Shown: piece after piece, positions 1 through 50,734 of the stretch
Numbering within the stretch: position 1 is the first letter of the stretch
Layout: each line of letters starts with the position of its first letter
Assembly: GCA_041640655.1 (NCBI GenBank)
Contig: JBEPZV010000017.1
Coordinates: forward strand, 1-50,734
DNA length: 50,734 bases
Direction of reading: 5' to 3'
Origin: a bacterium
GTDB taxonomy: Bacteria; Acidobacteriota; Blastocatellia; HR10
Translations under genes and position numbers: made by a program
The notes under the pieces: model-generated
The model's database searches: none
What the model saw: the letters and a program-made list of their open reading frames with translations, nothing else
Told to the model about the DNA's origin: nothing

Positions 1-360
1 CGACGGCCTCCTCCAGCCGCCCGACGCGTTCCTCCATGCGGGCCTGCGCCTCGACCAGTTGCGCCACGGCTTCTTCTAATCGCGCGGTCCGCTCCTCCAA
101 TCGCCCCACGCGCTCCTCCATGCGGGCCTGCGCTTCGATCAGATGGGCGACGGCCTCTTCCAGCCGCCCGACGCGTTCCTCCATGCGGGCCTGCGCCTCG
201 ACCAGTTGCGCCACGGCTTCTTCTAATCGCGCGGTCCGCTCCTCCAATCGCCCCACGCGCTCCTCCATGCGGGCTTGCGCTTCGATCAGATGGGCGACGG
301 CCTCCTCCAGCCGCCCGACGCGTTCCTCTGTTCGCGCTTGCGCTTCAGCCAGTTGGGCGA
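1..360. repeat. 147-bp in-frame tandem repeat (49 aa = 7 heptads), about 2.4 copies
   Basis: CGACGGCCTC recurs at 1, 148 and 295 with near-identical intervening sequence. Confidence 0.92.
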
Positions 361-568
361 CAGTCTTTTGCAAATCTCTTATCGCTGTGGCCAGCTCATG
401 AATAACGCCGTAAAGGGCGCGAATGTCCTGGCGAAGGGCGGCCTCCGCCTGTCGTTCCGCCAGCCGCTCGAAGACCTCCACTAAGGCATCGGCGACAGGA
501 GCCTCGAACACTCGTTCAAGTTGAGCGCGAATCTCTCTTCGTTCTTCTGGCGTCAATCCGTTCGGCAT
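1..568 (-). CDS. Heptad-repeat coiled-coil protein, N-terminal part (runs off the left edge; absent from the ORF track)
   Basis: ATG at 568 preceded by GGAGGAGAG. Reads MPNGLTPEERREIRAQLERVFEAPVADALVEVFERL... then repeated EAQARMEERVGRLEEAVA with no stop before position 1. Confidence 0.88.
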   Translation of the reverse strand, partial: MPNGLTPEERREIRAQLERVFEAPVADALVEVFERLAERQAEAALRQDIRALYGVIHELATAIRDLQKTVAQLAEAQARTEERVGRLEEAVAHLIEAQARMEERVGRLEERTARLEEAVAQLVEAQARMEERVGRLEEAVAHLIEAQARMEERVGRLEERTARLEEAVAQLVEAQARMEERVGRLEEAV

Positions 569-665
569 GTGCTCTCCTCCCGAAGAGAAGGTATTGTACC
601 ACAAGGAGGGGAGGGGGGATAACTCCTGGGCGGTCTCGTTGGCGGTTGTTGGGAGGAAGAGGATT

Positions 666-694
666 TTGACGGAGGACGGAGCGAGTGTTATAGT
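666..694 (+). promoter_or_regulatory. Sigma70-type promoter for the ugd operon
   Basis: TTGACG-17 nt-TATAGT with an extended -10 TG. Confidence 0.65.
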
Positions 695-746
695 AGTCAA
701 CCTTTGGTTCTTCGCGTGATCCGGAAAACGCCATGAGGGGGCAATC

Positions 747-2126
747 ATGCGCGTGTGCGTCATTGGGACCGGATATGTCGGATTGGTCACGGCGGCCTGC
801 TTGAGTCACATCGGGCATACGGTTGTGGGCGTGGATATAGATCGGCGCAAGATCGCGCTCTTGCGCAAGGGGCTCTCACCCATTTACGAACCCGGTCTGG
901 ACCGTGTGCTGCAGGTTCACATGGACGTGGGGAATCTCTCTTTCTCGGAGGATGCGGAATCGGCCATCGCGCATGCGGAAGCGATTCTGATCGCAGTCGG
1001 CACGCCGCCACGCATGGACGGACATGTGGATTTGAGTCACATTGAGGCGGCGTTGCGAACTATCGGGCGCGCCCTTGAGCGCGCGCCGAATCGCGGGGCG
1101 CGTCTTGTCGTGAGCAAATCCACTGTCCCTGTTGGAACGGCGCGATGGATGGCCGACTGGTTTCGGGCATCGTGTTCGGGGGGCGACATCATCGTCGTGA
1201 GCAACCCGGAATTCTTGCGCGAGGGGAACGCGCTGCAGGACTGCCTGTATCCGGATCGAATCATCATCGGCGCGGGCGATCAGCGAGCTGCTCCTCTGGT
1301 GCAACGCTTATATCGTCCGATCTTGGAGCAGACGTTTCCGACGCCGGATTATCTGCCGCCTCGCCCTGAGGGGCTGCGGCGCGTCCCATTGCTCTGGATG
1401 GATTGGGACAGCGCCGAGATGGCCAAATATGCGTCGAATGCCTTCTTGGCGCTCAAGATCAGTTTCGCCAATGAGATCGCCAACGTGTGCGAACGCGTGG
1501 GTGCCGATGTGACGCGCGTCATGGAGGCCGTCGGATTGGATCATCGCATTGGTCCGCATTACTTGCGGGCGGGCATCGGGTGGGGCGGGAGCTGTCTGGG
1601 GAAGGACCTTGGGGCTTTGATTCGATTGGCGGAGCATCGTGGTTATGATCCGTTGCTGCTTCGGGCCGCGCAGGCGACGAATGCTCATCAGCGCCGGATC
1701 GTGATCGAGAAGCTCCGCGCGTCGCTCGGATCGCTCCGGGGGCGTACGGTCGGCCTGCTCGGGCTCGCGTTCAAGCCGAACACGGATGATATTCGCGACG
1801 CTCCCAGTGTGGCGATCGCGCGAGCGCTGCGGGATGAGGGCGCGCGCGTGAAAGTCTACGATCCGGTCGCGATGGCGAATATGAGGGCCGAACATCCCGA
1901 TCTCGAACTCATCTACGCCACTGATCCGGTGGACCTCGCGCGCGCCTGTGATGCGTTGGTCATCGTGACCGAGTGGGAGGAGTTTCGGCAGCTCGATCTC
2001 TCCGAGCTTCGGCGCGTCATGAGCGGAGAGCTGCTTTTGGACGGACGGAATCTCTTCGATCCGGAGGACGCGCGCCGAGCGGGTTTCATCTACGTGGGGA
2101 TCGGGCGCCCGACCGCCGTGCCGTGA
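747..2126 (+). CDS. ugd: UDP-glucose/GDP-mannose dehydrogenase family protein
   Basis: VIGTGYVG Rossmann motif, SNPEFLREG, KYASNAFLA, GWGGSCLGKD catalytic Cys, LAFKPNTDDIR. Confidence 0.95.
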   Translation: MRVCVIGTGYVGLVTAACLSHIGHTVVGVDIDRRKIALLRKGLSPIYEPGLDRVLQVHMDVGNLSFSEDAESAIAHAEAILIAVGTPPRMDGHVDLSHIEAALRTIGRALERAPNRGARLVVSKSTVPVGTARWMADWFRASCSGGDIIVVSNPEFLREGNALQDCLYPDRIIIGAGDQRAAPLVQRLYRPILEQTFPTPDYLPPRPEGLRRVPLLWMDWDSAEMAKYASNAFLALKISFANEIANVCERVGADVTRVMEAVGLDHRIGPHYLRAGIGWGGSCLGKDLGALIRLAEHRGYDPLLLRAAQATNAHQRRIVIEKLRASLGSLRGRTVGLLGLAFKPNTDDIRDAPSVAIARALRDEGARVKVYDPVAMANMRAEHPDLELIYATDPVDLARACDALVIVTEWEEFRQLDLSELRRVMSGELLLDGRNLFDPEDARRAGFIYVGIGRPTAVP

Positions 2127-2149
2127 GGGCTTCACCGAGGAGGTATGCT

Positions 2150-2938
2150 ATGGGAGCGAGGGCACTGGCGATGTCTCTCTCCATCCTGGCGGCCACAGCG
2201 CTCGCGTCCGCGCAAGGGCGATTGGAGCGCGTGATCTCCGGACGAGGGCGCGTCGTGGACCTGACGCACCGCTTGAGTCCCACAATTCCGTACTGGCCGG
2301 GCGAGCAGTATCGCCCCTTCGAGTTTCGAACCCTCGCGACGCTGGAACGCGATGGCGTCTTCTCCGGCTTCTTCGCCATGCCTGAGCACATGGGGACGCA
2401 TGTGGATGCTCCGAACCACTTCGTGGCCGGTCAAGCCTCGGTGGATCAACTTCGCCCGGAACAGTTGATCGCTCCGGCCGTCGTCATTGACGTACGGGAG
2501 AAAGTCGCGCGCGATCCGGATTATCAGCTCACCGTCGCGGACATTCGGCGATGGGAGCGGCGGTACGGTCGCATCCCGCGTGGGGCCATCGTCTTCATGC
2601 ACACGGGATGGAGCGCGCGGTGGGGGGATCCCGAAGCCTATCGGAATCGAGACGCTCAGGGCGTGATGCATTTCCCCGGCTTCTCGCCCGAAGCGGCGAC
2701 CTGGCTCGTGCGCCGGCGGCAGATCCACGGCATCGGCATTGACACGCTCAGTGTGGACTTCGGTCCTTCCCGGGACTTCCGCGTGCATCACATCATGCAT
2801 GGAGCGGGGAAGTACCATCTGGAGAATGTCACGCGATTGGAGCACCTTCCGCCTCGGGGAGCGATCGTCATCGTGGGCGTGCTCCCGATCGCAGGGGGAT
2901 CAGGCGGACCGGCGCGCGTCTTCGCGCTCTTGCCCTGA
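2150..2938 (+). CDS. Cyclase/KynB-like metal-dependent hydrolase with a signal peptide
   Basis: EHMGTHVDAP (HxGTHxDxP), IGIDTLSVD, LEN, GGSGGPAR. RBS GAGGAGG before ATG 2150; hydrophobic leader ending in ALA-SA. Confidence 0.9.
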   Translation: MGARALAMSLSILAATALASAQGRLERVISGRGRVVDLTHRLSPTIPYWPGEQYRPFEFRTLATLERDGVFSGFFAMPEHMGTHVDAPNHFVAGQASVDQLRPEQLIAPAVVIDVREKVARDPDYQLTVADIRRWERRYGRIPRGAIVFMHTGWSARWGDPEAYRNRDAQGVMHFPGFSPEAATWLVRRRQIHGIGIDTLSVDFGPSRDFRVHHIMHGAGKYHLENVTRLEHLPPRGAIVIVGVLPIAGGSGGPARVFALLP

Positions 2939-2940
2939 CG

Positions 2941-4140
2941 ATGTTTTGGCCCGTGGTGATCCTGGCGGCTGCACAAAGCTGGGGATCCCTCTGGACGGGG
3001 ATTCGCTACTGGAAGTACGCGCGCGAGCGCTTGGCTTCGCCGCCGTCGGCGTATTGTCCCTCGGTCGCTGTGATCGTGCCCTGTCGGGGTGTGGATCCGG
3101 GGTTGGCGGAGAACGTGCGCGCGCTCCTGCGACAGGAATACCCGAAGTATGAGGTAATCTTCGTCGTCGAATCTCGATCGGATCCCGCGTATCCTGTCAT
3201 CCGCTACGCCCTGGATCAGGAGCGCGAAGTTCCGGCGGTGATCCTCGAAGCCGGACGCGCGCGCATGTGCGGGCAGAAAGTGCACAACTTGCTGGTCGCG
3301 CTCGAGTATCTGGAGACTCGCGGGGAAGAGGGGGAGAAGCCCGAAGTCTATGCATTCACCGACAGCGACGCGCAGCGCGATCCCCACTGGTTGCGCCATC
3401 TCGTGGCGCCGCTGGAGACGCTCGGCGTGGGAGCGACGACCGGATACCGCTGGTACATCCCGGCTGGGAGCTTCGCCTCGCTCCTGCGCTCGTTGTGGAA
3501 CGCGCCGATCGCCACGGCCCTTGGTCCGCATCCGCGGAATTTCGCTTGGGGCGGCTCGATGGCCCTTCGGCGCGAGACCGTCCATCGGATTCGGTTGCGC
3601 GAATATTGGCAGGGGAGTGTCTCGGACGATTATCGGTTGACGGAGGCTGTGCGGCGCGCCGGAGGGGCCATCGTCTTCGTCCCCCAGTGCTTGCTCCCCT
3701 CCTCAGGCGAGTGCTCGTTCCGCGAGGTGGTGGAATTCACCACGCGCCAGATCATCATCACGCGCTGCTACGCTCCGCACCTCTGGCTGCTGCTGTGGCT
3801 GAGCACGAGCCTCTTCCTCCTGGCGTTCTTCTGGTCGGGCGCTCGCGCGCTTCTGCATCTGGCTTCGGGAGAGCGTGCGGTCGAGCCAGCGCTCGCGTTC
3901 CTCGCCGTGTATGTTCCCGGCGTCCTCAAGGCGATGGTGCGCACGCGCGTCGTCGAGCGCGTTCTCAGCGCATATCGCGATCAGCTCCGTCCTTACCGCG
4001 CCGCCTATTGGCTCCTCTATCCGCTGGCGAGCCTGCTCTTCTTCTATAACTGCGCGATCGCCGCCTTCTCCCGTCGCATCTCGTGGCGTGGGATTCGGTA
4101 CGAATTGCGCGCGCCGGATCGCACCCTCGTGCTCGAGTGA
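2941..4140 (+). CDS. GT2/GT21-like membrane glycosyltransferase (ceramide glucosyltransferase/HpnI-like)
   Basis: VIVPCRG, KVHNL, FTDSD (DxD), WGGSMA, SDDY, C-terminal WRGIRY; N- and C-terminal TM segments. Confidence 0.88.
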   Translation: MFWPVVILAAAQSWGSLWTGIRYWKYARERLASPPSAYCPSVAVIVPCRGVDPGLAENVRALLRQEYPKYEVIFVVESRSDPAYPVIRYALDQEREVPAVILEAGRARMCGQKVHNLLVALEYLETRGEEGEKPEVYAFTDSDAQRDPHWLRHLVAPLETLGVGATTGYRWYIPAGSFASLLRSLWNAPIATALGPHPRNFAWGGSMALRRETVHRIRLREYWQGSVSDDYRLTEAVRRAGGAIVFVPQCLLPSSGECSFREVVEFTTRQIIITRCYAPHLWLLLWLSTSLFLLAFFWSGARALLHLASGERAVEPALAFLAVYVPGVLKAMVRTRVVERVLSAYRDQLRPYRAAYWLLYPLASLLFFYNCAIAAFSRRISWRGIRYELRAPDRTLVLE

Positions 4141-4229
4141 TCCGGCGAGTGCGGCGCTTGGAGAAGGGCGAGCTTTATGCTATGGTTTCCCTCGAATTTT
4201 GGACGCGAGGTCGTTGTCAGGAGGCACAG

Positions 4230-4799
4230 ATGAGAGCGTGCGTCAAACGGTGGTGGGTTCTCCTCCTCTTCTTCGCCGCACTTCCATTCGCATGGCCGCA
4301 GCAGGAGACGGGGAACCCTGGACTCCCGCGTTTTGCCCGAGTCGCTGATGGCCTCTACCGCTCGGGACAGCCCGATGAGGCGGGATTCCGATACCTCGCT
4401 CAGTTGGGAATTCGGACGGTGATTGATCTGCGCGGGCCGGGCGAACGCGCCGCCGCCGAGCGCGCGCTGGTGGAATCGCTCGGCATGCGGTATGTGAACG
4501 TCCCCTTGAGCGGATGGCGACGCCCTCGCGATGAAGAGATGCAGCGCATTTTGACGATCATCGCCGATCCGGCCTCTCGTCCCGTTCTCGTTCATTGTCG
4601 TCGGGGCGCTGATCGTACAGGCGTCGTCATTGCGCTCTATCGCGTCCTCTTCGAGGGATGGGAACCCGAGCGCGCCTATCGCGAGATGCGCGCCTTCGGC
4701 TTTCGGTGGTATCTGCGAGGGATGAAACGATATGTGTGGGAGGCGCCCGCGCGGTTGAGCGCCTCTCTGCCCGTGACCGTGCGAGCAGCTCATCCATGA
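4230..4799 (+). CDS. Exported cysteine-dependent (PTP/DSP, Siw14-like) phosphatase
   Basis: LYRSGQP, VIDLR and the HCRRGADRTG P-loop; RBS AGGAGG; hydrophobic N-terminus. Confidence 0.9.
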   Translation: MRACVKRWWVLLLFFAALPFAWPQQETGNPGLPRFARVADGLYRSGQPDEAGFRYLAQLGIRTVIDLRGPGERAAAERALVESLGMRYVNVPLSGWRRPRDEEMQRILTIIADPASRPVLVHCRRGADRTGVVIALYRVLFEGWEPERAYREMRAFGFRWYLRGMKRYVWEAPARLSASLPVTVRAAHP

Positions 4800-5620
4800 A
4801 CGTCGGCATCCTCCTGAATGTCATCGTCCCTCATGCGCCGATTCTGATCAGCGCCTTGGGCGGCGAGCCGGCGCCCGAAGCCGTCCCCCTGGTGAGCGCC
4901 ATCGGCCGACTGGCGCAGAGAATCGCGCGCCTGAATCCGGAGACGATCATCCTGGCGACGCCTCATGCGCCCATCGCCATTGATGCCTTCGGCCTTCACG
5001 TGGGGGATGTCTTGCGGGGGTCGTTCGCTCATTACGGTCACCCGGCCCTGGGCGTTCGCTTCGAGAACGACCTGGCGCTTGTGGACGAAATCGTCAGTGA
5101 GGTCTTTGAGCAGCGGATGAAAATCTTTGAGATTCCCGAGGGGACGCCTCTCGATCACGGAGCGCTCGTGCCGCTCTATCTCCTCTGGGAGGCGGGATGG
5201 CGGGGACGCGTCGTCGTCTTAGGCAGCTCCTATCTCCCCGATCGGGACCATGTCAGCTACGGGCGATGCGTCGAACGCGCCGCACGCGCGCTGGGACGGC
5301 GAGTCGTCTTCATCGGCAGCGCGAACCTGAGCCATCGTTTGAGCGCCCTCGCCCCTTCGGGATACCATCCTCGGGCGTACGAGTTCGATCGCGAGATCGT
5401 CTCTTCCCTGGAAGACGGAGATTTCGCCCGACTGGCCCGCATCGCGCCCGAGCTTCGCGCCCTCGCCGTCGAATGTGGCCATCGCCCGATCTTGATCGCT
5501 GTGGGGGCTGCTGGCGAGATGCCGGTGCGCCACCGCGTCCTCTCGTACACGAGCCTCTTCGGCGTCGGCTATGTCGTCGCCATTCTCGCCGACCGCAGTC
5601 CTGAGGACCAGGTCCCTTGA
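4796..5620 (+). CDS. LigB/MEMO-like (class III extradiol dioxygenase subunit B fold) protein
   Basis: PHAP, ATPH, LDHGALVPL, SANLSHRL, ECG, FGVGY; ATGA overlap with the upstream gene. Confidence 0.82.
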   Translation: MNVGILLNVIVPHAPILISALGGEPAPEAVPLVSAIGRLAQRIARLNPETIILATPHAPIAIDAFGLHVGDVLRGSFAHYGHPALGVRFENDLALVDEIVSEVFEQRMKIFEIPEGTPLDHGALVPLYLLWEAGWRGRVVVLGSSYLPDRDHVSYGRCVERAARALGRRVVFIGSANLSHRLSALAPSGYHPRAYEFDREIVSSLEDGDFARLARIAPELRALAVECGHRPILIAVGAAGEMPVRHRVLSYTSLFGVGYVVAILADRSPEDQVP

Positions 5621-5640
5621 TCCCCGATCAGGAGATGATG

Positions 5641-6942
5641 ATGAGACGGACGTACACGCACCTCGCGCTCTTGCTCACCGCGATCCTCATGTTCGGATGG
5701 AAATCGTGGGGCGAGCCGCGCATTGCAGCTTCCGAGGAGCCGCTCCTCGAACTGGCCCATTTCTCGGTGAACGATTCGGAGGACATGGTGTACGCGACTC
5801 CCGAGGGCATCTTTCTGAAGAGCGGCCCGCGTCCGCTTCAACTGGTGGCCGTCGGTGAGGAGGCGCCCATGACCCGTGGGGGACGCTTTCGGGCGTTCGG
5901 TCCGGTTCGGATTAACCGGCGCGGGACGGTGGCCTTCCAGGCGACGTTGGAAGGAGGGGAGGTCGCCAGCGGCCTCTTCATCGTCCGGGCGCGCGAGCGC
6001 GTTCGTCCGCTTGTGCTCGCCGGGCAGCCAGCGCCGCAAACGCGCGGGCGCTTCGTCGCCTTCGAACGCCTGGAGCTGACCGACCGCATCCGCGTGTTCG
6101 GTGTGCTGCCGATTCCGGAGACGGAGATCGTCCTCTTTCGCGCGACTGTGGCAGAGGGAGAGGAGATGCGCCGCGGCCTCTTCTTCGCGCTCGTAGCCAG
6201 AGGGGATGTTGGCGCCTTAGTCGTGCAAGGGCAGCCCGTCGGCGCGCGTCGGAGTCGGTATCGGGCGTTCGGCGATTTCTCCGCACTCTCCATTGACGCT
6301 TTTCCGCTGGGCGTTGTGCGCATCGCGTTCATCGCCGAGTTGGATGAGGCGGAAGTGCCCGAAGGGATCTTCCTCATGACGCTTTTCCCACAGCTCAGCG
6401 AATTCGCCCGACCGATCGTTCTCTCCGGGGAGGATGCCCCGGGAGGGCCCGGCGTCGGCCGCTTCCACCGATTTCGCTTCGTCTCCCTGAACCGAAATGA
6501 GCTGGCCTTCGTCGCCACCCTCACTGGAGAGCGCGCCGGGGAGGGGGTCTTCCAAGCGGTCACCGTCGGCCCTTTGGTTTTCTTTCAATCGAAAATCCTT
6601 CAAGGGGGGAATGTCCCTTTCGGCCCGGGGCAGTTCGAGCGTTTCGGCGAATTGATGAGCAACAATAACGAGCAGCTCGTCTTTCGCGCGACGGTCACCG
6701 GACGGGATGCGCCCGAAGGGCTCTACCTGGTGAGCTTGGGGCCGTTGACCGTCACGACCACGGTCGCGGAGGTCGGAGATCAAGCTCCCCAACACGATGG
6801 GGAGATCACGCGCATCGGCGAGTTCGTCCTGCTCGAAAACGGCAAGACGTATTTCCAGGCGTCGCTCGCCGGTGGGGACGCGCGCGAAGCCATTTATATC
6901 GGTTCTGCCCGCCGCATCTTCCCCACAGGGATTCGCCGGTGA
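5641..6942 (+). CDS. Secreted protein with NxxGxxAF-type repeats (predicted beta-propeller)
   Basis: Signal peptide; repeats INRRGTVAFQA, LNRNELAFVA, SNNNEQLVFRA, ENGKTYFQA, each followed by GLF/GIF/GLY-like motifs. Start may be anywhere from 5617 to 5641. Confidence 0.8.
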   Translation: MRRTYTHLALLLTAILMFGWKSWGEPRIAASEEPLLELAHFSVNDSEDMVYATPEGIFLKSGPRPLQLVAVGEEAPMTRGGRFRAFGPVRINRRGTVAFQATLEGGEVASGLFIVRARERVRPLVLAGQPAPQTRGRFVAFERLELTDRIRVFGVLPIPETEIVLFRATVAEGEEMRRGLFFALVARGDVGALVVQGQPVGARRSRYRAFGDFSALSIDAFPLGVVRIAFIAELDEAEVPEGIFLMTLFPQLSEFARPIVLSGEDAPGGPGVGRFHRFRFVSLNRNELAFVATLTGERAGEGVFQAVTVGPLVFFQSKILQGGNVPFGPGQFERFGELMSNNNEQLVFRATVTGRDAPEGLYLVSLGPLTVTTTVAEVGDQAPQHDGEITRIGEFVLLENGKTYFQASLAGGDAREAIYIGSARRIFPTGIRR

Positions 6943-7333
6943 GTGATCCTTCTGGAGGGTTCTAAGCGCTCTCTCAAGCCTTCCCGCGCTGCGCCCCGTC
7001 CCTTCAGCTCGCGGAGCTCCGAGACGGGGTGCTTTTCATCGAGACGTTGACTGGCAAGCGGAAGCCAGCGCGTCTCGCGGGCGAGGCGTTCTCGCTCTGC
7101 CGGATCTCTGGCGCGGCTGAATTCCCGCCGCACTTCGGTCAGCTCCCGATGGAGCGCAATCTTGATGGGAGAGATGTCCGCGTTCTTTAAGACCGTGTTC
7201 GCCGATCGGCACTCGGGTGACTCCAGAGGATCGAGAGCGGGGTTCATGGGGCGCCTCTTGGGCGGAAGATCGTCGAAGACCACCTGTTCGATCGCCCCCG
7301 CGATCTTCCGCTCGGGCGTCGGAGCTGCAGCAT
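6894..7333 (-). pseudogene. Degraded DUF1992 (YhdN-like) gene
   Basis: ERKIAGAIEQVVFDDLPPKRRPM...VLKNADISP resembles the DUF1992 pattern E-I-EA-GxFDxLPGxGKPL...LKNAG. The RBS-linked ATG at 7333 is out of frame with this segment. Confidence 0.62.
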
Positions 7334-7366
7334 GTCTCTTCCTTCGGTCTCCATCACAAACCCCGA

Positions 7367-8779
7367 TTACCAGCCGACGATCTCTCCCGCTTTCACCTCG
7401 CCGGGACGTTCGATCCGAAGCGGCTGGAGGCGCGCTCGCTGAAGGACTCGCTCCCGCACTGGCGATTCGCGCACGATCTGCGGGGATACGGCCTTCCCGA
7501 AGGTGAAGGTCGCCCGGATGTCGGCGTTCATGAAGACGGGCAGGCCCGTGAACGGCTCATCTCGCCGAGGGCGCCCCCATGTTTGACCATTGTCGGTCGA
7601 GAGATACGTCCGGAGGAATTGAGCCGGACTGGGGTCAAGGGCGAGGGCGATCCCCGTTTGCTCGATCGGGTCAGCGGGGAATTGAAATCCCACGTAGACG
7701 ACGCCCGATTCGATGGTCACAGGGGGATCAATGGGCAGGTCTATGACCTCACCGATGATCTCGATCGTGCGCGGGATCGGCAACGCCTTGTCAAACAAAA
7801 CTCTCGCTTGATCTAGCGGTGGAGGCGCCGCGTCCGGCCGGTCGCTCTCCCCAGCGAGCACGAGCACACGGATGGACTTCCCGGTGGGATCCGGAAGATC
7901 ACGGAAATGGAGGAAAGGATGGCTGACGGCGACAAGCCGTGCCGGATAGCGGCTGGGACGGAACCGATTGAGGAGGATTCCTCCCGAAGGCCCTCCGAAG
8001 AACCGAGCTGAGATGAACCCATCATCAACTTGATGAGATTCCGATCCTGCAGCAGCCTGCTGTTCCGCTCCGCTCGCACTGAGATTCTCAAGCGTCATCG
8101 TGTATTCGGCCGGTGGGCCGCCGAAGTGCTGGATGCCGATCACGAGCTTTCGCGCGAAGCCATCGTTGGGCAACGGTTCCCCGTCGCCCGTTCGCACGCC
8201 CTTCGGTTGCAGATAGAGGACGACGGCTTGATGCGGCCGATCGGATCGCGGCCAGGATTCCGGACGTTGCTCCGTCGCCATCTGGATGTCACTCAGCGCC
8301 TTGAAGCCATCAATGAAGAACGTCTGGTCATCCACGAATGTGCCGACCCAGAAGTCCAGGTCGGCCTCCTGTCGGGCTTGTTGTGGCGAGGTCACCGGCC
8401 CCCAATCCGCCGTGATCCGCACGGGGATCGGACCATCTCCCGGAGAGGCCTCTCCGAGCGCATCAGGGTCAGCGACGATCCAGTCCTGGATTTCGCCCAC
8501 TTCAAAGTCGAATTGATTGAAGAAGCTCTCCAGCTCCTCGCTGCGCCCCCCCTTATCGCCGCGCGCGATGCGCCCTCGGAAGATGACCTTCTCCCCCGGG
8601 CGCGGGAAGGGAACGACCTGAGCCGTCCGAGGGGTGTCGTTCGGCTCTTCCTCCTCAACAATGGTCTCGCCCTGAGACGCAGAGAATCCTTTGGCGGAGT
8701 GCTTCATTGGAGAGAGCGCACCAAACGCCAGCAGAGCGAGGGTGAGGGAGGAAGCGAGAATCCCGCGGCTGTACTTCAT
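7367..8779 (-). CDS. Secreted hypothetical protein with an E-x-EPNDT motif
   Basis: 470-aa ORF with a signal peptide, EEEEPNDTPRTAQ, and an STDNGQTW Asp-box-like motif; RBS GAGGTG. Confidence 0.8.
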   Translation of the reverse strand: MKYSRGILASSLTLALLAFGALSPMKHSAKGFSASQGETIVEEEEPNDTPRTAQVVPFPRPGEKVIFRGRIARGDKGGRSEELESFFNQFDFEVGEIQDWIVADPDALGEASPGDGPIPVRITADWGPVTSPQQARQEADLDFWVGTFVDDQTFFIDGFKALSDIQMATEQRPESWPRSDRPHQAVVLYLQPKGVRTGDGEPLPNDGFARKLVIGIQHFGGPPAEYTMTLENLSASGAEQQAAAGSESHQVDDGFISARFFGGPSGGILLNRFRPSRYPARLVAVSHPFLHFRDLPDPTGKSIRVLVLAGESDRPDAAPPPLDQARVLFDKALPIPRTIEIIGEVIDLPIDPPVTIESGVVYVGFQFPADPIEQTGIALALDPSPAQFLRTYLSTDNGQTWGRPRRDEPFTGLPVFMNADIRATFTFGKAVSPQIVRESPVRERVLQRARLQPLRIERPGEVKAGEIVGW

Positions 8780-8873
8780 CGGATCACCTCACGTGCGAAA
8801 TTTTCGGTCACCACGGCTTCAGGTGTACCATTGCCGCTGAGCATCGTCAAGGGCGCAAGGGATGAGCCCGCGC

Positions 8874-10244
8874 TCATCCCACCGTCGCGGCAGATTCGAT
8901 CGCGCGCAACATCTCCTCATTTGTGGCGAACTTGAACCATTCCACGCCGCGTCGCTCGGCCTCGCGTCGTTCGGCTTCCTCCAGGCGTTGGACATCCTCG
9001 TACTCGACAAAGCGCACGCCTCGCGCGCGCAGGTGTGCGCGGAAACGCTCCAGGCGCGCGGCGATGTCTCCCCCCACTCCCGAGGGAAGGCGGTCCACGT
9101 AGCGCAGGAGCGCCTCAGCTCCTCGCTCTCCGTCTTGCTTCGCCTTTCCGACCAATCCGTCCGAGGCCTTTCGCGACCATCCCGCGACGAAGAGGCCTTC
9201 GAGGACCTCTCCCTTCTCAGGGTCGTACACTTGATATGCTTCGTCTCCCGGATGGTGTGGGTCCGGGTTCGGATTGGTCACGTACTCCGTCCCTCGAACG
9301 GGGAGGCCGAACTCTTCGTCCACTTTGTCACCGACGGCGAAGATGACCGTATCGCAGGGAATGTCCCAGTACGTCCCCAAGCCTTTGGCGACGATGGAGT
9401 GATCGCGGCGCACCAGCTCCGTGTCCTCCACGCGCAACGCGATCGGGCGCCCGTCCGGTCCGAGGACGATCTCTTTCGGAGCACAGAGAAACCGGAAGCG
9501 AAAGCGCGTGGGGCTCGGCCCTTCCTCCGGCGGCGCGTCCACATACTTCGTCAGCTCGCCATACAGCTCCTCGACGTTCTCGCCGATCGCCTCCACGCGC
9601 GATCGAATGCGTTCCAGTTCCTGTCGGAGATCCTCCGTGTCGAGATTCGCCGCGATGGCTTTGAACTCCTTATCGGTATACGCTCGCTGACCGGGTCCGC
9701 GCCGGGCGACGGCGATAACCTCGTCCACCTTCCGGGCGTGCACGAGATAGTGCGCGATATCCACCATAACATTGCCGATGCCGATGATCGCCACGCGCCG
9801 ACCGATGAGAAAAGGCCGCTGGCTGAAGGGCGGAAGGTTGTTGTAGTGATAGACGAGGTCCTTCGCATGATACACGCCCGGAGCTTGTTCGCCCGGAATG
9901 TCGAGGAATTTCGTCCCCTGGGCGCCGGTCGTGATCAAGATGGCCGAGGGACGCAAAAGCTCACGCACCTCGTCGAGCGTGACATCGCCCGTCTTCCCTA
10001 CGCGGACGTTACCGAAATAATAGACGCGCGGATGGGCGAGGATGCGCCGAAATTGCTTCCGAATCCCCTCCTTCATCCGGTGCTTTGTGAAATAGATGCC
10101 GTATTCGGCGAGTCCTCCTGGCTTGATGTCTCGATTCACAAGGACGATGTAATGCCCGGCCTCCACGAGCTTGCCCGTGGCATAGATCCCCGCCGGGCCA
10201 GCGCCGATGACGACGATCAGGTGAGACGGTGCGGACGTGGTCAT
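8874..10244 (-). CDS. Ferredoxin-NADP+ reductase/adrenodoxin reductase-like flavoprotein
   Basis: VIGAGPAG, GGLAEYG, IGIGNVMVD, ARRGP, AGWSRKASDGLVG; RBS AAGGAGG before ATG 10244. Confidence 0.87.
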   Translation of the reverse strand: MTTSAPSHLIVVIGAGPAGIYATGKLVEAGHYIVLVNRDIKPGGLAEYGIYFTKHRMKEGIRKQFRRILAHPRVYYFGNVRVGKTGDVTLDEVRELLRPSAILITTGAQGTKFLDIPGEQAPGVYHAKDLVYHYNNLPPFSQRPFLIGRRVAIIGIGNVMVDIAHYLVHARKVDEVIAVARRGPGQRAYTDKEFKAIAANLDTEDLRQELERIRSRVEAIGENVEELYGELTKYVDAPPEEGPSPTRFRFRFLCAPKEIVLGPDGRPIALRVEDTELVRRDHSIVAKGLGTYWDIPCDTVIFAVGDKVDEEFGLPVRGTEYVTNPNPDPHHPGDEAYQVYDPEKGEVLEGLFVAGWSRKASDGLVGKAKQDGERGAEALLRYVDRLPSGVGGDIAARLERFRAHLRARGVRFVEYEDVQRLEEAERREAERRGVEWFKFATNEEMLRAIESAATVG

Positions 10245-10336
10245 ATGATTCCTCCTTCTTTTGGTATGCATGTCATGGGAAGCTACCGAATAAAGCTCGC
10301 TCTCGTCGCTGTGCATCTCCGCGCATACGCACTCAA

Positions 10337-10366
10337 ATTTTAGAGAGGGCACGGGCAAGACGTCAA
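10337..10366 (-). promoter_or_regulatory. Sigma70-type promoter for the flavoprotein gene
   Basis: TTGACG-18 nt-TAAAAT on the minus strand. Confidence 0.55.
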
Positions 10367-10414
10367 TCTGGCGAGGGCAGGCACGCGATGGCGCTCATAG
10401 TGATTCTGAGCCGA

Positions 10415-11362
10415 TCATCGCCGGACGCGATAAAATTCGATTCCATCTCGTCGTTCGCACACGACCAGGCCCTCGGCGAGGGCGAGATCCAGATGCGCGA
10501 TCGTCTCCGAGAGCGCCAGGAACCGCTGGTCGGTGCGGGTATCAGGGAAGAGGCGCAGGGACAGCTCCCACGGCGTCAGGGTTTGCGTGCCGAGAGCCGC
10601 CCGCACGGCCTCCTGCCGCTGTCGCACATGATGATGGATCTCATGCCGATAGGTCTCGATGTCCTCGACCGCCTCGCCGTGGCCCGTGATGACGACGCTC
10701 GGCGCCAGCTCTCGCAGCCGATCCACGCTCGCGAGGAAATGACGGAGCGCGGAGAAGCGCCGGTGCGCATCTCGAGGATCCGGATTCAGCACCGGATTCG
10801 GCGTGATGCGCTTCAGGACGGTGTCCCCGGCGATGAAGAGCCGTCGGCCCTCGGAGAAGAGGCCGATGTGGCCAGGCGTGTGTCCGGGCGTATGCAGAAT
10901 GCGCCAGGATTCGTGCTCGAACGCCAGCTCTTCGCCCTCATCGAGCACGGCGATCTCAGGTACGGGAGCGATCAATTCGCGAATCCTCTGTCGCAAGGCC
11001 TCGAATTGAGCGATGACGTCTTCCGGCGTGCCCAGCTCCGCGAGCAAGCGGCGATAGCTCGCCTCGTCGAAGGTGGGATTCAAACGGTCGGCCTCCCACG
11101 GATGCGCATAGACGATCGCGCCTGAGAGGGCCTGCAATCGCGCCGCTTGACCCGCATGGTCTTCGTGTGAATGAGTGAGGACGATCCGACGAATGTCCTC
11201 CACGCGCACGCCGCACGCGCGCATCTGCTGACGCAAGGCGGCGAACGCCTCGTCGGTCTGCGGCCCGGTGTCCACGAGCGTGATCGGGTCTTCGAGAAGC
11301 AGCGTGACGTTGACCGGGCCGACGGGAAATGGCGTCGGGATCCGGAGTTGATGGATCTTCAC
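10415..11362 (-). CDS. MBL-fold metallo-hydrolase with a C-terminal winged helix
   Basis: THSHEDH, TPGHTPGH, AGD, TGHG. Confidence 0.92.
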   Translation of the reverse strand: MKIHQLRIPTPFPVGPVNVTLLLEDPITLVDTGPQTDEAFAALRQQMRACGVRVEDIRRIVLTHSHEDHAGQAARLQALSGAIVYAHPWEADRLNPTFDEASYRRLLAELGTPEDVIAQFEALRQRIRELIAPVPEIAVLDEGEELAFEHESWRILHTPGHTPGHIGLFSEGRRLFIAGDTVLKRITPNPVLNPDPRDAHRRFSALRHFLASVDRLRELAPSVVITGHGEAVEDIETYRHEIHHHVRQRQEAVRAALGTQTLTPWELSLRLFPDTRTDQRFLALSETIAHLDLALAEGLVVCERRDGIEFYRVRR

Positions 11363-11386
11363 CGCACCCCCTCCTCCAGCGGGCGT

Positions 11387-12688
11387 TCACGCATACGTGA
11401 GCGCCAGCAGCTCAATCGGGTGCAAGACGCGCATCGGGAGACCGGCGCGCTGCACGCCGCGACGCAGGTGCATGAGGCATCCGGCGTTGCCCGTCAGGAG
11501 CACGTCCGCCCCCGTTCGGCGAAGATGCGCGATCTTCCGTTCGAGCAACCGATCGGCGAGCTCCGGGTGACGCAGGTTGTAGATCCCCGCGCTCCCACAG
11601 CACATGTCGGCCTCGGTCAGCGGAACGAAGGTGACGCCGGGGAGGCGGCGGATTATCTCCAGTGGAGCCGTCCTGATGCGTTGCGCGTGATAGAGATGGC
11701 ACGGCGCGTCATAGGTGACCGTCAGATGCAACGGGCGTGGTCCCGGACGCAACCCGATCTCGATCAGATACTCCAAGACATCGCGCACGCGCGCGGCGAA
11801 GGCGCGGGCGCGCTCGGCGTACTCGGCGTCGTCGGCGAGCAGCTCGCCGTACTCTTTGAGCAGAGCCCCACAACCGGCCACGTTGACGATGATGGCTTCG
11901 GCCGCGCTGCGCTCGAAGGCGCGAATATTCCTCCGCGCCAGCGCGCGCGCCGTCTCGATCTCTCCGGCATGCGCGTGCAAGGCCCCGCAGCACACCTGAT
12001 CCGGGGGATCCTCGACCTCACAGTCGTGGGCGGCGAGGACGTCCATGGTCGCACGATTCGTGTGCTCGAAGAGCTCGCGGGCCACGCAGCCGGCGAAGAG
12101 AGCGACGCGACGCGCGCGGCGTCCAGACGGGACGAGCGGGATGATTCGGCGTTCATCGCGAGGTGACATCTCCTCGGGCATCGTCGCCAGCAGCAGTTGC
12201 AGGGCGAGGCGCGCGCGGGGGGGCAGGAATCTCCCCTCAGCCCATCGGCGCGCGAAGGCCCGACGGCGCAGCCACCGAGCCGGCGCGAAGAACCAGCGCA
12301 GGCGCGCGGGTGAGGTGAAGATGTGGTTCAGGAGAAATCGCACGCTCCAGAGTCCGGGTGTCGTCCCCGCGCGCGAGAGATCGGCGCGTACGGCTTCAAG
12401 CAACCGCCCATACCGCACGCCCGAGGGGCACACCGTCTCGCACGCCCGGCAGCCCAAACAGAGGTCTATGTGGTGCGCGAGCGCGCGGGAGGTCATCGGC
12501 AGGCGCCCTTCGGCGGCGGCGCGCATGAGATAGAGGCGCCCTCGTGGCGAGTCGTTCTCATCGCCAAGCTGCAGGTACGTGGGACACGCGCTCACGCACA
12601 GCCCACAATGGATGCACGCCAGGAGCTTCTCCGCCTCATGATCGAGCGCACGACCGAGAGCTGTCCCCATCGTCATCTCCTCGTTCAT
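11387..12688 (-). CDS. glcF: Glycolate oxidase iron-sulfur subunit
   Basis: Two 4Fe-4S motifs (CIHCGLCVSACP, CLGCRACETVCP) and CCG domains. Confidence 0.92.
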   Translation of the reverse strand: MNEEMTMGTALGRALDHEAEKLLACIHCGLCVSACPTYLQLGDENDSPRGRLYLMRAAAEGRLPMTSRALAHHIDLCLGCRACETVCPSGVRYGRLLEAVRADLSRAGTTPGLWSVRFLLNHIFTSPARLRWFFAPARWLRRRAFARRWAEGRFLPPRARLALQLLLATMPEEMSPRDERRIIPLVPSGRRARRVALFAGCVARELFEHTNRATMDVLAAHDCEVEDPPDQVCCGALHAHAGEIETARALARRNIRAFERSAAEAIIVNVAGCGALLKEYGELLADDAEYAERARAFAARVRDVLEYLIEIGLRPGPRPLHLTVTYDAPCHLYHAQRIRTAPLEIIRRLPGVTFVPLTEADMCCGSAGIYNLRHPELADRLLERKIAHLRRTGADVLLTGNAGCLMHLRRGVQRAGLPMRVLHPIELLALTYA

Positions 12689-14019
12689 AAGCCCGCGACG
12701 AATCGGCCGGGGCTCAAGATGCGCTTCGGATCAAAGGTCTGTTTGAGCGCTCGCATGAGTGGTAGGCTCGATCCCGCATCCCCCCACACATCGAAATTCT
12801 GCTTGATCGCCGGTGGCGCCTGCTCCACGATCACGTGCCCGCGACGAGATTCCCACGCCGTTCGAAGATGAACGAGCGCCTCCACCACCCGAGAGAGCGC
12901 GTCCGCCCCTTCCGCCCACAGCTTTCCGCCGATGTGGACGATGCCCGTCCCCGGCTGCGCCAGCGCATACATTGAGGCGAGGCATGGGCTCAGGACGCGC
13001 TCGCCCGCGCGCAGCGCCGCCATCGTGTGCGCGGGGAGGACACTGAGTCGCACGAGAAGATCCGTCGGGAAGAGTCGGCGAAGTCGGCCCACCGTCTCCC
13101 ATAGCGAGCGACTCGCTTCGTTCGCGAAGTCCACCAGATCGAGCGAGAGCGAATGGGCGAGCGCCCGCACGCGATCCACTTGATACGCGACCGCAGGCGG
13201 CGTCTCCAGGAATCGCACCAGAAGCGCCTCCTGGGGGCGATCGGGCAGAAGCGTGGACGTCGCTTCGGCATTGCTGAATAGCAGCGCCACCGGCAGAAGC
13301 TCCGAGCGGATGATCTGCTGCGATGCGGTTTCGAGCCGTTCCCACTCCGAACTGAGGAGCACGGCGGTCGCCTCAGCCTCCGGATATGGACGGAGCTTGA
13401 AATTCACGCGAACCAGGACGCCGAGCGTCCCGAAACTCCCGACGAAGAGCTTATTGAGATCGTATCCGGTGACGTTCTTGACGACGCGTCCGCCGGCGCG
13501 AAGGCGCGTCCCGTCGGCCCGCACGACCTCCACGCCGATGACATAGTCGCGCGGTCGTCCATAGCCGTGACGCAACGGGCCGAAATCATCCGTAGCGGCG
13601 ATCCCCCCGAGCGTCGCGCGATCCGCATCCGGAGGGTCGAAGGGCAACCATTGCCGGTGGGGGAGGGCCTCTCGATTGAATGTCTCCAACCGACATCCGG
13701 CCTCGACGCTCGCCGTGAGATCGGCCGGTTCATACTCCAGAATGCGGTCCAGGCGGCGCGTCGAGAGGAGGAGGTCCACCCGTTCCGAGAGATTCCCGAA
13801 CGAGAGGCGGCGGCCTGATCCCATCGGGATGACCGCCAGCTCCTGCGCATGCGCAAAGTGAAGGACGGCCGCGACCTCTTCGATCGTCCCCGGGAAGACG
13901 ACGGCCAGAGGGCGCCGATCATCAATCGCATACTCATCGGGGGCCGGGCAGAGGACGTTCGCCTCTCCCACGATGGAGATCAGCTCTCGTTCGACCGTGC
14001 TCGCTTCCGGTGAGGTCAC
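12685..14019 (-). CDS. glcE: Glycolate oxidase FAD-binding subunit
   Basis: YEPADLT, GGRVVKNVTGYDL, FDPKRILSPGR; lies between glcD and glcF. Confidence 0.88.
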   Translation of the reverse strand: MTSPEASTVERELISIVGEANVLCPAPDEYAIDDRRPLAVVFPGTIEEVAAVLHFAHAQELAVIPMGSGRRLSFGNLSERVDLLLSTRRLDRILEYEPADLTASVEAGCRLETFNREALPHRQWLPFDPPDADRATLGGIAATDDFGPLRHGYGRPRDYVIGVEVVRADGTRLRAGGRVVKNVTGYDLNKLFVGSFGTLGVLVRVNFKLRPYPEAEATAVLLSSEWERLETASQQIIRSELLPVALLFSNAEATSTLLPDRPQEALLVRFLETPPAVAYQVDRVRALAHSLSLDLVDFANEASRSLWETVGRLRRLFPTDLLVRLSVLPAHTMAALRAGERVLSPCLASMYALAQPGTGIVHIGGKLWAEGADALSRVVEALVHLRTAWESRRGHVIVEQAPPAIKQNFDVWGDAGSSLPLMRALKQTFDPKRILSPGRFVAGL

Positions 14020-14028
14020 CGTCTTCCC

Positions 14029-15423
14029 TCAAAACGCGCGGCAGCGTCGCACCGGGAGCACCTTTCCAGGATTGCACAGGCCCTCCGGATCGAACACGGC
14101 GCGCACGCGCGCCATCGCCTCCAGATCCTCCTCCGTGAAGACAAGGGGCATGTAGGCGATCTTATCGAGACCGACGCCGTGCTCCCCGGTGAGCGAACCC
14201 CCGACGCGCACGCAGAGGTGCATGATCTCGCGACAGGCCGCCTTCACGCGCTCCACTTCTTCGGGATCCCGCCCGTCGAAGCAGATGTTGGGATGCAGGT
14301 TGCCATCGCCGGCGTGAAAGACATTGGCCATGCGGAGTCCGTAGCGTGCGGCGATGCGATAGATCTCGGGCAGGACTTCGGGGAGCTTACTGCGTGGGAT
14401 CACGGCATCCTGGACCATGAGGTCCGGGCTGATGCGTCCCAGGGCGCCGAAGGCACCTTTGCGTCCGGCCCAGAGGCGCGCGCGCTCCGCCTCATCGCGG
14501 GCGACGAGCACCCGGCGCGCGCCATGGGCGCGACAGATCTCGACGGCGCGCTGGGCTTCGTACGCGACGCTCGCCTCCAATCCATCCACCTCGATGATCA
14601 GCACGGCCGCTGCATCCGTCGGCAAGCCCGCCGCATACACGGACGCTTCGACGGCCTCGATCGTCGCGCGATCCATCATTTCCAAGGCCGAGGGCAAGAT
14701 CCCCGCCGCGATGATGGCGGAGACGGCACGGCTGGCGTCCTCCACGCTCAGGAAATCGGCGAGCAACGTCTTCACCGCTTGGGGCTGCCGCGTGAGCCGA
14801 ACGGTGATCTTCGTCGCGATGCCGAACGTCCCTTCGGAACCGATAAAGAGACCGAGCAGATCATACCCCACCGCATCCGCGCCATGCCCCCCGAGCGTCA
14901 CCATTGTCCCATCGGGGAGGACAACCTCTAGACCCAGGATGTGATGCCCGGTCATGCCGTATTTCAAGCAGTGCGGGCCGCCAGCGTTCTCCGCCACATT
15001 CCCGCCCAGCGTGCAGGCCATCTGGCTGGAGGGATCGGGAGCATAGAAATACCCGGCATCGGCCACAGCACGCGTGAGCGTGAGATTGATCACCCCCGGC
15101 TCCACGACGGCGAGCTGATTCTCATAGTCGATCTCCAAGATGCGATTCATCCGGGCGAGCTCGAAGATCACTCCTCCCTGGACGGCGACCGCACCTCCGC
15201 TCAATCCCGTGCCCGCCCCTCGCGCGAGGAAGGGAATGCGATGCCGCGCCAGCACCTTGACCGCGCGAACGACCTCTTCGGCGGATTCCGGGAAGATGAC
15301 GGCCGACGGCAGATGCTTGTGGATGCTCAGGCCATCGCATTCGTACGCGAGGAGCCGTTCGGGATCGGTGATCACGTCCTCATCCCCGAGGATCGCTTCG
15401 AGCTCCGCGATCCACGACATCAT
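14029..15423 (-). CDS. glcD: Glycolate oxidase FAD-linked subunit
   Basis: RGAGTGLSGG, PDPSSQ, ENAGGPHCLKYG, HAGDGNLHP, GEHGVG. Confidence 0.93.
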   Translation of the reverse strand: MMSWIAELEAILGDEDVITDPERLLAYECDGLSIHKHLPSAVIFPESAEEVVRAVKVLARHRIPFLARGAGTGLSGGAVAVQGGVIFELARMNRILEIDYENQLAVVEPGVINLTLTRAVADAGYFYAPDPSSQMACTLGGNVAENAGGPHCLKYGMTGHHILGLEVVLPDGTMVTLGGHGADAVGYDLLGLFIGSEGTFGIATKITVRLTRQPQAVKTLLADFLSVEDASRAVSAIIAAGILPSALEMMDRATIEAVEASVYAAGLPTDAAAVLIIEVDGLEASVAYEAQRAVEICRAHGARRVLVARDEAERARLWAGRKGAFGALGRISPDLMVQDAVIPRSKLPEVLPEIYRIAARYGLRMANVFHAGDGNLHPNICFDGRDPEEVERVKAACREIMHLCVRVGGSLTGEHGVGLDKIAYMPLVFTEEDLEAMARVRAVFDPEGLCNPGKVLPVRRCRAF

Positions 15424-15540
15424 TGTCGAGTTCCTCCCCACGACGCTTCCTCGGCTCTCCCGAACCATGCGGTCGGGGCGCGAAACATTCAGCATAGCGC
15501 AGAACGAAGGGCTGGCCAAGCAGAGGGATCATCAGGAGCA

Positions 15541-16548
15541 TCAGGCGGACGATCCGCCCATGAGGAGGTAGAGGACGGCCATGCGCACGGCGATGCCGTT
15601 GGCGACCTGGTCGAGAATGAGCGCCTGGGGGCCATCGGCGACATCGGACGCGATCTCGATCCCGCGATTCATCGGTCCCGGATGGAGGATGATGGCGTCC
15701 TCCTTCGCCCAACGCAGCCGCTCGCGCGTGAGACCGAAGCGGAGGGCGTACTCCTTGAGGGAGGGGAAGAAGCACTCCTGTTGCCGCTCGAGCTGAAGGC
15801 GCAATGCCATGACGACGTCGGCGCCCTCGAGCGCTTCTTCGATCCTCGGCGTGACGAAGAGGCCATCCGGAACCAACTGTTCGTAATATGGCGGCACGAG
15901 CGTCTGCGGACCACTCACCCACACGCTCGCCCCGAGCTTCGTCAACAGATAGATGTTCGAACGCGCGACGCGACTGTGCAAGAGATCGCCGATGATGGCC
16001 ACCTTCAATCCGGCGATCCGACCCTTCCGCTCGCGAATGGTGAAGGCGTCCAGGAGCGCTTGCGTGGGATGTTCGTGCGCCCCATCGCCCGCATTGATGA
16101 CCGGAATGGGGAGCTGCCGCGCCAGCTGATGCGGGACGCCGGCCATCGAGTGACGCACAACGAGCGCATCCACGGCCATCGCCTGCAGGGTCCGCACCGT
16201 GTCCAGCAGCGTCTCTCCTTTCATCAGGCTGCTCGTCGCAGTGGCGATACTGACCGTGTCCGCCGAGAGGCGCTTGGCCGCCAGCTCGAAACTCGTGCGC
16301 GTGCGCGTCGAGGGTTCGAAGAAGAGATTCACGACCGTCCGCCCGCGCAGCGTGGGAACCTTCTTGATCTCGCGCTCGGAGACCTGCTTGAACGCCTCGG
16401 CCGTATCCAGAATCAGTCGAATCTCCTCGGGATCGAGATCGCGAATGCCGAGCAGGTCCTTTCGCTTGAGGCGCGCGCGCGGATGTGCGGTGGAGAACTC
16501 CGCGCGCTCAGGGGGATCGCGCCGTTCTCCCTCGAGGTCACGCGTCAT
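15541..16548 (-). CDS. pyrB: Aspartate carbamoyltransferase catalytic subunit
   Basis: [28 protein letters not shown]. Confidence 0.97.
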
Positions 16549-17107
16549 CGGCTCCCTCCTTCTCCAGGAGGAGGACTCGATCCTCGCCGTCCACCTCGCG
16601 CAACATGACTTTGACGATCTCGTTCCGCTCGGTCGGGATCGCTCGTCCTACGTAATCGGCCTGAATGGGCAGCTCACGATGGCCGCGATCCACGAGCACA
16701 GCCAGGCGCACGCGATCGGGCCGTCCGTAGTCCATCAGATGATCGAGTGCGGCGCGAATCGTGCGGCCCGTGTAGAGCACATCGTCCACGAGCACGATGA
16801 CCCGGCCGGTGACGTCGTGCGGCAGCTCGCTCGTCTTCACCACGGGATTGGGCGCGATCCGACTCAGGTCGTCCCGGTAGAAGGTGATGTCCAGGACACC
16901 GACCGGAAGGTCTCGCCCATGTCGTCGCTTCAGGATCTCCGCCAAGCGGCGAGCCAGCGGCACACCTCGCGTGCGAATGCCGACGAGCATCAGCTTATCC
17001 GTGGGCGGCTCGGAAGCCGCGATCTCCTCTGCCAAGCGCTCGAGCGCCTGCTCGATCTCGGTCGCCGTCATCAGCAGTGCTTTCTCTCGCGCGCTCATTG
17101 ACGCCAT
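16538..17107 (-). CDS. pyrR: Bifunctional pyrimidine regulator/uracil phosphoribosyltransferase
   Basis: [40 protein letters not shown]. Confidence 0.96.
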
Positions 17108-17904
17108 TGAGAGCCTGCTGGGCTCGACTCCCGGCCCGCCATCGCCGTGCCGATCGCGACCTCCGCGAGCTCGACGCGAATCTCTCCCAGCGCCTCCTGG
17201 GCTACGATCATCACGGGCATGCGCCGCGCGTCGGCAGAGAGCCAGAGGCGGAGACGAGGGGCATCGGTGCCCTCCAGGCGCAAGGCCACTTCCATCGCCT
17301 CAAAACGTCCGGCGCGCGTCTCCACCACGGCGCGCGAGCGGACATCAGCCTGAATCAGAACGCGCCGCCGTTCGCTCAAGACGGAGAAGCGGTAGCGCTT
17401 CCCCGATTGAAGTGGGAGCGTGCGCAGGTGATAGAGAAAGGCGACGACGTCGCGCGTCTCCGGAGAGATGGCGATCGTCCGCCCCGTGCTCAGGCGGGCG
17501 ATCCCGCTTCGATGGTCGAGGGCGATCGCGATGTCCGTGCGCCGATCCCCATCCCGGCGTGAGTGCTCCACCCGATACGGGAGCCAGGTCTGCGGATCCA
17601 CATAGGAGGTCCAGTGCTCCTCAAGCGCCCTGAGGAGCGTGCGCACAGGGCCGACCGTCTGAGCGTGTAGCTCCAGGTGCACGCCCGCGCGATCGAAGAA
17701 CCGCCCTTGCCCTTTCACCGAGAGCGTCATCTCCCCGGCAACCACGTAGTAGGCCCAGGAGATCGTATACGTCAGGCGCTCGCCGACAGGAAAGGGGAGC
17801 TCGCCCGAGAGCGGGCGGGAATGTCCTTGTCGAGAAGACCCCAGCTCGAGGGCGAGCAGGCCCAGGAGCGGGATCAGACCGATCGCCCTCCAGCGCCTCC
17901 GCAT
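17095..17904 (-). CDS. DUF3108-like exported protein
   Basis: Signal peptide, PFPVGERLTY, ETRAGRFEA, LWLSADARRMPV. Confidence 0.8.
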   Translation of the reverse strand: MRRRWRAIGLIPLLGLLALELGSSRQGHSRPLSGELPFPVGERLTYTISWAYYVVAGEMTLSVKGQGRFFDRAGVHLELHAQTVGPVRTLLRALEEHWTSYVDPQTWLPYRVEHSRRDGDRRTDIAIALDHRSGIARLSTGRTIAISPETRDVVAFLYHLRTLPLQSGKRYRFSVLSERRRVLIQADVRSRAVVETRAGRFEAMEVALRLEGTDAPRLRLWLSADARRMPVMIVAQEALGEIRVELAEVAIGTAMAGRESSPAGSQWRQ

Positions 17905-17919
17905 CTCTTCACTCCGCCC

Positions 17920-20079
<2,160 letters not shown>

Positions 20080-20319
20080 GGTCGTTCATGGTCTCTTGGC
20101 TGAGCGAGAATCAGGTCAGCTCCGGCATGCTCTCCACAAGAGAGGCGGGAGCTCACCCCATATGGCCCACTCTGTATCGGGAAGACCACGCCGTCCGTTG
20201 AGGCGAAGGGATCACCACGGGATGCCCCCCGCGATCCGCGAGGTCGCGTGACCATCCGGCCCGGATCGCGTCGAATATCCGCCTCTTGGCGAGCGTGGTC
20301 GTACCGTCGTCGCGTCAAG

Positions 20320-20589
20320 TCACTTTCTCAACCCGAGCCGGTCAATGAGCTGGTAGTAGCGCCGACTGTCGGTCCGCTTCAGGTACTCCAGAAGTCGGCG
20401 ACGCTTGCTCACCAGCTTCAACAAGCCCCGGCGCGAGTGATAGTCTTTCTTGTGCGTCTTGAAGTGCTCCGTCAGTTGCGCGATCCGATACGTCAGGATC
20501 GCCACTTGCACCTCTGGCGATCCCGTATCGTTCTCGTGCACCCGAAACTTTTCAATCAACTCGCGTTTGACCGCTTTCGTCAACGCCAC
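20320..20589 (-). CDS. rpsO: 30S ribosomal protein S15
   Basis: [24 protein letters not shown] at 20589 gives 89 aa. Confidence 0.97.
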
Positions 20590-20758
20590 AGGCGATGCGT
20601 GCCTCCCTCGCACTCAAGTTTTTCTTCCTCTTCAAGTTAGATTAGGCTAGCACAGAACCGACTGGAAGTAAAGCGACAAAGAGAGGGTGAGCCAGGGGTG
20701 CTCGCTCTTGTTCCGCTCCGCCGTGCGTGATAAGGTTTACTGCTCCTTGGCGCCAGAT

Positions 20759-22567
20759 ATGGAGCGGCTTGTGTCTGCGACTGTCGGGTTGCTGCTGCTG
20801 AGCGCATGCGCGCCCCCGGCTGCATACTTCGGGAAGATCGAGCCGCCCGAGGGGGCTGTCCTCCGCGTGGGCAATGGCGCTGATCCGGCATCGCTGGATC
20901 CGCACCGGGCTCCGGGTAGCGTCGAGGAACAGATTCTGATCAATCTCTTTGAGGGTCTGACCGAATACGACCCGGTGACACTGGAGCCTATTCCCGCCGT
21001 CGCCGAAGCGTGGGAGATGGATGCGCGCGCCATGCGGTTTCGATTTCATCTGCGGCGTGCGGCGCGATGGAGCACCGGACGTCCGGTGACCGCGTGGGAT
21101 TTCGTCTACTCTTGGCGTCGCGCCCTGGCACCGGAGACGGCCTCGCCCAATGCCTATCTGCTCTATTACATCAAGAACGCCGAGGCCTACAATACGGGGA
21201 AGCTGAAGGTTCGCGATCGGCGAACCGGACGATTTCTCACGGACGAATTCGGCCGCGATCTCCTGCTCACAGCCGAGGAAGCGGATCGAATCCGGCGCGG
21301 CGCGGGTTCAGATGCCGAGCCTCGTCTTCGGCAGCTTCGTCGCTATGTGGAGGGCTTCGTGTGGGAGGCGGTATCCCTGAGCGCGGAGGATGTCGGTGTG
21401 CGCGCCCTTGATGAGCATACGCTCGAGGTGGAGACGGAGGTCCCCACGGCCTTCTTCCTCAAGCTCACAAGCCTCGGCGTCTATCGGCCGGTCCCGCGCG
21501 AGGCCGTCGAGCGACATGGACGCGCGTGGACGCGCCCGGAGCATATCGTGAGTAATGGACCCTTTCGACTCGTGGAGTTCGAGCCGGGACGCCGCGTCGT
21601 CTTGGAGAAGAATCCCCTCTATTGGGATGCCGCGCGGGTGCGACTGGAGCGCGTGATCTTCTATCCATACAGTGAGGCGACGACGTTGTTGAACCTCTAT
21701 AAGGCGGGCGAAGTGGATGTCCTGGTGAGCGGGCTCTTACCCCCCTATGCGCTGCGTCTCTTGCGCCGGACGCGGGATTACGTCTCCGGACCCTATCTGC
21801 TGAGCTACTTCCTGCTGGTGAACGTGCGCCGTCGGCCGCTCAGCGATGGACGGGTGCGGCGCGCCCTGGCGCTGGCCATTGATCGGGAACGCCTCTGTCA
21901 GCGTTTGCTCGCGGCGGGACAGCAACCTTTGGGGGCCTTCACCCCTTCGGATTTCCACGGTCTCTATCCCCGCCCGAAGGGGGTGGAGTACGATCCGGAG
22001 CGCGCACGACGGCTTTTGGCGGCCGCCGGGTACCCGGAAGGACGCGGCCTTCGCCTGCGCTATCTCTATAATGCCGGCGCCCTGCATGCGCAGATCGCCG
22101 AAGCGCTGCAGGCCGAGTGGCGGCGCATCTTCCCCCAGATCCGCATCGAGTTGGTCGCTCAGGAGTGGCAAGTCTATCTGGAGACTGTGCGACTCGGAGA
22201 CTTCGACCTCGCGCGACGGAGCTTCTCGGCCGATTTCAGCGATCCCACGAGCTTCCTCGATTCCATGCTCTCGACGAGTCCGAACAATCCCACCGGATGG
22301 GTCAACCCAGACTATGATCGGCTCGTCCAGCAGGCTAATGCTGAACCGGATGTGCCTCGGAGGATGGCGCTTTTGGCGCGCGCCGAGAGCGTCCTGCTCG
22401 AGGATATGCCGATCATCCCTATCTACAGCTCAGTGGCCAGTTTCCTTCGCAAACCGTACGTCCGAGGATGGCATGCGAACATCCTCGATCGGCATCCTTT
22501 GAAGTTCGTCGTCGTGGAGAGAACGGCACCGGCGTTCGATCTCCAGGCCGTCACTCGAGGGCGATAA
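20759..22567 (+). CDS. oppA: Peptide ABC transporter substrate-binding lipoprotein
   Basis: Lipobox LSAC, SLDP, LFEGL, VSNGPF, DMPIIP. Confidence 0.9.
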   Translation: MERLVSATVGLLLLSACAPPAAYFGKIEPPEGAVLRVGNGADPASLDPHRAPGSVEEQILINLFEGLTEYDPVTLEPIPAVAEAWEMDARAMRFRFHLRRAARWSTGRPVTAWDFVYSWRRALAPETASPNAYLLYYIKNAEAYNTGKLKVRDRRTGRFLTDEFGRDLLLTAEEADRIRRGAGSDAEPRLRQLRRYVEGFVWEAVSLSAEDVGVRALDEHTLEVETEVPTAFFLKLTSLGVYRPVPREAVERHGRAWTRPEHIVSNGPFRLVEFEPGRRVVLEKNPLYWDAARVRLERVIFYPYSEATTLLNLYKAGEVDVLVSGLLPPYALRLLRRTRDYVSGPYLLSYFLLVNVRRRPLSDGRVRRALALAIDRERLCQRLLAAGQQPLGAFTPSDFHGLYPRPKGVEYDPERARRLLAAAGYPEGRGLRLRYLYNAGALHAQIAEALQAEWRRIFPQIRIELVAQEWQVYLETVRLGDFDLARRSFSADFSDPTSFLDSMLSTSPNNPTGWVNPDYDRLVQQANAEPDVPRRMALLARAESVLLEDMPIIPIYSSVASFLRKPYVRGWHANILDRHPLKFVVVERTAPAFDLQAVTRGR

Positions 22568-22571
22568 GGCT

Positions 22572-23489
22572 ATGGGCCGGTACATCCTCAAGCGCTTGCT
22601 GTTCGCCCTTCCGTTGCTGTGGCTCGTTCTCACGCTCACGTTCTTCCTGGTGCGGTGGGCTCCGGGGAAGCCCTTTCGTCGAGAGCGCGCCGTACCGGTG
22701 GAGATCGAGGCGCATCTGGATCGCCATTACGGTTTGGATCAACCCTGGCATGTGCAATACGCGAACTATCTGCGGGGGCTCGCGCGTCTGGATTTCGGCC
22801 CTTCATATCGGTATCCCGAAGTGACGGTGCGCGAGATCCTGTGGCGCGGCCTTCGCGTCTCCGCGCCGATCGGCTTTGCGGCTTATGCGTTGGCTCTGGG
22901 CATCGGCATACCGCTCGGCATGGGGGCGGCGCTTCGACCGAGAGCCGTGTGGGTGCGCGCGCTGATGGGGGTGGCCGTCTTGGGCGTGAGCACGCCGAAT
23001 TTCGTGCTCGGGCCGCTTCTGGTCCTGCTCTTCAGTCTGACGCTCTATTGGGTTCCCCCGGCCGGATGGGGAGAAGGGCGCCATCTGGTGCTGCCCGTGC
23101 TCACGCTCTCGGCCGCCTATATCGCCTATATCGCGCGCTTGACGCAAAGCGGGTTGCAACAGGCGCTCGCGCAAGACTATATCCAAACGGCTCACGCCAA
23201 GGGGCTTCGCCCACGCGCGATCCTTCTGCGGCACGCCTTGCGTCCGGCCCTGCTGCCCGTGCTCTCGTTCACCGGTCCCTCACTGGCGTTCCTGTTGGCG
23301 GGAACCGTCGTCATCGAGAAGATCTTCGCCATTCCGGGGCTCGGCCATTTCTTCGTCCAGGCCGCGCTCCATCGCGATTATACGCTGATCCTGGGGATCG
23401 TCTCGCTCACGTCGGTCTTGCTCATCGTGCTCAACCTGGTGGCGGACATCGCGATGGCGCGCCTGGATCCGCGCATCACCTTCAGATGA
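22572..23489 (+). CDS. oppB: Peptide ABC transporter permease
   Basis: YGLDQP, DFGPS, TAHAKGL EAA loop, LDPRI. Confidence 0.92.
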   Translation: MGRYILKRLLFALPLLWLVLTLTFFLVRWAPGKPFRRERAVPVEIEAHLDRHYGLDQPWHVQYANYLRGLARLDFGPSYRYPEVTVREILWRGLRVSAPIGFAAYALALGIGIPLGMGAALRPRAVWVRALMGVAVLGVSTPNFVLGPLLVLLFSLTLYWVPPAGWGEGRHLVLPVLTLSAAYIAYIARLTQSGLQQALAQDYIQTAHAKGLRPRAILLRHALRPALLPVLSFTGPSLAFLLAGTVVIEKIFAIPGLGHFFVQAALHRDYTLILGIVSLTSVLLIVLNLVADIAMARLDPRITFR

Positions 23490-24472
23490 ACGCCCTCATG
23501 AATCGGGAGCAGTCCACTCGCCACGAGCGTCGGCCAGACATGGGGTGGGAAGGGCCGTCGCCGGTCAGGACAAGAACGCCGCTTCAACGTCCCTCGGTTC
23601 TTTTGGCAGCCGGAGTCCTCGCCCTCATCAGTGCGGCCGTCGTGATCGGCCCGATGTGGCTCTCCTACGGCTACGATCAGACGGATCTGGACCTGGGGCT
23701 CTCCCCGCCGAGCCTCTCGAATGGACATTATCTGGGGACAGACATCTTGGGGCGCGATCTGCTGGCGCGCCTCCTCTATGGCGGGCGCATCTCCCTGCTT
23801 GTGGCGCTGGTCGCCACGGTGATCTCGACCGTGATTGGTACCTTCTATGGCGCCCTCTCCGGGTACTTCGGCGGGCGCGTGGACGACGTGATGATGCGCG
23901 TGGTTGATCTGTTGTTCTCGCTCCCATATCTCTTCCTCGTGCTCGTGCTCATGGCGCTCTTTGCGGAGCCGGAGGTCGTGGATCCCGTGATCCGTCTCCT
24001 CCGCTGGCATCCGGAGGGAGCGTGGGCTGAGTGGCTGCGAGGCCCGGGTGTGCGCATGGTCTTGCTCTTCGTCGCCTTGGGCGCCGTCTCCTGGCTGACG
24101 CTCGCGCGAATCGTGCGCGGGCAGGTCCTGGCACTCAAGAAGGAGCTCTTCGTCGAAGCCGCGCGCGCGGCCGGAGCCGGGACGTGGCATATCCTCTTCC
24201 GCCACCTCATCCCGAATGCGAGCGGGCCGATCCTCGCCTACACGGTGCTCACCATCCCCTCGGTCATGCTGCAGGAGGCTTTCATCAGCTTCCTCGGCTT
24301 GGGCATTCAAGCGCCGCAAGCGAGCTGGGGGACGCTCGTGCACGACGGCGTCGAGGCGATGAGCGTCGCGCCCTGGCTGTTCATCTTTCCGGCTGGGACC
24401 ATGGTGCTCGTCCTCTTCTGCTTCCACGTCGTCGGCGAGGCGTTGCGCGAAGCCTGGGAGAGGCGCGCCTGA
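23486..24472 (+). CDS. oppC: Peptide ABC transporter permease
   Basis: LGTDILGRD, FVEAARAAGA, SFLGLG, SWG; ATGA overlap with oppB. Confidence 0.92.
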   Translation: MNALMNREQSTRHERRPDMGWEGPSPVRTRTPLQRPSVLLAAGVLALISAAVVIGPMWLSYGYDQTDLDLGLSPPSLSNGHYLGTDILGRDLLARLLYGGRISLLVALVATVISTVIGTFYGALSGYFGGRVDDVMMRVVDLLFSLPYLFLVLVLMALFAEPEVVDPVIRLLRWHPEGAWAEWLRGPGVRMVLLFVALGAVSWLTLARIVRGQVLALKKELFVEAARAAGAGTWHILFRHLIPNASGPILAYTVLTIPSVMLQEAFISFLGLGIQAPQASWGTLVHDGVEAMSVAPWLFIFPAGTMVLVLFCFHVVGEALREAWERRA

Positions 24473-24585
24473 GCTGGGCGCGCGAGGCAGCGCCCCCTCC
24501 GGCGGGCCCATCTCTCCTGTGCGAGGGCGACCATGTGCGGATATCGCCTGAGTTCGGTAGAATACGTGATGTGCGAGGTGAGACG

Positions 24586-25449
24586 ATGCCTATGATGCGA
24601 CATCGGACGGCTTACAGCGCTTGGGCTCTCCTTCTGCTCCTTGGATTCCTCTCCGCGCCAGCGCGCGCCGTCGGTCAGTCTGTCGGCGCCACGCAGACTG
24701 TGGATGGTGTCCCTGTTGAGGAGATCATCCGAAAGTTCGCCGAGAATGAGAGCCGCTTGCGCCAGGAGTTCAAGAATTTCCTCTTCCGACAGGACATCAC
24801 CATTCAAACGCTCGGGCCACGCGGCCTGGTGACGGGGGAATTCCGGCGCGTCTCCGAGATCATCGTGAACGATCGGGGCGAGCGAGAGGAGCGCATCCTC
24901 TACTTCCCCGTCCCCACGCTCCGCGAGATCGTCGTCACGCAATACGATTTCGCCGATTTCGCCGGCATTCAGCCATTCGCGCTGGGGGTGGAGGACCTTC
25001 CCAAATACCTCGTCACCTATGTCGGACGCGAGCGCATTGATGAGATTGACACCTACGTCTTCGACGTTCGCCCTCGGCGTCCTCCCGATCCGAAGAGGAT
25101 GCACGAGCGGTACTTCCAGGGACGCATCTGGGTGGATACAGTGGACTTGATGATCGTGAAGGTCCAGGGCAAAGGCTTGCCCGAGGATCGGGAGAATAAG
25201 TTCCCGCGATTTGAGACCTATCGGGAGAACATCGAGGACAAGCTGTGGTTCCCGACCTACACCTATGCGGACGACGTCCTGGATTTCCCGGGGCGCTCCG
25301 TTCACGTCCGCATGGTGATTCGCTACACGAACTATCGCCGATTCAGCGGGAAGATCGAGATCGGCGATATCGAGCCGGAGCCCGAGGAGAAAGGGAAGAG
25401 CGGGAAGCCCGCGGGGAAACCCGGAGAGCGGAAGCCCGAGAGGCCGTAG
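24586..25449 (+). CDS. Secreted hypothetical protein (LolA/MucB-like fold suspected)
   Basis: Signal peptide ending in ARA; FQGRIWVD, WFPTYTYADD; RBS GAGGTG. Confidence 0.78.
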   Translation: MPMMRHRTAYSAWALLLLLGFLSAPARAVGQSVGATQTVDGVPVEEIIRKFAENESRLRQEFKNFLFRQDITIQTLGPRGLVTGEFRRVSEIIVNDRGEREERILYFPVPTLREIVVTQYDFADFAGIQPFALGVEDLPKYLVTYVGRERIDEIDTYVFDVRPRRPPDPKRMHERYFQGRIWVDTVDLMIVKVQGKGLPEDRENKFPRFETYRENIEDKLWFPTYTYADDVLDFPGRSVHVRMVIRYTNYRRFSGKIEIGDIEPEPEEKGKSGKPAGKPGERKPERP

Positions 25450-25513
25450 CGCCTTCGGACGAACGTCGCGCGTCCGTGAAGGACGGAACAGAGATCGTGG
25501 GAGGGCGGCAGCG

Positions 25514-27430
25514 ATGCGGCATATCATCGTCGGCACCGCCGGCCATATTGATCACGGCAAGACGGCCCTGGTGAAGGCGCTGACCGGCATTGATACGGAT
25601 CGGCTGAAGGAGGAGAAGGAGCGAGGGATCACGATTGACCTCGGTTTCGCCTTCCTCACGCTCGGAGAGACGCGCTTCGGGTTCGTGGATGTTCCCGGAC
25701 ATGAGCGCTTCGTGAAGAACATGCTCGCGGGCGCACAGGGGATTGACCTGGTGTTGCTGGTCGTCGCGGCCGATGAATCGGTGATGCCGCAGACGCGCGA
25801 GCATTTCGACATCTGTCGGCTCCTGCATGTGAAATCCGGGCTGATCGCCATCACGAAGGCGGATCTGGTGGACGCGGAGATGCTCGAGCTGGTCGAGGCC
25901 GAGGTGCGCGATCTCGTGGCCGGATCGTTTCTGGAGGGAGCGCCCATCGTCCGGGTCAGCTCGCGCACGGGGGAAGGGATCGAGGCGTTGAAGGACGCGC
26001 TCGTGCGTGTGGCGGCGACTGTTGCCGAGAAGCGACGCGAGGCCGTCCCGCGCTTGCCCATTGATCGCGTCTTCACGGTGAAGGGCTTCGGGACCGTCGT
26101 CACGGGGACGTTGATCGCCGGGCAGTTCGCCGTGGGCGATGAGGTGGACATCCTTCCTCTCCAGCGTCGTGCGCTGATTCGCGGCCTTCAGGTGCATGGG
26201 CACTCCGTCTCCGTCGCCGTGGCTGGAGAACGAACGGCGATGAATCTGCACGGGGTCACTGTCGAAGAGCTCGAGCGCGGTCAGGTCGTCGTCGCGAGCC
26301 GTCGCTTCGTCCCCACCCCGCTGATTGACGCCCGTCTGGAGTTGCTCCCCACGGCACCCCAAGCGCTACAGACGCGCGCGCGCCTTCGGCTTCATGTGGG
26401 GACGGCCGAGATCCTGGCGCGCGTCGTCCTGCTGGATCGCACGGAGTTGCGACCGGGCGAGTCCGGCCTCGTCCAATTTCGCCTGGAGACGCCGACGTTC
26501 GCGCTGCCCGGCGATCGTTTCATCGTTCGACGATATTCGCCGCCGCTCACTATCGGCGGTGGAGAGATCCTCGATGCTCTGCCGGAGAAGCACCGGGCCT
26601 TTCGCCCGGCCGCCGAGGGGAGAGAAGTCGTCATCACCACGCGGCTTCAGCTGGAAGCGGCGGACGCGCGAGAGCGGCTCGCGCTCTGGGTGGAGATGGC
26701 CGGGGAACGCGGGCGAAGTTATCCCGAACTCGCCGCGCGCACGGATCTGACGACGACTCAGCTCGAAGACGCGCTGCGCGCCCACGCCACTGCGGGACGC
26801 CTTGTCGAGATTCCGAGTACCCCGCGCCATTTCCTGTCGCGCGCTGCTTATGAGGCGATGCGGGAGAAGCTCAGACACGCGCTCGCGGCGTTTCATCGCG
26901 AGCACCCGTTAGATCCCGGGATGCCGCGCCGCGAGGCGCGCGCGCTCCTCCCGCGCGAGGTCCCGGAGTCCGTCGCCTCGGAGCTTCTGGCGCGCTTGTG
27001 TCAGGAGCCCGAATTTCGAGCCGAGCGCGAGTGGGTGCGCCTGGCGACGCATGTCGTGCAGCTCTCGGACGAAGAGGCGGAGATCGAACGGAAGCTGCTG
27101 GAGGCCTTTGAGCGGGCCGGGTGGCAGCCCCCGGTCCTGGAGGAGGTGATCGCTCAGTTTCAGCTCGATCCCGAGAAGGCGCGCAAGCTCTATCACCGGC
27201 TCCTTCATCGAGGCGCACTCGTGCGCGTGGGCGAACACACGTTCGCGGCTGAAGCCCTTCGCGCGCTCATCGAGCGCGTCCGCGCGCGAAAGGCCATCAG
27301 CGAACGACTCGATGTGGGCACGTTCAAAGAGCTGACGGGCGTGTCGCGAAAGTACGCCATTCCTCTCCTGGAATACCTCGATCGCCAGCACGTCACGCGC
27401 CGCGTGGGCAACGAGCGCATCATCTTGTGA
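25514..27430 (+). CDS. selB: Selenocysteine-specific translation elongation factor
   Basis: [31 protein letters not shown]-terminal [13 protein letters not shown] winged helix. Confidence 0.97.
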
Positions 27431-27442
27431 GGGGATCGCGGT

Positions 27443-28201
27443 TCACGTCTGGAACCATCGGTCGCCCCGCTCGCGAAGGGCATCGAGCGTGGCCTGCAAT
27501 TGCGCCCGCTTTCGCTCAAGGAGCGCTTCGTCGGCGTCCGCGGGAACCGTGATCGGTGGTCCCAGCAGGACGACCGCGCGGGTGAAGGGTTTGGGGATTT
27601 GAAAGCGGTCCCAACTGGGCAGCTCCCAAAACGATTCGGCCGAGATATGAAAGGGCAAGATGGCGTGGCCCGTCAGCTTGGCGAGCATCACGGCGCCCGG
27701 TTTGGCCACATACACTGGCCCGCGCGGTCCATCTATTGTGAACGCGACATCGAGGCCGCGGTGGAGGCACGCGGCCATCAGCAGCAGCGCGCGATTCCCC
27801 CCCCGGGTGGATGATCCGCGCGCCGCCCCATATCCGAATCGCTGAATGAATCGCGCGATGTATTCGCCGTCGAAGCTCTGGCTCGTCATCACGACAATGC
27901 CCCGACGTCGCCAGAACCATGTCGCGAGGAAAATCCGATTATGCCAGAATGCGTAGATGATGCGCTTCCCCGCGCGGCGAATCTCGTCATAGTACTGAGC
28001 GTCCACGACGGTCCATCGAATCGTACGCCCGAAGGCAGCGATCCACCAGTAGCCGAGCACGCCGAGCGCCCGGATGCTCCACCGCTCCCAAACCGAGTAG
28101 GACGAGAGGTCGGCGAACTCATAGACGCGACGATACAGGTGGGCATCGTCCAGGGACCGCAAGGGCGGATTGAGGAGAAGGCGAGGCTTCTCACCGCTCA
28201 T
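27443..28201 (-). CDS. DUF374 / lysophospholipid acyltransferase-like protein
   Basis: FWHNR, SQSFDGE, RGSSTRGG, DGPRGP, WDRFQIPKPF. Confidence 0.88.
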   Translation of the reverse strand: MSGEKPRLLLNPPLRSLDDAHLYRRVYEFADLSSYSVWERWSIRALGVLGYWWIAAFGRTIRWTVVDAQYYDEIRRAGKRIIYAFWHNRIFLATWFWRRRGIVVMTSQSFDGEYIARFIQRFGYGAARGSSTRGGNRALLLMAACLHRGLDVAFTIDGPRGPVYVAKPGAVMLAKLTGHAILPFHISAESFWELPSWDRFQIPKPFTRAVVLLGPPITVPADADEALLERKRAQLQATLDALRERGDRWFQT

Positions 28202-28226
28202 TCGGCCGCTCTCTCGGACCGAGAGA

Positions 28227-28442
28227 TTATCGGGACGCTGCCTCCTGGGCCTCCAGATCCCGAATGCGCTCCTCGATCCCTTGCAGCTCTCGCTCCAGCT
28301 TCTCCTTGAGCCGTTTCAGGTACTCGATCTTCTCCCGGCGCGTGTAGAAGCGGCGGCCGAAGAACCAGAGGTCCTCAATGTCCTTCCAGTCAATGTAAAA
28401 GCCGAATCCGAAGGGGAAGACCCCCCAGGCGCATCCTCTCAT
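28227..28442 (-). CDS. Small coiled-coil protein (DUF5320-like C-terminus)
   Basis: RBS GAGGAGG and an extended -10 TGGTATAAT at 28479-28487; RRFYTRREKIEYLKRLKEKLERELQGIEERI. Confidence 0.8.
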   Translation of the reverse strand: MRGCAWGVFPFGFGFYIDWKDIEDLWFFGRRFYTRREKIEYLKRLKEKLERELQGIEERIRDLEAQEAASR

Positions 28443-28590
28443 CTCCGCCACCTCCTCTCATCCATGATGCCGAAGACAATTATACCAAACGGAGGGCGCG
28501 CCGTGCGTCCGACCGGAGGCGTGTCGTGCGCGTCTCGCCAATTTGCTTTTCATTGTCCGATCACGGTAGACTGCGTGACGGGCACAGGCG

Positions 28591-28965
28591 CGACGTCATG
28601 CGGATTGGTTGGCGCAGGCGCGACGCGACCTGAAGGCCGCGCGGGATAGCTTTGCGGATGGGAACTATGAGTGCTGCGCCTTTCAGGCGCAGCAGGCGGC
28701 CGAAAAGGCGCTACTGCGGTTCCATCACCGCGAGATTCGCGGGCATACTCTGGTGCGGTTGCTCACACAGATGGAGGACATCGGGCCCATCCCGGCTGAC
28801 TTGCCCGCTATGGCGCGGGAATTGGACCGTCACTATATCCAGCCGCGTTATCCAAACGCTTTCGCCGAAGGCTATCCGGGTGAGTTCTACGATGAAGAGA
28901 CGGCCACGCGGTGTCTCCAGTATGCGGAAGCGATCCTGGCTTTCGTCGAAAACCGCATTGGCTGA
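28591..28965 (+). CDS. HEPN domain protein (start uncertain, possibly decayed)
   Basis: DWLAQARRDLKAA, FQAQQAAEKAL, GH-L, LDRHYIQPRYPN. Confidence 0.82.
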   Translation, partial: RRHADWLAQARRDLKAARDSFADGNYECCAFQAQQAAEKALLRFHHREIRGHTLVRLLTQMEDIGPIPADLPAMARELDRHYIQPRYPNAFAEGYPGEFYDEETATRCLQYAEAILAFVENRIG

Positions 28966-29356
28966 GTATCCGCACTGGCCGGAGGTGCAACGCTTCATGG
29001 AAGGCGTCCTTCGCCTGAAGCCGATGCTCATGGTGCTCTTTGGCTCGGTGGCTCGGGGAGACTTCACCCAAGAGAGCGATGCCGATGTATTGGTCATCTT
29101 CGAGCGGCCTGTGGATTGGGCGACCGTCTACGCTTACAGCCAGGGCATGGTGCAGCCTCTTGTCAAGACGGTGGATGAAGTGCTCGCGCAGATCCGTCAG
29201 GGCGAGCCGTTCTTCATCGAAGTGGAGGAGGGGAAGGTCCTGTACGAAGCCGATCGAATGCACGAGCGATTGCTGGCGGAAGCCGCGAGGGCGAAACGCA
29301 GGTGGGGGCTGGTGCGAACAGCCGACGGATGGGAGTGGGGAAAGCCCTCACGCTGA
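28958..29356 (+). CDS. Minimal nucleotidyltransferase (MNT), partner of HEPN
   Basis: LFGSVARGDFTQESDADVLVI (GSx10DxD), EGKVLYE; the TTG start overlaps the HEPN stop. Confidence 0.88.
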   Translation: MAEYPHWPEVQRFMEGVLRLKPMLMVLFGSVARGDFTQESDADVLVIFERPVDWATVYAYSQGMVQPLVKTVDEVLAQIRQGEPFFIEVEEGKVLYEADRMHERLLAEAARAKRRWGLVRTADGWEWGKPSR

Positions 29357-29448
29357 AGGCGGAGCTCCATCCCAGGAGGGCGCGTGGGGGAGCCCACCGT
29401 CGCGAATGCTCTTCGCCACTTCAGCCACGCGGCAGCAGGGGAGCGAGG

Positions 29449-30432
29449 TTATTCCTTGAGCTGCTCCAGCGCCTTGATGAGCGCGGGGACGATCTCGAAG
29501 AGGTCGCCGACGATCCCATAATCGGCGATATCGAAGATCGGCGCTTCCGGGTCCTTATTGATAGCGACGATGGTGCGCGAGCCCTTCATCCCGACGACAT
29601 GCTGGATCGCGCCGGAGATGCCGATGGCGAGATAGAGCTTGGGCGAGACCGTCTGGCCGGAGCTGCCGATCTGACGATCCATCGGGAGCCATCCGCTGTC
29701 GCATACGGGGCGCGAGGCTCCGATCTCCGCGTTGAGGACCTCGGCGAGCCGACGGATCAGGGCCAAATTCTCCTCGCTCTTGATGCCGCGTCCGACGGCG
29801 ACGATACGCTCGGCTGAACTGAGGTCCACGGCCTGCTTCGCCTCGCGAAAGACCTCCAGCGGACGCGTCCGAATCGGCGCCTGGCGCAGATCGAGCGGGA
29901 TCGTGCGGATGGGGACCGGCTCGGAGGCCGCTTCGACCTCATCCGCGCGAAAGGCTCCCGCTTGAAAGGTGACCAGATATGGGGGATCATCCGCGAATCG
30001 GACGTCGGCGTGGATCTTCCCCTGAAAGATCGGCCGCGTGTAGATCACCGTTCCGTCGTCCACGCGGTATCCGAGGCAATCACTGATGAGCGCTTTGCCG
30101 AGCGCCGCCGCCAGCTTCGGCGCGAAATCGCGCGCTTGATAGGTATGGCTCATGAGGACGAAAGCGGGAGCCTCGCGGCGGATCACTTCACTGAGCGCTG
30201 CCGTATATCCGTCAGGCGTGTATTCGGCCAATCGCTCGTCTTCGACCACGAGGACCTCGTGGAGCCGCTTCGCGGCCAGCTCTTCGGCCAATCCCCGGAC
30301 ATCGCGCCCCAAGAGAACCGCCGAGACCGATCCATTCAGGTGAGCGGCCAGGCGTTGTCCGGCCACGATCGCCTCCCAGGTCGCCCGATTGAGCTTACCC
30401 TCGCGATGTTCGGCGAGAGCGAAAATCCTCAT
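29449..30432 (-). CDS. etfA: Electron transfer flavoprotein alpha subunit
   Basis: [37 protein letters not shown]. Confidence 0.96.
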
Positions 30433-30445
30433 GTCCGCTCCTTCC

Positions 30446-31225
30446 TCACAAGACCTTCGCTTCGTATCTCAACTTCTCGACGAGTCGAGCAGCGATCTCC
30501 TCCGGCGCGCCTTCGAGGAACTCGGTGCGCTTCGCCTTCGTGGGGAAGAAGACACGCATCAGTTCCTGCTTGTTGCGCAGCTCTTCGGCCGAGAGGCCGA
30601 GGTCGGCGAGCGCCAGGCGCCGGATCTCCTTCTTCTTGGCGCCCATGATGCCTTTGAGCGTCGCATAGCGCGGCTGATTGATCCCGGATTGGATCGTCAG
30701 GAGTGCGGGCAGCGGCAGCTCGACCCATTGGAACCATCCGGCCTCCAGTTCGCGCTTCACCTTCACTCGGCCATCGAGCACCTCGATCTGCATGACGATC
30801 GTCGCATGCGGGAGCCCGAGGAATTCCGCCAGGATGACGCCCGTCTGCGCATACCCGTGATCGTCCGATTGCAGTCCCGTGAGGATGAGATCGAACGATT
30901 CGCGACGCAACGCCTCGGCGAGCACGCGCGCCGTGTTGAACGCATCCAGCCCTTCGAAGGCCGGATCCAGCAGGTGCAGCGCTCGATCCGCGCCTTTGGC
31001 GAGCGCTTCCCGCAGGACCTGCTCGACGCGCGCCGGTCCGAGTGAGCACGCGACGACCTCTCCCCCCAGGCGCTCTTTCAATCGCAACGCCTCTTCGAGC
31101 GCATAGGCGTCCGGCTCGTTGATCTCCCAGCTCAGATCAGCTTCTTTGATCCACGTCCCCGCCTCGTTGAGGCGCAGGGCGAGATCGCGCTTGGGGACCT
31201 GCTTCAGGCACACGATGATCTTCAT
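30446..31225 (-). CDS. etfB: Electron transfer flavoprotein beta subunit
   Basis: MKIIVCLKQVP, ALEEALRLKE, GLQSDD, NQPRY. Confidence 0.96.
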   Translation of the reverse strand: MKIIVCLKQVPKRDLALRLNEAGTWIKEADLSWEINEPDAYALEEALRLKERLGGEVVACSLGPARVEQVLREALAKGADRALHLLDPAFEGLDAFNTARVLAEALRRESFDLILTGLQSDDHGYAQTGVILAEFLGLPHATIVMQIEVLDGRVKVKRELEAGWFQWVELPLPALLTIQSGINQPRYATLKGIMGAKKKEIRRLALADLGLSAEELRNKQELMRVFFPTKAKRTEFLEGAPEEIAARLVEKLRYEAKVL

Positions 31226-31229
31226 ACGC

Positions 31230-32471
31230 TCATTCCTCGTACCGCTTGAAGAGCAAGGCGGCGTTGGTGCCGCCGAAGCCGAAGGAGTTCGAGAGCGCGT
31301 AGCGGATCTCGGCCCGACGGGCGCGATTCGGCACGTAATCGAGATCGCATTCGGGATCGGGATGCTCGTAGTTGATCGTCGGCGGGAGGATTTGATGATA
31401 GAGGGCCAGGACGGTGATGCCCGCTTCCAGTCCGCCCGCGGCGCCGAGCAGATGTCCCGTCATAGACTTGGTCGAGCTCACGGCGAGCCGATACGCGTGC
31501 TCGCCGAAGACCTGCTTGATCGCGTAGGTCTCCAGCTTGTCGTTGTAGTAGGTCGAGGTGCCGTGCGCGTTGATATAGTCCACCTGGTCGGGAGCGATGC
31601 CGGCATCGCGCAGAGCATACTGCATGACGCGGATGGCGCCATGGGCGTCTTCCGGAGGTTGCGTGATGTGGTAGGCGTCTGCAGACATCCCGTAGCCGAC
31701 GACCTCCGCATAGATGCGCGCCCCTCGCGCCCGGGCGTGCTCCAGGGATTCGAGGACGAGGATCCCCGCTCCCTCGCCGATGACGAATCCATCTCGATCG
31801 CGATCAAAGGGGCGACTGGCGCGCTGCGGTTCCTCGTTGCGCGTCGAGAGCGCGCGCATCGCCGCGAATCCGCCGACGCCCATGGGCGTGACGGCCGCCT
31901 CCGCTCCGCCGCAGATCATCACATCGGCATCGCCGCGCTCGATGATCTTGAAGGCGTCGCCGATGGCGTGCGCGCCCGCCGAACACGCCGTGCACGTGGC
32001 GCTGTTGGGCCCGCGCGCCCCGAATCGGATCGAGACTTGGCCCGCCGCCAGATTCGCGATCGCCGCCGGGATGAAGAAGGGCGAGATCTTCCCCGGCCCT
32101 CCCTCCAGAAACTTCTGGTGCTCGCGCTCGATCACCGAGAAGCCGCCGATCCCCGAGCCGATGTAGACGCCGACGCGTTCGGCGTTCTCCGGAGTGATCT
32201 TCAAGCCTGCGTCGTCCACGGCCTCTTGAGCAGCGGCGATGGCGAAGTGGATGAACGGATCCATCTTCTTGACGTCCTTCTTCTCGATGTACTTCAGCGG
32301 ATCGAAGTTCTTCACCTCTGCCGCGAAGCGCACGGGAAACTGCGAGGCGTCGAAGCGCGTGATGTAATCCACTCCGCTGCGACCTTCGATCAAGCCCCGC
32401 CAGGTCTCCTCCGTCGTGTTGCCGAGGCCGCAGACCAAGCCGATTCCCGTCACAACGACTCGTCGCTTCAC
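31230..32471 (-). CDS. fabF: Beta-ketoacyl-ACP synthase II
   Basis: [38 protein letters not shown]. Confidence 0.97.
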
Positions 32472-32531
32472 GTCTGCCTCCCGTCGCCTCTTCCTCCGTC
32501 CCCGCCTCGTCGGCGAGCGGAGGAGAGTCGC

Positions 32532-32774
<243 letters not shown>

Positions 32775-32849
32775 ACGTCGTTCCTCCTCCTTCGATCATT
32801 GAGTCGTACATTTTACGCTGCCCGGGATCGAACGATCAACGGAGCGGGC

Positions 32850-33593
32850 TCACATATAGAGCCCACCGTTGATGTTGAGGACGTGGCCGGTGATGTAGCC
32901 GGCTTCCTCGGAGGCGAGGAAGACAACCCCGGCCGCCACATCCGCGCCCGTCCCCATGCGTTGAAGGGGGATGAGGGCGAGCATCTGTTGGCGCACCTCG
33001 TCGCTCAAGGCGCGCGTCATGGCCGTGTCAATGAATCCGGGAGCGACCGCGTTGACCGTGATGTTGCGCGAGGCGACCTCGCGGGCGAGCGCTTTGGTGA
33101 AACCGATGATGCCCGCCTTCGCGGCCGCATAATTGGCGACCCCCGCATTGCCCATCTGCCCCATGACCGACGTGATGTTGATGATCCGGCCATAGCGCGC
33201 GCGCAGCATCGCCGGGAGCACGGCCTGACAGCAGAGGAAGACGCTCGTCAGATTCGTCTGCAAAACGAGGTCCCAATCCTCGCGCTTCATCCGCAGCAGT
33301 AGGGCATCGCGCGTGATGCCCGCATTGTTGACCAGAATGTCAATCCGCTGCCATTCGGCGAGCACGCGCGCGACAGCCGCCTTCACCTGTTCGGCCTCGG
33401 TCACATCCGTGGGGAGAGCCAACGCGCGCCGTCCGCGATGGCGAATCTCCTCGGCCACAGCCTCCAGCTTCTCGCGCGTGCGCGCCAGTAGCGCGACATC
33501 AGCCCCATGCTCGGCCAACGCGAGCGCGCAGTCCCGGCCGATGCCTTGCGAGGCTCCCGTGACAATGGCGACGCGTCCATCCAAGCGAATCAC
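32850..33593 (-). CDS. fabG: 3-oxoacyl-ACP reductase
   Basis: TGASQGIG, NNAGITRD, YAAAK; operon context. Confidence 0.96.
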   Translation of the reverse strand: MIRLDGRVAIVTGASQGIGRDCALALAEHGADVALLARTREKLEAVAEEIRHRGRRALALPTDVTEAEQVKAAVARVLAEWQRIDILVNNAGITRDALLLRMKREDWDLVLQTNLTSVFLCCQAVLPAMLRARYGRIINITSVMGQMGNAGVANYAAAKAGIIGFTKALAREVASRNITVNAVAPGFIDTAMTRALSDEVRQQMLALIPLQRMGTGADVAAGVVFLASEEAGYITGHVLNINGGLYM

Positions 33594-34525
33594 GCGCCCA
33601 GCTCCTTGAGGGTCTCCTCCAGCGACGCCGGATCTTCGACGGCCAAGGTTCGGACGGAACGATCAATCGCCCGGATGAGACCGGAGAGCACGCGTCCCGG
33701 TCCGACCTCGATGAATGTCGTGACGCCCTCGGCCAGGAGGCGTCGGACCGATTCCTCCCATCGCACCGGGCGCGAGACCTGCCGGCGCAGGCCATCGCGG
33801 GCGGCCTCTCCCGAGGTGATGAGCGCCGCATCCACGTTGTTCACAAGCGGAATGGTCAGGTCGGCGAACGCCACGCGGGCCAAGTCCTCGGCCAAGCGTT
33901 CCTCGGCCGGTCGCATCAGGGCGCAATGAAACGGCGCGCTCACCGGGAGCAAGACCGCGCGGCGAGCCCCACGCTCGCGCGCGAGCGCGATGGCCCGCTC
34001 GACGGCCGCCGTGTGCCCGGCGATCACGATCTGCTGCGGCGAGTTGAAATTGGCCGGCGCGCAGACCTGGCCGTGAGCTGCTTCGCGGCAGACGCGCTCG
34101 ACGATCTCAGCCGAAGCCCCCAGGATCGCGGCCATCGCCCCCTGTCCCAGAGGGACGGCCTCTTGCATGTATTGACCGCGGCGACGCACGAGCACGACAG
34201 CCTCCTCAAAGGCGAGCGACCCCGCCGCGCAGAGCGCCGTATATTCGCCCAAGCTGTGCCCGGCCACGAAGTCCGGGCGCACTCCCGCTTGCTCCAGGAC
34301 ACGATAGCAGGCGAAGGAGACCGTCAGGATCGCCGGTTGCGTGTTCTCCGTTCGCTTCAACTCTTCCTCATCGCCTTCAAAACACAGCCGGCTGAGCGGG
34401 AATCCGAGCGCCGCATCCGCGCGCTCGAACGTCTCCTGCGCGATCGGATAGACTTCGGCCATCTGACGGCCCATCCCGCGATATTGCGACCCCTGGCCAG
34501 GGAAGACGCATGCGATTCGACTCAT
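33590..34525 (-). CDS. fabD: Malonyl-CoA:ACP transacylase
   Basis: FPGQGSQ, GHSLGEY, VSAPFH. Confidence 0.96.
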   Translation of the reverse strand: MSRIACVFPGQGSQYRGMGRQMAEVYPIAQETFERADAALGFPLSRLCFEGDEEELKRTENTQPAILTVSFACYRVLEQAGVRPDFVAGHSLGEYTALCAAGSLAFEEAVVLVRRRGQYMQEAVPLGQGAMAAILGASAEIVERVCREAAHGQVCAPANFNSPQQIVIAGHTAAVERAIALARERGARRAVLLPVSAPFHCALMRPAEERLAEDLARVAFADLTIPLVNNVDAALITSGEAARDGLRRQVSRPVRWEESVRRLLAEGVTTFIEVGPGRVLSGLIRAIDRSVRTLAVEDPASLEETLKELGA

Positions 34526-34533
34526 CCGATCCC

Positions 34534-35520
34534 TCACCATCGGAGAATAGCCGCGCCGAAGGTGACACCCGCTCCAAAGCTCGCCATCATGAGCAGATCA
34601 CCCGGCTTCACTCGGCCCGAGCGTACGCACTCGTCAAGTGCGATGGGAATGGACGCTGAGGAAGTGTTCCCCACACGATGAATGTTCGAATAGACCTTCT
34701 CCAGGGGAAGTCCCAGGCGCTCGGCCACAGCTTCCGTGATGCGTTGATTCGCCTGGTGGGGGATGAAGAGATCAATGTCGCTCGGAGACATGCGCAGGTC
34801 ATCGAGCACCTGGCGCGAGATCTCCTCCATACTCCGCACAGCGACTTTGAACAATTCGTTCCCGCGCATCTTGATATAGTGAAGACGGTTGGTCACGGTC
34901 TCGATCGAAGCGGGATAGCGGGTTCCTCCACCGGGCGTGTAGAGATACTCCACGTAATCCCCATCGCTTTGAATCCGCGCCGCCAGCAACCCGCGCCCAT
35001 CTTCGACCGGTTGGATGACGGCGGCTCCCGCCCCGTCTCCGAAGATGACGCACGTCGAACGATCCGTATAGTCCACGTATCGCGTGAGCAATTCCGCGCC
35101 GATGAGGAGGATGGTGCGCGCCCGCCCGGCCTTGATCATCCCTTCGGCGAGCGCCAATCCGTAGATGAAGCCCGAGCAGGCGGCGGCCATGTCGAAGGCG
35201 GCCGCGCGCTTCGCTCCCAGAAGCGACTGGATGATGCAGGCCGTCGCCGGAAGCGCCATGTCCGGGCAGACTGTCGCGCAGATGATGACATCCAAGTCCT
35301 TCGCCTCCACGCCCGCCATCTCCAGAGCCTGTCGCGCGGCGCGCGCCGCCAGCGTCGAGGTGTATTCGTCCGGACGCGCCTTGCGCCGCTCCTTGATCCC
35401 CGTGCGCGTGGAGATCCATTCGTCAGATGTGTCCACGATCTTCTCCAGATCGGCATTCGTGATGACCTCTTCCGGGAGAGCATGCCCGGTTCCCGTAATT
35501 CCCACACTCACCATCCTCAT
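34534..35520 (-). CDS. fabH: Beta-ketoacyl-ACP synthase III
   Basis: DTSDEWI, AACSGF, PHQAN, GNTSSAS; RBS before ATG 35520. Confidence 0.96.
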   Translation of the reverse strand: MRMVSVGITGTGHALPEEVITNADLEKIVDTSDEWISTRTGIKERRKARPDEYTSTLAARAARQALEMAGVEAKDLDVIICATVCPDMALPATACIIQSLLGAKRAAAFDMAAACSGFIYGLALAEGMIKAGRARTILLIGAELLTRYVDYTDRSTCVIFGDGAGAAVIQPVEDGRGLLAARIQSDGDYVEYLYTPGGGTRYPASIETVTNRLHYIKMRGNELFKVAVRSMEEISRQVLDDLRMSPSDIDLFIPHQANQRITEAVAERLGLPLEKVYSNIHRVGNTSSASIPIALDECVRSGRVKPGDLLMMASFGAGVTFGAAILRW

Positions 35521-35579
35521 GATCCCCCTCCCTTGAGCGAAATCCCAAGGCCGAAGAGCCTGCACTTCGGGACATCTCT

Positions 35580-36614
35580 TCACTGGGTCTCAACGCGCTC
35601 ACGGACCTCGTCCTCTTGAATCCTGAGGATCTCCCGCTCGATTTGAGCCGGGGCGCGACGCTCGACCAGCTCCGCGGCGATGCGAATGGCATTTTTGATC
35701 GCGCGGCCATCGGAACGGCCGTGGCAGATCAAGCAGACATGCCGGACGCCCAACAGCGGCGCGCCTCCGGACTCGAAATAATCGAAGCGCCGTCGGAAGC
35801 GATCGAAGGCCGGACGCGCCAGCCATGCGCCCAGTCGTGTCCGCAACGTGCGCCCCAATTCCTGCCGCAGGCCCGCGCGCAGCAGATCGAACACCCCTTC
35901 GCTCGTCTTCAAGATGATGTTGCCCGTGAACCCATCGCAGACGATGACATCCACGTCCCCCATGTAAATGTTCTGCCCCTCGACGTTCCCGACAAAATGC
36001 AAGCCCGAGCGCTCCAAACGCTTATAGGCCTCGCGCGTCAGCTCGTTCCCCTTGGCCTCTTCTTCGCCAATGGAGACCAGTCCAATACGAGGCGAGGCGA
36101 TCCCCAGGATCAAGCGCGCGTAGATGTCGCCCATGATGGCGAATTGCACCAGATGCAGGGGACGACATTCGGCATTGGCCCCAACGTCAATTAAGACCGC
36201 CTTGCCTCCGGTGAACGTGGGCAGGACCGCGGCCAGCGCCGGACGATCAATCGGCCCAAGCGTCTTCAGGATCATCTTCGCCGCCGCCATGATCGCCCCC
36301 GTGTTGCCCGCGCTCACAAACGCGTGTCCCCGTCCTTCTTGGACAAGTCGCAGGCCGACGTGAATGGTTGAGTCGCGCTTTCGGCGAAGAGCTTGGGCCA
36401 CCGGCTCGTCCGGGGCGATGGTCTCTGGAGCGTGGACAAGTTCCAGGCGCGCCTGGCTCGTGTCCCCGAAGCGTCGCACGTGCTCGCGCAGCTCCGCCTC
36501 GGGCCCCACGAGCGTGATGGCGATGCCCAATTCGCGCGCGGCGCGCACAGCCCCCTCTACTTCCGGCAGGGGCGCTCGATCGCTCCCCATTGCGTCGAGC
36601 ACGACGCGCAGCAT
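35580..36614 (-). CDS. plsX: Phosphate acyltransferase
   Basis: LDAMGSD, SAGNTGA, IDRPAL, DVGAN, CDGFTGN. Confidence 0.96.
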   Translation of the reverse strand: MLRVVLDAMGSDRAPLPEVEGAVRAARELGIAITLVGPEAELREHVRRFGDTSQARLELVHAPETIAPDEPVAQALRRKRDSTIHVGLRLVQEGRGHAFVSAGNTGAIMAAAKMILKTLGPIDRPALAAVLPTFTGGKAVLIDVGANAECRPLHLVQFAIMGDIYARLILGIASPRIGLVSIGEEEAKGNELTREAYKRLERSGLHFVGNVEGQNIYMGDVDVIVCDGFTGNIILKTSEGVFDLLRAGLRQELGRTLRTRLGAWLARPAFDRFRRRFDYFESGGAPLLGVRHVCLICHGRSDGRAIKNAIRIAAELVERRAPAQIEREILRIQEDEVRERVETQ

Positions 36615-36620
36615 ATCCGG

Positions 36621-36800
36621 CTACTCTCTCACGGGGATGATCTCGCGCCCGTTATAGTATCCGCAGCGGGGACAGACACGATGCGGCAACACCGGCTCCC
36701 GGCACTGCGAGCAGGTGGTGAGATTCGGGGGCGTCAGCGCATCGTGAGCCCGCCGTTTCCCCCGACGCGATTTCGAGTGACGACGCTTGGGATTCGGCAT
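36621..36800 (-). CDS. rpmF: 50S ribosomal protein L32, zinc-binding form (below the ORF-track cutoff)
   Basis: Translates to MPNPKRRHSKSRRGKRRAHDALTPPNLTTCSQCREPVLPHRVCPRCGYYNGREIIPVRE (59 aa); RBS GAGGAGG. Confidence 0.97.
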   Translation of the reverse strand: MPNPKRRHSKSRRGKRRAHDALTPPNLTTCSQCREPVLPHRVCPRCGYYNGREIIPVRE

Positions 36801-36855
36801 CGCGACACACCCTCCTCTTGTTGTCTCGCCGCGCGCTCTGGGCGCGCACGCCGCG

Positions 36856-37386
36856 TCACACCCCTTCCATCCGTCTCTTCAGCTCCCACAGGGCGGCCCA
36901 GCGCGCGTCCCACTCCTGCGGCGCGCAACGACACGCTTCGTGATTCAGATCCGCTCCACAGTGCGGACACAGTCCGCGACAATCCTCCCGACATAGGAGT
37001 CGGAAGGGAAGCGCCAGGCGAATCTGCTCCCGCACGAGCGCATCAATGTCAATCCGCTCCCCTTGGTAGAATCCGAACCTGAGGTCACGTTCGGTCAGCT
37101 CGACCTCCTCCTCCGGCTTCAGGACCTCGATCGGAGCATAGAAGACGTCGAAGTCCGGGCGCACCGGGAGTCGAAACGCGCTCAAGCACCGATCGCATCG
37201 GACCTCGATCTCCGTCTCGATCCGCCCTTCGATGCGGATCTCCACGCCGAGTCGCTGCAGTCGAAAGCGCACACGCGGTGGGGCGCACAGCGCGATCTCC
37301 GCATCCTCCAGGTCGAGCTCCCCGACCGCGTATTCATGCTCGACGCAGAGTTCATCTTGTTCCAGTTGCGCGAGATCTACATACAT
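36856..37386 (-). CDS. yceD: DUF177/YceD family protein
   Basis: CDRCL, LCREDCRGLCPHCGADLN, RWAAL; upstream of rpmF. Confidence 0.93.
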   Translation of the reverse strand: MYVDLAQLEQDELCVEHEYAVGELDLEDAEIALCAPPRVRFRLQRLGVEIRIEGRIETEIEVRCDRCLSAFRLPVRPDFDVFYAPIEVLKPEEEVELTERDLRFGFYQGERIDIDALVREQIRLALPFRLLCREDCRGLCPHCGADLNHEACRCAPQEWDARWAALWELKRRMEGV

Positions 37387-37401
37387 GTGCGAAAGCCCCG
37401 A

Positions 37402-37429
37402 ATTATACTCGACCGCTGCCTCGTGTCAA
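37402..37429 (-). promoter_or_regulatory. Consensus sigma70 promoter of the yceD-rpmF-fab operon
   Basis: TTGACA-16 nt-TATAAT on the minus strand. Confidence 0.8.
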
Positions 37430-37520
37430 CCGACGGCGTTCCATGGCTTGTGACCGCTCCGGCGACGGCCTTTAGGTTATCAGAAAAGCCCGAGAAGTTC
37501 AATGGGGGAGGATGGATGTC

Positions 37521-37549
37521 TTGACCATGGCGCGGACTGCCCGTATCAT
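37521..37549 (+). promoter_or_regulatory. Sigma70 promoter of pyrC
   Basis: TTGACC-17 nt-TATCAT, 9 nt before the ATG. Confidence 0.7.
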
Positions 37550-37558
37550 TGCCCCCCG

Positions 37559-38842
37559 ATGCGCGTGGTGATCAAGTCGGGGCTCATCGTGGATCCCTCG
37601 CAACAGTTGGAGATGAGAGGAGACCTCCTCGTGGAAGAGGGGGTCATTCGAGAGATCGCTCCGGAGATCTCGATCGCCGATGCTGACATCTTCGATGCGC
37701 GCGGATGTATCGTCGCCCCCGGATTCATTGACCTCCACGTCCACTTGCGCGAGCCGGGTCGGGAGGACGTGGAGACCATCGAGACGGGCACACAGGCGGC
37801 GGCCGCGGGCGGGTTCACGGCCGTTTGCGCCATGCCCAACACTCAGCCCGTCAACGATAATCGCGCCGTGACGCGCTTCATCGTGGAACGTGCTCGTGAG
37901 GTCGGCGCCGCGCGCGTCTACCCCATCGGCGCCATCACCCGAGGGCTCCAGGGAGAGACACTGGCCGAGATCGGCGAGATGCGAGAGGCCGGCATCATCG
38001 CCATCAGTGATGATGGGCAGCCCGTCATGAACGCTCAGGTCATGCGCCGCGCCATGGAATACGCGCGGCAATTGGAGATCCCTGTCATTGATCATTGCGA
38101 GGATAAGAACCTCTCGGCCGGAGGGGTCATGAATGAGGGCCTTTGGTCCCTGAGGTTGGGATTGAAGGGCATACCCGCCGCTGCTGAGGAGGTGCACGTC
38201 GCGCGAGACATCATCTTGGCCGAGCTCACCGGCGCCCACGTGCACTTGGCCCATCTGAGCACTGCCCTCTCCATTGAGCTCGTGCGCCAGGCCAAGCGGC
38301 GCGGCGTGCGGGTCACCTGCGAGGTCACCCCTCACCATTTCACGCTCACTGAGGAGGCCGTCCGCGACTATGACACCCATGCTAAGATGAACCCCCCGTT
38401 GCGGACAGAGCGCGATGTCCAGGCGATCCGCGAAGCTCTCGCCGACGGGACCATTGACGCTATCGCCACAGACCACGCTCCCCACCATCCCGATGAGAAA
38501 GCGCTTGAATTCGACCGCGCTCCTTTCGGCATCGTCGGTTTGGAGACGGCCGTCAGCCTCGCCTTGGACCGCCTCGTGCATGCGGGCGTGATCAGCTGGA
38601 TGCGCTTGGTCGCGCTGTTCTCGACTAATCCGGCCCGCATCGCTCATCTTCCCGGGGGGACCCTGAAGCCGGGTGCGGTCGCCGATATCACCATTCTGGA
38701 TCCAATGCGCCCGTTCATCGTCCGAGCCGAACGATTCCGCTCCAAGGGCCGAAACACACCGTTTGAGGGATGGCAGCTCACCGGAGCCGTGCGCGCGACC
38801 CTTGTGGCCGGCCGCTTCGTCTATCGCGCGGATACCCCATGA
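37559..38842 (+). CDS. pyrC: Dihydroorotase
   Basis: [36 protein letters not shown]. Confidence 0.96.
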
Positions 38843-38856
38843 GCCGTTCACCCTCT

Positions 38857-39417
38857 TCAGCGCCTTCGCTTCAACATCCGCCGGAGCCGAAGCCGCGCTT
38901 TGTGAAGCTGCGATTTCGTCGTCCCCACGGTGACCCCTAACATCCGCGCGATCTCCTCGTGCCCGTAACCCTCAAGGTCATGGAGCACCAGGATCGTACG
39001 ATAGCCAATGGGCAGCGCCATCAGTGCTCTCTCCAGCGCGATCCGATCTACGATCCGGGACATCCCGTCGTCAGCTCGGTGCGCCTCCAAGAGAGCCTTC
39101 AGCTCCGTGTCATCCATCGGCTCATAGTTTGGCCGCCGCCTTCGAAGATGCATCAGAACCAAGTTCACCGTCAGCCGATGAAGCCATGTCGTGAAGGCCG
39201 AGTCCCCTCGAAAGCTCGAGATCTTTCGATAGAGGTGCAGGAAGACCTCCTGCGTCAGATCCTCCGCGTCCGCTACGTTCCCAACGAGCCGCAAACACAA
39301 GGAATAGACCCGTCGGTGATACGTCTGGTAGAGTCGCTCGAACGCTTCCATCTCCCCTTGGGCCGAAGCCCGGGCTAGCTCCAAATCCGATACGAGGTGA
39401 GCCGCTGCTGTCGCCAT
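38857..39417 (-). CDS. ECF-family RNA polymerase sigma factor
   Basis: Region 2 DAEDLTQEVF...FTTWLHRL; region 4 EEIARMLGVTVGTTKSQLHKAR. Confidence 0.95.
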   Translation of the reverse strand: MATAAAHLVSDLELARASAQGEMEAFERLYQTYHRRVYSLCLRLVGNVADAEDLTQEVFLHLYRKISSFRGDSAFTTWLHRLTVNLVLMHLRRRRPNYEPMDDTELKALLEAHRADDGMSRIVDRIALERALMALPIGYRTILVLHDLEGYGHEEIARMLGVTVGTTKSQLHKARLRLRRMLKRRR

Positions 39418-39446
39418 ATCCCTTCGCCCTCCTGTAGTGCGAAAGT

Positions 39447-39470
39447 GGGGACTCCCACAGGGGAGTCCCC
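39447..39470. terminator. Perfect 10-bp inverted repeat between the micropeptides and the ECF gene
   Basis: GGGGACTCCC-ACAG-GGGAGTCCCC; on the minus strand it is followed by ACTTT, a weak U-tract. Confidence 0.55.
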
Positions 39471-39538
39471 GGAGGAGGTCTATGAAGAAGCTCCTCGCTT
39501 TGAGCGTCGGTGTATACTCGAACTAAGCATCAGACGCC

Positions 39539-39637
39539 TCAGGGCATCGGACACTGTCCAGATCCTAAAAGCGCTGCCAGTGCCAATAGCGCCAAAAGAA
39601 GCGCTGCCAAATCGAGCTGTCCATTTTGGATCCTCAT
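39539..39637 (-). CDS. Hydrophobic micropeptide 2, 32 aa: MRIQNGQLDLAALLLALLALAALLGSGQCPMP
   Basis: RBS AAAGGAGG; paralogous to the neighbouring peptide with many synonymous differences. Confidence 0.8.
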   Translation of the reverse strand: MRIQNGQLDLAALLLALLALAALLGSGQCPMP

Positions 39638-39682
39638 GGTCCCTTCCTCCTTTCTTGGGATTTCAGAAGCCCATTGGGCTCC

Positions 39683-39793
39683 TCATTGCGTCACCCCTGG
39701 GATTGGGCACGAGCCGCCTCCCAGGAGCTGCAAAGCAGCGAGCAACGCCAAAAGCAGCGTCGCTAAATCGAGTTGTCCGCTCTCTCGTCTCAT
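39683..39793 (-). CDS. Hydrophobic micropeptide 1, 36 aa: MRRESGQLDLATLLLALLAALQLLGGGSCPIPGVTQ
   Basis: RBS AAGGAGG; promoter directly upstream; paralogous to peptide 2. Confidence 0.8.
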   Translation of the reverse strand: MRRESGQLDLATLLLALLAALQLLGGGSCPIPGVTQ

Positions 39794-39831
39794 AGCCTCC
39801 CCTCCTTGTTCATTTTTCAAACAGCGCTGTA

Positions 39832-39859
39832 AGTATAGCATAGTTTCTCTAAAAGTCAA
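39832..39859 (-). promoter_or_regulatory. Promoter for the micropeptide pair
   Basis: TTGACT-16 nt-TATACT with an extended -10 TG and an AT-rich upstream tract. Confidence 0.72.
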
Positions 39860-39948
39860 GATGTAAAATTAACAGAAGATTGGTTAACTAAAATTAATAA
39901 AAGCACGCTGTCCCTTGCTGCCGAGTTGTGGCCGTGAAAGGGCACATC

Positions 39949-39977
39949 TTGACAGTATGGGACGCAGATTATATAAT
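39949..39977 (+). promoter_or_regulatory. Perfect consensus sigma70 promoter of groESL
   Basis: TTGACA-17 nt-TATAAT. Confidence 0.85.
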
Positions 39978-40029
39978 TCCAACCGAATCAAGTTTGGGCG
40001 ATGAGAAAATTTCGATGCAGGAGGTGGGT

Positions 40030-40353
40030 ATGGCCTTGAACATTCGTCCCTTGCACGATCGTGTGGTCGTGAAACGGTTGGAGGAAGAGGAGCAAGTCCG
40101 TGGCGGGATCATCATCCCGGATACGGCCAAGGAGAAACCGCAGCAAGGTGAAGTTGTCGCCGTGGGGAACGGGAAGATTTTGGAGAATGGCACCAAGATT
40201 CCCCTCGATGTGAAAGTTGGGGATCGGGTGCTCTTTGGCAAGTATGCGGGTACGGAGGTACGGATTGATGACGAGGAATACCTGATCATGCGCGAGGATG
40301 AAATCCTCGCGGTGATCGAAGTCGCCTCTAAGGCCAAGTCGGCCGGCAAATGA
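40030..40353 (+). CDS. groES: Co-chaperonin GroES
   Basis: [38 protein letters not shown] before ATG 40030. Confidence 0.98.
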
Positions 40354-40374
40354 AAATTCTCATGGAGGAGGTAG

Positions 40375-42000
<1,626 letters not shown>

Positions 42001-42005
42001 GGATG

Positions 42006-42053
42006 CAGGGGTGAGGCTCCGTGGGCGGGCACCGCGCGAGGGGCCTCCCCCTG
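42006..42053. terminator. Hairpin between convergent groEL and the acyl-CoA ligase gene
   Basis: CAGGGGTGAGGCTCC can pair with GGGGCCTCCCCCTG. Confidence 0.5.
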
Positions 42054-44168
42054 TCATTTCAATCGGATCCGTGCATCCACCGCCTTGCTTCCTCCTGGAA
42101 GCGGAGAGGTCATAAAGGGATTCACGTCCAGCTCAGCGATCTCCGGGAAATCCCCCGCCAGTTGTGACAGGCGCATCAGGGCCTCCTCAAGGACGGCGAA
42201 GTCCACAGGGGGTTCTCCGCGCGTCCCCTTCAAGATGGGGAAGCCGCGGATGGAGCGGATCATCTCGCGCGCATCTCGATCCGTGATCGGCCAGATGCGA
42301 AAGACGACGTCGGCCAGAGACTCCACGTAGATGCCGCCTGTGCCGAACATGATCAGGGGACCAAACTGCGGATCCTGCACGATGCCCAGGATGACCTCGC
42401 GTCCACTGCGGATCATCTCTTGGACGAGCACGCCCTGGAACGTCTCGCTCAATCCGTGACGTTCGACGCGCTCCAGGAGCGTTTGAAAGCTGCGGATGAG
42501 CTCCTCGTCCGTGCGCACGTCCACAATGACGCCGCCGATCTCCGACTTATGCGTGAGCGCGTGCGCGAGGACCTTCAGGACGACCGGGTATCCGATCTCG
42601 TGAGCGGCGGTGAGAGCGTCCTTCAGTGTGCGGGCGAAGCCGAAGCGGCAGACGGGCAGGCCATAGGCATCAAGGATGGTCAAGGCCTCGGCCGAACTGA
42701 GCTCCGTTCGTCCCTCGTGACGGACGGTCGCGATGATACGCTCGACGATCTCCCGCTCGACCTCGAAGGTGCGGACACTCCCTTCTTCTCGGTCCCGACG
42801 TTCGCGATAGGCGACCAGGGCCGAGAGGGCGCGGGCCGCCGATTCGGGGAACTGGTAGATCGGGAATGTGCGGTGAGGGCGCTGGTGCATCTCTCGGAAG
42901 AATCCTTCGGGGGCCATGAAGACGCCGAGCACGGGCTTCTCGTGCCGGCTCGCCACTTCGGCGATAGCTTCCGCGATGTCGTGGGGATTCACCATGATCG
43001 GCGGAACGAAGATAACGATCGCCGCGTCCACGTTCTCGTCCGAGAGGAGAAGGTCGAGGGCGAAGCGGTAGGTCATTGCATCAGCGCTCGCGATGAGGTC
43101 AACGGGGTTCTCCAAAGCGCACTCCTCGGGCAATCGCAGGCGCAACTGGGCGCGCGTACGGGGCGACAGCTCGGCGATCTTCAGGCCGAAGTTCACGCAA
43201 GCATCAGTCGCCATGATGGCGGGGCCTCCGGCGTTGGTGAGGATCGCCACGCGGTTCCCTCGCGGGATCGGGCAGTAGACGAAGGCCATCGCCAAGTCGA
43301 ACAAGTCCTCGATCGAAAGCGCCCGCAAGACCCCGCATTGTTCGAGCAGCGCCTCGGTCGCGAGATCGAGCCCGGCGAGGGCTCCTGTGTGGGAGGATGC
43401 CGCGCGCGCGCCAGCGGCCGTGCGTCCGGCTTTCACGGCGATGATGGGCTTCTTCTTGGTCACGCGTCGCGCCAATTGGGTGAACTTTCGCGGATTCCCG
43501 AAGGATTCCAGGTACATGAGGATGACGTCCGTGTGGGGGTCCTCCTCCCAATACTCGAGCAAATCGTTGCCGGAGACATCAGCCTTGTTCCCCATGGAGA
43601 CGAACATCGAGAATCCGAGGCCGAGGCGCTCCGCCATGTTCAAGATCGCGGCGCCGAGAGCACCCGATTGGGAGGTGAATCCGATGCGTCCCGGCAGCGG
43701 TCGCGTCGGCGCGAACGTGGCGTTCAGCCGCACGGCGGGATCCGTATTGATGATGCCCATGCAGTTGGGGCCGATCAGGCGCATGCCGTACTGTCGGACT
43801 TTCTCCAGGAGCCGCTGTTCGCGCTCAAGTCCCGCCGGTCCCGTCTCCTTGAAGCCAGCGGTGATGATGACCAGGCCGCGTACGCCCTTCCGTCCGCACT
43901 CATCCACAACTCGAAGGACCTCCTCCTTTGGAACGACGATGATCGCCAGGTCCACCGGATCCGGGATGTCCAGGACGCTCGGAAAGCACTTGATCGAGTG
44001 AATGACCTCCGCATGCGGGTTCACCGGGAAGACCTTCCCGTTGAACTCGTACTCGACGATGTTGTGAAGGATCTCCCATCCGATGGAGCCTTTCTTTCGG
44101 GAGGCTCCGATGACGGCGATGGAGCGCGGCTTGAAGATGTAATCGAGCGGATGTCGCGTGTCGGTCAT
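42054..44168 (-). CDS. ADP-forming acetate/acyl-CoA ligase (alpha-beta fusion)
   Basis: IAVIGAS, GPNCMG, SQSGA, SSHTGALAG, TNAGG, ATP-grasp HKSEIGGV, ELDVNP. Confidence 0.92.
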   Translation of the reverse strand: MTDTRHPLDYIFKPRSIAVIGASRKKGSIGWEILHNIVEYEFNGKVFPVNPHAEVIHSIKCFPSVLDIPDPVDLAIIVVPKEEVLRVVDECGRKGVRGLVIITAGFKETGPAGLEREQRLLEKVRQYGMRLIGPNCMGIINTDPAVRLNATFAPTRPLPGRIGFTSQSGALGAAILNMAERLGLGFSMFVSMGNKADVSGNDLLEYWEEDPHTDVILMYLESFGNPRKFTQLARRVTKKKPIIAVKAGRTAAGARAASSHTGALAGLDLATEALLEQCGVLRALSIEDLFDLAMAFVYCPIPRGNRVAILTNAGGPAIMATDACVNFGLKIAELSPRTRAQLRLRLPEECALENPVDLIASADAMTYRFALDLLLSDENVDAAIVIFVPPIMVNPHDIAEAIAEVASRHEKPVLGVFMAPEGFFREMHQRPHRTFPIYQFPESAARALSALVAYRERRDREEGSVRTFEVEREIVERIIATVRHEGRTELSSAEALTILDAYGLPVCRFGFARTLKDALTAAHEIGYPVVLKVLAHALTHKSEIGGVIVDVRTDEELIRSFQTLLERVERHGLSETFQGVLVQEMIRSGREVILGIVQDPQFGPLIMFGTGGIYVESLADVVFRIWPITDRDAREMIRSIRGFPILKGTRGEPPVDFAVLEEALMRLSQLAGDFPEIAELDVNPFMTSPLPGGSKAVDARIRLK

Positions 44169-44473
44169 AGTTCGGTGATAATCGTATCCGAGGAGGCGAG
44201 GCGTCGGCAAGCGAGGATATTGCGGGCGCTCCGGGGCGTTGATACAATTCCCCGTGTCACAGATGGGTTGGGCGCGCAGGTTGAGGATTACGATCGCTTT
44301 CGGCCGCCACGCGAGTGGTCCCGCTTGCTTCGGAACAATTTGGCCGGACGGTGATGCGGCCCGTGGCTTTCATCCCTCCGGAGCCTATCAGCCCGGAGGT
44401 GTTGAGCGTCTGCTCGGTCTCGCATCTTGGGCTAGGACTCTGAGCGGAGCGATTTCCTGGGAGGTACGGAAGG

Positions 44474-45586
44474 ATGCGGATTCGCTGTGTCGAGCTGCGA
44501 GAGCTTCGCCTGTCGCTTCGCGCTCCGTTTGAGACGAGCTTCGGTCGCACCAGCGAGCGGCGCATTGTGCTCGTGCGTGTCTTCGACGGGGAGGGGGGAG
44601 AAGGGTGGGGCGAGTGCACGGCTCCTGAGGAGCCGTTCTACAATCACGAGTTCGTAGATGCGGCATGGCTCGTGATGCGGGACTTTCTCATCCCCATGCT
44701 GCTCAGGCGTGAGTTGGAGGCGGCGAGTGATGTCCCCGGGCTCTTTCGTCCGGTTCGTGGCCACGGCATGGCCAAGGCGGCGTTGGAGGCGGCGTGTTGG
44801 GACCTGCAGGCGCGTCGGGAGGGGAAGCCGCTGTGGCAACTCCTCGGCGGCACGCGTTTGGAGATCGAGTGCGGCGTCTCCATCGGGATCCAGCCCTCTC
44901 TTGTGGACTTGGTGAGGAAGGTGGAGCAGGAGCTGGCGGCTGGCTATCGGCGGATCAAGGTGAAGATCAAGCCGGGCGTGGAACGGGAGATCATCGGCGC
45001 CGTGCGCGCGGCTTTCCCTGATGTCCCCCTCATGGCCGATGCGAATGCAGCCTATACCCTCGAAGACGCGGAGGTGTTGCGCTCGCTGGATGAGTTCAAC
45101 CTGATGATGCTCGAACAGCCACTCGCCTACGATGACCTTCTCGATCATGCGGAGTTGCAACGGCGCATGCGCACGCCGATCTGCCTGGACGAATCCATCG
45201 CGAGCGCGGAGCACGCGCGGAAAGCGCTGGCGGTCGGCGCTTGTCGGGTCATCAACATCAAACTCGGGCGCGTGGGAGGATATGTCGAAGCCCGGCGCAT
45301 CCATGATTTCTGCCGGGCGCGCGGTGTGCCCGTGTGGTGCGGGGGGATGCTGGAATCGGGCATCGGGCGAGCGCACAACATTGCGCTCTCGACCTTAGAG
45401 GGATTCTCTCTGCCGGGTGATGTCTCAGCGAGCCGACGCTATTGGGAGCGGGACATCATCGAGCCGGAGGTCGAAGTCACGCCGCACGGGACGATCCGGG
45501 TTCCGATGGGAGCAGGGATCGGCTTCAGCGTGAACGAGCGGCTCATCGAGCGCCTGACCGTGCGTCGGGAGGTGATCGCGGCGTGA
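44474..45586 (+). CDS. menC: o-succinylbenzoate synthase / N-acylamino acid racemase (enolase superfamily)
   Basis: FETSFG, KVKIKPG, ADAN, LEQP, LDES, WCGGMLE, PGDVSAS. Confidence 0.88.
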
Positions 45587-45801
45587 TGAGCGGGAGGGCG
45601 AAGTGCCGACGCGTCCAGGGACCGGGGCGGCCGTCATATACGGATGCGCCGGAGATCTTTCGGCTGGCCTTCATCCCAGTCGTCCTGAAGGGGATGCCCG
45701 CGACGGTCGTTGATCTGAACACGTTCGAATTGCTCCCTCGCAGCTTCGAACTGTTCTTCGAGCAGGCTGAAGGAGTGGGGGGGACGCCTCTCGGCGTCTG
45801 A
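45586..45801 (+). CDS. Small hypothetical protein (71 aa) or gene remnant
   Basis: ATG overlaps the menC stop (TGATG); mostly G/C third positions; ends 8 nt before the NUDIX ATG. Confidence 0.45.
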   Translation: MSGRAKCRRVQGPGRPSYTDAPEIFRLAFIPVVLKGMPATVVDLNTFELLPRSFELFFEQAEGVGGTPLGV

Positions 45802-45809
45802 GAGAGGGC

Positions 45810-46295
45810 ATGCGGACACTGCGTGAGATCTCAGCCGGTGGGGTCGTCTACCGATGGACGGGGGCGCGCCCCGAGGTCATTCTGATCGCCCGGGAGAAGG
45901 GGAACGTCTGGTGTTTGCCGAAGGGCTTGGTGGAACCCGGTGAGAGGGTGCGCGAGGCGGCCCTGCGTGAGGTGCGTGAGGAGACGGGTGTACGGGGAGA
46001 GATCGTCGGCAAGATCGGACAGGTCAACTACTGGTATGTCGGTCGAGAGGGAGGGGAGCCCGTGCGAATTTTCAAGACGGTCCACTTCTACCTCATGCGG
46101 TATCTGGAGGGGGACGTGCAGCGGCATGATTGGGAGGTCGAGGACGCTCGGTGGTTCCCCCTGGCGGAGGCCATACGGCGAGCTACCTATAAAGGCGAGC
46201 GCGAGGTTCTGGAGAAGGCGGGGCGCATGCTCGCGGAAGAGGCGCGCGCTTCCGCGCGATCGAGGGGACGGGGCCGGAGATCGGGAGGAGAGTGA
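45810..46295 (+). CDS. NUDIX hydrolase
   Basis: Nudix box PKGLVEPGERVREAALREVREETG. Confidence 0.94.
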   Translation: MRTLREISAGGVVYRWTGARPEVILIAREKGNVWCLPKGLVEPGERVREAALREVREETGVRGEIVGKIGQVNYWYVGREGGEPVRIFKTVHFYLMRYLEGDVQRHDWEVEDARWFPLAEAIRRATYKGEREVLEKAGRMLAEEARASARSRGRGRRSGGE

Positions 46296-47233
46296 TGGCG
46301 GAACCTGTCATCGTCGTCGAGCGCGTCACTCACCGATACGGGGAACGCGTCGCGCTGCGCGAGGTGACCTTCGAGGTCAAGGTGGGGGAGATCTTCGCCC
46401 TGCTCGGACCGAATGGAGGGGGGAAGACGACGCTCTTCCGAATCCTGGCGACAGCGCTGATCCCTACTTCGGGAGATGTTCGCATCTTTGGACATGATGT
46501 GCGAGCGCATCCGGAACGCGTCCGCTGGCACGTGGGCGTCGTCTTCCAATCCCCGAGTGTGGATGGGAAGCTCACGGTGTGGGAGAATCTGCGCCACCAG
46601 GGCCATCTCTATGGGCTCTGGGGGCGGGACTTGAAGCGGCGAATCGAAATGCTGCTTGAGCGTTTTGATCTCAGCGATCGCGCTCAGGAACCGGTGGAGC
46701 GGCTCTCGGGTGGGCTGCGCCGTCGCGTGGAGATCGCCAAGGCCTTATTGCATGAGCCCTCGCTCTTGGTGCTGGACGAGCCGACGGCGGGGCTGGATGC
46801 GCGCGCGCGCTTGGACCTCTGGGCCTATCTTCAAGCCCTTCGAGAACGGAGGCCGCTCACCATCGTCTTCACCACCCATCACCTGGATGAGGGGGAGTCC
46901 TGCGATCGCGTGGCCATTCTGGATCGGGGGCAGTTAGTCGCGCTCGATTCTCCAGAAGCGCTGAAGGCCGAAATCGGCGGAGATGTGATCTTCATTGAGA
47001 GTCGCGAGCCCGAATCCCTGCGCGCGGAGATTCGGGCGCGTTGGGGGATCGAGACGACGCTCGTGGATGGCACGCTCTGCCTTCGGCATGAGCGGGGGCA
47101 TGAGTTCCTCACCCGGTTGGTCGAAGCGTTCCCGGGCCGCATCATCTCCCTCACGGTGCGACGACCGACGCTGGAGGACGTCTTCATCCACCGAACGGGC
47201 CATCGCTTCGAGGATGAGGTTCATCTGCAATGA
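46295..47233 (+). CDS. ABC-2/DrrA-type ATP-binding protein
   Basis: GPNGGGKTT, LSGG, LDEPT, TTH, RRPTLEDVF. Confidence 0.93.
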   Translation: MAEPVIVVERVTHRYGERVALREVTFEVKVGEIFALLGPNGGGKTTLFRILATALIPTSGDVRIFGHDVRAHPERVRWHVGVVFQSPSVDGKLTVWENLRHQGHLYGLWGRDLKRRIEMLLERFDLSDRAQEPVERLSGGLRRRVEIAKALLHEPSLLVLDEPTAGLDARARLDLWAYLQALRERRPLTIVFTTHHLDEGESCDRVAILDRGQLVALDSPEALKAEIGGDVIFIESREPESLRAEIRARWGIETTLVDGTLCLRHERGHEFLTRLVEAFPGRIISLTVRRPTLEDVFIHRTGHRFEDEVHLQ

Positions 47234-47351
47234 GGGCGGGTCGCTCCCCTCGTCCGAATGGGTGAGCGGCCCCTCGCGCGTCTGCTCTTCGCCGTGGGAG
47301 CGCGCGGGCGATTCCCCAAAAGGACATGAGGGGGATCGAGCGGTTCGCCTC

Positions 47352-47828
47352 CTATTCGTCAGACGCTGGGGATGGGAGCGGCTTCATCATGAGCAGAGCA
47401 TCTTCTCCGTTGGTATAGTATCGCGGGAGGTGCTGCGTGACGGTGTATCCCAGTTTTTGGTAGAGCGCTTGAGCGGCGTGATTGTCCACCCGGACTTCCA
47501 ATCGGGCGATCGTCGCCCCATGTTCGGAGAACGCCTCCTCCAGGGCATCCATGAGCAGGCGTCCGAAGCCACGCCGCCGCCACTGCGGGTCCACGCCGAG
47601 CGCGATCACATGGCCGACGCCGCCAGGCTCCATGCTCCCGATGACGAAGCCGACCATCCGTCCATCGGGGAGCTCGATCTTTCGCGCAATGACCAGAGGG
47701 TTCGTCAGCAGATAGCGCAGCGTGTCTCGGTCGTACGTCTCGCCGTCGGCGAAACAGCGTTGGTCTAGCTCCCAGCACGCTTGGAGGTCTCGAACCGTCA
47801 TCGGTCGGATGGAGACTTCGCACACCAT
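47352..47828 (-). CDS. rimI: RimI-like GNAT N-acetyltransferase
   Basis: RRRGFG, LEVRVDN, LYQKLGY, YYTNGEDALLM. Confidence 0.85.
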   Translation of the reverse strand: MVCEVSIRPMTVRDLQACWELDQRCFADGETYDRDTLRYLLTNPLVIARKIELPDGRMVGFVIGSMEPGGVGHVIALGVDPQWRRRGFGRLLMDALEEAFSEHGATIARLEVRVDNHAAQALYQKLGYTVTQHLPRYYTNGEDALLMMKPLPSPASDE

Positions 47829-47898
47829 CGCGCTTCCTCCTTCCGCACTCTCATCTCACGGGGAGAATCATATGCTTCGGATCGAGGTGGAGCAAGGG

Positions 47899-48942
47899 TT
47901 ACCGGATGAACATGGCGTCGCCGTAGCTGTAGAAGCGGTATCGCTTGGCGACGGCATGCGCATAGGCGCGCAGGACGTTCTCCCGGCCGGCGAACGCGCA
48001 CACGAGCATGAGCAGCGTCGAGCGCGGGAGGTGGAAATTCGTCACCAGGCCATCGATGACTTTGAAGCGATAGCCCGGGTAGATGAACAGTTCCGTCCAA
48101 CCGGTTCCCGCACGGACGAAACCTTCCGCATCGGCGGCGGATTCTAGTGCCCGGACAGTGGTCGTCCCCACCGCAATGACCGGGCGTCCGCTCCGTCGCG
48201 CGTCGTTAATCGCCGCCGCCGTTTCTGGCGGAATGACGAACTCCTCGCCGTCCATGCGGTGTTTCTCAACATCTTCTGTGCGGACGGGCTTGAAGGTCCC
48301 GTAGCCCACATGAAGCGTGAGCTCGACGATGTGAACACCGCGCTCTCGAAGCGCGGCGAAGACGCGTTCGGTGAAGTGAAAGCCGGCCGTCGGGGCAGCC
48401 ACCGATCCGCGATGTTTCGCATAGATGGTTTGGTAGCGGAGCACATCGCGCGCGAATGACGCCGGGTCCGGTCGTTTGATGTACGGTGGTAACGGGGCCA
48501 CGCCGATGCGATCAATGCGAGCATCTAAGTCCTCTTCCGGACAGAGGAATTCGATGAGGCGCTGTCCTTCCGCTTCGGCAGCGAGGATACGCGCTTCCAA
48601 TTGCCCCTCGTCGAAGACCAGCTCGGTTCCCGGTCGCGCGATGCGCCCCGGTTTGACCAAGGCTTCCCAGCGCGTCCCCTCGCGCCGTCGCAGCAGCAGG
48701 ACCTCGACACGGCCCGTGAATCCCTTCCGCCTCCCAAAAAGGCGCGCCGGGAAGACACGGGTGTTGTTGATGACCAGGACGCTCCCCGGCGTGACCTCTT
48801 GCGGGAACTCGTAGAAATATCGGTCCCAGTACGCCCCCGTCCTCCGATCCAAGACAAGCAGGCGCGAGTGGTCGCGCTCCGGCAGCGGCTCTTGCGCGAT
48901 CAGCTCCTCGGGCAGATCGTAGTCGAAATCCGACACCCGCAT
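47899..48942 (-). CDS. queA: SAM:tRNA ribosyltransferase-isomerase
   Basis: FDYDLPEELIAQ, LPPYI, AAPTAG, LHVGYGTF, NFHLP, SYGDAM. Confidence 0.97.
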   Translation of the reverse strand: MRVSDFDYDLPEELIAQEPLPERDHSRLLVLDRRTGAYWDRYFYEFPQEVTPGSVLVINNTRVFPARLFGRRKGFTGRVEVLLLRRREGTRWEALVKPGRIARPGTELVFDEGQLEARILAAEAEGQRLIEFLCPEEDLDARIDRIGVAPLPPYIKRPDPASFARDVLRYQTIYAKHRGSVAAPTAGFHFTERVFAALRERGVHIVELTLHVGYGTFKPVRTEDVEKHRMDGEEFVIPPETAAAINDARRSGRPVIAVGTTTVRALESAADAEGFVRAGTGWTELFIYPGYRFKVIDGLVTNFHLPRSTLLMLVCAFAGRENVLRAYAHAVAKRYRFYSYGDAMFIR

Positions 48943-48943
48943 C

Positions 48944-49771
48944 TCACACCTTTCGGCCGATGGCCAGAGTCGCCTTGATGGAGAAGTCGAACTCGGCTCG
49001 GCGGCGCTCGCGCTCGATGATCCGGCGCATCTGGCGCCGGACGCGCTCGCGCGTCGCCTCATCAGGCAGGAAGGCCAACCACTGCGGGAGGAAATAGTCC
49101 TCGATCAATGGCGATTCGAGGAAATCTGCCGCCGTCTCAAACACGAACTCCGCGCGCTCCACGAAGCAGTGGGGGTATTGAAGGCCATGGCGAGCGAAGA
49201 TCTCCTGCACCTCCGTCACGGTCGGCCACCGGATGCTGAGCGCTTCGACCTGCGGCGAGTAGGCGTCGAGCCCACAACGATGGAGCGCCTCCCAGAGGAT
49301 CGAATAGCACTCGTCGAAGCTGCCGCGCGTGAGCAGCTTCAGGGCGACCGTCGCCTGATATTCGGCGACGCGGGCCATCTCAGCCACCATCGGAGCGATA
49401 TGCGAAGGGGGCAGCAGCGTGGCGTCGCCGATGACCAGTCCATAGGACTCCGCTTCGAGTCCTAGGTCGGTCGGATCTTTCTCCAGGAAGGTGAGGTTCG
49501 GCAGCCGCTTGATCGCCGCCTTCGAGCGCGCGATCTCAACCATGATGGCATTCCGCTCGGTCGCGACGACCTCCCCCCGCATGCCGATCCGGGCGGCCAG
49601 ATCAAGTGCGAGACCTCCAGTCCCACTGTTGACCTCCAGGATCGCCCCCTGCTTCGGGAGGGGGACGTGCTTCTCCACCATTTGATCGAACGGCTCGCGC
49701 CAGATCGGGACGATATAGAGATCGTACCGATACGCGAGTTCCCGCAACGACCGGCCCATCACCGTGTGCAT
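48944..49771 (-). CDS. Class I SAM-dependent methyltransferase-fold protein
   Basis: ILEVNSGTG (motif I-like), GEVVATE, EMARV. Confidence 0.72.
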   Translation of the reverse strand: MHTVMGRSLRELAYRYDLYIVPIWREPFDQMVEKHVPLPKQGAILEVNSGTGGLALDLAARIGMRGEVVATERNAIMVEIARSKAAIKRLPNLTFLEKDPTDLGLEAESYGLVIGDATLLPPSHIAPMVAEMARVAEYQATVALKLLTRGSFDECYSILWEALHRCGLDAYSPQVEALSIRWPTVTEVQEIFARHGLQYPHCFVERAEFVFETAADFLESPLIEDYFLPQWLAFLPDEATRERVRRQMRRIIERERRRAEFDFSIKATLAIGRKV

Positions 49772-49790
49772 GGTATCCGAACCAGGGAGA

Positions 49791-50734
49791 TCAGATCAGA
49801 CGGCCGTAGGAGAAGACCAGGCGCAGTCCCAACTTGCGCACATGCTCCTGCACTTCCGGACGCGCTCGCCGACAGAAGCAGACCGGGAAGATCTCGCCGA
49901 TGAGATGCTTCCGCGCCCGTTCCACGAGTCTCGCGAACCGATCCACCTCGCGGATCGTGAGATTGTACTTGGCTTCGCCCACGATCCAGATCACGCGCCC
50001 CGGACGCGCGGGGTCCGTGGCGCGGCCGAAAACGTTGATCTCTTCCAGACGATCGTTCCACCGCTGGAACGTGCGCTCCAACGGCCCCACCTCCCATCCG
50101 AATTCCCGCTTCAGGACGTCGTGAAGCACAATATAAGCGAGGTCTTCCAAATCCGCGCCGAGCGTCTCGCTCAATCCGCCGACCTGCTTGGCCAGGTGCC
50201 GCAGCTCCCGTTGTATGCGTGTCTGTTCTTCAGCCAGCGCCTTCATGGCTTCCCGTAGCTCCGCTTGCCCTCGTGCCAGTTGCGCCGTGAGTTCTTCCAA
50301 TCGCCCGACGCGCTCCTCCGTTCGAGCCTGAGCTTCGGCCAGTTGCTTCACAAGTTCTTCGGTCCGAGCCTGGGCCTGAGCGAGCTGCGCCACGGTGGCC
50401 TCCAGCTGTGTCACGCGCTCCTCCGTTCGAGCCTGAGCTTCGGCCAGTTGCTTCACGAGTTCTTCGGTCCGAGCCTGGGCCTGAGCGAGCTGCGCCACGG
50501 TGGCCTCCAGCTGTGTCACGCGCTCCTCCGTTCGAACCTGAGCTTCGGCCAGTTGCTTCACAAGTTCTTCGGTCCGAGCCTGGGCCTGAGCGAGCTGCGC
50601 CACGGTGGCCTCCAGCCGCTCCAGACGCTCCTCCGCGCGGGCTTGAGCCTGCACGAGCTGCTCCACGATGGCCTCCAGTCGCGTCACCCGTTCTTCCGTT
50701 CGAGCCTGGGCCTGAGCGAGCTGCGTCACGGCAG
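49791..50734 (-). CDS. Heptad-repeat coiled-coil protein with a C-terminal PD-(D/E)XK-like domain (N-terminus beyond the right edge)
   Basis: Repeats of AQAQARTEERVTQLE followed by LEDLAY...EINVFG...IVGEAK. Confidence 0.85.
   Translation of the reverse strand, partial: AVTQLAQAQARTEERVTRLEAIVEQLVQAQARAEERLERLEATVAQLAQAQARTEELVKQLAEAQVRTEERVTQLEATVAQLAQAQARTEELVKQLAEAQARTEERVTQLEATVAQLAQAQARTEELVKQLAEAQARTEERVGRLEELTAQLARGQAELREAMKALAEEQTRIQRELRHLAKQVGGLSETLGADLEDLAYIVLHDVLKREFGWEVGPLERTFQRWNDRLEEINVFGRATDPARPGRVIWIVGEAKYNLTIREVDRFARLVERARKHLIGEIFPVCFCRRARPEVQEHVRKLGLRLVFSYGRLI
50311..50640. repeat. 105-bp in-frame tandem repeat (35 aa = 5 heptads), about 3 copies
   Basis: CGCTCCTCCG recurs at 50311, 50416, 50521 and 50626. 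Confidence 0.92.

Follow-up and report, generated by a model that had tools for sequence, protein, structure and literature searches.

Genes for proteins of only 32-40 residues are routinely overlooked, and the question raised by the present locus is whether two such reading frames, lying in tandem upstream of an orphan extracytoplasmic function (ECF) sigma factor gene, are real and, if so, what their hydrophobic products might do. The DNA analysed (the window; 50,734 nt) comes from a bacterium of the Acidobacteriota. A first-pass annotation had proposed that the two frames encode an undescribed family of processed membrane or secreted peptides, with an ultra-short pilin and a type I toxin-like peptide among the candidates.

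The minus strand of the window carries ORF1 (39793-39683) and ORF2 (39637-39539) in one shared frame, and both the sequence and the list of open reading frames bear out the coordinates first given for them. The features of the locus, in the order of transcription, are as follows.

39864..39897, minus strand: AT-rich region 5' of the -35 element with two TTAATTTTA boxes (39897-39889 and 39872-39864), by sequence reading.
39832..39859, minus strand: sigma-70-type promoter TTGACT-16-TATACT with a TG extension, 10/12 matches in the promoter scan.
39794..39825, minus strand: 5' untranslated leader with a conserved GTTTGAAAAATGAAC tract and the first Shine-Dalgarno sequence (SD1), from alignments, its putative start placed from the -10 element.
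39683..39793, minus strand: micropeptide gene 1 (ORF1), MRRESGQLDLATLLLALLAALQLLGGGSCPIPGVTQ, 36 aa, stop codon included in the coordinates.
39666..39682, minus strand: small intercistronic hairpin GGAGCCCAATGGGCTTC between genes 1 and 2, from the alignment.
39539..39637, minus strand: micropeptide gene 2 (ORF2), MRIQNGQLDLAALLLALLALAALLGSGQCPMP, 32 aa, stop codon included in the coordinates.
39471..39493, minus strand: conserved block GAGCTTCTTCATAGACCTCCTCC, nearly invariant in seven genomes and partly kept in G007.
39447..39470, minus strand: GC-rich hairpin GGGGACTCCCC-TGT-GGGAGTCCCC followed by ACTTTC, with three pairs changed on both sides.
38857..39417, minus strand: ECF sigma factor gene, 186 aa, with the Shine-Dalgarno sequence AGGAGG at 39433-39428.

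Both micropeptide ORFs are genuine genes under purifying selection at the protein level. Each has an ortholog in 7/7 genomes of the window's genus, and each is preceded, as first reported, by an AAGGAGG ribosome-binding site located 7-8 nt 5' of its ATG (SD1, 39807-39801, for gene 1; SD2, 39652-39646, for gene 2). The in-frame dN/dS is 0.119 for gene 1 and 0.079 for gene 2, that of the neighbouring sigma gene being 0.069, and the other same-strand frames over the peptide ORFs give values of 0.94-4.7. Variable sites at the three codon positions number 10/4/25 in gene 1 and 12/4/25 in gene 2. The protein-level conservation between the copies that the first-pass annotation had read from their differing codons agrees with these ratios and with a direct comparison of copy 1 and copy 2 over 32 codons, in which pS is 0.875 and pN 0.238. 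A long antisense ORF on the plus strand (39510-39866) also has a low dN/dS over the two peptide ORFs (0.185 and 0.209), because its wobble positions are common to the peptide frame. It contains stop codons in 1/7 genus sequences over each peptide ORF and in 4/11 copies from other genera, and is read as a shadow of the peptide frame.

The peptide genes are also present in two RNA libraries from two studies, in the form of assembled contigs that carry no strand information and may include DNA carry-over. In library X19, a 253-nt contig (39553-39805) covers gene 1 and contributes cover to gene 2, and a 158-nt contig (39344-39501) spans the hairpin at 39447..39470 and continues into the sigma gene; in library X20, a contig (39492-39681) covers gene 2. 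The bins at 39806-40006, which correspond to the divergent promoter region, are uncovered in both libraries, a lack of cover that is not evidential.

The family to which these peptides belong is present throughout the window's order (12/12 genomes), as 1-5 copies in tandem, with profile E-values of 1e-12 to 1e-20 in all 12. Outside the order, 389 genomes of the class gave one weak match at most. Only nine real members emerged when 1.84 billion proteins were searched with a profile, and a metagenome scan with a narrow alignment returned two near-identical contigs carrying the family. Neither peptide is matched by any family of Pfam or NCBIfam, the NCBIfam hits to 'smalltalk protein' (E 0.099, 1/13) and Synerg-CTERM (E 9.9) being treated as chance matches; a feature search of the ESM Atlas gave nothing usable for the peptides, and one public record labels a member 'hypothetical protein' and nothing more. 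Their unannotated status, as first noted, stands. The family is further called undescribed because literature outside subscription journals yielded no description of it or of passenger-less signal-peptide genes preceding an ECF sigma gene. Judged from these searches, the peptides form a family without an earlier name that is confined to a single uncultivated Acidobacteriota group from hot springs.

The promoter proposed by the first-pass annotation was recovered at 39859..39832 by a promoter scan that found two sites in all, shuffled sequences yielding 0.6 +/- 0.8, and its elements (-35 TTGACT or TTGACA; -10 TATACT or TATACA) are kept in 5/6 genomes compared, representing five genera, the exception being G009. 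The AT-rich TTAATTTTA region is conserved across the seven genus genomes, a tract resembling AAATTTTCTTC lies 5' of the -35 in G007, G008, and G011, and the region probably serves as an UP element or as the site of a regulator. The region of the two ORFs had been described as AT-richer than its flanks. The GC content does dip to 0.39-0.45 over 39725-40024, compared with 0.58-0.66 in the flanks, a dip that coincides with the divergent promoter region, but the peptide ORFs themselves have a GC content of 0.53-0.58.

A hairpin had likewise been reported after each stop codon. The one following ORF1 (39682-39666) exists and has compensated stem changes in six genomes, as read by eye from the alignment; it is dispensable, because it is deleted in G006, one of the seven genus genomes. 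The one directly after ORF2 is not conserved, and a stronger, conserved hairpin lies farther downstream at 39470-39447. This GC-rich hairpin, which the terminator scan did not call because its T-tract is short, probably acts either as a terminator that leaks or as a 3' stem that stabilises the mRNA; a strong hairpin of different sequence occupies the equivalent place in G007, G008, G010, and G011. In the RNAalifold model, the CCUCCU of GAGCTTCTTCATAGACCTCCTCC pairs with the AGGAGG of the sigma gene Shine-Dalgarno sequence, and as the pairs never vary they give no covariation support; the two can pair, and any role of the block is putative. An RNA-thermometer function of this helix, like a heme-regulatory Cys-Pro motif in the peptides, is a further idea for which no claim is made. 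Hairpin and anti-Shine-Dalgarno sequences lack conservation between the families of the order, and a search of 38800-40100 against Rfam gave no matches.

The first-pass annotation had overlooked both the ECF sigma gene directly downstream and the presence, in other genera, of a neighbouring gene for a regulator with tetratricopeptide repeats and a helix-turn-helix domain (TPR-HTH). The sigma gene product matches Sigma70_r2 (1e-21) and r4_2 (2e-17) in Pfam, the ECF superfamily model being the only NCBIfam model above cut-off. Its gene lies directly downstream of the peptides in 11/12 genomes and in 2/2 metagenome contigs. In G009, only convergent pyrC comes after the peptide gene, and tblastn of the 6.8-kb locus found no sigma gene there, which argues that the peptide is a stand-alone product and not a cis-acting leader. 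In the window, no anti-sigma gene follows the sigma gene, pyrC being convergent and 14 nt away; a paralogous sigma gene on contig C20 does have a zinc-finger anti-sigma gene downstream. Since the clade comprises 3-6 sigma paralogs per genome at 55-63% identity, orthology beyond the order is ambiguous. At 31 loci of related sigma genes elsewhere in Acidobacteriota, a hydrophobic small ORF was found upstream only in L060, which is itself a family member. Small membrane ORFs before ECF genes were also considered as a general theme and rejected, because the 82-aa ORF that overlaps one of the sigma paralogs (L133) is present in only 3/12 genomes.

The TPR-HTH gene is divergent from, and upstream of, the peptides in 5/12 genomes (G007-G011, in 4/5 genera) and in 2/2 metagenome contigs; in the seven genomes of the window's genus, it is unlinked and on another contig. 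Its product combines generic TPR families with a C-terminal Fis-type HTH_8 domain; neither Pfam nor NCBIfam places it in an RRNPP family, and no NCBIfam model is above cut-off. A complex prediction for this regulator (alignment A2) with peptide 1 (alignment A1) scored 0.00 and 0.20, relative to a mark of 0.32, and speaks neither for nor against an interaction. Across six lineages examined, the peptide genes have groESL, the ECF sigma gene, pyrC, and the TPR-HTH gene as neighbours; no pilus gene adjoins them in any lineage examined, and no adjoining transporter or immunity gene was found.

The anatomy of the peptides was taken from 37 distinct members of 32-40 aa, with the consensus M..q.GQ.Dl..llLalLaal..l..G.CPi.p. 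A basic N-terminus is followed by G-Q-x-D, a Leu/Ala helix of 14-17 residues, G-x-C-P, and a tail of 2-6 residues. Gly6 is invariant (13/13 in the first set; 37/37 members) and Gln7 nearly so, Asp stands at +3 after Gly6 in 37/37, Glu at +5 in 0/37, and the residue preceding Gly6 is not consistently basic. Every member has exactly one Cys, at about position 29 after the helix, and no His. Gly precedes this Cys at -2 in 36/37; at -1, there is Ser, Ala, or Gly in 28/37, the remaining 9/37 having Gln (8) or Thr (1) and including copy 2 of all seven window-genus genomes. A strict lipobox ([LVI][ASTVI][GAS]C) occurs in 1/37 members (LVGC), and Leu at -3 likewise in 1/37. Counted from the Cys, the passenger comprises 4-8 residues, and the tail is the part that varies most between lineages and tandem copies (CPIPTQ, CPIRF, CPISF, CPIALGR, and, in G008, CSIVP). 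In the AlphaFold2 prediction (mean pLDDT 69), one helix spans residues 10-25 and both ends are non-helical; the modelled hydrophobic helix is about 16 residues long, as against 12-15 for the short copies of G008. When the window genome was scanned for G-Q-x-D before a hydrophobic stretch, six raw matches were obtained, of which only the two peptides fit, the other four not being N-terminal; the motif was accordingly rejected as a general sorting signal.

The G-x-C-P junction had not entered into the first reading, and with it the peptides look like signal peptides of the Sec or lipoprotein type with a passenger of 4-8 residues. The preferred interpretation, to which a tentative probability of roughly 0.4 is assigned, is that they are exported micropeptides of this type that carry almost no passenger. 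They share with lipoprotein signals a basic n-region, a hydrophobic h-region, and a junction Cys within about 15-35 residues. A crude scan for lipoprotein-like N-termini in the window genome gave 11 candidates with boxes that include SGS|C, SGG|C, GSA|C, and AGA|C, from which it follows that small residues at -3 are normal in this organism, and LspA (PF01252) is found above cut-off on contig C11. Several features sit less easily with this interpretation. Pro at +2 occurs in 0/11 of the lipoprotein-like candidates; Gln or Thr at -1 (9/37) misfits the preferences of LspA and signal peptidase I and so counts against processing; and G-Q-x-D is far more conserved than usual n-regions and places an acidic residue beside the hydrophobic core. 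We know of no described lipoprotein or secreted precursor in which the passenger has 4-8 residues and the signal region is the best conserved part. With only 32-36 residues, the chain is off the ribosome before any co-translational reading of its signal is possible. The original proposal of an undescribed processed membrane or secreted family is supported in part: the peptides are undescribed, conserved, and most likely membrane-inserted or exported, but the class III (pilin) identity attached to them is poorly supported.

Under the preferred interpretation, the near-consensus sigma-70 promoter would drive the 1-5 peptide cistrons, each with its strong Shine-Dalgarno sequence, and the GC-rich hairpin would separate them from the orphan sigma gene, which would probably be expressed at a lower level through read-through. 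Each peptide would insert into the inner membrane N-in/C-out, and the Cys junction at the periplasmic face would undergo processing: Lgt and LspA would lipidate and cleave it, or signal peptidase I would act on it. Two products would result, namely a very small Cys-Pro peptide (or lipopeptide) on the outside and, within the membrane, the conserved remainder of the signal peptide. One or the other may act as a signal that is abundant at the envelope and connected with the ECF sigma and TPR-HTH regulatory module.

Five other explanations differ in what becomes of the peptide, and the features of the locus bear on them unequally. That the peptides remain intact, as unprocessed single-pass N-in/C-out membrane micropeptides whose G-Q-x-D and G-x-C-P ends dock on a partner as regulatory subunits, is the main rival, somewhat less probable than export. 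Conservation over the full length of the peptide, including invariant residues at either end of the helix, would be expected of such a subunit, the Gln at -1 of copy 2 poses it no difficulty, the sigma gene has no adjacent anti-sigma gene, unlike its C20 paralog, and the order of many cistrons, hairpin, and sigma gene would place the peptides in excess over sigma. However, a helix of about 16 residues, and of 12-15 in G008, is short for a membrane span, and a cytoplasmic part of 6-12 residues compares poorly with an ECF anti-sigma domain of about 80; the members, which have 32-40 aa, a single Cys, and no His and match nothing in Pfam, also do not resemble such domains, which often bind zinc through HxxxCxxC. 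Moreover, G009 has no adjacent sigma gene and the window's genus no adjacent TPR gene. Tethering or gating of the ECF sigma or TPR-HTH regulator, and redox sensing through the single Cys, have been offered as examples of what intact micropeptides might do. It is unlikely that the locus is a peptide-pheromone module, in which the Cys-Pro tail would be released, re-imported, and sensed by the TPR-HTH regulator, which would then switch on the peptide-sigma operon. Small ORFs shaped like export signals do lie divergent to a TPR and DNA-binding regulator in 4/5 genera and two metagenome contigs, the tail is the most variable part across lineages and tandem copies, and the downstream output is an alternative sigma gene; yet the regulator has a Fis-type HTH_8 domain and matches no RRNPP family, its gene is on another contig in the window's own genus, conservation is higher in the signal part than in the tail, contrary to known pheromone precursors, and the organisms are diderm. 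A full diderm acidobacterial cell-cell signalling cascade, in which Cys-Pro 4-8-mers read by the TPR-HTH regulator would drive the peptide genes and the ECF sigma, is quite unlikely.

It is very unlikely that the peptides bear a class III, prepilin-type signal, as the first-pass annotation had suggested, in which cleavage after Gly6 would leave a hydrophobic peptide of 26-30 residues with an N-terminal Gln. The invariant Gly6, the nearly invariant Gln7, and the acidic +3 residue before a hydrophobic helix suit this layout, and a TadE-like protein of the window genome has G|QSLIE. Of the prepilin peptidase and Tad genes that were to be looked for, a peptidase gene and TadE genes are in the genome, the former being non-discriminating. 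The conserved acidic residue is Asp at +3 in place of Glu at +5, the pre-Gly residue is not reliably basic, no Pfam Flp or pilin family is matched, pilus genes are missing from the neighbourhood, and a fully hydrophobic 26-residue subunit could hardly make a soluble fibre. In addition, the genome has a separate canonical Flp pilin (G|xxxEY; C92:5316-5450), the sole Flp_Fap hit (PF04964) above cut-off, beside two TadE genes on contig C92, as well as type IV pilins with Glu at +5. A membrane-active product, whether type I toxin-like, leaderless bacteriocin-like, or surfactant-like, would accord with the strong hydrophobicity and length of 32-40 aa and with tandem arrays having one ribosome-binding site per copy, as in small peptide arrays of other bacteria; it is nevertheless highly improbable, and the toxin-like candidate first put forward with it, given a core synteny kept across the order, a near-consensus promoter, strong Shine-Dalgarno sequences, amplification up to five-fold, no antitoxin RNA family in Rfam, and no adjacent transporter or immunity gene. 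Finally, the ORFs might be cis-acting leader peptides without a function of their own, whose translation would control the sigma gene through attenuation or ribosome stalling. Leu-rich short ORFs followed by hairpins do precede a regulated gene, copy 2 ends in Pro-stop, and CCUCCU can pair with the sigma Shine-Dalgarno sequence, but this explanation is scarcely credible when the non-Leu residues Gly, Asp, Cys, and Pro are invariant and under purifying selection at the level of the sigma gene (dN/dS about 0.1), when there are up to five copies, when the G009 gene has no downstream cistron, and when hairpin and anti-Shine-Dalgarno sequences differ between the order's families.

Comparative genomics alone has here been sufficient to show that a family of 32-40 residues is real and strongly selected, and that it is universal across an uncultivated order of thermophiles. 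Unusually, it combines an export signal with almost no cargo, tandem amplification, and linkage to a TPR-HTH regulator as well as to an orphan ECF sigma factor. If the products are tiny lipopeptides, signal-peptide-derived signals, or minimal membrane regulators, they would constitute a new and compact case of micropeptides that feed envelope or population sensing, and the family would offer a handle on the control of an ECF sigma factor that lacks an anti-sigma partner. It also provides a useful test for signal-peptide predictors at the smallest sizes. Were the pheromone cascade true, it would represent, in a Gram-negative host, an independent parallel to the RRNPP and ComRS-sigma X logic, which has so far been known from Firmicutes and their phages.

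The Phr, PapR, and ComS precursors of that RRNPP group are similar in having up to about 40 aa, with an N-terminal region resembling an export signal and the activity in a short C-terminal stretch, and in being encoded beside a TPR transcription regulator, sometimes in tandem, with an alternative sigma factor as the output of ComRS. They differ in that the regulator here has an HTH_8 domain, falls outside the RRNPP families, and is unlinked in the window's genus, and in that here the signal part is best conserved, the tail starts with Cys-Pro (CSIVP in G008), and the host is diderm. Enterococcal sex pheromones are cut from lipoprotein signal peptides, such that the signal peptide itself is functional, but their parents are full-size lipoproteins, whereas here there is no passenger protein. 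Flp and type IVb pilins likewise have short, often tandem precursors with a conserved Gly before a hydrophobic helix; the present peptides have about half their length, no Glu5-Tyr6, no Flp_Fap match, and no Tad genes nearby. Entericidins A and B and the lipoprotein microprotein arrays of Leptotrichia (PMC13640731) share tandem paralogs and a signal peptide that ends at a Cys. In the Leptotrichia array, however, the signal region is the variable part, and the precursors of the two systems have 41-81 aa with a mature part of about 20-50 aa, as opposed to a conserved signal region, 3-7 residues after the Cys, and a strict lipobox in only 1/37 members here. Operons of ECF sigma and anti-sigma factors are alike in that an ECF sigma factor with no other regulator beside it shares its transcript with a membrane-associated product; in the present case, however, the putative membrane products are encoded upstream and in multiple copies from a sigma-70-type promoter, and have 6-12 cytoplasmic residues in place of an anti-sigma domain.

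Two minus-strand genes in the window, ORF1 and ORF2, encode hydrophobic micropeptides and are followed on the same strand by an orphan ECF sigma gene, with groES and groEL lying upstream and divergent. The features are:

39949-39977, plus strand: groES-groEL promoter TTGACA-17-TATAAT, a perfect sigma-70 consensus (12/12)
39859..39832, minus strand: peptide promoter TTGACT-16-TATACT (10/12 matches, TG extension)
39793-39683, minus strand: ORF1, 36 aa
39637-39539, minus strand: ORF2, 32 aa, in the same frame as ORF1
39417-38857, minus strand: ECF sigma gene, 186 aa (Pfam r2 and r4_2)

The first-pass annotation had proposed both ORFs, an AAGGAGG ribosome-binding site for each and the peptide promoter, and all were recovered: the ORFs by sequence reading and the ORF listing, the AAGGAGG 7-8 nt upstream of each ATG on the minus strand, and the promoter by a scan that found two sites, this one and the one facing groES, versus 0.6 +/- 0.8 in shuffles. 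It had also described the region as AT-rich; the dip exists (GC 0.39-0.45 over 39725-40024) but is the divergent promoter region, not the ORFs. groES probably starts at about 40030, as placed by its NCBIfam alignment, and the promoter facing it is kept in the genus alignment. In 5/6 genomes compared, representing five genera, the peptide promoter is conserved in its -35, its -10, the AT-rich stretch upstream and a portion of the 5' leader; only G009 differs.

Both ORFs occur at the same place in the seven genomes of the window's genus, where pooled pairwise Nei-Gojobori estimates give in-frame dN/dS values of 0.119 (ORF1) and 0.079 (ORF2), compared with 0.069 for the start of the sigma gene and 0.94-4.7 for the other two same-strand frames. 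Variable sites per codon position number 10/4/25 over the 36 codons of ORF1 and 12/4/25 over the 32 of ORF2. Between the two paralogs pS is 0.875 and pN 0.238, which bears out the earlier suggestion of conservation between the copies at the protein level. A plus-strand 118-aa ORF (39510-39866) antisense to both peptides also has lowish dN/dS (0.185 and 0.209) because its wobble positions are common with both peptides; over each ORF it is interrupted by a stop in one of the seven sequences of the genus, and likewise in 4/11 copies found in other genera; where it begins and ends varies from genome to genome, and we take it to be a mere shadow of the frame encoding the peptides. Long open frames antisense to the peptide genes (39397-39795 and 39510-39866, plus strand) and to pyrC (37499-38851, minus strand) are of the shadow type that GC-rich coding sequence typically produces, and gene callers could be misled by them. 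Two metatranscriptome libraries, each from a separate study, yielded assembled contigs that lie on the locus: in X19, 253 nt over 39553-39805 with seven differences and 158 nt over 39344-39501, crossing the hairpin into the sigma gene; in X20, 190 nt over 39492-39681 with none. The contigs carry no strand information and DNA carry-over is possible; they place the genes in RNA libraries but do not define where transcripts end or how abundant they are.

That the peptide family is real is well supported. A profile of 13 members matched 12/12 genomes of the order (E 1e-12 to 1e-20), including 8/8 of high quality, and in a 401-genome sample of the class at most 1/389 genomes outside the order, with the best 19 candidates per genome scored; that one weak match (G022, E 0.002, 23 positions) contains an in-frame TGA. 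The homolog search that had been proposed, run here on genomes of the class, yielded a family of this order, and the peptides proved unannotated, as claimed: neither Pfam nor NCBIfam has a family matching them, and the sole name among six close relatives from a word-based search is 'hypothetical protein' of 'bacterium HR10'. Among 1.84 billion representative proteins the profile search returned ten matches, nine of them real peptides (32-38 aa) and one an unrelated repeat protein. The latter (P0011, 334 aa) contains at least ten tandem repeats of GQLDPTTLHFPQVE and matched through the G-Q-L-D motif alone. HR10 (= GAL08) is described as an uncultivated Blastocatellia order from hot springs (PMC8787282), and the sequencing runs containing this DNA are mostly hot-spring metagenomes. 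A genome search found only two copies in the window's genome. In G003, one genome of the genus, a distant third paralog (L037 1429-1596, contig C4), MRERGQIDPIMLVLLLMLAFFLIMIVLLLPRPA, shares the N-terminal G-Q-I-D-P motif and has a hydrophobic stretch, without Gly-x-Cys-Pro.

Gene order around the peptide genes (<> divergent; > then same direction; < convergent)
Window's genus (7 genomes): groESL <> 2 peptides > sigma < pyrC
G007: TPR-HTH_8 <> 3 peptides > sigma < pyrC
G008: TPR-HTH_8 <> 5 peptides > sigma
G010, G011: TPR-HTH_8 <> 1 peptide > sigma
G009: TPR-HTH_8 <> 1 peptide < pyrC (no sigma gene in the 6.8-kb locus)
Metagenome contigs L140, L141: TPR-HTH_8 <> 2 peptides > sigma

The sigma gene follows the peptides in 11/12 genomes; the arrangement in G009 shows that a peptide gene can stand alone, which counts against a purely cis-acting leader peptide. 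In G010 and G011, a 364-aa protein convergent to the sigma gene (L013 4310-5404 and L014 4322-5416, both minus strand) fuses an ABC-transporter ATPase domain with the metal-binding domain found at the C-terminus of iron-dependent repressors. The TPR regulator with a C-terminal HTH_8 (about 480 aa, without an AAA+ domain; L047 3983-5449 (+), L048 4564-6027 (-) and 10025-11452 (-)) scored above cut-off for no NCBIfam model. All 12 genomes have a single ortholog of it (47-100% identity), and most have further paralogs (35-39%). A pheromone loop acting through this regulator would suit its position beside the peptides in 5/12 genomes, or 4/5 genera; in the window's genome the ortholog (67% identical to that of G007) is next to sugar-metabolism genes on a different contig, a genome search found no peptide gene near it, and we consider such a loop improbable.

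A strong GC-rich hairpin separates the last peptide gene from the sigma gene in every lineage, differing in sequence and lacking a clean T-tract; in the window's genus three pairs show compensatory changes. We infer a leaky terminator or 3'-stabilising stem, which would make the peptide message abundant and the sigma message scarce. A 23-nt block, GAGCTTCTTCATAGACCTCCTCC (39471-39493, minus strand), is conserved above flanking coding sequence in the seven genomes and partly kept in G007. RNAalifold pairs its CCUCCU with the sigma Shine-Dalgarno, a pairing that stays hypothetical because the pairs never vary; read on the plus strand, GGAGGAGG plus ATG opens a mini-ORF (MKKLLALS...) that is conserved in its first residues alone. 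The block may act as an anti-Shine-Dalgarno element, mark an antisense start or have some other role. The sigma clade has 3-6 paralogs per genome. One in the window's genome (L134 1795-3132 (-), contig C20) precedes a gene of the ordinary zinc-finger anti-sigma type, whose 227-aa product bears HxxxCxxC near its N-terminus, so the clade also uses ordinary anti-sigma partners. The peptide-linked gene, unlike this paralog, has no anti-sigma gene downstream, nor space for one, because the convergent dihydroorotase gene (pyrC) is only 14 nt away. At another paralog in the same genome (contig C1) an ORF with a hydrophobic segment (L133 3052-3300 (-)), found in only 3/12 genomes of the order, overlaps the sigma start (ATGA); upstream are a small ORF resembling a zinc ribbon and a cytochrome b-like gene.

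The 37 distinct members share the consensus M..q.GQ.Dl..llLalLaal..l..G.CPi.p: one to three basic residues, an invariant Gly, Gln (Ala in two), a variable residue and an invariant Asp, then a Leu/Ala stretch of 14-17 residues and a single Cys, with Gly two residues before it in 36/37 and Pro directly after it in 34/37. The tail is variable, the stretch that begins with Cys being 4-8 residues long. AlphaFold2, run on the peptide alignment, gave one helix (residues 10-25) with non-helical ends, at a mean pLDDT of 69. Judged by sequence, this n/h/c layout ending at Cys resembles a Sec or lipoprotein-type signal peptide with almost nothing after it. That the ORFs are coding, that they form a family, and how peptides and operon are built is established. 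The mechanism is inferred: to exported or processed signal-peptide-like micropeptides with the Cys junction as their site of action we give a probability of roughly 0.4. LspA is present in the genome, and a crude scan of its lipoprotein-like N-termini gave 11 candidates with boxes including SGS|C, SGG|C, GSA|C and AGA|C, which suggests that a small residue is usual at -3 in this organism; Pro at +2 occurred in 0/11. The residues at -3 to -1 (SGS in 9/37, GGS 7, SGQ 6, GGA 5, TGA 4, TGQ 2, and SGA, AGT, TGS and LVG 1 each) speak against simple processing in that Leu is missing at -3 in 36/37 and Gln or Thr stands at -1 in 9/37, among them copy 2 in every genome of the window's genus; the n-region is also unusually conserved. 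Intact membrane micropeptides regulating a partner are a tentative, somewhat less probable alternative, and class III processing, membrane-active peptides and cis leaders share the remainder.

A class III layout had been suggested earlier. The invariant Gly before the helix agrees with it, but Glu at +5, already reported absent from the two copies, is missing in 37/37. The ultra-short pilin proposed with it is not supported, as the peptides match no pilin profile and adjoin no pilus gene in any lineage examined. A canonical Flp pilin (…EKGQG|MAEYALILV…) is encoded separately, beside two TadE genes on contig C92, and the genome also encodes type IV pilins with Glu at +5; no N-terminus elsewhere in it shows G-Q-x-D followed by a helix.

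A full-text literature search found no description of the family. Entericidins are tandem small lipoproteins, and enterococcal pheromones are derived from signal peptides. These two groups, together with Phr/ComS-type pheromone precursors, Flp pilins and the Leptotrichia lipoprotein arrays, come closest to the peptides, which fail or only half share the defining features of each. The Leptotrichia arrays comprise lipoproteins of 48-81 aa (PMC13640731). We rate the family as falling among small exported or membrane peptides, in an unusual 'signal without cargo' form.
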